A DNA stretch of 58,389 nt from Dehalococcoidia bacterium (GTDB lineage Bacteria; Chloroflexota; Dehalococcoidia; Lucifugimonadales; UBA2985). The notes under the pieces were generated by a model that was not told where the DNA came from, made no database searches, and saw nothing but the letters and a program-made list of their open reading frames with translations. Shown in pieces: positions 1 to 58,389 of the stretch. The stretch covers positions 1 to 58,389 of the forward strand of contig CAUZMC010000005.1 in the NCBI GenBank assembly GCA_963580875.1. Reading direction: 5' to 3'. The stretch's first letter is position 1. Every line of letters starts with the position of its first letter. The position numbers and the translations under genes are program-made.

Positions 1-1
1 T

Positions 2-1825
2 GATATTAGAAACATCGCAATAATTGCTCATGTAGATCATGGCAAGACCACACTCCTGGATGCCATGCTCAAGCAGAGCCATGTCTTCCGCCGTAACCAG
101 CCAGTCGGTGAGCTTATCATGGACAACAATGATCTGGAACGGGAGAGAGGCATAACCATCCTGGCCAAGAATACGGCCATTTCGTACAAAGATGTCAGAA
201 TCAACATCATCGACACGCCAGGTCATGCCGATTTCAGCGGCGAGGTAGAGCGAGTCCTGAACATGGCAGACGGTTGTTTGCTGGTCATCGACTCATTGGA
301 CGGACCAATGCCACAGACTAGGTTCGTGCTACAGCATGCCCTACAGAGGCACATCAAACCCATCGTAGTAATCAACAAGATAGACCGACCATTCGCTCGA
401 CCAGAAGAGGTATCCATCTTAGTACAGGACCTCTTCTTAGAACTGGCTGTGGATTCTGACCAACTTGACTTTCCAATACTATATTCAGATGCCAAAACCG
501 GCTATGCCATAGCCGACCTGAATGACCCGCATGAGAACATTGAGCCTCTGTTCGATGCCATTCTAAAACACATCCCGCCGCCAGTAGCCGACGTTAATGG
601 TGGATTCCAACTGCTGGCTACAGCCCTTGACTATGACAGCCACATTGGACAAATTGTCGTTGGTCGTATAGCTCGCGGAAAAGTGTCGGTTGGGGATTCA
701 GTGTCCTGCATCTCAGCGGACAACGATACGACTTTCCACAAAGTGACCAAGCTATTTGTATATGAGGGCATCCAGCGCAGTGAAGTGGCAGATGCTGAGG
801 CCGGAGAAATTGTTGCCCTGTCCGGTCTTGAAAATGTGGCTATCGGAAATACTCTTACCTCGGTAGATAACCTAGAGCCTCTGCCGGGTATTGATATTGG
901 TCAGCCGACCATCCAAATGACGTTTGGAGTTAACACCTCACCCTTTGCCGGTCAGGATGGACGGTTTGTGACATCGCGGCAGATCAGAGCGCGTCTCTAC
1001 TCTGAACTGCAGACCAATGTGGGTCTGCGTGTGGAAGACACTGACAGCGCCGAGACTTTCCTAGTATCTGGACGTGGTGAACTGCACCTGTCTATTCTGA
1101 TTGAGACTATGCGCCGTGAGGGGTACGAGTTTCAAGTCTCCAAACCAGAGGCGATTGTACATATCGAGAACGGGCAGAAAGTGGAACCATACGAAATTCT
1201 TGACTTGGATGTGGGCGAGGAGAGTATGGGAGCCATGGTTGAAAACCTCTCATCCAGACTGGCACATATGACGAATATGCACAGTGATGGTCGTGGACGC
1301 CTACGTCTGGACTTCAGTATTCCAACCAGGGGGCTCATAGGTTTCCGCAGTTTCTTCCTGAAGGCAACTCGCGGCAATGGACAGATGAACAGTATATTCA
1401 CCGGATACGAACCGCTACGCGGCAAGGTAGAGTCCACGCGCTCCGGGGCACTGGTGGCCGCCGAAACCGGAGTTACAAGCACCTTTGGTCTTAGCAACGC
1501 CCAACAAAGGGGAATGACATTCGTTGAAGCCGCTATATCTATCTACGAAGGTATGATTGTGGGGGTACATGCCCGCGACAACGACCTTGTAGTTAACGTT
1601 TGCAAGGAAAAGAAGTTGTCAAACATGAGGTCCTCATCGTCAGACATAGCCACCAAGCTAACTCCCCCGATAAATATGAGCCTGGAAGAGGCCTTGGACT
1701 TTATTGTTGAAGACGAGATAGCGGAAATGACTCCGAAAAACATTCGCCTTCGCAAGCGCATCCTCTCCGAAGACGACCGGGCCAAGGGAAACCGCAACAA
1801 GAGCAAGGCCGCTGCAGGACAATAA
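2..1825 (+). CDS. typA: Translational GTPase TypA/BipA (5' end runs off the window)
   Basis: The frame is open from base 2: [20 protein letters not shown] (G1), [13 protein letters not shown] and NKID. The TypA C-terminal domain has KKLSNMRSS and [11 protein letters not shown]. Confidence 0.97.
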
Positions 1826-1847
1826 AGCTTCAGAGGTTACGCGGTAG

Positions 1848-1871
1848 AAGGCACTGTAGAACCAGTGCCTC
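1848..1871. terminator. Hairpin between convergent genes
   Basis: AGGCACTG-tagaac-CAGTGCCT lies between the typA and FMN reductase stops. There is no clear U-tract. Confidence 0.4.
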
Positions 1872-1882
1872 ACGCAATGAAA

Positions 1883-2473
1883 CTATCTCGAAAGTCGCTG
1901 AATCCATTCAGCAAAATCAGCGAGGTTCTGCTCTACCATTCCACGCGCAGTCTCATTTGTGAGCTTTCCACCGCTGTCGAAATTGCTCAACCCTCCGGAT
2001 AAACCAACGTCTCCAGATGGCATAGTGGCAGCTCTTGGAAAAACGATCACGGAACGCAACTGAGAACGAACCATCGCCCCGGTTCCTCTAGAACCACCTG
2101 CTATAGACATAATAGAAACAGGCTTATTGAGCAACACGTTGCCAGGAGGCGTATTCCTTCTTGAGGCCCAATCAATTAAATTCTTTGTAACTGCGGGAAT
2201 TCCCCAATTGTATTCAGGTGTCGTAATCAATAATCCATCTGCAGCCGCAACAGATTCCTTGAAGTCGAGCACAGACTGTAAAGGCTCCGCTTCCAGATCG
2301 GCATTGAAAAGTGGGATATTTTGAATATCCAATTCTTCAATAACCATGTTCTCTGGAGCCATGGAGATTGCCGATCGGAGTAGAAGTAGGTTGAGAGATT
2401 CTTTCCGTAAACTCCCTGCAAAAGCAACAATCTTTAGAGGGTGGGTAGTAATCATAATCCTTATGTCCTCCAT
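1883..2473 (-). CDS. NADPH-dependent FMN reductase (flavodoxin-like, ChrR/SsuE family)
   Basis: Motifs GSLRKESLN, TPEYNWGIPAVTKNLIDWASR and NKPV. Confidence 0.92.
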   Translation of the reverse strand: MEDIRIMITTHPLKIVAFAGSLRKESLNLLLLRSAISMAPENMVIEELDIQNIPLFNADLEAEPLQSVLDFKESVAAADGLLITTPEYNWGIPAVTKNLIDWASRRNTPPGNVLLNKPVSIMSIAGGSRGTGAMVRSQLRSVIVFPRAATMPSGDVGLSGGLSNFDSGGKLTNETARGMVEQNLADFAEWIQRLSR

Positions 2474-2601
2474 CGCTGTCTATAGCGATCCGCTTTGGTG
2501 CGCAAATCAACACTCGAAGAATTAATTGTAGTCTGACATCATCTTGTGTCAAGTAATCTATACTATATACTGATCACTAATCAGCATGAAAGGAATCAAA
2601 C

Positions 2602-3264
2602 ATGACACTGCGTATCAACGACCAGGCACCAGATTTCACAGCAAACACCAGCACCGGCAAGATTAGCTTCCATGACTGGATTGGAGATGGATGGGCAATG
2701 CTGTTTTCACACCCAAAGGACTTCACCCCAGTCTGTGCGACTGAACTTAGCTATGTCGCGAAACTCAACGGCGAATTTGAGAAGCGATCTTGCAAAGTTA
2801 TAGGCCTGAGTGTGGATAAGGTGGACGACCATGTAAGATGGGCCGCGGACATCGAAGAACTTGCCGGTACCAAACTGAACTTCCCAATAATCGCCGATGA
2901 GGATCTCAGCATCGCCAAGCTTTACGACATGCTCCCCGCAGATGACGGCGATTCCTCAGAGGGCCGTACAGCGGCAGATAACCAGACTGTCCGTTCCGTA
3001 TTTCTGGTAGGCCCTGACAAGAAAGTCAAGATGAGCCTGACATATCCAATGAGTTCTGGACGCAACTTCGATGAATTGCTTCGCGTACTCGACTCCTGCC
3101 AGGTAACTGCCAAGTACAAGGTTGGCACGCCAGCAAACTGGGAAAAGGGTCAGGACGTAATCATTCTGCCGTCCGTAAACAACGAGGCGGCAAAAGAGCT
3201 TTTCCCAGACGGTTGGGAGACGGTCAAGCCCTATCTCAGGACTGTCAAAGACCCTAGCAGCTAG
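2602..3264 (+). CDS. 1-Cys peroxiredoxin (Prx6 subfamily)
   Basis: Motifs FSHPKDFTPVCATE, YPMSSGRNFDELLR and TPANW. SD AAGGA is upstream. Confidence 0.95.
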   Translation: MTLRINDQAPDFTANTSTGKISFHDWIGDGWAMLFSHPKDFTPVCATELSYVAKLNGEFEKRSCKVIGLSVDKVDDHVRWAADIEELAGTKLNFPIIADEDLSIAKLYDMLPADDGDSSEGRTAADNQTVRSVFLVGPDKKVKMSLTYPMSSGRNFDELLRVLDSCQVTAKYKVGTPANWEKGQDVIILPSVNNEAAKELFPDGWETVKPYLRTVKDPSS

Positions 3265-3339
3265 AGGAAGCTCACAGTAACCAATGCAAGAACTCAGGGC
3301 TGACTGAGCGTGGCTCCGATTACGTTAGCATCGCGTTCC

Positions 3340-5325
3340 TCAGTCGGTCTTAAGTTCTTGAAGCTGATTGTCAATCTTCTCAGCTTGCTGAGACAACCGC
3401 TCCCACTCATCCCAGAGGGATTGTGTCTCATCTTTGATTACCCTGTGTTGCTCTCCAAAGACAGTTAACTGAGCGGCATCTTCAAACTCGTACGGCCTCG
3501 AGAACATATCCTCCAACTCCGCTATACGTGCCTCGTGATCCTCCAGCTTAGAATTTATCTCACCTATACGCATAGCAGAACTGCGTGCCTTTTTGATGAG
3601 GGAACGTCGCAGTTCTTCATCGTCGCTCAGAGATCGTCCGGAGCGCTTACTTGGAGCATCGTTACCGACAGTATACCGTCCCGAATCAGAAGTCCTTGTT
3701 TCCTTGGCAGCAGAAGAGACGTTGCCGTTCTGTTTTTGGTACAGATAGCTGTCATAGTCACTGGGAAAGATCATGGGCGCACCATTATCTATCTCAATAA
3801 TCTTGTTAGCGGCCTGACGTATAAGGGTTCGATCGTGCGTTATGAAACATATGGTGCCATTATAGTCACTGAGGGCGTCCGCCAATATTTCCCTAGAAGC
3901 TATATCAAGGTGATTGGTCGGTTCATCCAAGAGCAGGAGATTGCTTGGTTGAAGCAGCATTTTTGACAGAGCTACCCGCGCCTTTTCTCCACCTGACAGC
4001 ACTGATATTGGCTTGTATATATCGTCACCACTGAACAAGAAGCCACCAAGAGTATGTCTCAGGTTCTGTTCTGACTGTTCAGGAGCCGCCTCATGCAACT
4101 CTTCGATGAGGGTATTGACTGGGTTTAGAAGGTCAAGGACGTGTTGTGCGTAGTATGACATCACAACATTGTGCCCGACCTTCCTCTCACCTTCCTCAAA
4201 CGGAAGAACTCCTGCGAGTATCTTCAACATAGTTGTCTTGCCGGCACCGTTGGGTCCAAGCAGGGCAACCCTCTCACCGCGGTTCAATGTTAGGTTCATT
4301 CTGCGATAAACGACGTTGTCACCGTAGAATTTGCTCACATTAATAAGGCGCATAACCTCGGTACCGCTTCGTGGCGGCTCAGGGAATGAATAACGTACCT
4401 TCCTAGTAGCCCTCGGCACCTCGATTGGTTTCAACTTATCAAGCTGTTTCAAGCGGCTCTGCACTTGGCTGGCTTTCTTCGCCTTGGAGCGAAAACGCTC
4501 AACAAACTGCATCTGTTTTTGTATTTCGCGCTCCTGCCTAGCCGCAGTCGTTTGCTTGATTTGCAGGGATCTATCACGGGCGACCAGGTAGTCATCATAG
4601 TCACCTTTTAGGAACAACACTTCGCCTGGTTCAATTGCAAGCACGCTGGTTGCCACCTGGTTCAAAAATGCTCTGTCATGAGATGTTATGACAACCGCAC
4701 CACGGAAAGAGGCAAGATATTTCTCAAACCACAGGTTAGCATCAAGGTCCAAATGGTTGGTTGGCTCATCAAGCAACAACAGGCCTGGATCTTTAAATAA
4801 CAACCTTGCAAGAGAGGCTCGCATGAGCCAGCCACCGCTGAACTCACTGAGAGGACGCTGAAAATCGTCCTGCTTAAATCCCAGCCCTGAGAGTATTGCC
4901 TTGGCTTCGTGGTCTCGGTTCGCTCCGTCTGCCAACTCCAACGCCAAGTCGAGCTGGGCAAACTGTTTCAGCAGTTCATTCTGATTGTCGTAGTCAGTTT
5001 CCAAGGACAACGATTCCTCTACGGCGGCAATTTTGTCCCTGAGAGTGGTCACTTTTGAAGAAGAGTCCACTACCTCCTGGAGAAGGGATTTGCCTGAAAA
5101 CGGGGATGGCTCCTGCCTCAGATAACCTATTGTGACATTGCGCGACTTTGATATGTCCCCTGTGTCTGCAAAGCTATCGCCTGCCAGTATATCCATAAGA
5201 GTAGTCTTGCCAGAGCCATTTGGGCCAATCAACGCCACGCGATCTCCGCCAACCACGTTGAATGTGAGGCCACTGAAAAGAGTCCTATTGGTATATGTTT
5301 TGCTTAGGTTGGATGCGTTTAGAAT
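3340..5325 (-). CDS. ABC-F family ATPase (EttA/YheS/Uup-like), probable ATT start at 5325
   Basis: Two ABC domains ([23 protein letters not shown] and [24 protein letters not shown]), an interdomain linker, a C-terminal coiled coil and no TM segments. The frame extends 23 codons upstream of the called GTG to ATT-CTA-AAC ([10 protein letters not shown]). Confidence 0.93.
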
Positions 5326-5639
5326 TTTGTGCTACCTTAAATGTTTTTATACTCGAAACGTTATTATACTCATTGTATGCAAATGTGGGCAATTTTTGTA
5401 TTTGGCACACAGAAACCGCTCTTACAACGAGTGAGTATTCCGTCTATGCATAGTATATAAACTTTTTACATTCTGAAGTCTCAGATAGATATAAATCGCA
5501 GATGAAAAACCGCACCGGCAATTCAGGACTTGACTCTCACTCAGATGGATGTCAAATTACACTAAAGCAGATAGATATTGCACGAATAGCTTCTAATACG
5601 GTTGCCACACGGCATACCTGCATACGCTGAAAGGAAATT

Positions 5640-6614
5640 ATGCCAACAGTAAACACAGTTCTTGGCCCCGTGGATACCAACACCCTTGGATTCACGCTGA
5701 TGCATGAGCACATTCGAGAGAGTTCCGCCGGCGTCCCATATACCTTTCCAGAACTATTTGACCATGAAGAAGACGTCGACCGTGGAGTGGCTGCACTCAA
5801 TGAAGCCGCCTCCGAAGGAATCGGCACAATTGTCAACGTGACCACTATGGACCTTGGACGGGATATGAGGTTGTTAAAGGACGTTGCAGAGCGTGCAAAA
5901 CTCAACATAGTCGCCGCAACTGGCCTCTGGCTAGATATTCCACGCGCCATAGCCAATGGAGCAACACCTGACCAACTTGCTAAAGCATTCATCAGAGAAA
6001 TCGAGGTTGGAATCGAAGGGACAGGCATCAAAGCTGGTGTAATAAAAGTGGCTACCGACGTGGAACACACAACAGGGGATGTGCTTGCTCCAGCCAATGA
6101 GCTTGTCCTACGAGCGGCGGCACGTGCCTGCAACCACACCGGAGTGCCTATTACCACACACACATCCTCACTAGCCAAGACAGGAAACTACCAAATGGCA
6201 ATTTTCGAAGAAGAGGGTGTAGACATGCACATGGTCTGTATTGGCCATAGCAACGACACAGATGACCTTGAATATCTGCTAAGAATCATCAACAAAGGAT
6301 GTTTCCTTGGCATGGACCACTTCCCTGGTGGGGCAAGAGGAGGTTTAAACTGGGAAGAACGAACTAAACTGGTGAAACAACTGGTTGACCTGGGACACGC
6401 AAGTCATGTGACCATGTCTCACGACTTTGGAGGTTGGCGTCCAGCTCTTCCGGAAGTTATTGGAAGACGAGGGGCCAACAACCCAGACGGTTACTGCTTC
6501 GTCAGTCGCAATGTGATTCCGCGGCTGCGTGAGCTAGGTGTAAGCGAGAAGGATATTCATCTGATGACCGTCGATGCGCCACGACGCTTTTTTGCTGGAC
6601 CCGACCTAGTATAG
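5640..6614 (+). CDS. Phosphotriesterase-family metallo-amidohydrolase (PTE/PHP-like lactonase)
   Basis: N-terminus VNTVLGPV..LGFTLMHEH, IKVAT (carboxylated Lys position), and metal ligands in TTHT, IGHS and SHD. Confidence 0.92.
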   Translation: MPTVNTVLGPVDTNTLGFTLMHEHIRESSAGVPYTFPELFDHEEDVDRGVAALNEAASEGIGTIVNVTTMDLGRDMRLLKDVAERAKLNIVAATGLWLDIPRAIANGATPDQLAKAFIREIEVGIEGTGIKAGVIKVATDVEHTTGDVLAPANELVLRAAARACNHTGVPITTHTSSLAKTGNYQMAIFEEEGVDMHMVCIGHSNDTDDLEYLLRIINKGCFLGMDHFPGGARGGLNWEERTKLVKQLVDLGHASHVTMSHDFGGWRPALPEVIGRRGANNPDGYCFVSRNVIPRLRELGVSEKDIHLMTVDAPRRFFAGPDLV

Positions 6615-6642
6615 ACCAAGCATGACGAGGTTGAGGCTACTG

Positions 6643-6673
6643 CCAGCACGCGTGTCACACGCGTGTTATCTGG
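6643..6673. terminator. Hairpin between convergent genes, built from two copies of the palindrome CACGCGTG
   Basis: CCAG-CACGCGTG-TCA-CACGCGTG-ttat-CTGG. Confidence 0.45.
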
Positions 6674-6679
6674 TTAATC

Positions 6680-8050
6680 CTAACCTGAAAAAATCTCTTC
6701 CCCGTACAGTCCATTGGTCAGTTCAATATACTGCTGCTTCGTTAGCAGCGGCGTGTGGTTTTCAACAATATCCCTCCCAACCTTTGCCCCATCGCTCAAC
6801 AAGTCTACTACCATATTCGCCATTGCCTTGGCCGCAGTGATAACCGCGAGCGAATAGTCATGCACCAAATAATCAACCCCATGCCCCTGTCCAGTTGCAG
6901 CGCTCACATAAGGATGCAACGCAGGCATAAGATGGCTAACATCTCCCATATCCGTAGAGCCACCTCCGTGTCCTCTCTCACCAACATTGTCAGTCCCCAC
7001 CAATGTTTCCGCGTTTGTTCTGTATATAGAAACCATCTCTGGATTGTTGACCAACGGTAGCATTTCTCCAAGATTGATAATCTTAACTCTAGCACCAACC
7101 GCCAATGCACCGGCACGTAAAGCACGATCCACCTTTGCGTTGGCCTCAAGAATTGCATCAATCGACCTGCCACGCACGTATGTCTCTATATGCACAGCAT
7201 CGGGAACGGCGTTGACCGCAGAGCCTCCCTTTGTGATGATGGGATGGACACGAATACTGTCCTCGTCTCTAAACGTTTCACGCTGCATATGAATTGCCTG
7301 AATCGCCAAAGTTGCAGCGTTCAGGGCATTAATGCCGCGCCACGGAGACCCTCCGGCATGAGAGGCATGCCCTATGAATTCAGCCCGTTTGGCCACAAGC
7401 CCATTGCTACCTGTTCCTGTAAACAGGCTCCTGGATACTTCACCAACCGCCAATGCACCGGCACCAGTGTCGCTGTCCAAACTCGCAGAATGGGTCATTA
7501 CCGCCAGATCAACATCGTCAAATGCCCCCAACCTGATGAATTCACCCTTCCCAGTTAGGAACTCAATCTTCCCTTGCAATCTGAGCTGATTTCGAAATTC
7601 AAGTTCGATATATTCCTCTGCTGGAACTGCCATAAATACGATCCGTCCGCTGAGTTCTTCAAGGACCCCAGGGGCCAATATTCCCGCCGCGACAGCAAGC
7701 ATATTGCCTATTTGAATATGATGTCCGCAAGCATGTGCAGCGTGGGTCGATATATCTTCTTCAGGGTGTCCTGGAACTACCATTGAATCCAGTTCACCGA
7801 TGACCGCTATTGTCGGACCGTCACCAGCTTTCCCATTCACAACTCCCTTTATGCCGGTGATCGCAAGGTTGTCTGTGTACGGAATACCCAAGTCTTTGAA
7901 CCAGCTCTGCACCGTTTGTGAGGTTTTGATTTCCTTGAATCCGGACTCCGGATTCTTCATGATGTGCTGAGCCGTCTGAATAAGGCTTTCGCTACGCCTA
8001 TCGATTTCCTGATTTACTTTTGCCTTTAGCTCCTCACGGGTTGCAACCAT
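6680..8050 (-). CDS. M20 family amidohydrolase (Acy1-like 2 subgroup)
   Basis: Motifs NPESGFKE, GELD, HACGH, PAEE and GGSTDMGDVSH. Confidence 0.92.
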   Translation of the reverse strand: MVATREELKAKVNQEIDRRSESLIQTAQHIMKNPESGFKEIKTSQTVQSWFKDLGIPYTDNLAITGIKGVVNGKAGDGPTIAVIGELDSMVVPGHPEEDISTHAAHACGHHIQIGNMLAVAAGILAPGVLEELSGRIVFMAVPAEEYIELEFRNQLRLQGKIEFLTGKGEFIRLGAFDDVDLAVMTHSASLDSDTGAGALAVGEVSRSLFTGTGSNGLVAKRAEFIGHASHAGGSPWRGINALNAATLAIQAIHMQRETFRDEDSIRVHPIITKGGSAVNAVPDAVHIETYVRGRSIDAILEANAKVDRALRAGALAVGARVKIINLGEMLPLVNNPEMVSIYRTNAETLVGTDNVGERGHGGGSTDMGDVSHLMPALHPYVSAATGQGHGVDYLVHDYSLAVITAAKAMANMVVDLLSDGAKVGRDIVENHTPLLTKQQYIELTNGLYGEEIFSG

Positions 8051-8155
8051 TTATTGTCCTCCATTTTCGTCTGACGGCTTGCATCAAATAGGCTAAGGAC
8101 TTAGAGTGATTCTTAGCTTACACCAGCCTTAATTTAGATCTGATAGGAACAGTAC

Positions 8156-9070
8156 ATGCTGAATGTCTTTTTCAACGTCATTATGCCTGTTTTCTTAGTG
8201 GCTGTCATCGCTGCTGGGTTTCAACGGTGGCGCAAGGTAGAAATTGGTCCTATAAGCCAGATTAGTCTATACCTGCTTTCACCGGCGCTCATATTCACCG
8301 CACTGGTACAACAGAACATAGCCGCCTCTGTATCCGTCAAGATTGTAATCGCCACGCTGCTGGCAACCGTTCTAATTCTAGTAACCAGCGTAATTATGAG
8401 CGCAGTACTACGACACGACCGCCCCATGAGAAGTGCGTTTATGCTGTCTACTGGGTTTCCGAATGCAGGTAATATGGCACTACCCGTCCTGCTGTTGGCC
8501 TTTGGAGATGAAGGACTTGCTGTTGGCGTTATAGTCTTCGTGACCCTAGCAATCATGGGCCAGTCCCTTGGCATTTTTATTGCCGCCTCAAGTCAGATGG
8601 ACGCTATGCAGTCCCTAAAACAGATCTTCAAACTTCCATCCGTATATGCAATTGCAGCGGCGTTTACAGTACGATCAATAGGGATAGAGTTACCGCCGGC
8701 CATCTTCGAGCCGATAAAGATGTTGTCTAATGCATCTATTCCAGTGATGCTAGTGGTACTTGGTATACAGCTGGCTGGTGAGTTCCGTTTAGAGAGGATA
8801 TTCAGCCTACTGACGGCGCTTGTACTCCGTCTGCTGATATCGGTGCCGCTGGCCTATGCAGCAACCTTACTCTTTGGGCTGGATGCCCTTGCACAAAGCG
8901 TGGTGATAATTGTATATGCCATGCCAGTGGCAGTTTTCACAATCATTCTTTCCACAGAGTTCAAAACAAACCCAAAATTCGTCACCAACGCCGTTGTGAC
9001 AAGCACACTTGCCAGCATGCTCACCCTGACCGTTGTTATTCCATTGGTCAAGAACTTCATTTTAGAGTGA
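8156..9070 (+). CDS. AEC (auxin efflux carrier) family transporter
   Basis: About 10 TM segments, with PALIF, FPNAGNMALP, AMPVA and STLAS motifs. Confidence 0.9.
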   Translation: MLNVFFNVIMPVFLVAVIAAGFQRWRKVEIGPISQISLYLLSPALIFTALVQQNIAASVSVKIVIATLLATVLILVTSVIMSAVLRHDRPMRSAFMLSTGFPNAGNMALPVLLLAFGDEGLAVGVIVFVTLAIMGQSLGIFIAASSQMDAMQSLKQIFKLPSVYAIAAAFTVRSIGIELPPAIFEPIKMLSNASIPVMLVVLGIQLAGEFRLERIFSLLTALVLRLLISVPLAYAATLLFGLDALAQSVVIIVYAMPVAVFTIILSTEFKTNPKFVTNAVVTSTLASMLTLTVVIPLVKNFILE

Positions 9071-9106
9071 AGTTTAGCTGCTTAACCGGAGAGTTGGGCT
9101 AGCGCC

Positions 9107-9412
9107 CTAATCCGTATGGCTTGAAAGATCAATTCCTACAACATTCCCAGAAGAACCCATCAGATCCTCTATATATATCTTGTCGAAATCTCCGTAATGC
9201 CCATTATTGACATCATCTTTCAGGTGTTCTGCCCACATATACCTGACATCTCGCCAATCAATTGGGAACTGTGGGTTATCGAAGAATGAACTGACGGCAC
9301 CAAAGGGTTCATCTGCTTCCACATAGCCCATCATCTGAAAATTTTCATACACGTTGCCACTGTGCGCGAGAAAATCACCTTTCATGGCTGCCAACACGAT
9401 GAATTTCGTCAT
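9107..9412 (-). CDS. Hypothetical protein (101 aa)
   Basis: ATG start, globular acidic/aromatic composition, and it fills the gap between other genes. No family recognised. Confidence 0.7.
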   Translation of the reverse strand: MTKFIVLAAMKGDFLAHSGNVYENFQMMGYVEADEPFGAVSSFFDNPQFPIDWRDVRYMWAEHLKDDVNNGHYGDFDKIYIEDLMGSSGNVVGIDLSSHTD

Positions 9413-9436
9413 ATTCGTACGGTGTTATATTCTGCT

Positions 9437-9598
9437 TTACTGTTTTTCAATCCGAATATTCTTACCGTCAACAGTAATTTTTATGTCAAGACCAGTTTCG
9501 TTAGATATTGGAAAGGACATTGCAGGTATAATTGGAGCAGGGCTTAGTTTCATTGCCTTGGTTTCCTTATCTTTAATGTCAATTGTTTGTATAGACAT
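9437..9598 (-). CDS. Small protein (53 aa), possible AbrB/SymE-like swapped hairpin; absent from the ORF track
   Basis: SD TAAGGAG sits 4 nt before ATG. Translation: MSIQTIDIKDKETKAMKLSPAPIIPAMSFPISNETGLDIKITVDGKNIRIEKQ. Confidence 0.65.
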   Translation of the reverse strand: MSIQTIDIKDKETKAMKLSPAPIIPAMSFPISNETGLDIKITVDGKNIRIEKQ

Positions 9599-9958
9599 AT
9601 ATCTCCTTACTACTTACCCACATGATTAAGTATTGGCTAGCAATATATCATGGAAGATACCATATCGCTAGATTAATGCACTCTCAAGGTATGAAGTAAG
9701 AATATTTTTCTAGGAGCTCAGACAGAAGATTCATCATTGACTCATTCCATTCCAATGTTAGACTCACGTTAGTTTGCATTGCCACAATACCATATGCCCA
9801 TTGCGCACATGTACGAATGCAATCGCGTATTAGGCGCATTATAAAGTGATTTCGATTGGCAATACTGTAGACAAACTCTCCCACACTCATAACACGTTTA
9901 TCAGGAGAGTCTGCACCCTAATGATTATGGTGTTAATAGTGAATATTAAAGTGAACAG

Positions 9959-11332
9959 ATGAACCAGCCTGTAACTCCACAAAAACTCCCCATTCCACTG
10001 CCATCAGGAATGTTCTATGGTTGGGTCATCGTCGCAATCGGATGGGCTGCCAATCTGGTAGCCGCCACCATGAACCCAGTGGTTTTTTCTATCTTCATAT
10101 CCCCTATGAGAGAAGAGCTCGGACTGAGCCTGAGCGGCATGGCATGGGTCATCAGCGTCAGAATGTTGACAGCAGGACTTGCGGCGCCATTAATTGGCCG
10201 TCTTATAGACACTTATGGTGCGAGGTGGCTAGGGCTTGCTGGTGGGTTCGTATCAGGTGGAGTTCTGCTAAGCCTTTACTTTGTACACAATATCTGGCTG
10301 ATGTACGGTCTATTCGCTATCAGCGGAATATTTGGGTTCGGCACATTTGGCGGACAGTTGCTTACTATAGTCCCAGTGTCTAACTGGTTTGTGGCAAAAC
10401 GGGGCCGTACAACTTCTATTGCAGCCACTGGCCTTGGCATGGGAACTGCCCTAGGAGTGCCAATAGCCATGCTTCTCATCAACACTGTTGGTTGGCGATG
10501 GGCTTGGGTGGCATTCGGGCTGGCAATATGGATCGTCATTATCCCAAGTTACGGCTTCCTCATGCGCCGCCGACCTGAAGACCTTGGGCTTACTCCCGAC
10601 GGCGCACCTATACAGAACAACTCTAATCCTGCACCCGATCAGGCAGTGGAAGAAATAAGCTGGACACTCAGACAGGCGCTACGTACGCCAGTGCTATGGC
10701 TTTTCCTGACCGCCCTGACAATACATATGTTCGCTTCATCCGGCATACTTTTCCTTCGAGTACCATACTGGAATGAGCTCGGAATATCTTCCACGGCCAT
10801 CGCCCTTGGTGTTGCCGCAGACCCGTTCACTGTCATCTTTGGAATGCTATTCTTCGGATTCTTGGCAGAACGGTACCCGGTGAGGTTCATGGCAGTAATC
10901 GGTGGTATATGGAGAGCACTTTCAATGGTACCGCTGCTGATAGGAGGCAGCCACGCCTCTTCCGTTTTCATGCACAACATTTCATGGGGAGTAGGATCAG
11001 GAGCTTTTGCAGCTGCTCAGAACTTGATTATTCCGACCTACTACGGACGGGTTGCCCAAGGGGCCATCAGAGGAATTTCATTGCCTCTGATGATAGCCGC
11101 AGGGGCGTTGGGAGCCCCGGCCACAGCATATATGATAGACTCAGGCATCAATCCATCTTTAATTTGGAAATTAGGATTTGTGCTTATGCTATTTGCAGGA
11201 TTGATGTTCTTCTTTATAAAGCCACCCAAAATGCCCAAAGAAGTTGCCACCGATGTTATCGTTGCGGCCGGTGTTACTGTTGTCACCGATGTTACCGAAG
11301 CCGCTCCAGCCACAGAAGACAACTCCGAGTAG
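9959..11332 (+). CDS. MFS transporter
   Basis: 12-TM pattern, motif A GRLIDTYGAR, WFVAKRGR and RRPEDLGLTPDG. Confidence 0.92.
   Translation: MNQPVTPQKLPIPLPSGMFYGWVIVAIGWAANLVAATMNPVVFSIFISPMREELGLSLSGMAWVISVRMLTAGLAAPLIGRLIDTYGARWLGLAGGFVSGGVLLSLYFVHNIWLMYGLFAISGIFGFGTFGGQLLTIVPVSNWFVAKRGRTTSIAATGLGMGTALGVPIAMLLINTVGWRWAWVAFGLAIWIVIIPSYGFLMRRRPEDLGLTPDGAPIQNNSNPAPDQAVEEISWTLRQALRTPVLWLFLTALTIHMFASSGILFLRVPYWNELGISSTAIALGVAADPFTVIFGMLFFGFLAERYPVRFMAVIGGIWRALSMVPLLIGGSHASSVFMHNISWGVGSGAFAAAQNLIIPTYYGRVAQGAIRGISLPLMIAAGALGAPATAYMIDSGINPSLIWKLGFVLMLFAGLMFFFIKPPKMPKEVATDVIVAAGVTVVTDVTEAAPATEDNSE
11243..11296 (+). repeat. Degenerate 3 x 18-bp tandem repeat in the MFS C-terminal tail
   Basis: gttgccaccgatgttatc / gttgcggccggtgttact / gttgtcaccgatgttacc, encoding VATDVI-VAAGVT-VVTDVT. 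Confidence 0.65.
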
Positions 11333-11444
11333 ATACTAACTAATTGAGTCCGCCTTTACACGAAACAGCCCAAACCTGTATTATATTATCGTTGAAAATT
11401 TCCTCCGTGAAAGCACCAATATCTCCAATAGAGAGGTGAGAAAT

Positions 11445-11672
11445 ATGGTAGCGTTACCCATCGTTTACACCATTCAGGGCTGTGACGCATGCGTCAAGTT
11501 GCTCAACAAATGGAATACTGAGGGAGTGCAATTCGAAGAACGTCGAGCCGATCTCAGCCAGGAAATCATGGATGAGGCAAGAAGGTACGGCAACGTTGTT
11601 CCAATCATACGATATCCGGACGGAAGAACTGAAGAAGGTTTTGAAGGAGGGATCGGCTGCTACATAGGCTAG
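11445..11672 (+). CDS. Glutaredoxin-like protein (CxxC) with an extra near-terminal Cys
   Basis: IVYTIQGCDAC, cis-Pro motif VVPII and C-terminus GFEGGIGCYIG. SD GAGGTG precedes ATG 11445. Confidence 0.85.
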   Translation: MVALPIVYTIQGCDACVKLLNKWNTEGVQFEERRADLSQEIMDEARRYGNVVPIIRYPDGRTEEGFEGGIGCYIG

Positions 11673-11727
11673 TCGGACCGCCATAGTACAATGGTAATTA
11701 GATCTAAACCAAGGGTGGAGGGTAATT

Positions 11728-12312
11728 ATGACTGACAAAACATCGGTAGTAACCACGGATAGATTCCAACAAGGGTTCACATACGCGGATTTCATAGCAC
11801 AGATTAACGTCAATCAGGATCGTTTTGCGCAGAACGACGTCACTGCCATGGAGGCCCTCACCGACGATGATGGCGCATTTTTCAAAAAGGCAGTTGAAAA
11901 TGGCTGCAAAGTTCTTGTACTTGGGGAGGACTGGTGCCCGGACGTCTACCGTGGCATGCCTGTCATAGCACGTATCGCCAAAATTTCAGGCATGGAAATG
12001 CGCGTGTTCCCAAGGGACTTGAACCTAGACATTGCAGACGAGTTCCTCAACAATGGCGAGTTTAGGTCAATACCGACTGTTGTTTTCTTTAACGCCGACC
12101 AGAAATACCTTGGTCACTGGGTGGAACGGCCTGAGCTCGCACATAAAGAGACTGCAGAGATAACCAAGGAATTGGAACGCGACATGCCAGGACAGAACGA
12201 AGAAGCCATCCGTGATGCCCGCAGAGAACGTGTAAACGCACGCTATCCCGCATGGCAAAAGGATACAGTACGCGAAATACGGGAGTTACTTGGCGAGAAG
12301 CTAGGTATATAA
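11728..12312 (+). CDS. Thioredoxin-fold protein (WCPD motif, single active-site Cys)
   Basis: Motifs VLGEDWCPDV, RSIPTVVF and WVERP. SD GGAGG. Confidence 0.85.
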   Translation: MTDKTSVVTTDRFQQGFTYADFIAQINVNQDRFAQNDVTAMEALTDDDGAFFKKAVENGCKVLVLGEDWCPDVYRGMPVIARIAKISGMEMRVFPRDLNLDIADEFLNNGEFRSIPTVVFFNADQKYLGHWVERPELAHKETAEITKELERDMPGQNEEAIRDARRERVNARYPAWQKDTVREIRELLGEKLGI

Positions 12313-12394
12313 CACCAACATTACAAGTTCGCACTTGTAATACAGCTTAAGACAGAAACTGGGCCGGTTATTCTATTGGTAGCCGCCCAGTTCT

Positions 12395-13675
12395 TTATGT
12401 AACAAGTTTCTCCTCACGTGTTGCGAAATCCCTTATAACACGGCGCGAGCCGGTCTCCGGAATAAGCAACCCACCTACTAGCAGTGTCAGCGGGAAGACC
12501 ACTATGCTCAATAGCCCTATTTGCAGGGAACCTGTGATCTGCTGTATGGCACCTACAAGAAGCGGTCCCATTGCACCCACAATCGGTATAAGCGTCATAG
12601 ATAAACCAGTGGCCACAGCAGTTTCCCTAGGAGCCAATCTAAGGTCAAACGGAATTGTCCGCATGATAGGAACCCATATCATAGCATTCCATCCTGCAAC
12701 AAGAAGAAGAATACCCGCTAATATCGGTAACTTAGTTATGAAAAGAGCTATGTAAAGAGGTGGCAATAGAATACCAGGCACCCATAGGAACGGCTTCCTA
12801 CGGCCAATGAGATCTGAGAGGGGTCCAGCCAGAAAAGAGGCAGCTATGCCTCCTGCGGGAAACATGGTCATGACCATGCCAACCTCAGTCAATGAGAGGC
12901 CCAGAGAATCTAGCGCATGTGTGGGCCAGAATGTCATCACTGAACCCCATGCTAAGGCAGCGCCAGACGGGGCGATCGCTAGCACCCAAAGAAACTTGTA
13001 CCGTCGCAAAACATTTATCGGAGACCTCATTCTAGAGATATCAGATTTCATAATATTAGCCTGCACCTGTTCCCGTGCAATAAACATCCACAGCAAGGCA
13101 CATATCAGCAATAGAATCCCCATCCCAAAATACATGTTGCGCCAACCTGAGAAAAGGAGCATAAGATGAGGGGTAAGGCCAACGGCCGCCATCTGCCCAA
13201 TAGAAACCACTCCTATGGATATGCTGATGACCAGAGGAATCTGCTTGGATGCGAACCATTGCTGCATTAGCAATACCTCTGCCTGTACACGGCTCACAGC
13301 GGTTATGACAAACAGGAACCGAGCTACCAGGAGAATCTCAAAGCTAGGCGCCCACCCATGTATCAGAAGGGTTATGCCTGACAGAAAGACGCACAGTAAG
13401 GTTATTTTCTTGGGACTATATTTAGACAGCCATATGCTAGCTGGAAGTGCCACCAGCGCCGAGCCCAAGAATCCCGTGGCGCCAAGAATGCCAGCTTGCA
13501 AAGGGGTGATATCCAACTCTTCGCTCATGGCAGGCAACATCACTCCCAAGGAGAGGATCGCAAATGGTATCATTAGGTTAATGGCCCAAATGGACCCCAT
13601 AACATACCAGCCATAGTTGATAGAATAGAATCTACCCGCTTTGACTTGCTCAGATGCGCCGTTCATATTTGCCAA
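12395..13675 (-). CDS. MFS transporter
   Basis: 12-TM pattern, GPLSDLIGRRKP and C-terminal PETG. Confidence 0.9.
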   Translation of the reverse strand: MANMNGASEQVKAGRFYSINYGWYVMGSIWAINLMIPFAILSLGVMLPAMSEELDITPLQAGILGATGFLGSALVALPASIWLSKYSPKKITLLCVFLSGITLLIHGWAPSFEILLVARFLFVITAVSRVQAEVLLMQQWFASKQIPLVISISIGVVSIGQMAAVGLTPHLMLLFSGWRNMYFGMGILLLICALLWMFIAREQVQANIMKSDISRMRSPINVLRRYKFLWVLAIAPSGAALAWGSVMTFWPTHALDSLGLSLTEVGMVMTMFPAGGIAASFLAGPLSDLIGRRKPFLWVPGILLPPLYIALFITKLPILAGILLLVAGWNAMIWVPIMRTIPFDLRLAPRETAVATGLSMTLIPIVGAMGPLLVGAIQQITGSLQIGLLSIVVFPLTLLVGGLLIPETGSRRVIRDFATREEKLVT

Positions 13676-14042
13676 TTCTTACCTAATTTTCGATAAACAA
13701 CTATAGATTGATGCTCTGGAAATAATGTATGGCGATTTAGCCTTCGGCTCATCCGTTGCCGAATACACCATATCACGTAAATGCCAGTATGACACAGGTT
13801 CATATCACATACCAAATACTTCGATTAAAGTAGATATAGAGCGATGTAAAACCGAAATCACCCACAGTCCAAAAACACTTCCGCATCCTACTCACGATCT
13901 TGAGGTAATCTGCTGACAATGATTGTATATTCTTTAAAGGCACGCCCAAAATAGTTGACAAGCTTTCGTAATTGAGACTACGATTGCCCCCGTTGTTAAC
14001 TTAACATGCGTATTTCCGCGTTGAGAATTATAGCTAATAAAT

Positions 14043-15344
14043 ATGCCTGACAAAACTTCATCCACCTCAGAAAAGACTGAAAAGCCCAGATTTTATTACG
14101 GCTGGGTCATAGTCCTTATCATAGGTCTGGGCGGGTTTACACAAAGTGCTGAATCATATCCGATTCTGGGCGTGTTCATGAAGCCAATAACCGAGGAGTT
14201 CCAGTGGTCACGCACTCTCTTTTCTGGTTCTACACTTATAGGCACACTTGCTGGTGGAGTTGTGGCAATGTTCGTAGGCCCGATGCTAGACCGCATCGGA
14301 GCGAGATGGACTCTCACCGTAGCTTTCGCAATCCTAGGAAGCACTCTAATCCTCATGGCGTTCATCAATTCCCTATGGCAGTTCTATCTCCTGCAAATTG
14401 TCGGACGCGCACTGACCATGGGAGTCCTAGCTCTGGCATTGGGAGTTGTGGTTCCCAAATGGTTCGTAGCCAAGCGCGGGCGCGCAGTGGCTATGGGAGG
14501 TCTTGGACAGAGAATTGGCAACGCTGTTACGCCATTGTATGTGCAGTTCCTGGTATCACATGGCAGTTGGCGACTAGCAACAGCTGTGGCTGGTCTGCTT
14601 ATGTGGACAGTTTCCATGATTCCCGTGGCAATATTCATGAGGCGCAAGCCAGAGGACATGGGACTGCTGCCAGACGGAGTTAACCCAGAAGAAGCACAAC
14701 GACGCGAGGAATATGCACAGGCGCATCCAGAGCAACGGCCAATGGAAGAGAAATCCATGACCAGGGCACAGGCGCTAAAACACCCGTCTTTCTATCTGCT
14801 CATTGTCGCTTTCTCGCTGGTGTTCCTAGCAGCCCCAGCCCTAAATCTCCACATGATTCCGTACTTAACCGATCAGGGCATTTCCGAAGGCTACGCGGTT
14901 ACAGCAACGGCATTGCTTTCCATCTGCGCTGGCATAGGTTCTCTGGCAGCCGGGTTCCTATCAGAGCGCATTACCGCACGACGTACACTGATAGGTATAT
15001 TGGCGATGATGAGTATTGGCTGCGTTGGTCTACTGCAGGTACACGTAGCCTGGCAGGCTATTGTATGGGGCATCTACTACGGACTTTCTTTCGGCGGCAT
15101 GTTCATACTCCTACAAGTCATTTTCGCCGATTTCTACGGACGGGATAACGTGGGAGCCATCCGAGGAATCGTGTGGCCGATCCAGATGGTATTCAATGCC
15201 ACAGGGCCATTTATAGCTTCCATCGCCTTCGACGTCCTGGGCAGTTACACCATGATATTCCTAATCTTTGCAGTCCTTGTTATGATAGCCAGCGTACTCA
15301 TGTTCTTGGCCAAACCACCCACACAACAGATGCGGAACGCCTAA
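14043..15344 (+). CDS. MFS transporter (paralog of 9959..11332)
   Basis: FYYGWVIV, GPMLDRIGAR, WFVAKRGRA and RRKPEDMGLLPDG. Confidence 0.92.
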   Translation: MPDKTSSTSEKTEKPRFYYGWVIVLIIGLGGFTQSAESYPILGVFMKPITEEFQWSRTLFSGSTLIGTLAGGVVAMFVGPMLDRIGARWTLTVAFAILGSTLILMAFINSLWQFYLLQIVGRALTMGVLALALGVVVPKWFVAKRGRAVAMGGLGQRIGNAVTPLYVQFLVSHGSWRLATAVAGLLMWTVSMIPVAIFMRRKPEDMGLLPDGVNPEEAQRREEYAQAHPEQRPMEEKSMTRAQALKHPSFYLLIVAFSLVFLAAPALNLHMIPYLTDQGISEGYAVTATALLSICAGIGSLAAGFLSERITARRTLIGILAMMSIGCVGLLQVHVAWQAIVWGIYYGLSFGGMFILLQVIFADFYGRDNVGAIRGIVWPIQMVFNATGPFIASIAFDVLGSYTMIFLIFAVLVMIASVLMFLAKPPTQQMRNA

Positions 15345-15443
15345 CCAGACCTGCTGGACGCCATAACTGTCCTCTAAAAGCCCTCAGGATCACAGCTTAA
15401 CAACAGCTACGTTTGAATCAGATAACCCACTTGCGCTCATGCC

Positions 15444-16673
15444 CTATTCGCGTTGTTCACGTATCAGTGGCAGAGTAAGTGACAGCACAGCAGAAAGCAC
15501 GGCCAAGAACAGCACACCCAGGCCCAGAGAGTCCGTGGCATCTCGGATAATACCAAGCAAGAACGGTCCTCCGAACCCACCTATTTCTGCCGCTGCAAAA
15601 AAGAGACCTCCAGCTGCACCCATACGCAACGCACCAACACCACGTGTTTCCATCAACATCAACGTTAGGACAGGCATCATAGGAACTCTTACAATGCTGG
15701 ATATCATAAGAGTTCCTATCAGAGATGTATCGTTAAGTGTCGCAAGCCCAACAGTCGTGGCAGACGCAATAAGGAGTAGGACTGCCATTGTCATTGCCCT
15801 ATAGCCATGACGCGCCATTGAAGGGATAAAGAGCAGGCCAAAAGCTCCAACCAACGTGGAAACCGCAGTCCATAAACCGGCATGTGTCAAAGTCATATCT
15901 CTCTCTTGCAGTAGAGAGGGAAGCCAGTTATTGAGGCCGTGGTTCAAAAGGAAAGTTGCCACTGCCAGAACAACTATTACCTGGACGTTCCGTATACGCA
16001 ACAAGATTCCGAGCGTCCCCATAAGAGACTCGGATTCACCAGATACTTGAGCGGCATTTCCTAAATTTGGCTGAATATCTCGTGCAAAGATCCACCACAT
16101 CACCATAATCACAAGGATCACTCCGCCGTATATAATGGATATGCCGCGCCACGACCCAGTCAGCGGCATAACCACACTGGCAGCAGTAGCCAAAACTATT
16201 GCGAATCCAATAAGAGGCCCTGTTGTGTATATACCAGCTGCAAGCCCTCTTTCGTTCCCCTCAAACCATAGAGATACCACTTTCGGCGCTCCTATGGAGA
16301 TGATTGGCCCACCAACACCGAACAGTGCCACTGCCAGGAAGAGCGTTGTGAAATCACCGGCCACTCCCCTCAATATCAGAGACAACCACACCACGAAAAC
16401 GCCGACACCCAACGAACGGCGCACACCAAATCTATCTATCAGTGTACCAAGTGGATATGCCGTCACTATATAGACAAGTTGCCATGCCCCAAGTACCAGT
16501 CCCATCTGGCTATACGTCATATTCAAATCATTGACGATTGGGCCAACCAATGGAGCTATGGTCCCTGAGGTAATACCAAAGGAAACGTAAAGCAGCCACA
16601 CCAAGCCCAGCATCAACCAACGTAAACGGCTCTTACTTGGGACAAAGGTGGGGGCTTGATCTGAATTATTCAT
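15444..16673 (-). CDS. MFS transporter (CynX/NimT-like)
   Basis: GTLIDRFGVRR, WFEGNERGLAAGIY and NWLPSLL. Confidence 0.9.
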   Translation of the reverse strand: MNNSDQAPTFVPSKSRLRWLMLGLVWLLYVSFGITSGTIAPLVGPIVNDLNMTYSQMGLVLGAWQLVYIVTAYPLGTLIDRFGVRRSLGVGVFVVWLSLILRGVAGDFTTLFLAVALFGVGGPIISIGAPKVVSLWFEGNERGLAAGIYTTGPLIGFAIVLATAASVVMPLTGSWRGISIIYGGVILVIMVMWWIFARDIQPNLGNAAQVSGESESLMGTLGILLRIRNVQVIVVLAVATFLLNHGLNNWLPSLLQERDMTLTHAGLWTAVSTLVGAFGLLFIPSMARHGYRAMTMAVLLLIASATTVGLATLNDTSLIGTLMISSIVRVPMMPVLTLMLMETRGVGALRMGAAGGLFFAAAEIGGFGGPFLLGIIRDATDSLGLGVLFLAVLSAVLSLTLPLIREQRE

Positions 16674-17180
16674 AGTTACGAGGAATTCAATGCCCTGTAG
16701 TCAACTGATAAATCACAGTAGATATGCCTGCACAGGAATTAACGACTGACTCAGGTACCATATATCATACAATACTCTACCAGCGTTGCTGTTTATATCA
16801 AGTAGCTGAATACAGCCCAATACAGTTACCTAATCATCCAAGACCTCAATCGAATCCGTCCCAATCGCTACTTAAACAAAGCACACCACCCGGACTTCGT
16901 ACGGGTCTACGGGATGAAGTCGATCAAGATAAACCACATTCCCTGAGGTCCAGCATACCCAGACTAAGGCTAACATTATTCTCATACACATCATCTGAAT
17001 ATCCTGAAAGATGAATCTAACTGGCATCGCCTACAATGATTCCAATACAATCCTCATGACACTCCATCTGCTAGAGTAAGCAAAAATGGGATTGCATAGC
17101 AACGTATCATGGGTAATACTTATTGCCTTGGCAATATGTGCGCCGTTCCCAATCAAACCCAGACATTCAGAAGGTGTTAC

Positions 17181-17459
17181 ATGACAGTCAGATTGGTTGT
17201 AAATATGGAGGCAGCAGCAGGAAAACGTAATGAATTTGTCGCGGCTTTTACCTCGTTATGCCCAAGCGTACGAGAAGAACCTGGCTGCCAACAATACGAG
17301 CTGTACCAAAGCACCGATAGACCTGACCACTTTGTGCTTATGGAGCGATGGTCCGACTCTGAGGCTCTGACTGTGCATAGCCAGCGTCTCAAGGAAAGCA
17401 GGATTGACTTAGCTTCACTGAGCGCCGGTCCATCAAAGATTGAAAGATACACGGAATAG
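17181..17459 (+). CDS. Antibiotic-biosynthesis-monooxygenase (ABM/YgiN-like) family protein
   Basis: VREEPGCQQYELY and FVLMERWSDSEALTVH. SD AAGGTG precedes ATG 17181. Confidence 0.88.
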   Translation: MTVRLVVNMEAAAGKRNEFVAAFTSLCPSVREEPGCQQYELYQSTDRPDHFVLMERWSDSEALTVHSQRLKESRIDLASLSAGPSKIERYTE

Positions 17460-17500
17460 TTTCTGCAATACCACGGCCATAACGTGATTGGAGGATGAAC

Positions 17501-17875
17501 GTGAGTAACCAATACAATCCGCTCACTCAGGAAGAAAGCTTCGTTATAGAACAGAAGGGCACAGAAAGACCGTTCTCAGGCGAGTACGACGACTTCTATG
17601 AAGTAGGCACCTATATCTGCCGGAGATGCAACGCAGAACTTTACAGGTCCACTGATAAGTTCGACGCCCTCTGCGGCTGGCCGGCCTTCGATGATGAGAT
17701 ACCTGGGTCCGTGAGACGATTACCGGACCCAGACGGAATGCGTATAGAGATTGAGTGTGTCAACTGCGGAGGACATCTTGGGCACGTATTTCTCGGTGAG
17801 TACCTGACCGAGAAGAACACCCGTCACTGTGTGAACTCCATATCAATTAAGTTCGTGACAGGTAATAAAGGGTAG
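17501..17875 (+). CDS. msrB: Methionine-R-sulfoxide reductase
   Basis: GTERPFSG, two Zn-binding CxxC pairs, CGWPAF, GHLGHVF and RHCVNS. SD GGAGG sits 6 nt before the GTG. Confidence 0.95.
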
Positions 17876-17926
17876 AGAATACCGTCATTAGGCAGCATCA
17901 CATTTCCCGGAATTATTGGCCAGGTT

Positions 17927-18874
17927 TCACGCCACCACATTTGTTGGCAGCCCTTGCTGCCAGTTATAGATGTTCTGTATCGCTATCGCCAGTCCAGCTC
18001 GATTTGCCTCCAGCGTGTTAGCAGCATTGTGAGGCGACAACACCACGTTATCAAGGTTCTTGAGTGGATGATCATACGGCAACGGCTCCGTCGAAAAGAC
18101 ATCCAGACCCGCGGATGCTATTCCACCACCTTGCAGAGCATTCACCAAAGCATCTTCGTCCACAACTGCCCCACGACCCACATTCACTAGTATGGCCGAA
18201 GTCTTCATAAGACTCAGCTGGTGTGAACCGATAAGACCCTCGCTCAACGGGCTTAATGGCAACTGAAGAGACACCACATCTGCCACGGTCAATAGATCAT
18301 CAAGAGATAAAAACCTCACCCCGTATTCACTGGCCCGTTGTGGAGATGGGTTAATCGTCCAGGCAATTACTTCCATTCCAAAGCTCTTTCCAAGAGCTAT
18401 CACACGCTGGCCTATTGGGCCTGTTCCAATCACACCAAGTGTCTTACCATGCAGTTGACAGACGGTCTCCTGGGGCCACCCTCCATCTCTGATGGCACGG
18501 TCAAACTGAGGTATTTGATGGACAGCCGCCAGTGCCAGCGCAATGGCCTTCTCAGCCACAATCGACGCTGAATACGCGGGTGTGTTTGTCACAGTGATTC
18601 CACGCTTGCAACATGCATCCAGATCAACACTATCCACACCTATGCCAAAGATAGCTATGTGCTTAAGCCCCGGGCAACTATTCAATACCGACTCGGTGAA
18701 GCCGCTTCCTCCAACCGTTATTGCTACGTCGGCTCCAGATAGTCTTTCAACCAGCAGGCTCTCGCTGTCGGCAGGAGAGTCGAAGACCCGTATCTCTCCA
18801 AGTTCTCTGAACTCCTGCTCCAGATTTGAGCTTGCCATAATACCTGGGACATCGTCTGGGATTACAATAATCAT
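17927..18874 (-). CDS. D-isomer-specific 2-hydroxyacid dehydrogenase (SerA-like catalytic domain)
   Basis: GKTLGVIGTGPIG, NVGRG, DVFSTEP and SPH supply the Arg/Glu/His triad. Start chosen from SD AAGGT. Confidence 0.9.
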   Translation of the reverse strand: MIIVIPDDVPGIMASSNLEQEFRELGEIRVFDSPADSESLLVERLSGADVAITVGGSGFTESVLNSCPGLKHIAIFGIGVDSVDLDACCKRGITVTNTPAYSASIVAEKAIALALAAVHQIPQFDRAIRDGGWPQETVCQLHGKTLGVIGTGPIGQRVIALGKSFGMEVIAWTINPSPQRASEYGVRFLSLDDLLTVADVVSLQLPLSPLSEGLIGSHQLSLMKTSAILVNVGRGAVVDEDALVNALQGGGIASAGLDVFSTEPLPYDHPLKNLDNVVLSPHNAANTLEANRAGLAIAIQNIYNWQQGLPTNVVA

Positions 18875-19029
18875 GCGCATACCTTCCGTTGTTTTGTTAT
18901 TCTTCAAAAGAAATCGATACAAATCTCATTCTAAATCATGGAATACGAGGTTACATTCTCCAATTCTGAATATTACCCTCGACTAGAGTTAAATCTGGGG
19001 CTAAAATAGCATTCTACAGGAGGTGAAAG

Positions 19030-20022
19030 ATGCAAACGCTGGTCATGGGTGGCACAAGGTTCAACGGCCTGCACTTAGTACAGGAACTGGTTCGCTATGG
19101 ACATAATGTTACCATACTCAACCGTGGAGTCACCGAGGCTCCTGTCCCTAGAGAGGTACGACGCCTCTACGCCGATAGGAAGGACCATCAGCAGATGAAA
19201 GAGGTGCTGGGTTCCGAGGAATTCGACGTGATTTTCGATATCAGCGCCTATGTCCTGGAGGACGTACAGAGCATAGTTGACATCTTCGAGGGTCAGGCTG
19301 GACACTACATTTTTGCCAGTTCCACAGTGGTATACGCCGCCACCAATATCCTACCCATCAATGAGAACTCCCCTGTGGACAACACTTCCCAGCAGTCAGA
19401 TTACGGTCGCAACAAGCTCATTTGCGAAGATTACCTTATGAAAGTATATCGCCAACGCCATTTCCCCATCACATCGGCACGTTTCTCAATGGTGTTTGGA
19501 CCCGATAACGGGATTCTTGACCGTGAACAGAGAATGTTCATTCGGCTGTTGAACGGTCGCAAGGTACTGATACCCGGCAGGGGCACAACCCTTGGACAGA
19601 TTGGTCACGTGGACGACGAAGCGAGGGCACTGCGAATGATGGCACTAAACCCACGAACTTACGGAGAAATCTACAACGTCACTGGCAAGGACTACTTCAG
19701 CGACGAAGGATATGTGGACACTTGTGCCAGTGCCGTTGGAGTGGAGCCGCAGAAGGTCTTTGTGCCCGCTGAAATCATGGATGAAGCCTCGCCGGACGAA
19801 CTTAGACCGCTGATTCAACGACTAGCCCCATACATCCATAACTGGGATGAAAGCACCATATTCGGCATTGGTAAGCTGCGTGACCACCTTGGCTACGAAC
19901 CATTTTACACCTTTGAGACGGCTATGCAGCAGACCTATGAGTGGTTCATGTCCCAAGGACTCGACAAGAAACGCGAGTACGACTTCTCAAAAGAGGATGC
20001 TCTAATAAACCGCGTCATATGA
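19030..20022 (+). CDS. NAD-dependent epimerase/dehydratase (atypical SDR)
   Basis: VMGGTRFNG, ASSTVVY and YGRNK. SD AGGAGGTG. Confidence 0.9.
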   Translation: MQTLVMGGTRFNGLHLVQELVRYGHNVTILNRGVTEAPVPREVRRLYADRKDHQQMKEVLGSEEFDVIFDISAYVLEDVQSIVDIFEGQAGHYIFASSTVVYAATNILPINENSPVDNTSQQSDYGRNKLICEDYLMKVYRQRHFPITSARFSMVFGPDNGILDREQRMFIRLLNGRKVLIPGRGTTLGQIGHVDDEARALRMMALNPRTYGEIYNVTGKDYFSDEGYVDTCASAVGVEPQKVFVPAEIMDEASPDELRPLIQRLAPYIHNWDESTIFGIGKLRDHLGYEPFYTFETAMQQTYEWFMSQGLDKKREYDFSKEDALINRVI

Positions 20023-20256
20023 TCTAAGCTGTAATCTGCAGGCCATATTCCTGATCCACAGCGTAGAATTAGTCGTAGGCTTGATTGAAGCCGTGGATGG
20101 TAGTCTCCCAGTTGGAGATATCCAAGCTTGAATAGGTTCGTATGATGGATTTCCTGTGGTATCAAAGTTGCCACAGTGATGATAGCCTGATAAGTAGCTA
20201 CTATCAGTCCTCCACTACAGCAAACAGGATATGGTAGGCTACTGAAATCCTTTATA

Positions 20257-21576
20257 GTGGCTCACTCCTATGAGAATGTTTATTTAATGAACAAATTTGG
20301 AATTCTAACAGCACTAAAGCACAGGAATTTCAGAGTCTATTGGCTTGGATTCGTTACTGCTGTTTCCGGCATGCAGATGTTCCTGGTCGTACAGGCCTGG
20401 TTGGTGTTTGACCTGACTGGATCAGCCCTTCAACTGGGACTGCTCGCTCTCGCCAGAGCACTCCCCGCAGTGATTCTCGGCCTGGTTGGAGGAGTCTTCG
20501 CAGACAAGGTAGATCAACGCCGACTCCTGATGGCAACGACATCAGGAATTGCGATTATATACCTAGCACTGGCTACAATAACGTTGATTGGAGTTGTTCA
20601 AGTATGGCACGTCCTGGGAGCTGTATTCCTGGTCGGCGGGCTTCAGGCCTTCGACCAGCCGTCCCGCCAGGCAATCTTTCCAAACCTTATAGATCGCCGT
20701 GACATGATGAGTGCCGTTGCCCTCAATTCAACTGTCCATCCCGGCACGCGTATATTAGCGCCCATTGCAGCAGGGCTTATGATTGATTACATCGGTGTTC
20801 CGCGAGTTGGTGCTGCCATAGCAATCTACGTTGTCGCCGTGGCCTACGCAATATTCAGCTTCATGCTGTTCAGAGTCCACATGCCTACTGTGGAGCGCTC
20901 CGTCGGCAACAGCGGCATCCAAGACCTCAAGGATGGCATCAGGTACATCCTGTTCCGACCAATCTTCCGCCTTCTCATCCTCACAAGCTTCGTCAGCGCC
21001 TTTTTCGGCATGTCGCACATTACCCTGATGCCGATTTTCGCCAATAAGCTCCTCGGCGAGGCTTCAGGCTCGGCTATCTCTTTGCTATTCTCAGCAACTG
21101 GTGTTGGAGGACTGATGGGCGCCCTTATCGGCGGCTCTCTAGGAACAATGCGAAAAAAAGGATGGCTGATTATTGGCGGAGCGAGTTCCTACGGAGGATT
21201 GCTCATCGCCTTTGCATTCTCACCCTGGTACGGCCTTGCACTGGCAATAGAGTGGCTTGCTTCGCTCTGTCTTCAGATTTTCACTGTAACCGCTCAAAGC
21301 ACACTGCATACCTTGGTCCCCAACGAGTACCGTGGCAGAGTTATGGGGATATGGGGCATGACACACTCCCTCATGCAGCCCATGGGTGGCCTAATGATGG
21401 GTGGGGCTGCAAGCGTAATAGCAGCGTCTATGGTTGTAACTATTGGAGGTAGCGTGGTAACACTGTTTGGACTTATTGGTACTGGGCTCAATAGTCAGGT
21501 ACGCAACATAGGCAAAGAAAATGCCTCACCAGCACCGTCTGAAACTGTCAAAAGGTATCTCCCTGACTCTAGATAG
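20257..21576 (+). CDS. MFS transporter (EntS/MefA-like, MFS_3)
   Basis: ALKHRNFRVYW, GGVFADKVDQRRLL, FDQPSRQA and YRGRVMG. Confidence 0.92.
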   Translation: MAHSYENVYLMNKFGILTALKHRNFRVYWLGFVTAVSGMQMFLVVQAWLVFDLTGSALQLGLLALARALPAVILGLVGGVFADKVDQRRLLMATTSGIAIIYLALATITLIGVVQVWHVLGAVFLVGGLQAFDQPSRQAIFPNLIDRRDMMSAVALNSTVHPGTRILAPIAAGLMIDYIGVPRVGAAIAIYVVAVAYAIFSFMLFRVHMPTVERSVGNSGIQDLKDGIRYILFRPIFRLLILTSFVSAFFGMSHITLMPIFANKLLGEASGSAISLLFSATGVGGLMGALIGGSLGTMRKKGWLIIGGASSYGGLLIAFAFSPWYGLALAIEWLASLCLQIFTVTAQSTLHTLVPNEYRGRVMGIWGMTHSLMQPMGGLMMGGAASVIAASMVVTIGGSVVTLFGLIGTGLNSQVRNIGKENASPAPSETVKRYLPDSR

Positions 21577-21683
21577 AATAACTATATATCAGTAAAATGC
21601 TGAACCTCAGTGGTATACCGTAAATCTCAAACACAGTATAATGTCCTATGAATCCCACACACTAACGACAGGAGACAAAAGCC

Positions 21684-23327
21684 ATGAACGTCACAGAGGC
21701 CATTGCGCGAGTTTTGAAATCTGAGGGCGTGGAGTGGATGGCGTGTTTTCCATCAAGCCCGCTCATAGAGGCTGTTGCCAAGGAAGGTATCCGGCCAATA
21801 TCGTTCCGTCACGAGCGTGGCGCAGTAATGGCGGCCGACGGTTTCAGCAGAATGAGCGACCGCAATAAATTTGGTGTGGTTGCCGTGCAGGATCAGGCCG
21901 GAGCTGAAAACGCCATGGGCGGCATAAGCCAGGCCTTTGCAGATAATGTGCCTATACTCGTGCTCCCACGTGGTTCAAGCCTAGAACGAACAGCTGTGCG
22001 TCCATACTTCTCAGCATTAAGGACGTATCAGAGTATTACCAAACAAGTAGAGATGATCGCCAGACCAGACATGGTCAACGACATCATGAGGCGTGCTTTT
22101 CATGCACTTCGCAATGGCCGTCCAGGCCCAGTTGTGGTTGAAATGCCCTCAGACGTATGCGAGCAGGAAGTCCCTGAGGGAGTACTGCCATACCACTCCC
22201 CAAAGATCTCCATACAGGTACCATCGGCCTCTGACATAAAGGAAGCAGTCAAAATATTGCTGAAGGCTAAAAAGCCTGTCATATGGGCAGGAATGGGAGT
22301 CCTACTATCCGGCGCAACGGAAGAACTAAGGGAATTCGCAGAGCTTATAGAAATCCCTGTCTATACCACAATGCCAGGCAAATCCTCCATCGATGAGAGA
22401 CACCCACTCGCCCTTGGCGGAGGCAGCAGCGCCACTACGCTAGCAGCCAGTCAGTGGCTACAGGAGTCGGACGTGCTGTTCGCGGTTGGATCCAGCATGA
22501 CCAAGACCGGCTATGGACAACCGATTCCTCCCGGCAAAACCATAATCCACAGTGTCGGCAGCACGGAAGACATCAACAAAGACTTCCCCGTTGAAGTTGC
22601 ATTGCCAGGCGACGCCAAAGCAACTCTACAGGCAATGATCGAGGAAGTCCTGACACAGCTCGGTAAAAACGGGCGCAAGGATAAAACCGGTGTGCCGGCC
22701 CAGGTGGCAAAGGTCAAGGAGGGTTGGCTAAAGGCTTGGATGCCTCTGCTTACCAACAACGAAGAGCCAATCAACCCATATCGAGTGATCTGGGAACTGA
22801 ACCAGAACATTGACCTTGAAAACAGCATAGTTACTCATGACGCAGGATCTCCGCGCGACATGATGGTCCCATTCTTCACAGCAACCTCACCACATAGCTA
22901 CATAGGCTGGGGCAAATCGACTCATCTAGGCTACGGGATTCCTCTCATGATCGGTGCAAAGATGGCCTACCCTGACAGATTCTGCCTAAACTTCATGGGC
23001 GACGCCGCATTCGGCATGTCAGGATTGGACATTGAAACTGCAGCACGGGCAGGAGTGCCAATCACCACCGTCGTACTAAACAACGGTGGAATGGCAACGT
23101 ACCCAGGCGGATTCCCAACCGCTCGTGAGGTATACGGCGTCTCACACATGATAGGCGATTACGCCAAGATAGCCGATGGCATGGGAGCAGTCGGTATCAC
23201 TGTCACCAAGACAAACGAACTGGCTCCTGCCATCAAAAGCGCTCAGAAGCTAAACGCAAACGGCAAAACAGTCCTTCTAGATATCCATACACGCCCAGAT
23301 GACAACAGGTCGCCAAAGGATAAATAA
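21684..23327 (+). CDS. Thiamine-diphosphate-dependent enzyme (acetolactate synthase-like family)
   Basis: RHERGAVMAADG, GRPGPVVVE and ThDP motif GDAAFG...VLNN. Confidence 0.92.
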   Translation: MNVTEAIARVLKSEGVEWMACFPSSPLIEAVAKEGIRPISFRHERGAVMAADGFSRMSDRNKFGVVAVQDQAGAENAMGGISQAFADNVPILVLPRGSSLERTAVRPYFSALRTYQSITKQVEMIARPDMVNDIMRRAFHALRNGRPGPVVVEMPSDVCEQEVPEGVLPYHSPKISIQVPSASDIKEAVKILLKAKKPVIWAGMGVLLSGATEELREFAELIEIPVYTTMPGKSSIDERHPLALGGGSSATTLAASQWLQESDVLFAVGSSMTKTGYGQPIPPGKTIIHSVGSTEDINKDFPVEVALPGDAKATLQAMIEEVLTQLGKNGRKDKTGVPAQVAKVKEGWLKAWMPLLTNNEEPINPYRVIWELNQNIDLENSIVTHDAGSPRDMMVPFFTATSPHSYIGWGKSTHLGYGIPLMIGAKMAYPDRFCLNFMGDAAFGMSGLDIETAARAGVPITTVVLNNGGMATYPGGFPTAREVYGVSHMIGDYAKIADGMGAVGITVTKTNELAPAIKSAQKLNANGKTVLLDIHTRPDDNRSPKDK

Positions 23328-23420
23328 CGCCCGGACATACATACAAGGACTTTTCATTATAGTTCCTAGCTGATTCCGTGTCGGTACACAGTGTAACTGC
23401 TAAAATCTACCGAATTTATA

Positions 23421-24548
23421 TTGATGAGGCCACAAGTGACAATTGAGTTTGTGACAATTCAAGAAGTAATCCAGGCAGCGCATCATAATCTGAGCCAAGG
23501 AACGTGGGGCTATCTATCAGGTGGTTCAGAGTCAGAAACTACCTTGAGGCGTAACCGACTAGCCTTCGATCAGTTGGCCTTCCGCCCTCGTGTTCTCGTA
23601 GATGTATCTAACATAGATACATCCAGCACTCTCCTCGGTCACAATATGCGCATTCCTGTAATACTGGCCCCAGTTGGCTCACAACAGGTATTCACACCCG
23701 ATGGCGGTATTGCAGCAACCAAATCAGCAGATGAATTCGGGATACTGGATGTCATCAGCTCAGTTACCGAGCCTAGCCTCGAGGATATTGCTTCAGCAGC
23801 CACCAATCCAAAGGTTTTCCAGCTCTACCTGAATGGAGACTGGGATTGGACTAAGGAGATGATTGCTAGGGTGAAGCAGTCCGGCTATTCAGCTCTGTGC
23901 ATAACCACAGATACAGCACGTCCGAGCCGCAGGGATAGAACTATGCTGGCACGGTGGAGTCCACGTGATAATTTCCTTGGTTCCGGAGCACCAAACAAAC
24001 ACCAGGTGTCCGGCGGTAGAAACGGAGGCCACGCTTCGTCAGTAACATGGGAAACAATTGACAGGATCAGGGAATTGGCTGGCCTTCCATTCATGCTCAA
24101 GGGCATTGCAACAGCCGAGGACGCGGTTCTGGCGGTTGAACACGGCGCCGACGCTGTCTGGGTATCAAACCACGGTGGCCGACAACTGGACCACGGACGT
24201 GGAACAATAGAGACTCTACCTGAAATCGCCGACGCTATAGCAGGCAGAGCAGAAATCATCTTGGATGGAGGCATCCAGCGCGGCAGCGACGTGCTGAAAG
24301 CCTTAGCGCTCGGAGCAAATGCAACGGCAATCGGAAAGCTCCAATGCTGGGGGCTGGCGGCAGCTGGTACAAAAGGCCTTGTACGGACACTGGAGATTCT
24401 GGAGGACGAAATGATTTCTGCAATGGGACTACTCGGAGTCACGTCAATCGACCAGCTTTCTACAGCCTATGTACGCAAGGCAGACGCCGTCACTACTCCC
24501 CATGAGATGAGCAGTTGGGTCAATATACCCGAGAACAGAATACTCTAA
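23421..24548 (+). CDS. FMN-dependent alpha-hydroxy acid oxidase/dehydrogenase
   Basis: FRPRVL, FQLY, LKGI, SNHGGRQLD and DGGIQRGSDVLKALALGA. Confidence 0.94.
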   Translation: MMRPQVTIEFVTIQEVIQAAHHNLSQGTWGYLSGGSESETTLRRNRLAFDQLAFRPRVLVDVSNIDTSSTLLGHNMRIPVILAPVGSQQVFTPDGGIAATKSADEFGILDVISSVTEPSLEDIASAATNPKVFQLYLNGDWDWTKEMIARVKQSGYSALCITTDTARPSRRDRTMLARWSPRDNFLGSGAPNKHQVSGGRNGGHASSVTWETIDRIRELAGLPFMLKGIATAEDAVLAVEHGADAVWVSNHGGRQLDHGRGTIETLPEIADAIAGRAEIILDGGIQRGSDVLKALALGANATAIGKLQCWGLAAAGTKGLVRTLEILEDEMISAMGLLGVTSIDQLSTAYVRKADAVTTPHEMSSWVNIPENRIL

Positions 24549-24566
24549 GGTTACACACCAGCAGAG

Positions 24567-27218
24567 CTAGACCACACCACCTTCGGCCAGTACTGATAAG
24601 TCAGCATGGGACAGCCCCAACTCTCTGCAGAGTATCTCTTCGTTATGTTCCCCAATGAGTGGCGCACGCCGTGAGATTTTCCAGGGCGACCCGTTCCAAA
24701 TCGCAGCAGATCCGGGATATTTGAAGCTGCGTCCAAACTCAGGATGTTCCACTTCTACCCAAAATCCACGATCTTGTAGGTGTTCATCTCCAACCAATTC
24801 ATCTGGAGCGCGGATAGCGCCCCATGAGAATTTCCGATTCTGAGATTCCAGATATAACTCTGTCGATGTAACGTTCGCAGCGAAGTTAGACAATACCTCA
24901 AGGACATGTGGGGTATTGTCCTTAACAACATCAGGATCATCGTACTTCTCATCCAATAGATCATCCGCCAGACTGTGACTGTCCATCCACTCGGCCAGCA
25001 CACGCAGGTTCTTAGGAGTGAGACGTACACCAATCGTCGCGTTCACCCATCGGCCATCGTTGCAAAGGAGTTGGGGCCTACCTCGAGTCATGACCCTTCC
25101 TGTGTAGATGTAGTTATTTACGTGTCCTTCTGTAGTGAGAGCACAGGAATCATGAACGGAAGTATCAATGGACTGCCCTCTTCCAGTAACATCTCGATAG
25201 CAGAGTGCAGCCATGATGGCAATGTACGAATAATGGCTCCCCATGTGCCATGCCTGCCCACCTCCCGGAGCGATTGGTGGGGCAGCCGCCAACTGTTCGT
25301 CTAGGTACCCACACATGGCCATCTGACCTCCGGCCGCTAGGTGTGTCATGTCGCTGGTGGCGTAATCCCGCCATGGTCCCGTCTGGCCGAAGTCGGTGAG
25401 CGAACACATGATTAAGCGAGGATTCTCCTGCTTGAGGTTCTCATATCCCAGTCCCAAAGAAGGAAGATAACCTGCTTGAAATGTCTCCAGGATGATGTCG
25501 GCGGTCGAAGCCAGACGGCGAAACAAGTCCCGTCCATCTTCAGTTTCTAGGCTAAGGGTTATCCCTCTTTTAGAAGTATTGTAGTGCCAGAAGGAAAGGC
25601 TCCGCTCCCTATTCGGAATATCTTCGTAGAACGGACCAGCTGTTCTAGTCAACTCACCACCTGGAGGCTCTATCTTGATGACCTCAGCACCAAGATCGGC
25701 CATGAGCTTACCGCACCACTGCCCCTTCTTGTCAGCCAACTCCAGCACCCGTAAGCCAGACAAAGGGCCGTGAGGGGTAGCATTCCTCTCAGTAACGCTT
25801 TCTTGCTTGACAAAACCGTTGGAAGATAAAACGTGCGTTTCATTGTCCTTACTAAGAGTATTCCGTATTATCTCCGTCACGTACGGGTAGAGATCAAGGC
25901 TAATGCTGTTCGGCCAAAATGTGCCATCCTCATATCCTGCCACAAGTTCCGAATGACTAAGGCCGAGAATCCCCTCGAACACTTCGCTGTTGTGCTGGCC
26001 TATCAGCGGGCCTGGACGGCTGTTGAACGCAGGTGTCTCAGACATCTTGAATGGAGCGTTTTGAAGCTTACGGATTCCGAGGACTGGGTGTTCCATCTCA
26101 AGATACATCTCTCGATGGCGAAGCTGAGGGTCGTGCTCCACCCTGTTCTCAGAGCTTTGCACAGGCATGGAGCGCACTCCGGCAGCCTGGCACAATTCCA
26201 TAATTTCATACTTGTTCAAAGCTATCGTCCAACTTTCAATCTCCTGATCCAATTCTTCTTGGTGTTCCAAGCGGCCCGCCATGGTAGCGAACTTCTGTGA
26301 AGCGGCCCATTCTGGAGAGCCCATCACCTTCACAAAACTCCTCCACTCTTCATCAGAGTGGCATATGATAACGCACCAGTCGTTGTAGTCTGCTGGGTTA
26401 GTTCTATACGCATTATGTGGAGCGACGGTTGGTCCGCGGTAGTTGTTCAAAAGTGGGGTGTTGGGCCAGTGCGCACGGTTGCCAGGCGGGTAACCCTCAC
26501 GACGTGAAGCGCGGTTGTTTATTGTCGTATCTAGGATGGCAGATCCTGTTAAGGTGATGCCCATGATCATCTGTGCCAGGTCCACATATTGGCCTTCGCC
26601 AGTCGCGTTACGGTGGTGCAGCGCAGTGAGAACCGACATCGCTCCGTACATACCACCTGTGTCATCCAAATATGACCATCCCCATCCTGCTGGGACTTCA
26701 CCGGGCAGGCCAGATAGGAACGTCTGACCAGATAAGGCCTGAGCGGAAGAGCCGAAAGTAGTGTGATAGTGATGACGTCCCGTATGGCCTAACCCTGCCA
26801 TAGACACGTAGATAATATCAGGGCGCAACTTACGAAGTTCTTCGTAACCAAGGCCCCAACTCTCCATCACTCTGGAGCTGAAATTCTCGATTACAACATC
26901 TGAAATGGAGATGAGCCGCTTAATTAGTTCCATTCCACGCGGAGTTCGCGTATTCAGGCTGATACTCAGTTTATTTGCATTGGTGTCGTTGAATTGACCC
27001 GACGTATTAAGGGAGTTCTCTATGTCCGGTGGAGTAGTACCGATATTTCCTCGAAGAATATCGGGATTCTCGGGCCACTCCACTTTGATTATCTGAGCGC
27101 CCAATGACCCAAGCCATCGGTTGCACCAAGGGCCAGCTCTAACCCAAGTAAAGTCGAGCACCCTGATACCTTCTAGGGCTCTCGGCGTAGTTGCCACTCT
27201 CGTTTCAGGTTGAACCAT
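24567..27218 (-). CDS. Tandem-fused class III (CaiB/BaiF) CoA-transferase
   Basis: Two complete family III domains: LEGIRVLDFT...LGAQIIKVE...ENF and LSGLRVLELA...LGAEVIKIEPPGG...ETF. Each ends in a P(L)IG(Q/E)HN motif. SD AGGAGGTG precedes ATG 27218. Confidence 0.92.
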   Translation of the reverse strand: MVQPETRVATTPRALEGIRVLDFTWVRAGPWCNRWLGSLGAQIIKVEWPENPDILRGNIGTTPPDIENSLNTSGQFNDTNANKLSISLNTRTPRGMELIKRLISISDVVIENFSSRVMESWGLGYEELRKLRPDIIYVSMAGLGHTGRHHYHTTFGSSAQALSGQTFLSGLPGEVPAGWGWSYLDDTGGMYGAMSVLTALHHRNATGEGQYVDLAQMIMGITLTGSAILDTTINNRASRREGYPPGNRAHWPNTPLLNNYRGPTVAPHNAYRTNPADYNDWCVIICHSDEEWRSFVKVMGSPEWAASQKFATMAGRLEHQEELDQEIESWTIALNKYEIMELCQAAGVRSMPVQSSENRVEHDPQLRHREMYLEMEHPVLGIRKLQNAPFKMSETPAFNSRPGPLIGQHNSEVFEGILGLSHSELVAGYEDGTFWPNSISLDLYPYVTEIIRNTLSKDNETHVLSSNGFVKQESVTERNATPHGPLSGLRVLELADKKGQWCGKLMADLGAEVIKIEPPGGELTRTAGPFYEDIPNRERSLSFWHYNTSKRGITLSLETEDGRDLFRRLASTADIILETFQAGYLPSLGLGYENLKQENPRLIMCSLTDFGQTGPWRDYATSDMTHLAAGGQMAMCGYLDEQLAAAPPIAPGGGQAWHMGSHYSYIAIMAALCYRDVTGRGQSIDTSVHDSCALTTEGHVNNYIYTGRVMTRGRPQLLCNDGRWVNATIGVRLTPKNLRVLAEWMDSHSLADDLLDEKYDDPDVVKDNTPHVLEVLSNFAANVTSTELYLESQNRKFSWGAIRAPDELVGDEHLQDRGFWVEVEHPEFGRSFKYPGSAAIWNGSPWKISRRAPLIGEHNEEILCRELGLSHADLSVLAEGGVV

Positions 27219-27350
27219 TTCCACACCTCCTATTAAAGATGCAGGCACGACATGAATCTACTGTCAGCTACGGATGCCGCAGATTATCATGACATATATT
27301 TCCTGTCAATGTGCTGCAGTGACATGGATAGTCCAGCACCAAATAGCATT

Positions 27351-28670
27351 TTACATGATCACTCTGTCACGTAGTTCTGGTAGCAGTCGGCGCATAATGA
27401 GCATAACAATCAGACCACTGCCTGCCATCAAAGCAAGCGCCTCCTGTGTGCCCACTACTTCCGCCAATCCACCCATCACCGCCATTCCCAATGGACTGGC
27501 TCCAATACCCAGGGCTATTGCCCCCATGGCGCGTCCACGCATCTCCGAAGGCACAACACGCAGTGCAATGATTATCTGCATAGTGGCGAACCCCGACGTA
27601 CCGAGTCCTGCAACAAACAATAACACGATTGATATAAGATACACCTCAGAGAAAGCAAATAAAAAGAGCGCCCCAAGCATAAGGCTAGCCCCCATAATGT
27701 AAACTGTTCTCTGATGAGATATCTGCTTAGAGGCAATAAGCAAGGAGCCGATCAGTGCACCCATACCAGCGGCTGACATAAGGACTCCGAAAAGTACCTC
27801 ATTAACACCAAGAACATCCCGTGCAATCACAGGCACCATCTGAATGTATGGAAATCCGAAGAAATTCAAAGCCACAGTCACCAGAAATATAGACCAAAGA
27901 GCTCGGTTAGCATGCACCATTCGCACAGCATCGGCCACCTGGGAAATTATATCTTTCTCCGGAGCAGAGCTGCGCTGAATACCGTCCTTTATCAATGGTA
28001 ATATGACCATAAGTCCCATGAGGTACATTGCAATCATAACCGCGTATGTGCCTGAGAATCCAACCAGCGAAATCAGAGTACCTCCCAGAAGCGGGCCAAA
28101 CATCATACTGCCCGTCAAAGCCGCCGTATCCAGGGAGACGGCGTTGATCAATCCAGCAGGAGTAAAAAGCTCTGAGTAATACGAACGACGAGCTGAGAAG
28201 TCCAGAGTCCAGCCGCTACCAGTTAGAAAAATCGCCAAGTAGATATGCCATATCTGGATATTATCGAAAATCAAGAGTGCCAGAACAAAGCAGCTAACAG
28301 ACACATTTAGCAGTTGAACACCAACAAGCACTACAACCTTTGAGAACCGATCGGCCAGGCTACCGGCCACAAGCCCCAGCAGAAACATCGGCAGCATACG
28401 GCTCACGCCAACAAGAGCCACGCTTAATGGAGAGTCCGTTAGCTCAAGCACCAACCAGGAAAGGGCAGTCAGTTCCATAATCCTGGCTACGTATAATAGC
28501 CAGTTAGCTCCCCATAACCTCGCATAGGCAGGATTGCTCAATGCCCGAAAAGTCTGGACTTTCGCAGTCAGCAATAGAACTTGAGACAACAAAGAATTGC
28601 GCAAATTGCACTCGCGACCTTGCTGAGGATACCAGCATTCTACATCGCGCTTAACACATTGCCAATGCAA
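27351..28670 (-). CDS. MFS transporter (MFS_3-like); true start probably near 28575
   Basis: FRALSNPAYARLW, GSLADRFSK and VPSEMRGRAMG. Confidence 0.88.
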   Translation of the reverse strand: MHWQCVKRDVECWYPQQGRECNLRNSLLSQVLLLTAKVQTFRALSNPAYARLWGANWLLYVARIMELTALSWLVLELTDSPLSVALVGVSRMLPMFLLGLVAGSLADRFSKVVVLVGVQLLNVSVSCFVLALLIFDNIQIWHIYLAIFLTGSGWTLDFSARRSYYSELFTPAGLINAVSLDTAALTGSMMFGPLLGGTLISLVGFSGTYAVMIAMYLMGLMVILPLIKDGIQRSSAPEKDIISQVADAVRMVHANRALWSIFLVTVALNFFGFPYIQMVPVIARDVLGVNEVLFGVLMSAAGMGALIGSLLIASKQISHQRTVYIMGASLMLGALFLFAFSEVYLISIVLLFVAGLGTSGFATMQIIIALRVVPSEMRGRAMGAIALGIGASPLGMAVMGGLAEVVGTQEALALMAGSGLIVMLIMRRLLPELRDRVIM

Positions 28671-29028
28671 CTTTTTTCAAAAACCTGATGCCCTCTCAAC
28701 TTCTCAGACAAATCATGTAATACCAATATTGCAACACAGCATGACCGCATTAATACATATCCAATGTATTATATTCATAATAGTTACGAATATTGCCACA
28801 ATTAAATGACATACTTGACTAAAGCGATTATTGAATTTAGTCTGGAGCGGTAACTCAATGGACTCAGCATAAACATCAAGCTTTCAAACCGCGAATCGAA
28901 TAAGAATAGAGTAAAATCGTCAGAACTTTCATGACAACCATTTTGGTTTAATATTCCTAATATTCTATAATTTATGATATGCTTGTAGTGAAATTCACAA
29001 ACTACAAAAGTACCAGGAGGGTTGAGCG

Positions 29029-30162
29029 ATGAAGACCCATAAGCTTTTCATATTAATGCTGTCGATACTATCCATGATCTTCATTGTGGGCTGTGGAGGT
29101 GGAGGCAGTGGCTTCGCACCGATGTTAGAGGGCCGAGGAGAACATGCAGCAGCGCTACTCAACGACGGCCGCCTACTGGTGGCCGGCGGACGTGGATCAT
29201 CAGTGCTCGTCTCCGCAGAGGTGTACGACACGACCACCGCTGAATGGTCGTCAGGCGGTAGCATGGCGAATGCACGATATAAGCACACGCTGACGACATT
29301 GAACGACGGCAAAGTATTGGCAGTTGGCGGCGGAGCTGCAGCCGATATTAGCGCATCTACGGCGGAAATATACGACCCATCCAAGGGCACATGGTCATCT
29401 GCTGGTAGCATGATATGGCCACATGGCATCGGACATACTGCCACACTGTTGGACGACGGCAAGCTACTGGTAACCGGCGGTTTGACTCTGGTCGAAGGCA
29501 CAAAACGAACCGCCGTATTTGCAGAATTGTATGATCCATCCACAGGAGAATGGTCACTTACCGGCGATATGACCGAAAAACGAGAGAAACATCAGGCAGT
29601 ACTGCTGAAAAATGGTTCAGTACTAATCGTTGGAGGAACATCGTCGGATTTGTACGACCCAACCACAGGTATATTTTCCAAGGCTGGCACATTTGAAAAG
29701 AGCCATGATGAGGATTTCTCAGCTACGCTGCTGAACGACGGGAGAGTCATTGTGGCCGGCGGCGGTACCAAAGGGCAATACGCGAGCACGAAGCAACTGA
29801 GCCACGTCGATATATACGACCCGTCTACCGGAGAGTGGTCGTCTGCCACTGATATGACTACCAAGAGCTGGGGCCACACTGCAACAGTCCTAAATGACGG
29901 CAATCTCTTAATTATGAATTACAAGTCAGCCGAGTTGTATAACCCGGATACGAACGCATGGACATTTGTTAATAATCTGCCACAAAAACATGGTGATTCA
30001 CCAGGTGGCAAGTCACACACCTCAACGCTGATGGCAGACGGCACCGTACTCATAGTCGGTGGCGGCGATGTCAAATACACCGTTAATGGATTTGCACAAG
30101 AACGTAATGGCCTGGTTGAAGTGGATGTATACAACACAGCCATACCGTGGCCAACAAAATAA
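29029..30162 (+). CDS. Kelch-repeat beta-propeller lipoprotein
   Basis: Signal peptide with lipobox IVGC, then 6-7 repeats of H-x-ATLL-x-DG-xx-LV-x-GG...AE-x-YDP-x-TG-x-WS. SD AGGAGG. Confidence 0.9.
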   Translation: MKTHKLFILMLSILSMIFIVGCGGGGSGFAPMLEGRGEHAAALLNDGRLLVAGGRGSSVLVSAEVYDTTTAEWSSGGSMANARYKHTLTTLNDGKVLAVGGGAAADISASTAEIYDPSKGTWSSAGSMIWPHGIGHTATLLDDGKLLVTGGLTLVEGTKRTAVFAELYDPSTGEWSLTGDMTEKREKHQAVLLKNGSVLIVGGTSSDLYDPTTGIFSKAGTFEKSHDEDFSATLLNDGRVIVAGGGTKGQYASTKQLSHVDIYDPSTGEWSSATDMTTKSWGHTATVLNDGNLLIMNYKSAELYNPDTNAWTFVNNLPQKHGDSPGGKSHTSTLMADGTVLIVGGGDVKYTVNGFAQERNGLVEVDVYNTAIPWPTK

Positions 30163-30194
30163 AGGACTAGTCTAGTCACTAGCGGCTATAAACG

Positions 30195-30242
30195 ATTCAG
30201 AATGCCATGTGGCACAGTGCTGTGTCGCATGGCATTCTGAAT
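30195..30242. repeat. Long inverted repeat (terminator-like hairpin)
   Basis: ATTCAGAATGCCATG-TGGCACAG-TG-CTGTGTCG-CATGGCATTCTGAAT: 15 perfect bp plus a G-U-containing extension. Confidence 0.8.
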
Positions 30243-30444
30243 ATACGACATTCGAGAGCCCTTTGCCGTAGCCCATTACAAAGAGCTCCAAAAACTCAAT
30301 TAAACAAAATTATGCCACAACAAATCCGTCACTTTATTAAACAAGCCCCATCCCATACAATTCCCACAGCCTATTGTCCCAATGAGCATTCTACTCATGG
30401 GGACAGCTAAAACCTCAACCTGACATTTCCTAGGAGATATCACA

Positions 30445-31554
30445 ATGAATGCCTTGGTAATCGGTGGAACCGGACCATCTGGCCCCCACATCGTCAATGG
30501 CCTGATAGAAAGAGGATACGATGTGGCCGTATTACACGGTGGCCAACACGAGGCAGAATTCATACAACCTGTGGAGCACATCCATACCGACCCACATTTC
30601 GCTGAAACACTTGAATCCGGCCTAGGAGGCCGTACATTCGATGTAGCAATAGCCACTTACGGGAGAATACGTCTAATTGCCAACGTGCTCAAAGGCAAAA
30701 CACAGCGGCTCATAACAGTAAGTGGCGGGATGCTATACGCAGATAGAAACGACCCTCGATGGGGCCCATTGGGAGCGCCAACTGTCATCCCAGAAGACAG
30801 CCCTTTGACTGAAGACCCAAACGGTCCTCGGCTTCCATACATGATATGGTTTACAGAGCAGGCGATCTTGCAAGCTCATAGTGAAGGCCACTTCAACGCA
30901 ACGATATTTCGTTACCCAGTGATCTACGGCCCCGGTGCTCCAGCCAACCCTGAGTGGAGCATCGTACGGAGGATACTCGATTCGCGCAAACGCATCATAG
31001 TATCCAGCGGTAGAGGACTGAGCAGACGAGCCTCCGGTCAAAACGCCGCCCACGCAGTCCTGCTGGGCATAGACAAACCAACTGAATCAAGTGGGCAGAT
31101 ATATAACGTTGGAGAGGAAGTCCAGTATTCACAACGTCAGATTATCGAGTTCATCACAAATCTGTTGAACCACGAGTGGGAACTGGTTGAAATACCCGCT
31201 AACTTAGCACACAGAGCCTACCATGGAGGTAGTGCTCAAGGAACTGGCGGCGGGTCTGACTTCGATATCACAAAAATACGTACCCAGTTGGGATACAATG
31301 ATGTAATATCTGTATCCGAAGCTCTCACCCAGTCCGCCGAGTGGCTCATGTCAAACCGTCCAGAACGCGGCGGGGAGATTGAGCAGCAACTTGGCGACCC
31401 ATTTGCTTATGACGCTGAAGATGCGCTAATAAAGGCGTATATAGAAGGCACGATCCAGGCAGAAAGCATCCAATTCCCGGAGATGTATTCCGGCCATATG
31501 TATCGGCATCCCAAGCAACCTGGCGAAGCTTGGTCTCCACAATCGCCCCGTTAA
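30445..31554 (+). CDS. NAD-dependent epimerase/dehydratase-like atypical SDR
   Basis: VIGGTGPSG, FRYPVIYGP and GQIYNVG. No canonical YxxxK. Confidence 0.85.
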   Translation: MNALVIGGTGPSGPHIVNGLIERGYDVAVLHGGQHEAEFIQPVEHIHTDPHFAETLESGLGGRTFDVAIATYGRIRLIANVLKGKTQRLITVSGGMLYADRNDPRWGPLGAPTVIPEDSPLTEDPNGPRLPYMIWFTEQAILQAHSEGHFNATIFRYPVIYGPGAPANPEWSIVRRILDSRKRIIVSSGRGLSRRASGQNAAHAVLLGIDKPTESSGQIYNVGEEVQYSQRQIIEFITNLLNHEWELVEIPANLAHRAYHGGSAQGTGGGSDFDITKIRTQLGYNDVISVSEALTQSAEWLMSNRPERGGEIEQQLGDPFAYDAEDALIKAYIEGTIQAESIQFPEMYSGHMYRHPKQPGEAWSPQSPR

Positions 31555-31611
31555 TCACGCACGCCTTAAAGTATTCCAATCACAAATCCCGTCGCTGGAG
31601 GAATAAAGGAA

Positions 31612-32712
31612 ATGAGCAAACTATTCACACCCATAAATATCAGAGGCGAAATCATAAGGAACCGCCTGTTCGTAGCTCCAATGTGCCAATACTCCGCTGA
31701 AGAAAAGAACGGCCATCCTACATCATGGCATATGGCTCATTTGGGGAGCAGGGCCGTAGGAGGAGCCGGGCTGGTGATGTTCGAAGCAACTTCCGTAACT
31801 CCTGAAGGGCGGATAACTCCCTGGGACCTGGGAATATGGTCCGATTCACACATAGCCTCATACAAGCCAATAGCGGAATTCATCACATCACAGGGAGCCA
31901 CACCAGCCATACAGCTGGCACATGCAGGAAGAAAAGCATCGCATAACCGCCCATGGTCAGGTAACAAGGCGCTCGGTGATAGTGAAGGAGGTTGGCAGGT
32001 GGTAGGGCCAAGCCCCATACCCTTCAACACGGATGAACCAACTCCACGTGAACTAACCATCGACGAGATTCACCAGATTGGAGACGCATTCGGCTCTGCT
32101 GCAAGGAGAGCCGTTGAATCTGGCATCAAGGTGATAGAACTACATATGGCCCACGGATACCTGGGGTTTGAGTTCCTATCCCCGCTATCAAACCAGAGGA
32201 CAGATATGTACGGAGGCTCTTTTGAAAACCGCACGAGATTCCCAACCGAAATAGTGGACAAAGTACGAAATGCAATCCCAGATGCCATGCCGCTATTCGT
32301 CAGAATATCTAGCACTGAATATATGAACGAGGGATGGGGCATAGAGGACTCAGTGTTGTTCTCAACACAATTGAGAGAACATGGAGTAGATCTTATAGAT
32401 TGTTCTTCTGGCGGCAACTCGCCTTCGCAACAAGTCAAATTATTCCCCGGATACCAGGTGCAATTCTCCGATCAGATTCGCTCCGGAGCCAAGGTGATGA
32501 CTGGCGCGGTTGGGCTAATAACAGAACCCAATCAGGCAGAAGCGATACTGCTAGAAGAGCAAGCAGATGTGATTCTCATGGGACGGGAACTACTGAGGAA
32601 TCCGTACTGGCCACTCTACGCACAGCAAACTCTAGACGAAGAGCCCCCCACATGGGCCAATCAGTATTTACGAGCGGCGCAGATCCAGTCAAGCACTGCA
32701 CCACCCCGCTAA
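31612..32712 (+). CDS. NADH:flavin oxidoreductase / Old Yellow Enzyme (YqjM/NamA class)
   Basis: APMCQYS, QLAHAGRKAS, HMAHGYL, NQRTDMYGGSFENR, GRELLRNPYW and C-terminal QYLRA. Confidence 0.93.
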   Translation: MSKLFTPINIRGEIIRNRLFVAPMCQYSAEEKNGHPTSWHMAHLGSRAVGGAGLVMFEATSVTPEGRITPWDLGIWSDSHIASYKPIAEFITSQGATPAIQLAHAGRKASHNRPWSGNKALGDSEGGWQVVGPSPIPFNTDEPTPRELTIDEIHQIGDAFGSAARRAVESGIKVIELHMAHGYLGFEFLSPLSNQRTDMYGGSFENRTRFPTEIVDKVRNAIPDAMPLFVRISSTEYMNEGWGIEDSVLFSTQLREHGVDLIDCSSGGNSPSQQVKLFPGYQVQFSDQIRSGAKVMTGAVGLITEPNQAEAILLEEQADVILMGRELLRNPYWPLYAQQTLDEEPPTWANQYLRAAQIQSSTAPPR

Positions 32713-32887
32713 AGACATAACTCACCGAGTGTCAAACTGACTTTGGTATTTACAGACGGCACCTTACCACAGGTGTTTACGTCTGTCCGTTTTACATCTA
32801 CGGTCGGACTGGCTGGCAAAGTGGTTGCGGTTGTACAATTTTGCGAAACTGGATAACCCCAAACACCTAGTAACGTTAATAAATGAA

Positions 32888-33463
32888 TCAGTAGTATATG
32901 GCCGATGCCGCTTCAGGCTTCAGCTTATCCATGTATTCTTTGCGGAACTTAGCGACCTTCGGAGCAATTATCACCTGACAGTACGGCTGATACGCGTTCG
33001 TCCGATAGTACTGCTGATGATAATCTTCCGCCACAAAGAATGTTGTTATACTGGCAATCTCAGTCACAAATGGCTGGCCCCATATGTGTGCTGTTTGCAT
33101 CTCAGCAATCACTTCTTCGGCTATGGTCTGCTGTTCCGGAGTGTAAATAAATATAGCCGATCTATATTGCGGACCAACGTCCGGGCCCTGACTGTTCATC
33201 GTCGTTGGGTCATGAATGACGAAGAATATCTTCAAAAGATCCCTATATGAAATAATGGATGGATCAAAGGTAATTCGGACAGCCTCTGCATGCCCCGTAC
33301 GACCACCGCAGACCTGTTCATAGGATGGAGATGGCACATGTCCGCCGACATAGCCAGATTCAATCAGAGCAACCCCTTTAAGCTGTTCGTAAACCGCCTC
33401 CAGACACCAGAAGCATCCTCCTGCCAGCGTCGCTATCTCTCTGTTATTATCATTCATGGACAT
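32888..33463 (-). CDS. msrA: Methionine-S-sulfoxide reductase
   Basis: AGGCFWC, GHAEAV, HDPTT, GPQYRSAIF, AEDYHQQYY and PYC. Confidence 0.96.
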   Translation of the reverse strand: MSMNDNNREIATLAGGCFWCLEAVYEQLKGVALIESGYVGGHVPSPSYEQVCGGRTGHAEAVRITFDPSIISYRDLLKIFFVIHDPTTMNSQGPDVGPQYRSAIFIYTPEQQTIAEEVIAEMQTAHIWGQPFVTEIASITTFFVAEDYHQQYYRTNAYQPYCQVIIAPKVAKFRKEYMDKLKPEAASAIYY

Positions 33464-33614
33464 CTACACTCCTAGCTCAGGTGCATCAAACACAGTTTAC
33501 ATATCATTCAAGCACCAATAGAGACTATAATTATCAACCAAGCGATCCAAATTGGCAATCTCACTCATTAATCCTATCCATAACCGTCATGAACTCTCAG
33601 AAGAGAAGAGGAAA

Positions 33615-33917
33615 TTGAACCAGAACAATCTGTTTGATAATGTTTTCTGGGAAGAGTTTGTGAGTAGTACCAGCGAACTCAGCGACGAATCATACACTCG
33701 CGAGCAGCTTGTGTACCGGTTCCTGGGTCAATATCTTCCTGCACTCCTCGCAGCCAAAACCCAGGAAAACCGAGACCGCGCCTGGAGGGCTCTCTGGAGT
33801 TACATGACATCTCCAGTCACTATGGCAAAGCCCTTCAGCCTATCTTATTCATCGGCTGATGACCTGATAGCAAATATTCAGGAGCAGCTTAGTCGCCTGG
33901 GTATTGAACTCCAGTAG
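33615..33917 (+). CDS. Hypothetical helical protein (100 aa)
   Basis: TTG start after AGAGGA, protein-like composition, and it fills the gap between flanking genes. Confidence 0.65.
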   Translation: MNQNNLFDNVFWEEFVSSTSELSDESYTREQLVYRFLGQYLPALLAAKTQENRDRAWRALWSYMTSPVTMAKPFSLSYSSADDLIANIQEQLSRLGIELQ

Positions 33918-33927
33918 TAAGCTGCAA

Positions 33928-34701
33928 TTAATGCGCTGACAAAAAACTCAGAACACAAGCATTGAAAGCCTGTGGTTGTTCCCGCTGCACCTCATGCCCT
34001 GCTCCAGTGAAGATCTTCAACTCAGACATGGATATTGACTCATGGAGTCTCTTTCCATGTTCGGGATTGACCCAAGGATCGCTTTCACCTTGGATGATGA
34101 GTGTCTGGCACGCAATTCCTGACAGATAATCCCGCACTATATTCCCACCGCTCTGATAAAGACGCTCCGAGGCATTTACATACTCAGCTACCAGTTCACG
34201 CCAGTAAGGATCGCCGTGACTGCGTGCCAGTGCAGCCTGAAACCCTATAGGCAATCTATCAGATGGAGCCCATTCCCGAGTGGTTTTCATAGTCTGTTCG
34301 TCCAGCACCATCAGCCCTCCTATCAAAACCAATGAGCGAACCTTATCCACGTACCTGCCGGCCACCATCATAGCCACAATAGCACCGTCGCTAAACCCGC
34401 AGAGGTGTACGCGTGTCAACCCTAGGTGCCGCACCAAAGCGTCCACATCCTCCGCGTCCCGCTGATGAAAATGCTCGTCGAAGAAATCCCTGTGTCCAGA
34501 TTTTCCATAGCCAAGCAAGTCTGGAACAATCACCTTATAGCTCAAAGAAAACTCGTCTATCTGCTCACGAAAGTGTGCCGTCCCAGTGCCAAGGGCTCCA
34601 TGCAGTAATACCAAAGGATCACCCTCCCCTTGAATTACGCAGTGCAGCCTACCGTGTCCGGTCTGAACATCTATCTCATTTCGTGGAATATTATTTATCA
34701 A
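33928..34701 (-). CDS. Alpha/beta-fold hydrolase
   Basis: LLHGALG, DLLGYGKS, nucleophile elbow GFSDG, GESD and GAGH. Start uncertain (34701 or 34728). Confidence 0.92.
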   Translation of the reverse strand: MINNIPRNEIDVQTGHGRLHCVIQGEGDPLVLLHGALGTGTAHFREQIDEFSLSYKVIVPDLLGYGKSGHRDFFDEHFHQRDAEDVDALVRHLGLTRVHLCGFSDGAIVAMMVAGRYVDKVRSLVLIGGLMVLDEQTMKTTREWAPSDRLPIGFQAALARSHGDPYWRELVAEYVNASERLYQSGGNIVRDYLSGIACQTLIIQGESDPWVNPEHGKRLHESISMSELKIFTGAGHEVQREQPQAFNACVLSFLSAH

Positions 34702-34988
34702 AACAATCTCTCTTAAGTTGGGTTGCACAGATAAACACGAGTGTATTAACGGCTTCCTAAACTGTCAACAGCCAGTCGTTTCTCACAACCGGATACTCTT
34801 CTCAAACCACTTGCGCAAGAAACCCACTAGATAAAACAAGACCCCCACTGTATGATTGAATGTGGAACTCCTACCGATGGAACCGACCTCCAAGCGTATC
34901 AGAGCTTATTCATTTGATCGGCCCCTGTTCTTCAGTCGGCTCTGTGACTACGTTATAATTACAAGGTGGAATTTTTGAGTAACCAATT

Positions 34989-36251
34989 TTGAGCACCGAA
35001 GGGCACCTAGAAGACCAACATACGGCTTCAAATACCTCAATGCCTCACACCTCTGAGCGTCAGTTGCCATATGCTTGGGTGGTGATGGGCAATCTATGGG
35101 GCATGGATCTGGCGAACGTGTTCGTATTCATGTCCATAGGAGTCCTCATACCTATTTGGAAAGATGACCTCGGTATGACCCCACTGCAGGCCGGAATCAT
35201 GGGCTCAGCTGGATTCTTTGGGTTCGGTATCATGGCGCTCCCTGCCAGTATCTGGCTGACAAAATACAACCCCAAGCTTGTCACATTTGTGAGCGCGCTG
35301 GCCATGGCCTGCGCCGCTCTGCTACATGCCGTTGCACCCAACGTAGCGGTACTCATCATTGCCAGATTTGCCTTTGTCGTGTTTGCAGTCAGCAGAATAC
35401 AAATGCAAATTATCTTCATCCAACAATGGTTCCAGCCACGTCTATATGCTGTAATCAACAGCCTTGATTTTAGCAACCGATCTGTTGGGCAAATGATTGG
35501 AATAGCCGCAGCACCATCACTTGTAATACTGCTGGGAGGATGGAGAGCCCTCTACGTGGCAATCGCCATAGTTCTAATACTTTTCTCCATCTTATGGTTG
35601 TTCATTGGCAAAGAACGGCTCCGCACCCAAGCAGAAGGTGGCCCTGCTCCCCAGGTTGGCAGTCCGGCCGGAGTCTTACGCCGCCATAAAATACTGTGGG
35701 TCGTAGCAGCATCCCAGGTTGGAGCGGCAGTGGCCTTCGCATCATTTATGACATTCTATCCCACGTATGCTATGGATCACCTGAACATATCCCTTACCAC
35801 TGTAGGCATCGTCATGGCAGCATTCCCAGTGGGAGGCATCCTAGGTTCCCTCTCTGCTGGCACACTTTCTCAACTCATGGGAAAGAGAAAACCGTTCATA
35901 TGGGGACCAGGATTGTTTCTCCCTGTCTTCTACTTTGCCCTGCTACTAGTGAACTCCGTCCCCCTATCTATGTTACTGCTTTTCGGAGCAGGCATTTGTG
36001 CCATGGCCGTGCCACCTATCCTCGCAACCATCCCCTTAGACATGAAACTCCCTCCCAGAGAAGCAGCGGTATCAATTGGACTGATGCGTACTCTGTTTCC
36101 AATGGGAGCAACTCTTGGTCCTCTGATAGTGGGAGCCATAGAGCAAAGCACAGGCTCTCTGTTCCTAGGGTTAAGTATAGTGTCACCACTGGCTTGCACT
36201 CTTTTCTTTTGTGGCAAATTCCTGCCTGAGACAGGATCCAAAAAACGTTGA
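34989..36251 (+). CDS. MFS transporter (paralog of 12395..13675)
   Basis: Shares TPLQAGI, ALPASIWL, QQWF, RKPF-x-W-x-PG, PRE-x-AV and PETGS with the 12395 protein. Confidence 0.9.
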   Translation: MSTEGHLEDQHTASNTSMPHTSERQLPYAWVVMGNLWGMDLANVFVFMSIGVLIPIWKDDLGMTPLQAGIMGSAGFFGFGIMALPASIWLTKYNPKLVTFVSALAMACAALLHAVAPNVAVLIIARFAFVVFAVSRIQMQIIFIQQWFQPRLYAVINSLDFSNRSVGQMIGIAAAPSLVILLGGWRALYVAIAIVLILFSILWLFIGKERLRTQAEGGPAPQVGSPAGVLRRHKILWVVAASQVGAAVAFASFMTFYPTYAMDHLNISLTTVGIVMAAFPVGGILGSLSAGTLSQLMGKRKPFIWGPGLFLPVFYFALLLVNSVPLSMLLLFGAGICAMAVPPILATIPLDMKLPPREAAVSIGLMRTLFPMGATLGPLIVGAIEQSTGSLFLGLSIVSPLACTLFFCGKFLPETGSKKR

Positions 36252-36369
36252 GACTTCCGTTACATGCAACTAATGGGCTCATGAGAGTCTTGCCATTTAT
36301 CCATACAACTTATCATAATACGACCCATATGCTTCCAATTTACACTATCACTCTAATGGTAAGCTACCA

Positions 36370-37017
36370 GTGTTTATAGACATGCACGTACACTCAAAAC
36401 AGTCCGACGATGCCGGAGGGACTGTAGAGGGATATCTGAAGTGGATCAACGTCCTGCGCAAAAAAGGATATCAGGTGGATGGGCTAGCCCTGACAGAGCA
36501 TAGGAGCTTCGATTTCGACGTAGACTATTCATCCCTGGCGAACCAGTACGATGCCGTAGTCATAAAGGGAGCGGAAATCGAGACCGACCTTGGGCACGTT
36601 CTAGTTTACGGTATAACCCAAAAACTGATGAACCAATTCAACTTCAAAGACATAACCCTTCCTGCTACTGAAGTATACAAAGCTGTCAGAGACACAGGAG
36701 GGTACGCTATAGCCGCACATCCCGGGCGACCCAAAATCGGCCTTTGGCAACACATCCAAAATGGAGCTAAGTTGGATGGCATTCAGACTGTCGAGAGGTT
36801 CAACGGAGGCAGCAACGCTGATGAGAACGACATTGCAGGCCAGGTTGCAAGAAAATATGGGTTTCATTGCGTAGGCGGCAGCGACTCCCACTATGTAAGC
36901 ACAATCGGCAAGTGCATCACCCGCTTTAACAGGCTCATAACCAGCGTTGAGGAGTTGGTAGAGGAGCTTTCCCTGGGAGACTTCGACGCCGCACTGCTTG
37001 AAGATACTAGGGACTAG
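36370..37017 (+). CDS. PHP-domain metal-dependent phosphoesterase
   Basis: DMHVHS, LTEH, GAEI, AHP and GGSDSH. Confidence 0.9.
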   Translation: MFIDMHVHSKQSDDAGGTVEGYLKWINVLRKKGYQVDGLALTEHRSFDFDVDYSSLANQYDAVVIKGAEIETDLGHVLVYGITQKLMNQFNFKDITLPATEVYKAVRDTGGYAIAAHPGRPKIGLWQHIQNGAKLDGIQTVERFNGGSNADENDIAGQVARKYGFHCVGGSDSHYVSTIGKCITRFNRLITSVEELVEELSLGDFDAALLEDTRD

Positions 37018-38027
37018 TCGTTTACGGAAGGTATTCCTTCACGAGCTCTTGGATGCGCTTTCAAGTACTCTTTGCGTGACTGTGCCAAACTGACATGGGT
37101 GTATATTTGCGTAGTCGCTGGAGAAGAATGTCCAAGTAGCTCCTGCACAATACGCAAGTCTGCACCGCCATCCAGCATATGAGTCGCAAAACTATGGCGT
37201 AGCATATGTGGATGCACTTTTGTATCTATGGAAAGCAAGCTGTACCGCTTCACCATTTCTTGTACGGAACGCTTGTTAAGACGATCTCCAAATCTATTTA
37301 GGAATAAAGCCTCAGTTGCTCTATAACCCACAATCAGAGGTCTAGCTTCTTCGATGTACCGTTGTAGCGCCTTCTGAGCAGGTTGTCCCATGACCACCTC
37401 ACGCTCCTTAGATCCCTTACCAATCGCCCTTACAAGTCGACTCTTCAGGTTCAAATCCTTGAGATCTAGGCCGGATAATTCGCTGACGCGAAGACCAGTG
37501 GCATAAAGAAGCTCTAGTATAGCCCTGTCACGAACCTGCATGGCGACTGATTTCGGCTTCCCAATGACGTCCGGATTGTCCGGTGTGACTATGAATTGTT
37601 CAATATCTTCCTTACCAACCACCTTCGGCAGTGGCTTTTCCGCCTTCGGTATAAGGACTCTAGATTGGCGACTCCCACGCTTCCATAGTGGATCTGGAGG
37701 CACTATCCCCTCAGAGCTGAGATAGCGGAAGAAGGAACGAAGGGAAGCAAGATGACGTGTCACGCTGGCCCTATCATGACCGCGTCTCCACTGACCATGC
37801 CCCATTTTTATTGGACGGCTAGACATGAGCCAAGAAACGTATCTCCGCAGAAAGGCACGGTCAACCATGGCAAGAGATTCTACTCCTTGAAGTTCCATAG
37901 ACTGGAAAAAAGGAGTCAGATCATCCAAATAGTTACGCACCGTATATTCAGACAGATTACGCTCTCCACGAAGATGTTCGCTGTATCCCTGAAGATTGTC
38001 TCTTGTCTCAACCAAGACAACACTCAA
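37014..38027 (-). CDS. xerC: Tyrosine recombinase XerC/XerD family
   Basis: Catalytic set TGLRVSEL, GKGSKER, HMLRHSFATH, LLGH and TQIY. Lies immediately downstream of topA. Confidence 0.88.
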   Translation of the reverse strand: MSVVLVETRDNLQGYSEHLRGERNLSEYTVRNYLDDLTPFFQSMELQGVESLAMVDRAFLRRYVSWLMSSRPIKMGHGQWRRGHDRASVTRHLASLRSFFRYLSSEGIVPPDPLWKRGSRQSRVLIPKAEKPLPKVVGKEDIEQFIVTPDNPDVIGKPKSVAMQVRDRAILELLYATGLRVSELSGLDLKDLNLKSRLVRAIGKGSKEREVVMGQPAQKALQRYIEEARPLIVGYRATEALFLNRFGDRLNKRSVQEMVKRYSLLSIDTKVHPHMLRHSFATHMLDGGADLRIVQELLGHSSPATTQIYTHVSLAQSRKEYLKAHPRAREGIPSVND

Positions 38028-40495
38028 ACGGTTCCATCTTCCATATCAGGTTCCACCTCTGATTCTATCTCCGGAATCGCTCCCTTGTACTCACAGGCAG
38101 TGCAACGTGCTCCGTCCTCCACTGATACTACAAGAAGCTTCTCGCATTCTGGGCAGGGCTCTTTAAGAGGTTTTTGATTCAGTAATAAATCACAGGTCGG
38201 CTTGCCTTCAATCAATGGATAATAGTTGGAGCATCCGTAGAAGACAGTTCCTCGTTTTTTGTTACGTCGCGGCATTATATCGCCAGCGCACTTAGGACAG
38301 CTGACCCCAGTTGACGGCATTGGCACTATGTAATTTCTCGCGCCAGGACAGTTAGGGAAGCCTGTACACGACAGGAAAAGGCCAAACCTGCCACGCTTAA
38401 GCACCATTGGTTTTCCGCAGAGTTTGATTTCACGATTCAATTCATTTTCCGTAATGTGCCCCGTATATTCACAGGCGGTGTTACCGTTGCCACCAGTGCA
38501 ACCTGCTAAACCCTCCCCTGATACTACACGAAGCTTCCCACATTCAGGGCAGGGCTCTTGAAGAGGTTTTTGATCCACTGTGAAATCACATGTCGGTTTC
38601 TTTCCAATCAATGGGTAATAGTTGGAGCATCCATAATACATCGGGGCACCCTTTTTGCCTCGTCGCTGCACTATATCACCAGCGCACTTAGGACAGCTAA
38701 CCCCTAGCTCCTCCCGGTCACAGATCTCATCCGTCAGCTCATCTGGTACCGTAACCTTTACTACATTAAGTGTCTCTTCTATGGACTTGGAGAGATCACC
38801 GTAGACATCCCTCAGAACAGGCACCCATTCCCGCTCACCACTAGCAATATTGTCCAGTTCCTCTTCCATCTGGGCAGTGTATGTGGCGTTTATTATGTCA
38901 GGGAAATTTTGAGTTAGAAAGTCACTCACAGTAGATCCCAGAACTGTAATCTTAAAACGTCCATTCAGTTTTGAGACATAGGTTCTCCGTTCAAGAGTTG
39001 AAATGGTTGCAGCATAGGTACTTGGCCTGCCTATACCTTCCTCTTCCAACATCTTGATGAGTGAGGCGTCTGTGAATCTTGGAAGAGGTTGCGTAAAATG
39101 CTGTTTTGGGTCTACTCCAAGGCAGCCCAGAACGTCTTTTTCCTTGAGGCTTGGCAAAGTAGCCTGATCTCCATCATTGGAAGATTCGTCACTGTCCTCC
39201 ATATAAAGCACCCGAAAGCCTGGAAATTTAAGCACGCTGCCAGAAGTCGTAAATAGATACACCTCTCCTGATGGAGCGCTTGCGCTTATATCCAGTGACG
39301 TGGAATCCAGCAAGGCATCTGACATCTGACTGGCAACCATGCGCTTCCATATAAGATCGTACAGCTTGAACTGTTCCGCTGACAGATACTGTTTAAGTTT
39401 CCCCGGAGTTCGCTCCACGTCAGTGGGGCGAATAGCCTCGTGGGCTTCCTGAGCTCCCTTGCTCTTGGAGGGGAAGATCCTTGGCGATTTAGGGGCATAA
39501 TCATCACCGTAGCTCATACGAATAAAATTTATGGTCTCTTGAATGGCCTGAGATGATACTGTTGTGGAGTCTGTACGCATGTACGTTATCAAACCTACTG
39601 GATCATTATCGCCTAGCGGAAGCCCTTCGTAGAGCTTCTGGGCAACCGACATGGTTCTCCATGCAGCAAAATTAAGCTTGCGCCATGACTCTTGCTGAAG
39701 GGAACTGGTGATGAATGGAGCTGCCGGACGCTGTTTAATCTCGCGTTTCTTTACCTTAGTGACCTTGTAGATAGACCCATTCAGATCGGTCACAATGGCG
39801 GCGGCCTCAGATTCCACCGATATGTCCAGCTTCTTTTTTTCTCCATGCAACGAGTGCAGGTTGGCACTGAAGCGGGTATCAACTTCTGAAGCCTTCTCTA
39901 GTTCTACTGCAATGCTCCAATACTCCTTAGGCACAAATGCCTCTATCTTTTTTTCTCTATCAGCGACAAACTTCAAGGCCACAGACTGGACTCTACCCGC
40001 TGAGAGCTGCCTTATTCTTGCATAGTAGTGCGCTACCTTACTCCATAGCACCTCACTTATTCCGAATCCCACAAGTTGATCCATAATGCGACGCGCCTGT
40101 TGAGCATTCACCAGATTTACATCGATGTCTCTTGGCTGCTGAAAAGCCTCGTTGATGGCCTTCTCAGTTATCTCATGGAATACCACACGCTTAAGATTCT
40201 TCTTAGCAAGCCCAGCCACCTCTACAATGTGCCATGCAATGGCCTCACCTTCCCTATCAGGGTCGCTGGCCAAGTATACGGTTGTGGCACCAGCGGAGTT
40301 CTTTTTAATATCCTTGATTATCTTCTCTTTATCTTTAGACACTTTATAGGAGGGCTCAAAATCATTATCCACGTCTACCTTGTCTAGCTCACGCACATGG
40401 CCAACGGAGGCCACAACCACGTAGTCGCTACCAAGATATCTGCCAACTGTCCGAGCCTTGGCAGGGGATTCAACAATAACAAGATTCTTTGCCAT
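38024..40495 (-). CDS. topA: DNA topoisomerase I (type IA)
   Basis: LVIVESPAKA, ASDPDREGEAIAW, SAGRVQS, ITYMRTDS (catalytic Tyr), GIGRPSTYA and C-terminal zinc ribbons. Confidence 0.98.
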   Translation of the reverse strand: MAKNLVIVESPAKARTVGRYLGSDYVVVASVGHVRELDKVDVDNDFEPSYKVSKDKEKIIKDIKKNSAGATTVYLASDPDREGEAIAWHIVEVAGLAKKNLKRVVFHEITEKAINEAFQQPRDIDVNLVNAQQARRIMDQLVGFGISEVLWSKVAHYYARIRQLSAGRVQSVALKFVADREKKIEAFVPKEYWSIAVELEKASEVDTRFSANLHSLHGEKKKLDISVESEAAAIVTDLNGSIYKVTKVKKREIKQRPAAPFITSSLQQESWRKLNFAAWRTMSVAQKLYEGLPLGDNDPVGLITYMRTDSTTVSSQAIQETINFIRMSYGDDYAPKSPRIFPSKSKGAQEAHEAIRPTDVERTPGKLKQYLSAEQFKLYDLIWKRMVASQMSDALLDSTSLDISASAPSGEVYLFTTSGSVLKFPGFRVLYMEDSDESSNDGDQATLPSLKEKDVLGCLGVDPKQHFTQPLPRFTDASLIKMLEEEGIGRPSTYAATISTLERRTYVSKLNGRFKITVLGSTVSDFLTQNFPDIINATYTAQMEEELDNIASGEREWVPVLRDVYGDLSKSIEETLNVVKVTVPDELTDEICDREELGVSCPKCAGDIVQRRGKKGAPMYYGCSNYYPLIGKKPTCDFTVDQKPLQEPCPECGKLRVVSGEGLAGCTGGNGNTACEYTGHITENELNREIKLCGKPMVLKRGRFGLFLSCTGFPNCPGARNYIVPMPSTGVSCPKCAGDIMPRRNKKRGTVFYGCSNYYPLIEGKPTCDLLLNQKPLKEPCPECEKLLVVSVEDGARCTACEYKGAIPEIESEVEPDMEDGTV
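38087..38704 (-). repeat. Internal duplication of the TopA zinc-ribbon block (copies about 38087-38308 and 38461-38704)
   Basis: Both copies read GVSCPKCAGDI...YGCSNYYPLI..KPTCD....QKPL.EPCPEC...TACEY.G with long identical nucleotide runs. Confidence 0.9.
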
Positions 40496-40699
40496 ATATA
40501 TTCACCTTTGGGAAATTAAGTGTTTCGCCCGAGCTTATCGCGTCCTTATATAATTCAGACAGTCAACCTGTAGCACAAACCCTTTTATTTCCATAATAGC
40601 CAGAGAACTTCTGCGCAATAACATTGACAATTCAGAAGGCATTTGTATATCGACTATAACCACTCTAGCATATCACAGCCATATAACAGAATGAATTGC

Positions 40700-40728
40700 T
40701 TGACCACATCTACAGTTAATGGTACTGT
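40700..40728 (+). promoter_or_regulatory. Sigma70-type promoter of the fur/zur-znu operon
   Basis: TTGACC-N17-TACTGT with an extended -10 TG. Confidence 0.5.
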
Positions 40729-40773
40729 GTCTCTGTTCCCATAGCTAAATTTTACAAAATATTCATCAATGAC

Positions 40774-40788
40774 TGAGACAGTGTCTCA
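40774..40788. promoter_or_regulatory. Perfect 7-1-7 palindrome, candidate Fur/Zur operator
   Basis: TGAGACA-G-TGTCTCA; the last A is the A of the regulator's ATG. Confidence 0.65.
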
Positions 40789-41222
40789 TGCAACTTTCCA
40801 TAAAAGCACAGCCGGATCTCCTTGCAACCCTAGAAGACCGCGGGTACCGCGTCACACAACCCAGACGCGAGATCATTGACATGTTGGGAGAGAAACAAGA
40901 GGGATTTAGTGCCAGAGAGATATGCACTGATCTTCCTGGAGTGGGACGAGCCACGGTCTACAGGTCAATCAAGCTCCTGCTAGAGGCCGGAGTTATCTGC
41001 AAGCTTATATTGCCCAACGGCGAGCAAAAATATAGCCTGGCCCGTGGCGAGCACCACCACCATACTATCTGCGTAATGTGTGGGACCGTCGGAGAATTCA
41101 GGGACTCCACTGTTGAACGGGCACTGAAAACCATAGGAGCAGATATCCCGGGAAAGATCGTAGGCCACCGCATGGAATTCTACATCACTTGCCAGGATTG
41201 CCTGGATACTTCCAAGAAGTAG
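40788..41222 (+). CDS. Fur-family metalloregulator (probably Zur)
   Basis: GYRVTQPR, GRATVYRSI, HHHHTICVMCG and CQDC. First gene of a Zn-type ABC operon. Confidence 0.92.
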   Translation: MQLSIKAQPDLLATLEDRGYRVTQPRREIIDMLGEKQEGFSAREICTDLPGVGRATVYRSIKLLLEAGVICKLILPNGEQKYSLARGEHHHHTICVMCGTVGEFRDSTVERALKTIGADIPGKIVGHRMEFYITCQDCLDTSKK

Positions 41223-41281
41223 ACTGCGTGCAAGACATGATATTACCTGTGAAGCCAATGATAGATAAATCTACGTCATTA

Positions 41282-42205
41282 ATGATACGTAATATCAAGT
41301 ACGCTAAGCATAGCTTAGCCATATCGCTGCTCATGGCTTCCATAGTAATCATATCGGTTGCCTGTAACACTGAAAGTAGCGATAACACCGGTACGTTGGT
41401 TGTCACAACGATATACCCCCTTGAATATTTTGCACAGCGGATTGGAGGGGACAAGGTCTCCGTGACGAATCTACTCAAACCGGGAGTAGAGGCACACTCC
41501 TTTGAACCAACACCCGATGATATACGAAAACTGGATGCTGCAGACGTGATCATATACAATGGTTCTGGCTTAGAGCCTTGGGTGGGGCGCGCCCTATTGG
41601 CCATGGGAAATGATAGCAATCAACGCCTCATCATTGAAACCAGCTCTGAATTGACGAATGAAAACGACTACACAGAAATAGACCCCCACATTTGGCTGGA
41701 TCCGCTAAAGGCAATCGAGCAGGTGAAGCTCATAAGAGATAGTCTAATCAGCGCCAATCTTGAGGGAGAAGACACCTACACCGCCAACGCCGAAAATCTG
41801 CTGACGGAAATCCTGTCTTTACACCAGGCATATAGCAACGGGCTAGTTAAATGTGCAACTACCCAGTTCGTTACATCCCACGCGGCATTTGGGCACCTAG
41901 CAAAACGTTATGGTCTTGAACAGATACCAATCTCGGGCCTGTCCCAAGAGGTGGAGCCCGGCCCGGCAGACCTCGCACGTATTATAGACACGGCCCTGAA
42001 AATTGGGGTGCACTATGTGATGGTGGAGCCAATCATCAGTACCTCGTACGCTGAGACAATGGCCTGGGAAATAAACGCCAAACTACTGCCTCTACACCCT
42101 CTTGAGAGTCTGACATCAGAGGAGTCTGATAGGGGTGAGGACTATTTTTCCATCATGGAGACCAATATGGAAAACCTCAAGCTGGCTCTAGAGTGTACAG
42201 CATGA
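41282..42205 (+). CDS. znuA: Zn/Mn ABC transporter substrate-binding lipoprotein (ZnuA/AdcA-like); start uncertain
   Basis: Lipobox SVAC, with EAHSFEP, DPHIWLDP and SHAAFG. Confidence 0.88.
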   Translation: MIRNIKYAKHSLAISLLMASIVIISVACNTESSDNTGTLVVTTIYPLEYFAQRIGGDKVSVTNLLKPGVEAHSFEPTPDDIRKLDAADVIIYNGSGLEPWVGRALLAMGNDSNQRLIIETSSELTNENDYTEIDPHIWLDPLKAIEQVKLIRDSLISANLEGEDTYTANAENLLTEILSLHQAYSNGLVKCATTQFVTSHAAFGHLAKRYGLEQIPISGLSQEVEPGPADLARIIDTALKIGVHYVMVEPIISTSYAETMAWEINAKLLPLHPLESLTSEESDRGEDYFSIMETNMENLKLALECTA

Positions 42206-42990
42206 GCAATGAAACCAATCAAGTAAAACCTCCGAACTCCGTGTTGGAATTCGACCACGCTTGGTTTGCCTACGATGGAGAGCCGGTGATAGAGGACGTA
42301 ACTTTCGCCCTTGAAAAGGGTCAATTTGCAGCCATTCTAGGTCCAAACGGAGGAGGCAAAACCACAATGCTGAGACTTGCTCTCGGCCTGGCCAAGCCCA
42401 GCCGTGGCAGCGTTTCCCTCTTCGGAGAGCCTCCTGCTAAGTTTCGTGCCTGGGGACGCGTTGGCTACGTGCCACAGGCCACCGAAGGCGTACAAACCAG
42501 GTTCCCAGCCACAGCTGAGGAAATCGTAGCCCAGGGCTTATACAGGGGTTTCGACCCCCTCGCCGTTTGGCGTTCCAGCGGCCATCCTTCAGTAATGCAA
42601 GCCATGGAAACCGTAGATATCGCCGACCTTCGGGGCCGTCGAATTACATCTCTCTCTGTGGGCCAACAGCAGCGCGTTCTGATCGCCCGGGCCTTAGTCA
42701 GGGATCCGGAACTATTGATGTTAGATGAGCCACTTGCAGGCATAGATGCCGCCGGCCAAGAGCAGTTCCACACTCTATTGCGTCGTTTAAACAGCGAAAT
42801 GCACATGACAATCCTACTGGTCTCACACGACATAGGCGCCGTGATGCGAGAGGCTACATCAGTGGCCTGCATCAACAAGAGCATTGTATTTCACGGGCCT
42901 ACCCACACGTTAACTCAACCTGAGCTGGCCGAGCTTTATGGATTCCCTGTAGACGTCCTTGTACACGATGCGCTACACGAGCACCGCTAA
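42202..42990 (+). CDS. znuC: Zn/Mn ABC transporter ATPase
   Basis: GPNGGGKT, VGYVPQ, LSVGQQQR, LDEP and VSHD. ATGA overlap with the previous gene. Confidence 0.9.
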   Translation: MSNETNQVKPPNSVLEFDHAWFAYDGEPVIEDVTFALEKGQFAAILGPNGGGKTTMLRLALGLAKPSRGSVSLFGEPPAKFRAWGRVGYVPQATEGVQTRFPATAEEIVAQGLYRGFDPLAVWRSSGHPSVMQAMETVDIADLRGRRITSLSVGQQQRVLIARALVRDPELLMLDEPLAGIDAAGQEQFHTLLRRLNSEMHMTILLVSHDIGAVMREATSVACINKSIVFHGPTHTLTQPELAELYGFPVDVLVHDALHEHR

Positions 42991-42994
42991 ATAC

Positions 42995-43840
42995 ATGCCA
43001 TCAATATTCGAATACGAATTCATGGTCAGAGCTATCATCGGCGGAGCGATGGTAGGAGCACTAGCACCTGTCCTTGGAATGTTCCTTGTCCTGCGCCGCT
43101 TTGCACTCATCGCAGACACTCTCTCTCACGTGGCTTTCATGGGTGTAGCCATAGGTCTCATCACCAAGATTTCCCCACCATTAGTCGCACTTGGAACCAC
43201 ATCAATCGCTGCGATTGCAATAGATCAACTCCGGGCGCGCCGCATGATGCCAAGTGACGCTGCACTAGCCGTATTCCTGTATGCGGCACTGGCCATCGCA
43301 GTTGTAGTAATCAGCCTGGCAGGGGGATTCAACGTAGACATGTTCAGCTATCTATTCGGTAGCGTCCTAACCATCAACACCACTGACCTATGGTTAGTAG
43401 CAGGCCTGATGGTTGTGGTCATCGGCTTCGTAGGGATGTTTTTCTCGGAACTTGCACAAAGTTCATTCGACGGCGACCTTGCCCGTACCAGCGGCGTTCC
43501 TGTGGGATTGGTCAACCTCATTCTAGCCGTGCTAACAGGTGCGACCATAACCCTATCAATGCGCATAGTGGGTGTCCTGCTGGTAGGAGCGTTGATAGTC
43601 ATACCTGTGATAGCAAGTTTGAGATTGGCAACAGGGCTACGTACCGCCGTCATTCTCGCAATGGCCTTCGGTATCTTCAGCTCCCTGACGGGATTGACCA
43701 TAGCCTATTACGCCAATGTAGCCGCAGGTGGAGCGGTAGTACTAACCGCTGTTGGGCTGCTGGTACTGGTCGAGATCGGAATGGCGTTAAGGGAACAGTT
43801 TAAACACGGCAAATGGCATAATACTGACACTCCTACATAA
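42995..43840 (+). CDS. znuB: Zn/Mn ABC transporter permease
   Basis: VLRRFALIADTLSHVA, YLFGSVL and VGVLLVGALIVIP. Confidence 0.9.
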   Translation: MPSIFEYEFMVRAIIGGAMVGALAPVLGMFLVLRRFALIADTLSHVAFMGVAIGLITKISPPLVALGTTSIAAIAIDQLRARRMMPSDAALAVFLYAALAIAVVVISLAGGFNVDMFSYLFGSVLTINTTDLWLVAGLMVVVIGFVGMFFSELAQSSFDGDLARTSGVPVGLVNLILAVLTGATITLSMRIVGVLLVGALIVIPVIASLRLATGLRTAVILAMAFGIFSSLTGLTIAYYANVAAGGAVVLTAVGLLVLVEIGMALREQFKHGKWHNTDTPT

Positions 43841-44033
43841 ACAGAGCAAAAGCAGCTTATTGCGAGGTACAGAGCATACCCTGGTTTAGTCTGTTCCTTA
43901 ACAGCAGCGATAGTAACACTTGAGTAGATTAATGGTACTGGCGCTTATCTGGCAAACGGATAAAGACCTAGAGTCGGCGCGTACATGGGAGTGCGCAAAA
44001 CTACTGGGCCTAACTTAAACAATTTGACGTTTC

Positions 44034-44597
44034 TTAAGGAAAGGTCAAATTCACCACAAGTACCTGAAACGCAGATCCTCTGTAGATAGACGTTTCCGCT
44101 GCCTGTAGCTCACCATAATGGAAGCTGATCGTCTTTCCATCCAACGCCCAGTCGTTAGGAGCAATAATGATGGGCGAATAGCTTCCGTTAAATACCTTAG
44201 AAGGTCTGGACCGCCACCATTCCACCCTCGCCTCAATAAATGTCCCATTAATAGCTGGTTGTCCTCCAACTGTAATATTGCCTGAAAACTGGCTGAAAAG
44301 TAACGGGCGTCCACCTAAAGGCGTTGCGATAGGCGTAGGAGTTGGGGTCATTGTAGGAGTGGGGGTTATTGTAGGAGTGGGGGTTATTGTAGGAGTGGGG
44401 GTTATTGTCGCCGTAGGCCTTGGAGTTCTCGTTGGTGTGACTGTAGCCGTAGCGATAGGTATCGGCACAATCGTTGGAGCTTGAGTAGGACTAGGTACAA
44501 GAGTGGCTGTCGGAAACGGCGCAACAGCAGGTGCTGGTGAACATGCAAGCATCATCAGCATTACCAATAACATCAAACTTATGTAAAATTTCATCAT
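44034..44597 (-). CDS. Lipoprotein with a Pro/Thr-rich stalk and a small C-terminal beta domain
   Basis: Signal peptide with lipobox MLAC, PT repeats, then [12 protein letters not shown]...GTFIEARV. Confidence 0.85.
44335..44406. repeat. 4 x 18-bp tandem repeat encoding TITPTP-like units
   Basis: gtaggagtgggggttatt three times exactly, plus one variant copy. Confidence 0.9.
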
Positions 44598-44784
44598 TAC
44601 CACAGAGATAAAATAGCGCGTATAAGATACCATCTTCTCATAACGCTAGCAAGTAACCCCCAATCCACACCTGTAAGAACATGTCTTTATCACAATATCA
44701 TGAGCATCTATATTTAGTGTTCCTGGGTAAAATCGCGTTATACTACTGCAATAAAGAAAACTAGAGTCTCTAAGGAGGGGTACT

Positions 44785-45015
44785 ATTACAGACAACGATG
44801 AGCTTAACAAGGTACGGAAAGAATATTCCGCAGCGATAGCTGACTACCAGACAGTGACTGATACACTGAAGCAATTCGATAGAGACCTATTTGATGGACC
44901 AGTGCCGGAATTCCATATAATCGTCCAGGAAGGACAGGAGCTTAAGGCAATGGAAGAAGCTGCATATAGGCGTATGAGCAGAGCACGTGAGAAGTACGGT
45001 CAATTACCACGCTAA
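44785..45015 (+). CDS. Small helical protein (76 aa) with probable ATT start; absent from the ORF track
   Basis: TAAGGAGG-N6-ATT. Translation: (M)TDNDELNKVRKEYSAAIADYQTVTDTLKQFDRDLFDGPVPEFHIIVQEGQELKAMEEAAYRRMSRAREKYGQLPR. A -10 TATACT lies at 44739-44744. Confidence 0.65.
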   Translation: MTDNDELNKVRKEYSAAIADYQTVTDTLKQFDRDLFDGPVPEFHIIVQEGQELKAMEEAAYRRMSRAREKYGQLPR

Positions 45016-45261
45016 GGCAAAGACTAGCTTTGGAGCAAGCGCATCGCCAAATCCATGCCATAAGAACCCCACACTAACCGCTCATCATCACACTCTTGCT
45101 TCTGCCATCCATATATCGGCATAGCAATGATTGACAAGTAGAACCATCATAAGCATGCGAGGAAAACATCGATCTCATAATCTTCTGTGTTTTTTGCAAA
45201 ATCTGATATCCTCAGTTACAATAAACTGAAACCTTGAGGAACCATTGATGGAGTCGCCAGT

Positions 45262-45489
45262 TTGGAAAACACGGTCGTCATATACACCCATCCGGAATGC
45301 AGCTTCTCCTCTGCTGCCAGGGAAGATTTATGGGTACGCAACATCTCCTTCCGAGAAGTTGACCTCAGCATAACCCCTGAGGCATGGGGAGAAGTGGAGC
45401 TACTGACTGGTGGAGACCGAATAACTCCGGTAATTGTGGAAGGTGAGTTGGTGACAGTAGGATTCAATGGCGAGGGTTGAGCGTTCTGA
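45262..45489 (+). CDS. Glutaredoxin-like selenoprotein of the U-x-x-stop type (Sec at TGA 45478-45480)
   Basis: Grx fold IYTHPECSFS...ITPVIVEG..VTVGFNGEG, then TGA GCG TTC TGA, then a SECIS-like hairpin. Confidence 0.82.
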
Positions 45490-45491
45490 AC

Positions 45492-45508
45492 GGAGGCGGT
45501 CAGCCTCC
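45492..45508 (+). promoter_or_regulatory. Bacterial SECIS-like element
   Basis: GGAGGC-GGTCA-GCCTCC. The stem starts 11 nt after the UGA, the loop starts with GG, and no U-tract follows. Confidence 0.72.
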
Positions 45509-45600
45509 AATATAAAGAGGAATATTAACAACAATCTTTGCACACGCATCTCACGCTTCTGAAAATCCCAATGACGGGATTTAGTGTTTCGTCCCAAAAC

Positions 45601-45679
45601 GGCCCGGTGGTGTAGTCTGGTTTAACACGCCGCCCTGTCAAGGCGGAGAGCAGGAGTTCAAATCTCCTCCGGGTCGCCA
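45601..45679 (+). tRNA. tRNA-Asp(GTC)
   Basis: Acceptor GGCCCGG/CCGGGTC, anticodon arm CCGCC-CTGTCAA-GGCGG, T-loop TTCAAAT and an encoded CCA. Confidence 0.97.
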
Positions 45680-45691
45680 CTATCAGGATAC

Positions 45692-45729
45692 ATAAAGGAC
45701 CAGGAAGTATTTCCTGGTCCTTTATCTTT
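45692..45729 (+). terminator. Intrinsic terminator after tRNA-Asp
   Basis: ATAAAGGACCAGGAA-GTAT-TTCCTGGTCCTTTAT followed by CTTT. Confidence 0.85.
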
Positions 45730-45889
45730 GCTGGGTGGTCTTGTTATCTATAGATACAGAAACACGTTTAGACAAGTCAACTAGCATCTATGTGCTTTAT
45801 TTTCGCGGCAGTATCTAGTATTCCGGATAATACAGACACATAGTATCCAGGCTTTAATTTACCAAGGCAATGAGGGGCAAGATGCCAAT

Positions 45890-46400
45890 ATCACACGAAT
45901 TCATTGCCAAAACCAGCGGCAAACATCCATGGCTAATACTTCTAGTTTGGCTGTTAGGCTTGGCTGGATCAGGATATTCTCGAGCTTAGATAAGTGTAAG
46001 TGATCCGTCGGCTGGTAGTGCGAATGGCACTGGAACTTCTTTATCGGTGGATACCGCGTATGTTCACCCACGGTATCCTTATAATATGGTTTAATTGGGA
46101 GATGTTGTAATGGTATACCAGTAAACCTACATTGGCAGTATTGGCCCTGATGCAATACTGGACTAGCCTGTGGAATCAGTACCCGGGAGCACCTGAAGTA
46201 TTTATCTCAGTATTTCAGGTGAGCTGATAGACAAGTCCTTCCGTGGCAATTGTCGTCGCCGTAGTAAACGGAACTGATTGTAATGTATATTCCTGCCGAA
46301 ATTAGCAGCATTGGGATATAGAGAGTTGGAGTATTTGTGAGTGCACACGCTAATGTTCCAAGTCACAATAAAAATTATGGAAACCGCGTTGCACAAGTCC
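45890..46400 (-). pseudogene. Possible decayed gene remnant (lipoprotein-like)
   Basis: No intact ORF in about 700 nt. Minus-strand fragments (LGTLACALTNTPT, VPFTTATTIAT, TYAVSTDKEVPVPFALPADGSLTLI*AREYPDP) are broken by stops and frame changes. Confidence 0.3.
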
Positions 46401-46428
46401 TATGTACTGTAAATCAGCGCTAAATGTC

Positions 46429-46462
46429 CAAGGGTCGCCAGATTATTATCTGACGACCCTTG
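46429..46462 (-). terminator. Hairpin terminator downstream of the RRM gene
   Basis: CAAGGGTCG-CCAGAT-TATT-ATCTGA-CGACCCTTG. A second small hairpin, CTGAGCA/TGCTCAG, lies at 46470-46496. Confidence 0.65.
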
Positions 46463-46522
46463 ATTATTTCTGAGCACCCCAATTACGACTGCTCAGGGAT
46501 TACCTAGTTTGGAAAACCAGAA

Positions 46523-46918
46523 TTACCAGCCACCGCGCCCACCACCACCACCAAAGCCACCGCCGCCGCCGCCGCTGCGACCGCCGCCGCCATATCCACC
46601 GCCACCACCACCATATCCGCCGCCGCCACCACTGCGACCGCCGCCGCCATATCCACCGCCACCAGACCCACGCTCCTGACGAGCTCGCGCCTCGTTGACT
46701 GTTAGAGTACGACCGCCCATTTCCTTGCTGTTTACAGCTGCAATACCAGCATTGGCTTCCTCAGCTTTTGGCATTTCCACAAATGCAAATCCCCGAGATC
46801 TACCAGTTTCCCTGTCACGCACAACAGAGACTTCCTGCACTTCGCCGTGGAGCTCAAAAGCTTCACGCAATTCCTGTTCAGTTGTCTCGTATCCAAGATT
46901 CCCTACGTATATCCTCAA
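46523..46918 (-). CDS. RRM RNA-binding protein with a glycine-rich tail (Rbp-type)
   Basis: RNP2 IYVGNL, RNP1 RGFAFVEM and GGGGY/GGRS repeats. TTG start after SD AGGAG. Confidence 0.95.
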   Translation of the reverse strand: MRIYVGNLGYETTEQELREAFELHGEVQEVSVVRDRETGRSRGFAFVEMPKAEEANAGIAAVNSKEMGGRTLTVNEARARQERGSGGGGYGGGGRSGGGGGYGGGGGGYGGGGRSGGGGGGFGGGGGRGGW

Positions 46919-47020
46919 ACTATCTCCTATAATTAGACTGATCTCCACACAGTTGCATGTTAATCAGTCTGGTCAGGTGAGGGGTATTACCCCCCACCTT
47001 CCAAATTCTAATATAACTTC

Positions 47021-47335
47021 TTACCAGCCAGATGTTCGTGCAGCTGGACGCCTTTGACTAAAGCAATCGCTGCAATAGACCGGTCGATCGCCACGCGGAA
47101 CGAACGGTACTGTGGTTTCCTTGCCACACTCAGCACATACTACTGGGTGAGCCTCACGCGGGCCTTGGTCATATCCACCATTCCGCTCGCTACGTCGCAT
47201 CTGACGGCAAGAGGCACAGCGCTTTGGTTCGTTTGTAAACCCTTTCATCGCATGAAACGATTGATCGTCAGCAGTGAATGTGAACGACTGTCCACAATCC
47301 TGACATGGCAGGGTTTTGTCTGTGTATTCCATCAT
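47021..47335 (-). CDS. Two-module zinc-ribbon protein (N-terminal zinc ribbon plus CxxC-x17-CxxC domain)
   Basis: DKTLPCQDCG..FTFT...EPKRCASCR and VCAECG...VPFVPRGDRPVYCSDCF. SD AAGGAG. Confidence 0.93.
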   Translation of the reverse strand: MMEYTDKTLPCQDCGQSFTFTADDQSFHAMKGFTNEPKRCASCRQMRRSERNGGYDQGPREAHPVVCAECGKETTVPFVPRGDRPVYCSDCFSQRRPAARTSGW

Positions 47336-47505
47336 AGTGATCTCCTTTCTCCTAATTAGTTGGCTAGAGACTGGTCACCGATACCGAGGATGTCAAGACA
47401 AGACGTTCCGGTGGGCGCCAAGGACACCATTTAGGAGCCGAGGAGGGCACAGGGGACGCGATGATGAATCTGGGTCTGGGACTCAAAACAATGCCACCGA
47501 GATAT

Positions 47506-47514
47506 ATTATACCA
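47506..47514 (-). promoter_or_regulatory. Extended -10 promoter for the zinc-ribbon/RRM operon
   Basis: TGGTATAAT on the minus strand, about 170 nt upstream of the start codon. Confidence 0.6.
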
Positions 47515-47597
47515 CAAGATGCAAATAATCACACTAATACACACAATCACCATATCTGAGCCTAGTATCCAAGCATGTGTGGTTAATCTACAAGCAA

Positions 47598-48314
47598 CTA
47601 TATAGGCCTAACTCCCCAAATGGCCGACCCCAGCCTAATCATGGTTGCGCCTTCTTCAACAGCAACCTCAAAATCATCTGTCATACCCATTGAAAGCCCC
47701 AGTGTAGCCTCACGATAATGCTCAAGCTGGCACACCCCGTCACGCAGATCCCTGAGCATCCTGAAGTATGGTCTCACTGCCTCAATATCCTCAATATGTG
47801 GAGGAACAGCCATAAGTCCAGCAAGTTCAAGGTTCCCACACGTAGCTACAAACTCAGCCATCTCCGTAACCTGGTTCGCCCTTACACCTTCTTTAGTTAA
47901 TTCAGCACCTAGATTTACCTGAATGTAAATTGCTACGCGTTTATTCAATGCACCAGCAATGCTATCAACCCTAGAGGCCAGGCGAACGCTGTCAACCGAC
48001 TGAATAACGTCGAACATCGCAACAGCAGATCTCACCTTATTGGTCTGAAGATGCCCTATTAAATGGAGGTTGACCAGTTTATCCGGCCTCGCAAACCCCT
48101 TGAACTTGGCCTCAGCCTCCTGTATCCAATTCTCACCCACATGACCAATCCCTAAATCTATGGCCTGTATAATCCTTTCCAGCCCCACCTGCTTACACGC
48201 ACCAAGCACCGTGACTAGGCTCGCGTCGCGCCCAGATCTATTCGCAGCTATGGCAATTTTTTCGTAAATCACATCTATACGACTGCGCATATCTTCGTGT
48301 GTCATAGTTGCCAA
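47598..48314 (-). CDS. yggS: PLP homeostasis protein YggS/PLPBP
   Basis: LGACK (PLP Lys), GENWIQE, HLIGHLQTNK, LSMGMTDD and GATMIRLGSAIWG. Confidence 0.96.
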   Translation of the reverse strand: MATMTHEDMRSRIDVIYEKIAIAANRSGRDASLVTVLGACKQVGLERIIQAIDLGIGHVGENWIQEAEAKFKGFARPDKLVNLHLIGHLQTNKVRSAVAMFDVIQSVDSVRLASRVDSIAGALNKRVAIYIQVNLGAELTKEGVRANQVTEMAEFVATCGNLELAGLMAVPPHIEDIEAVRPYFRMLRDLRDGVCQLEHYREATLGLSMGMTDDFEVAVEEGATMIRLGSAIWGVRPI

Positions 48315-48361
48315 CCAGTCACCAGAAATTTTACTCGATTACACATATATGACCTCAAACT

Positions 48362-49327
48362 CTATGGTATAAGAAGAAGCTTCCCAGTTGTCAAACGCCC
48401 CTCAAGTTGACGGTGTGCCTCAGCGGCATCACTCAACGAGAACTTACCATGGATGCGAATGTCAAGCTTGCCGGATTGGACCCATCCCAGTACATCACCT
48501 GCCCGTTGAAGCAACTCTTCACGCGTAGACGTGTACACTCCCAATGATGGACGAGTCAAAAATAGCGATTTCCTAGCAAGAATAGACGGTGAGATGTCAG
48601 GTGCTGGACCGCTGGCCTGACCGTACAAGGCCATACAGCCACGTGGCGCAAGTGACGCAATGCTCTTATCGAACGTCGTAAGACCAACAGCATCGTATAC
48701 AACCTGCACGCCATCTCCACCTGAAATTTTATCAACCTCTTCTGCAAAGTCCTGTTCAGAGTAATTAATAACGTAGTCGGCACCTGCAGCGGCTGCCAGC
48801 TTTGCCTTCTCATCTGTGGAGACGGTTGCAATCACCCGAGCGCCCAGAGACTTTGCCATCTGAGTCAGCAGCAGACCGACACCTCCCGCGGCCGCGTGTA
48901 CAAGGCAGGTATCTCCAGGCTTCAGGGGATATGTGGAGTAACAGAGGTAGTGAGCAGTCATACCCTGAAGCATCACGGCTGCAGCCGAATCAGCACCCAA
49001 GCCTTCCGGCAGCTTCACCAATCGCCACGATGGTACAACCACCTTCTCCGCATACGACGCCCCGGCTCCCGTGTAAGCCACCAAGTCGCCAATCTGAACC
49101 TCTGTGACACCTTCTCCGACCTGAGCAACCACACCTGCCCCCTCACCTCCCAGGATAGCTGGAAGAGATGGAGCAATCAGGCCAGATCTGACATAAACAT
49201 CCATATAATTAACACCAGAAGCCTTAATATCCACCAGCGCCTGTCCAGGCCCGGGGCTGGGGTCCGCAACATCGGTATACTTGAGAACCTCCGGACCACC
49301 GACCTGTGTAATCTGTATTGCCTTCAT
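48362..49327 (-). CDS. qor: NADPH:quinone oxidoreductase (zeta-crystallin/MDR)
   Basis: GGPEVL, GVNYMD, LQGMTAHYL, HAAAGGVG and TTGKLLL. Confidence 0.93.
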   Translation of the reverse strand: MKAIQITQVGGPEVLKYTDVADPSPGPGQALVDIKASGVNYMDVYVRSGLIAPSLPAILGGEGAGVVAQVGEGVTEVQIGDLVAYTGAGASYAEKVVVPSWRLVKLPEGLGADSAAAVMLQGMTAHYLCYSTYPLKPGDTCLVHAAAGGVGLLLTQMAKSLGARVIATVSTDEKAKLAAAAGADYVINYSEQDFAEEVDKISGGDGVQVVYDAVGLTTFDKSIASLAPRGCMALYGQASGPAPDISPSILARKSLFLTRPSLGVYTSTREELLQRAGDVLGWVQSGKLDIRIHGKFSLSDAAEAHRQLEGRLTTGKLLLIP

Positions 49328-49391
49328 TTTATCCCGCCTTTCTCATCTGCATTGAGCGATCGTTAGATCATCATGATTTTTTGGCAGTAGA

Positions 49392-50423
49392 TTATTCCCT
49401 CATCACCGACTCCACAACCTCGAGAGCCGCGTCTATGTCGGATTCATCTATGCCGTAGTGGGTCACCATCCTCACTTTGGGCCCGTATGGGTGATGACCC
49501 TGTACACCACGCTCTTCAATGCGGTGCAAGAAGCCGAGAGCATCCCCGTCGGCCATTTCAAACATAACAATATTGGTCTTAACCATGGCAGGATCCAGGA
49601 TGATGCCTGGAATACTACTCAGTCCTTCCGCCAAACGCCGAGCGTTATGGTGGTCATCTGCAAGCCGTTCCACCATCTCCTCCAGAGCCACAAGAGCCGC
49701 CGCCGCAAGGACCCCAACCTGACGCATTCCTCCTCCAAGGCTATTGCGAACACGACGCGCCCCCTGAACAAAATCATTGGTCCCACAGATGATTGAGCCT
49801 GCAGGACAACCAAGTCCCTTAGAGAAGCAGAACATCAGCGAATCCACAGATCGCACCAACTCCCTGGGAGGTATTCCCAGGCTCACCGCTGCATTGAACA
49901 TGCGGGCTCCATCTAGGTGTACAGAGGCATCCCACTTGTGTGCAATCCCTGCAATTATGTCAGTGTATTCGGGAGTAAGGACAGCGCCGCTGCACCTGTT
50001 ATGAGTATTTTCAAGGCACACCAAAGCGGTACTGGGAAATCTTGGTGACAAGGGACGAATGGCCGCTTCCACCATATCTGGGTCAAGAGTGCCATTCTCG
50101 TCATTTGGTAACTGACGGTACGCCACTCCTCCAAAGGCAGATGCACCACCATACTCGTAGAGGTAGACGTGGGACTGGTCACCCACAATAATCTCATCTC
50201 CACGCTGACAATGGCTCAACACAGAGGCCAGATTGGCCATTGTGCCACTCGGCACAAAGATGGCAGCTTCCTTGCCAAGCATCTCTGCCACAACCTCCTG
50301 CAAACGGTTCACCGTCGGATCGTCGCCCCAGCCGTCATCGCCTACATCAGCGTTAGCCATAGCCTGACGCATAGCCGGTGTAGGATGTGTAACAGTGTCG
50401 CTGCGCATGTCAATCTGACTCAT
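49392..50423 (-). CDS. ltaE: Low-specificity L-threonine aldolase
   Basis: [40 protein letters not shown] and GGGMRQ. SD GAGGAGGTG. Confidence 0.95.
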
Positions 50424-50682
50424 AACCACCTCCTCTAAAGAGATCCATTTTAACAGCATACCTTTCCATGTGCCAGGCAATCCAACGTACCATCCTGTGT
50501 GCGACCGGCACGAACTGGCATGGTAAATACCGTAACTGATATACTACCGGCAATAAGCTGGTACCAGCGCCCTACACGCGGCGCCCGTGAGTGGCTACTG
50601 CACTTTCGCCTGAGCGCCCGTACAAAGAGAATCCTCATTCACAATCGGCCCAGAATCAGGGCCACGGACTTGGATTAAACGT

Positions 50683-51876
50683 GTGAACAATAAAAGAGAA
50701 CGCGCACTTTATTTAATAGGTATTCCGGCAGGCCACGGCGCAGTCGACGCAGGAACCGCCGCGCTCTGGATAATTGCGCCAGCCATCGCCGTAGGAATGG
50801 GGCTCAGCTCAACCCAAGTGGGGCTTATATTCACAGTAATCGCTGTCTCCGCAGGAATCTCCCACATCCCCGCCAGTCTAGTTGGGGAGACACGGTTCCG
50901 TGGAGTTTTTCTGCTCAGTACCTTCTGGTGGGTGGCAGGGGCATATCTAGCGGCTTCCCTGGCGCCGGGCTATTTGGCACTGCTAGTCTTCGTTGCACTA
51001 GCATCATCGGGAGCCGCGTCGTGGCATCCGGTTGCCATGGGCACACTGGTAGAACATATGCCGGGACGGCGCGGTGTCGCTCTGGCAGTTCACTTTGTCG
51101 GTGGATCAATCATGGAGGTACTGGCACCAATTGTCGCAGGGCTGCTTCTCGTCGTTATGGACTGGCGCAGTGTAGTTCAAATCATGGTAATACCGGCTCT
51201 GATTATGGGCGTACTCTTCCTACGCCTACACCGCTGGATACGCCCGCCAACAATGGGTTCCGTGTCGCTGAAAGACCTGAGGACCCAGGTCAGGTTGGTC
51301 TGGAAACCAGCCAGCATGGCGGGCCTGGGTATCCTGGGACTTCACAGTATGGCGATGGTAGCCCTGTGGAGCATGACCCCATTATACCTGATTGAAGAGC
51401 GTGGACTCTCATCCGGCATGACTGGAGTGCTATTCTCAGTCATGGTCCTTTCTGGGAGCCTGGGCGCTGTGCTTCTTGGTCGTCTATCGGACAAGCGAAA
51501 CCGCAAGATTATGACAGTAGCAATCCTTGTGGTTGGTGCGACCTCACCTATTCTAATACTGTTGGCCCCAACACTTCCGGTGCTCATAGCTGCCCTAATG
51601 CTGGCTGGATTGATAATTATGGGCCTATTACCAACCCTTATAGCGACTGTCTTAAGCATCGTTGGTGGGCGTCAGATGGTAATGATTGGCCTCATCATGG
51701 GTACGGGCGAGGTGGTAGGTGCTCTGGGGGCATTGCTGGCAGGAGCAGCCGGAGAGACAGACCTACGTCTGTCTCTCCTAGTGGTATCTATCATAGAAAT
51801 CAGCTGCGCATTCCTCGCATCCGTCCACCCATTCACACCAGTCATGACAGATAACACGGCTGCCGAAGCCCCGTAA
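50683..51876 (+). CDS. MFS transporter (Fsr-like)
   Basis: GHGAVD, WHP, GRRGVALAVH and GRLSDKRNRK; about 12 TM segments. Confidence 0.88.
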   Translation: MNNKRERALYLIGIPAGHGAVDAGTAALWIIAPAIAVGMGLSSTQVGLIFTVIAVSAGISHIPASLVGETRFRGVFLLSTFWWVAGAYLAASLAPGYLALLVFVALASSGAASWHPVAMGTLVEHMPGRRGVALAVHFVGGSIMEVLAPIVAGLLLVVMDWRSVVQIMVIPALIMGVLFLRLHRWIRPPTMGSVSLKDLRTQVRLVWKPASMAGLGILGLHSMAMVALWSMTPLYLIEERGLSSGMTGVLFSVMVLSGSLGAVLLGRLSDKRNRKIMTVAILVVGATSPILILLAPTLPVLIAALMLAGLIIMGLLPTLIATVLSIVGGRQMVMIGLIMGTGEVVGALGALLAGAAGETDLRLSLLVVSIIEISCAFLASVHPFTPVMTDNTAAEAP

Positions 51877-51922
51877 CGCTCAGCCCTAAAAGGAACATTA
51901 CTGACAAAATACCGCACACTAC

Positions 51923-52468
51923 TTACATGTTATGGTCTGTGAATTTCTCCTGATCTGGGTCCTGCAACCCAGCCTCTTTGAATTCCTGACTGTAGCGCTG
52001 ATAATCTGCCGAAGTTTTCTCCATACGCTGTAAATGATGCTCCATGACAGTGCTCCGCACCTCCGCAGGAACACCAACAACAAGGGAATTCTGAGGGATT
52101 TCCACACGCTCAAGTACCACTGCTCCAGAGGCGATTAATGAGTGGTGTCGAATATTGGAGTACCCATTGATCGTGGCTCCGTTACCAATCAGGCAATGAT
52201 CTTCCACGGTAGTAGCATGACACATAACGCTATGTCCTACGGTCACGTAATCCCCATAAGTACAGTTTTCGTCAGCATGGATAACGCTATTGTCCTGAAT
52301 GTTTACGAATTTGCCTATTTTTATCTTATATCTATTGGCTCGTATGATCGTTCCTGGCCAGATGCTTGAACCCTCCCCTATCTCCACATCGCCAACAACA
52401 TAGGCTGCTTCACTGACAAAAGCCGTTGGATGAATCCTTGGGGTTTTATCTCCAAAGCTTCGTATCAC
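51923..52468 (-). CDS. Gamma carbonic anhydrase family (YrdA/PaaY-like) hexapeptide-repeat protein
   Basis: PRIHPTAFV, NIQDNSVIH, TVGHSVMCH (three His) and GVPA. Confidence 0.93.
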   Translation of the reverse strand: MIRSFGDKTPRIHPTAFVSEAAYVVGDVEIGEGSSIWPGTIIRANRYKIKIGKFVNIQDNSVIHADENCTYGDYVTVGHSVMCHATTVEDHCLIGNGATINGYSNIRHHSLIASGAVVLERVEIPQNSLVVGVPAEVRSTVMEHHLQRMEKTSADYQRYSQEFKEAGLQDPDQEKFTDHNM

Positions 52469-52550
52469 TGTGCCCTCCTTGTTAATTCACTACTCATCTT
52501 AATGCTCTGCCCAAGTTCACATACGTAGATACACAAAAATTATCACATCC

Positions 52551-53210
52551 CTAAAGTTGCTCTTGATCTGTAGCCGGCTGTTCCTGGTAGTAATCCGCAA
52601 TCTGTCTGAGCTCAGCAGGAACAATATCGTCCCAATCTATACTTTGAGCCGTTTGCCTCAACATTCCCACCATCAGAACGATTTCCTGAGTTAACTTACC
52701 GCTTTCGCTATCTAAAGCAGTTTCAAACCACACCACTGTTACCCTCTGTGCGCGGTCATCTGCAAACAAACCCTCCAGTACAACCATGATGTAACCATGT
52801 AAAGTCCCAATATCAGCGCTGTTCTGTAAATCTATCCCATTCGACACCATACCAACAATTGGGTCTTGAACGGAGTCGCCAAACTGTGTGCCAAGATACT
52901 GGACCTGACCAGCTCCTCCGTATTCTCTCAGGGAAGCATTCACACTGCTACCTATCCATTGCTGGTAAACCTGGTCTTCAAGAACGGCAGTAGTATCACT
53001 GGAGTCGCCATCGCCGTCCAATAAGCCCAGCAGTGGCAACAAAGTAGCCCCTATAAAGGCCAAGAACATGAGAGCCCCGCCGATCTTCAGAATCGATATA
53101 CCAGATTTCCTCGGCGATGAATGCAGATCCTCCAAATCTTCTATATCCCGAGGATCAGGATATTCCCAATCCTCATACTCATCGCCAGGATCCGAACGTT
53201 TATTTAGCAT
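52551..53210 (-). CDS. Hypothetical single-pass membrane protein
   Basis: Acidic N-terminus, one TM helix, and a soluble C-terminal domain of about 150 aa. Confidence 0.75.
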   Translation of the reverse strand: MLNKRSDPGDEYEDWEYPDPRDIEDLEDLHSSPRKSGISILKIGGALMFLAFIGATLLPLLGLLDGDGDSSDTTAVLEDQVYQQWIGSSVNASLREYGGAGQVQYLGTQFGDSVQDPIVGMVSNGIDLQNSADIGTLHGYIMVVLEGLFADDRAQRVTVVWFETALDSESGKLTQEIVLMVGMLRQTAQSIDWDDIVPAELRQIADYYQEQPATDQEQL

Positions 53211-53353
53211 AGTAAGGTTTTTCTATTAAACAATGTGTGGGCACAATAAAAAGGCCTTTACTAGTGCCCCAATGCCTTTAAAATCTCGATAAAAATTCCA
53301 GCCTGTAGATTCACTTAAATAGAATCCATACACACGACAAGTTTGGGTGATTT

Positions 53354-53429
53354 TGGTCGGGGTGATCGGATTCGAACCGACGGCCTCTACGCCCCGAACG
53401 TAGCGCGCTACCAACTGCGCTACACCCCG
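53354..53429 (-). tRNA. tRNA-Pro(CGG)
   Basis: Acceptor CGGGGTG/CACCCCG, anticodon arm CTACG-TTCGGGG-CGTAG, GGTTCGAATCC and an encoded CCA. Confidence 0.97.
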
Positions 53430-53439
53430 ACGTTCCATA

Positions 53440-54414
53440 TTATACTCCGCCTTCTTCTATAACTTCCACCACTGATGAATCAGATGCAGTATTCTTTGCA
53501 AGCTCTTTTCCCTCCAGCATTGATATATCAGCCCCATACATGTCCCTCAGAACGTACATAAAGGCCATCAACCCTGGACTGTAGTACTGCGCTCGCCGAA
53601 CCATCACTGAGGTAGGAAGCGACACCAAATGTCCTTCCTTCAAGGGTATGAGGCACAGACTGCCACGCTCCAACTCATGCTTCACGCTGCTGCGTGGCAG
53701 AAAGGATATCCCCATACCAAGCTCAACTAAGTGTTTGGTCGCCTCTATGCTGTCTAGGGTCATCTCAACTCTTGGTAATATGCCAGCTTCTCTGCACACT
53801 TGACCAATAAGCACAAAGTAGGAGGAGTCCCTATCATATAGAATCAAGGGCTCGCGAGCGACTTCGTAAATGCTCGCCTCGCCTCTCATAACAAATGGAT
53901 GCTGCGGACTGGTGGCCAAACAAATATCTTCGTCGTAGATATGGATTGTCACCACGTCCGGATGAGTCAGCATACGCGACATCCCAACATGCACTTCTTC
54001 ATCAGCTACCATCTGAAGCACATTGGATGAGCGTCCTATATTTATCTGCACCTTAATATTTGGATACTCTTGGCGAAACCTCTCCAGAATGGAAGGAAGT
54101 GTATATGTGCCTATTGCCCGTGCCGAGGCAATGTGCAGCACGCCTCCGAAGGCATCCCGCTTGGTGTCTATAACATCGCGCCCCTGGCGCAGGGTCTCGA
54201 TAGCGCGTTCAATATATGGAAGAAAAGCCTTGCCCATCTCCGTCAAACGCACGCCACGACCCATCCTATGAAACAGATGAACCCCCAACTCCTGCTCCAA
54301 TGCATGCACTCTGGCACTCAGAGAGGGCTGCGATAAAAACAGTGACTCCGCAGCTCTGCGAAAACTCCCCCGCTCCGCAGCCGCCAAAAAGGCTTCCAGT
54401 TGTGCCAGTTCCAT
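53440..54414 (-). CDS. LysR-family transcriptional regulator
   Basis: HTH SFRRAAESLFLSQPSLSARVHALE..LGVHLFHR plus a LysR substrate-binding domain. SD AGGAGG. Confidence 0.95.
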   Translation of the reverse strand: MELAQLEAFLAAAERGSFRRAAESLFLSQPSLSARVHALEQELGVHLFHRMGRGVRLTEMGKAFLPYIERAIETLRQGRDVIDTKRDAFGGVLHIASARAIGTYTLPSILERFRQEYPNIKVQINIGRSSNVLQMVADEEVHVGMSRMLTHPDVVTIHIYDEDICLATSPQHPFVMRGEASIYEVAREPLILYDRDSSYFVLIGQVCREAGILPRVEMTLDSIEATKHLVELGMGISFLPRSSVKHELERGSLCLIPLKEGHLVSLPTSVMVRRAQYYSPGLMAFMYVLRDMYGADISMLEGKELAKNTASDSSVVEVIEEGGV

Positions 54415-54498
54415 TAGATTCCCTCCTGAGCATGAAGACACCATGCCCATTTAATCTCCATACACTACATCAAACATTAATCCTACAAGTTATAGCTT

Positions 54499-54521
54499 AG
54501 TGATAGCTTTAGGCTATCACT
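54499..54521. promoter_or_regulatory. LysR-type operator (ATAG-N7-CTAT inside a 9-bp inverted repeat)
   Basis: AGTGATAGC-TTTAG-GCTATCACT between the divergent lysR and aceA genes; contains T-N11-A. Confidence 0.75.
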
Positions 54522-54667
54522 GCAATAGAAAAGACCGTCGTTGCATTATAGCTCACATACGATATACTCATATATCGAATGTATCTAATGATTCATACAC
54601 TTTTTTTCATAGATAGATGTACGTGGATAAAACTAGCTAACGAGAGATGAGAGAGAGGATATCTAAC

Positions 54668-55960
54668 ATGAGTAACAACGACTCGGATACTGCCAAACAG
54701 GTAGCGGATCTCAAACAACGCTGGGCCACAGACCCGCGCTGGAAGGACGTCAAGCGTGACTATACCGCAGAAGACGTAGTAAAGTTGCGCGGCAGCGTAA
54801 TGATCGAGAACACATTGGCAAAGCGTGGCGCAGAGCGCCTGTGGCGTCAACTGAATGAAGAAGGCTACATAAGAACCTTCGGAGCATTGACAGGAGCACA
54901 GGCAGTCAACATGGTCAAGGCTGGCCTACAGGCTCTCTATCTAAGTGGATGGCAGGTCGCTGCAGATGCCAACCTCTCATCACAGACCTTCCCTGACCAG
55001 AGCCTGTACCCTTCCAATAGCGTCCCTGCAGTGGTCAAGAGGCTCAATAACGCCCTCATGCGCGCCGATCAACTCCAGACCCTTGATGGAGGGACAGACA
55101 TAGACTGGTTCGCTCCAATCGTGGCAGACGCTGAAGCTGGCTTCGGAGGAGCCATCCACGCCTTTGAGTTAATGAGAGGCATGATAGAAGCCGGAGCAGC
55201 GGGCGTTCACTATGAAGACCAACTTGCTGCGGCCAAAAAGTGTGGACACATGGGCGGCAAGGTACTAATCCCAACCAACATGTTCATCCATACTTTAAAC
55301 GCGGCAAGGCTAGCAGCGGACGTCCTTGATGTGCCAACCATACTGTGCGCTAGGACAGATGCACGTGGAGCCACCTTGCTCACCAGCGACATTGATGACA
55401 GGGACAAGGAGTTCACCACCGGAGAACGAACCCCAGAAGGCTACTACGTAGTAAGAGACGGATTTGATGCCGCAGTAGCCAGAGGACTAGCGTACGCTCC
55501 ATATGCAGACATGCTGTGGTGTGAAACTTCAGACCCGGACTTGGACGAAGCCATTGCTTACGCCGAAGCAATCCACGCTCAGTATCCCAACCTTATACTG
55601 GCATACAACTGCTCGCCTTCATTCAACTGGAAGGGCGCTCTGGATGACAAGACCATAGCCAAATTCCAGGACGAACTGGGCAAGGCAGGCTACAAGTTCC
55701 AATTCATAACACTTGCTGGCTGGCACATGGTCAACCTGAACGCCTTTGAGTTGGCTCATGAGTACCGGACAGAAGGCATGTCTGCTTATGTGAAGCTACA
55801 GGAGCAGGAATTTGCTAGAGAAAAGGACGGCTACACTGCTTCCAAGCATCAGACAGAGGTTGGCGCAGGCTACTACGACGCAGTTCTGCTTAGCATCAGC
55901 CCTGACCTTGCCGCCACCGCTGCCTTGACCGGCTCAACAGAGTCGGCCCAGTTCAGCTAG
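54668..55960 (+). CDS. aceA: Isocitrate lyase
   Basis: [47 protein letters not shown] and HQTEVG. Confidence 0.98.
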
Positions 55961-55990
55961 GCCATCGCAAATAGGCAACTCTCTATATAA

Positions 55991-56036
55991 GCAAAAAGGA
56001 GGAGTCAGGCAAATTGCCTGACTCCTCCTTTTTTGC
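55991..56036 (+). terminator. Intrinsic (potentially bidirectional) terminator after aceA
   Basis: GCAAAAAGGAGGAGTCAGGCA-AAT-TGCCTGACTCCTCCTTTTTTGC. Confidence 0.9.
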
Positions 56037-56057
56037 ATAACAAAAAAGGAGATTACT

Positions 56058-56216
56058 GTGCCCCAAAACAAACAGATTTCAGAGGATGAACTCTATGAAA
56101 TCGAAGCTCTAATACTAGCCTTCTATAGCCACGGTTGCGACACAAACCTGAACATGAAGGCTCTCGCCGTCTCTTCACAGTCGCAGATGAGACATAGCAT
56201 TACCAAGCTCCAATAA
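56058..56216 (+). CDS. Possible small protein (52 aa); absent from the ORF track
   Basis: AAGGAG-N6-GTG. Translation: MPQNKQISEDELYEIEALILAFYSHGCDTNLNMKALAVSSQSQMRHSITKLQ. Confidence 0.4.
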   Translation: MPQNKQISEDELYEIEALILAFYSHGCDTNLNMKALAVSSQSQMRHSITKLQ

Positions 56217-56275
56217 ACCAAGTAGTGATAACATCTAAAGAGCTACCTCACCCAGTCCTCCACGCATAAATCATC

Positions 56276-56304
56276 TTGACAACCATATACTCATTTCCTA
56301 TACT
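56276..56304 (+). promoter_or_regulatory. Sigma70-type promoter of groESL
   Basis: TTGACA-N17-TATACT. Confidence 0.85.
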
Positions 56305-56315
56305 GATTAACAGTA

Positions 56316-56342
56316 TTAGCACTCTACAAGCCAGCCTGCTAA
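56316..56342 (+). promoter_or_regulatory. CIRCE element (HrcA operator), two mismatches in the right arm
   Basis: TTAGCACTC-N9-GCCTGCTAA versus consensus TTAGCACTC-N9-GAGTGCTAA, located between the promoter and groES. Confidence 0.85.
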
Positions 56343-56383
56343 TGCTTCACTAGTTAATAGAAACATACTAAAAGGAGGAAATA

Positions 56384-56677
56384 ATGAACCGAACATATCA
56401 ACCATATGGAGACCGAGTTCTAATTAAACCCGCCGATCGAGAAGCAGTATCCGCTGGAGGAATCCTTCTTCCCGACACAGTTCAGGAAAAGCCTCAGGAG
56501 GGCAAAGTAGTGGCCGTAGGACCTGGACGTACTGCCGACGACGGAAAGCGCATAGCAATGGAATCCAAGGTTGGCGACCTTGTGGTCTATTCCAAGTACG
56601 CAGGAAGCGAAGTTAAAGAAGAGGGCGAGGATTATCTGCTTCTTAGGGAAAATGATATCCTTGCAAAGATATCTTAA
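56384..56677 (+). CDS. groES: Co-chaperonin GroES
   Basis: [30 protein letters not shown] and YSKYAG. Confidence 0.98.
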
Positions 56678-56697
56678 TCATAGCTTGTTGAAGTTGA

Positions 56698-58323
<1,626 letters not shown>

Positions 58324-58362
58324 GAGAACCTAAAAACACACTATTAGACCACTTCTAAGAAA

Positions 58363-58389
58363 AGAGAAGGGCCACTCCATAATGGAGTG
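58363..58389 (+). terminator. Probable groEL terminator, cut by the window end
   Basis: CACTCC-ATAAT-GGAGTG preceded by a purine-rich arm. Confidence 0.5.

Follow-up and report, generated by a model that had tools for sequence, protein, structure and literature searches.

The gene at positions 45262 to 45489 on the forward strand of the DNA analyzed here (a 58,389-nucleotide stretch from a Dehalococcoidia bacterium, the whole of which we call the window) is, we conclude with high confidence from comparative sequence analysis, a genuine selenoprotein gene, a member of the UXX-star (seleno)protein family 2, in which the UGA at 45478-45480 would be read as selenocysteine (Sec). The reading frame opens with a TTG at 45262 and reaches its first stop, this TGA, after 72 codons; it is followed by GCG TTC and a second TGA at 45487-45489. 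With the first TGA read as Sec, at residue 73, the product is a glutaredoxin-like protein of 75 amino acids that ends G-E-G-U-A-F, and the second UGA, two codons past the Sec codon, is the true stop. A Shine-Dalgarno-like GGAG (45250-45253, same strand), read from the sequence, lies 8 nt before the TTG, and the aligned starts of relatives, TTG, GTG or ATG, have GGAG-like sequence upstream as well. Behind the true stop stands a hairpin (45492-45508) that resembles a bacterial SECIS element. The preliminary description of this locus had given the positions, the second TGA, the sequence and spacing of the hairpin and the lack of a U-tract after it, and all of these proved right to the base.

Protein collections hold the gene only as the truncated 72-aa product, called 'glutaredoxin' in one source, and because the product is cut at this point, the residue likeliest to do the chemistry is missing from the records. 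The practical value of the Sec reading lies in annotation, in that it would correct these truncated protein records.

Reading of the UGA codon

If the first UGA were a plain stop, the product would be a 72-aa glutaredoxin-like protein, and the hairpin would stabilize the mRNA or act in attenuation before the tRNA-Asp gene that lies downstream. Gene callers do yield 72 aa, a product present in the collection with five cluster members, one of them named 'glutaredoxin'; all 23 close homologue records cover 92-95% of the query, that is, end at the TGA; and TGA is a normal stop in the window, where it ends 7 of the 32 long open frames. The comparison of related genomes, however, makes this reading very improbable. 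A scan of one genome per species gave 174 candidates, 172 of them confirmed, from which 80 loci were kept, all titled Dehalococcoidia, Chloroflexota/Chloroflexi or SAR202 (an alignment query found these relatives; a single-protein query did not). Of the 80 loci, 79 have TGA as the Sec codon and the remaining one (L132) has a Cys codon, TGY, so that every locus without Cys has TGA; TAA and TAG are absent from this position throughout the set. The next stop, by contrast, makes use of all three codons: after the TGA come two codons and a stop in 74 loci and three codons and a stop in five, and among the 74 the stop is TAG in 46, TAA in 15 and TGA in 13. The two intervening codons are conserved as protein, in the form [SAT]-[FYM], always with a stop behind, and Cys-form homologues carry Cys exactly at the Sec position. 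Further evidence against a plain stop comes from the hairpin, which holds the SECIS spacing and an invariant G and U in its loop, and from the presence of the full Sec machinery in the genome. A second set of 30 fetched loci, which overlaps the 80 and includes some of the same genomes, agrees, with 29 that read G-x-G-U-x-x-stop and one, L046, that has Cys at the Sec position. Of 61 related genomes (the source genome included), 40 have a match to the family 2 model, NF041211, that exceeds the cut-off, and 37 of those matches contain one in-frame TGA.

The source genome (1.31 Mb in 57 contigs, 96% complete) encodes all the components that Sec insertion would call for. The tRNA-Sec scores 67.1 bits with Rfam, over the cut-off, and is called tRNA-SeC with anticodon TCA by ARAGORN; selA (552 bits), selB (374 bits) and selD (344.6 bits) are likewise over their family cut-offs, selB being full-length (positions 2-580 of 581) and selD running off the end of its contig. 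The selD gene (L018, G000:C32:1-2321, minus strand) itself has an in-frame TGA in its active-site motif, C-A-G-U-A-S-K, so that SelD, too, appears to be a selenoprotein. The same observations bear on the possibility that UGA has been reassigned throughout the genome, for example, to Trp or Gly. Nothing specific speaks for such a change, except that translating TGA as a residue keeps this frame open, and it is effectively refuted. The ordinary use of TGA as a stop, in 7 of the window's 32 long frames, excludes it, and TGA is also the terminator of this very gene; selA and selB are intact under translation table 11, internal stops being absent; and the tRNA with the TCA anticodon is tRNA-Sec according to both Rfam and ARAGORN.

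Sec insertion at 45478-45480 is, then, the reading that we retain. The preliminary description had proposed a 75-aa Sec protein ending G-U-A-F, and the TGA in 79 of 80 loci, the machinery, the hairpin and the NF041211 match agree with it. It had also named the absence of Sec genes, or homologues with TAA or TAG at the Sec codon, as findings that would speak against the proposal; the Sec genes are present and no such homologue occurs among the 80 loci. Its corollary, that selenocysteine is used in this lineage, holds as well. This corollary is not news because Dehalococcoidia, with 46-49 selenoproteins in the BSepDB paper (2026, PMC13326102), are already on record there among the selenoprotein-rich bacteria. 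With the family catalogued and the lineage known to be rich in selenoproteins, the picture of selenium use is unchanged. Our literature search returned no paper on selenoproteins in SAR202, nor on a glutaredoxin-like selenoprotein in Chloroflexi.

The hairpin behind the stop codon

The hairpin, GGAGGC-GGTCA-GCCTCC, consists of a 6-bp stem and a 5-nt loop, 17 nt in all. It begins 11 nt past the first TGA, its loop lies 17 nt past that codon, and no T-run follows it. Taken as a single sequence, the hairpin is only moderately unusual: a 25-nt window folds at -12.6 kcal/mol (z = -4.28, with none of 200 shuffles as stable), and for 61 nt around the hairpin z is just -1.93, 8 of 200 shuffles being equally stable. 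It is the comparison across relatives that, on the evidence of the aligned sequences, makes the hairpin more than chance. In an alignment of 29 sequences, covering 40 nt from the TGA onward, 84.7% of the cells are paired, compared to 71.3 +/- 1.6% in shuffled alignments, a level that none of 500 shuffles reach, and to 36.5-59.1% when the register of the stem is slid. Compensatory changes occur in all 6 pairs of the RNAalifold structure, or in all 7 pairs of our own structure, and the G and U of the loop are invariant. The conservation and covariation that the preliminary description had proposed to look for are, accordingly, found in every pair.

The bSECIS model (PMC13188914, section 5) has a loop of 3-9 nt, a stem of at least 4 bp, a G in loop position 1 or 2, 16-37 nt between the UGA and the loop, and a minimum free energy of -7.5 kcal/mol or lower. 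The window hairpin, with the 5-nt loop GGUCA, 6 bp, a distance of 17 nt and -11.1 kcal/mol, agrees with this model on all four counts, and so do 64 of 79 distinct downstream sequences of relatives, as judged by a crude automatic parse; the 15 that depart from it on at least one count in most cases do not reach -7.5 kcal/mol, in genomes rich in A+T, or else the parser chose another hairpin. The spacing is 16-22 nt in 75 of 78 parsed downstream sequences. Downstream of the Cys-form locus L046, the G+C hairpin is absent (-4.2 kcal/mol). No SECIS family was matched in an Rfam scan at the window locus, where the sole overlapping match was 'gyrA RNA' with E = 0.78, far under threshold. That the hairpin matches a bacterial SECIS in form and spacing is strongly supported by these sequence comparisons, and, as had been proposed, the element is located wholly in the 3' UTR, behind the stop at 45487-45489, a placement that the architecture of the family demands.

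The likely course of decoding is that SelB with Sec-tRNA(Sec) would bind the hairpin, 11 nt downstream of the UGA, which would be decoded as Sec, and the ribosome would then add Ala-Phe and terminate at the second UGA. Given that the terminator is also a UGA, telling the two codons apart would rest on spacing: the second UGA is presumably spared recoding, and terminates, because just 8 nt separate it from the loop, less than the published range of 16-37 nt. A TGA terminator is a normal variant in this family, as 13 of the 74 U-x-x-stop relatives use it. The locus is a clean natural case of a bacterial SECIS wholly behind the stop, with a second UGA three codons after the Sec codon, and, with that UGA so near and the SECIS in the 3' UTR, it could provide a compact system for studying how spacing alone would separate recoding from termination.

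The window hairpin resembles the SECIS of E. coli fdhF, the model bacterial element: in both cases, a hairpin lies just 3' of the UGA, with G/U opening a small apical loop, and both fit the same consensus model. The minimal fdhF element is the 17-nt upper stem-loop, located 11 nt after the UGA, which is the geometry of the window hairpin. The complete fdhF element, however, is part of the coding sequence, with a bulged U and a longer lower stem, whereas the window element is 17 nt long and untranslated. That a bacterial SECIS can work behind a stop is indicated by engineered expression, in which rat and human TrxR were made in E. coli with a SECIS in the 3' UTR, as described in section 5.4 of PMC10778597. 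According to the same section, this arrangement leaves the coding sequence unconstrained, a property that the window gene shares, and in mammalian TrxR, which ends G-C-U-G, Sec lies a few residues from the C-terminus, as it does in the window protein. The TrxR arrangement is engineered, whereas that of the window is natural, and the proteins are unrelated. Moreover, the partner Cys of TrxR, which forms a selenenylsulfide with Sec (as stated in the title of reference 57 in PMC10778597), is adjacent in sequence, whereas in the window protein, with its Grx fold, the partner would sit 60 residues away.

Family membership and fold

For the profile searches, the TGA was read as U and given to the programs as C. 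The 75-aa product matches NF041211, "UXX-star (seleno)protein family 2", over profile positions 1-71 of 71 with 110.1 bits, a margin of only 10 bits over the cut-off of 100; a six-frame search of the genome finds the same model, again over positions 1-71 of 71, with 103 bits and one internal TGA. The parent model NF041212 scores 92 bits (cut-off 66) and the Pfam glutaredoxin family PF00462 scores 32.2 bits (cut-off 22.9). The C-terminus, G-E-G-U-A-F-stop, contains the GxGU end motif and the U-x-x-stop of family 2. A table in a review (PMC13188914, 2026) lists UXX-star family 2 with the motif GxGU and one Sec and credits Haft & Tolstoy 2025 (mSystems 10:e0141724). The described family of Grx-fold, U-x-x-stop proteins to which the preliminary description had alluded does, therefore, exist; the gene belongs to an already catalogued family and is not a new kind of thing. 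The window protein shares with family 2 the Grx-like fold, the G-x-G-U-x-x-stop, the single Sec and the SECIS behind the stop, and no tested feature sets it apart.

UXX-star families 1 and 3 and the HUGP/GUXX-star fusion (NF041114, NF047338 and NF045501) also combine a Grx-like domain with a Sec three residues from the end, as here. As identities of the window protein these can be dismissed, with scores of 47.6, 58.9 and 58.3 bits, respectively, against cut-offs of 72, 97 and 325; they are sister families. Nor is the protein an NrdH or a Grx3 in the family sense, with 29.4 bits against a cut-off of 85.75 for TIGR02194, 24.9 against 90 for TIGR02181, and the motif C-S-F-S; TIGR02196 is under its cut-off, too (33.7 against 88.55 bits), and the YruB family model scores the 75-aa product below its cut-off.

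The AlphaFold2 model, built from an alignment of 28 sequences, has a pLDDT of 97.4 and a pTM of 0.86, with an ordered C-terminal tail (about 95), and the best PDB folds that Foldseek retrieves for it are NrdH-redoxins and glutaredoxins, with TM scores of 0.68-0.82. The structures 4hs1, 1h75, 3grx and 4tr0 have the same fold as the window protein (TM 0.75-0.82, 24-33% identity) and share with it the active-site Cys, located where helix 1 begins, as well as the cis-Pro TPV loop. Unlike these proteins, the window protein has CxxS in place of CxxC, and a short G-x-G-U-x-x tail replaces the C-terminal helix. The C-S-F-S motif (Cys13 to Ser16, encoded at 45298-45309 on the forward strand) aligns with the active-site position of the thioredoxin fold. 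All 28 aligned sequences have its Cys, as well as Sec or Cys at profile position 70, and the T-P-V loop is likewise invariant in the protein alignment.

Among the close genomes, all 91 distinct Sec-form sequences have CxxS, and CxxC is the motif of the Cys forms L046 and L132 and of the first gene of L138. A rule that the Sec form goes with CxxS and the Cys form with CxxC failed, however, in the wide search, which recovered at least 20 Cys-form proteins among the 150 representatives listed: 20 of these comprise 4 with CxxC, 6 with CxxS, 5 with CxxT and 5 in which the motif is unreadable or differently aligned. CxxC is also the motif of eight proteins ending at profile position 69. L138 (G050:C1:894800-896800, minus strand) contains two tandem Cys-form paralogues, one with CxxC that ends G-V-G-C-T-F-Y and the other with CxxT that ends G-I-G-C-Y-G before a TGA.

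Possible function, neighborhood and expression

As a 75-aa protein of the NrdH/glutaredoxin fold, the product may be a small thiol/selenol redox carrier. Cys13, in C-S-F-S, and Sec73, in the G-x-G-U-x-x end, are its only invariant chalcogen residues, and we have moderate confidence that the two form a reversible selenenylsulfide and that the protein functions as such a carrier. A redox pair is favored because of the fold and the position of the Cys, because no other chalcogen residue is invariant, and because a ResA-like gene comes next on the same strand in 24 of the 80 related loci, the closest relative, L055, among them. The main rival to a redox function accepts the same gene and the same recoding and makes Cys13 and Sec73 ligands of a metal or metalloid, in a chaperone, sensor or detoxification factor. 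The case for metal binding comes from the neighbors: 18 of the 80 loci encode a heavy-metal ATPase of the P1B type (CPC motif) immediately upstream, on the same strand, and the window has a Fur-family regulator with a ZnuA/ABC/ABC-3 metal-uptake operon 1.4-4.7 kb upstream. The loci with the ATPase neighbor, however, are all 53-60% identical to the window protein and, being probably one clade, represent few independent events, and in the window, a minus-strand gene stands between the metal operon and the selenoprotein gene. Furthermore, a thiol-disulfide oxidoreductase accompanies the gene in a larger number of loci (the 24 of 80), and the fold and Cys position are those of redox-active NrdH/Grx. 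Metal binding thus strikes us as possible but rather unlikely.

If the protein is indeed a redox carrier, its partner in the relatives could be the ResA-like W-A-S-W-U-x-C selenoprotein encoded directly downstream. This neighbor (L055:1771-2490 on the plus strand, and 23 others among L055-L134) is a ResA-like/AhpC-TSA protein with a TPR tail, and its gene contains a conserved in-frame TGA, in W-A-S-W-U-[AGVD]-C-R. It scores 153 bits with NF041054, 'WAxxUGC', for which the cut-off is 300, and therefore may be a shorter variant of that family. The source genome has no Sec-form homologue of the ResA-like gene, the best match being 36% identical and without an in-frame stop, so in this organism the partner must be something else. 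It is conceivable, although we put this forward as a doubtful proposition, that the UXX-star protein and the cytoplasmic ResA-like W-A-S-W-U-x-C protein make up a two-selenoprotein redox relay, encoded in an ancestral unit transcribed together with tRNA-Asp, of which the streamlined genome keeps the carrier and the mRNA-tRNA unit. In such a case, the 3'-UTR SECIS would sit in a transcript that has to be processed as well for a tRNA to be released. The data on the neighborhood, that is, the ResA-like selenoprotein, the P1B ATPase and the tRNA-Asp, are leads rather than results.

The gene for tRNA-Asp(GTC), identified by ARAGORN and with 64.7 bits in Rfam, occupies 45601-45679, on the strand of the selenoprotein gene and 111 nt beyond it, and a tRNA-Asp gene is downstream on the same strand in 48 of the 80 related loci. 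The two genes are possibly co-transcribed. A strong hairpin with a T-rich tail at 45692-45725 on this strand (-24.1 kcal/mol; z = -5.36, none of 200 shuffles as stable), which the consensus terminator scan missed, probably terminates the unit. A promoter-like site, TTGCAA-17 nt-TACAAT (45194-45222, forward strand), precedes the start codon by about 40 nt; this is weak evidence and proves nothing alone because the scan does not rise above chance, with 3 promoter-like sites against 2.2 expected in the scanned region (and 1 terminator against 0.9). Contigs from RNA libraries in four seawater metatranscriptome runs, from four studies, cover 45243-45680 or more with zero letter differences and thus extend across the gene, its SECIS and tRNA-Asp; the contigs of three runs start at 45238-45243 and have their ends at 45680-45737. 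These starts hint weakly at a 5' end shortly after the promoter-like site, and the contigs are, likewise, a weak hint of an expressed mRNA-tRNA unit, given that contigs of this kind may include DNA and are no proof of transcription or of a single transcript. Stretches without such cover (for example, 45172-45239, in three runs) carry no evidential weight.

Neighbors were kept only if confirmed by Pfam or tblastn, the clustering of stop-to-stop ORFs being noisy, with overlapping frames as its top clusters. In the 18 loci with the P1B ATPase (L074-L100), that gene ends about 120-350 nt upstream of the UXX-star gene. In the window, the Fur-family regulator, ZnuA, ABC ATPase and ABC-3 permease genes are encoded at 40788-43840 on the plus strand, in an operon of the Zur/ZnuABC type, upstream of which is a topoisomerase I gene on the minus strand. 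On the other side of the selenoprotein gene, about 800 bp (45730-46500) separate the terminator of the tRNA-Asp from a gene for an RRM protein (46523-46948, minus strand). This gap, unusual for a 1.3-Mb genome, is devoid of ORFs of at least 85 aa, and its sole Rfam match is a sub-threshold one to the SpF25 sRNA (32.2 against 48 bits). The minus-strand gene at 44034-44633 encodes a protein of 199 aa without a Pfam match, whose N-terminus is hydrophobic and which contains a long Pro/Thr-rich repeat; 13 of the 80 related loci have the C-terminal part of this protein in the same place, upstream and on the opposite strand.
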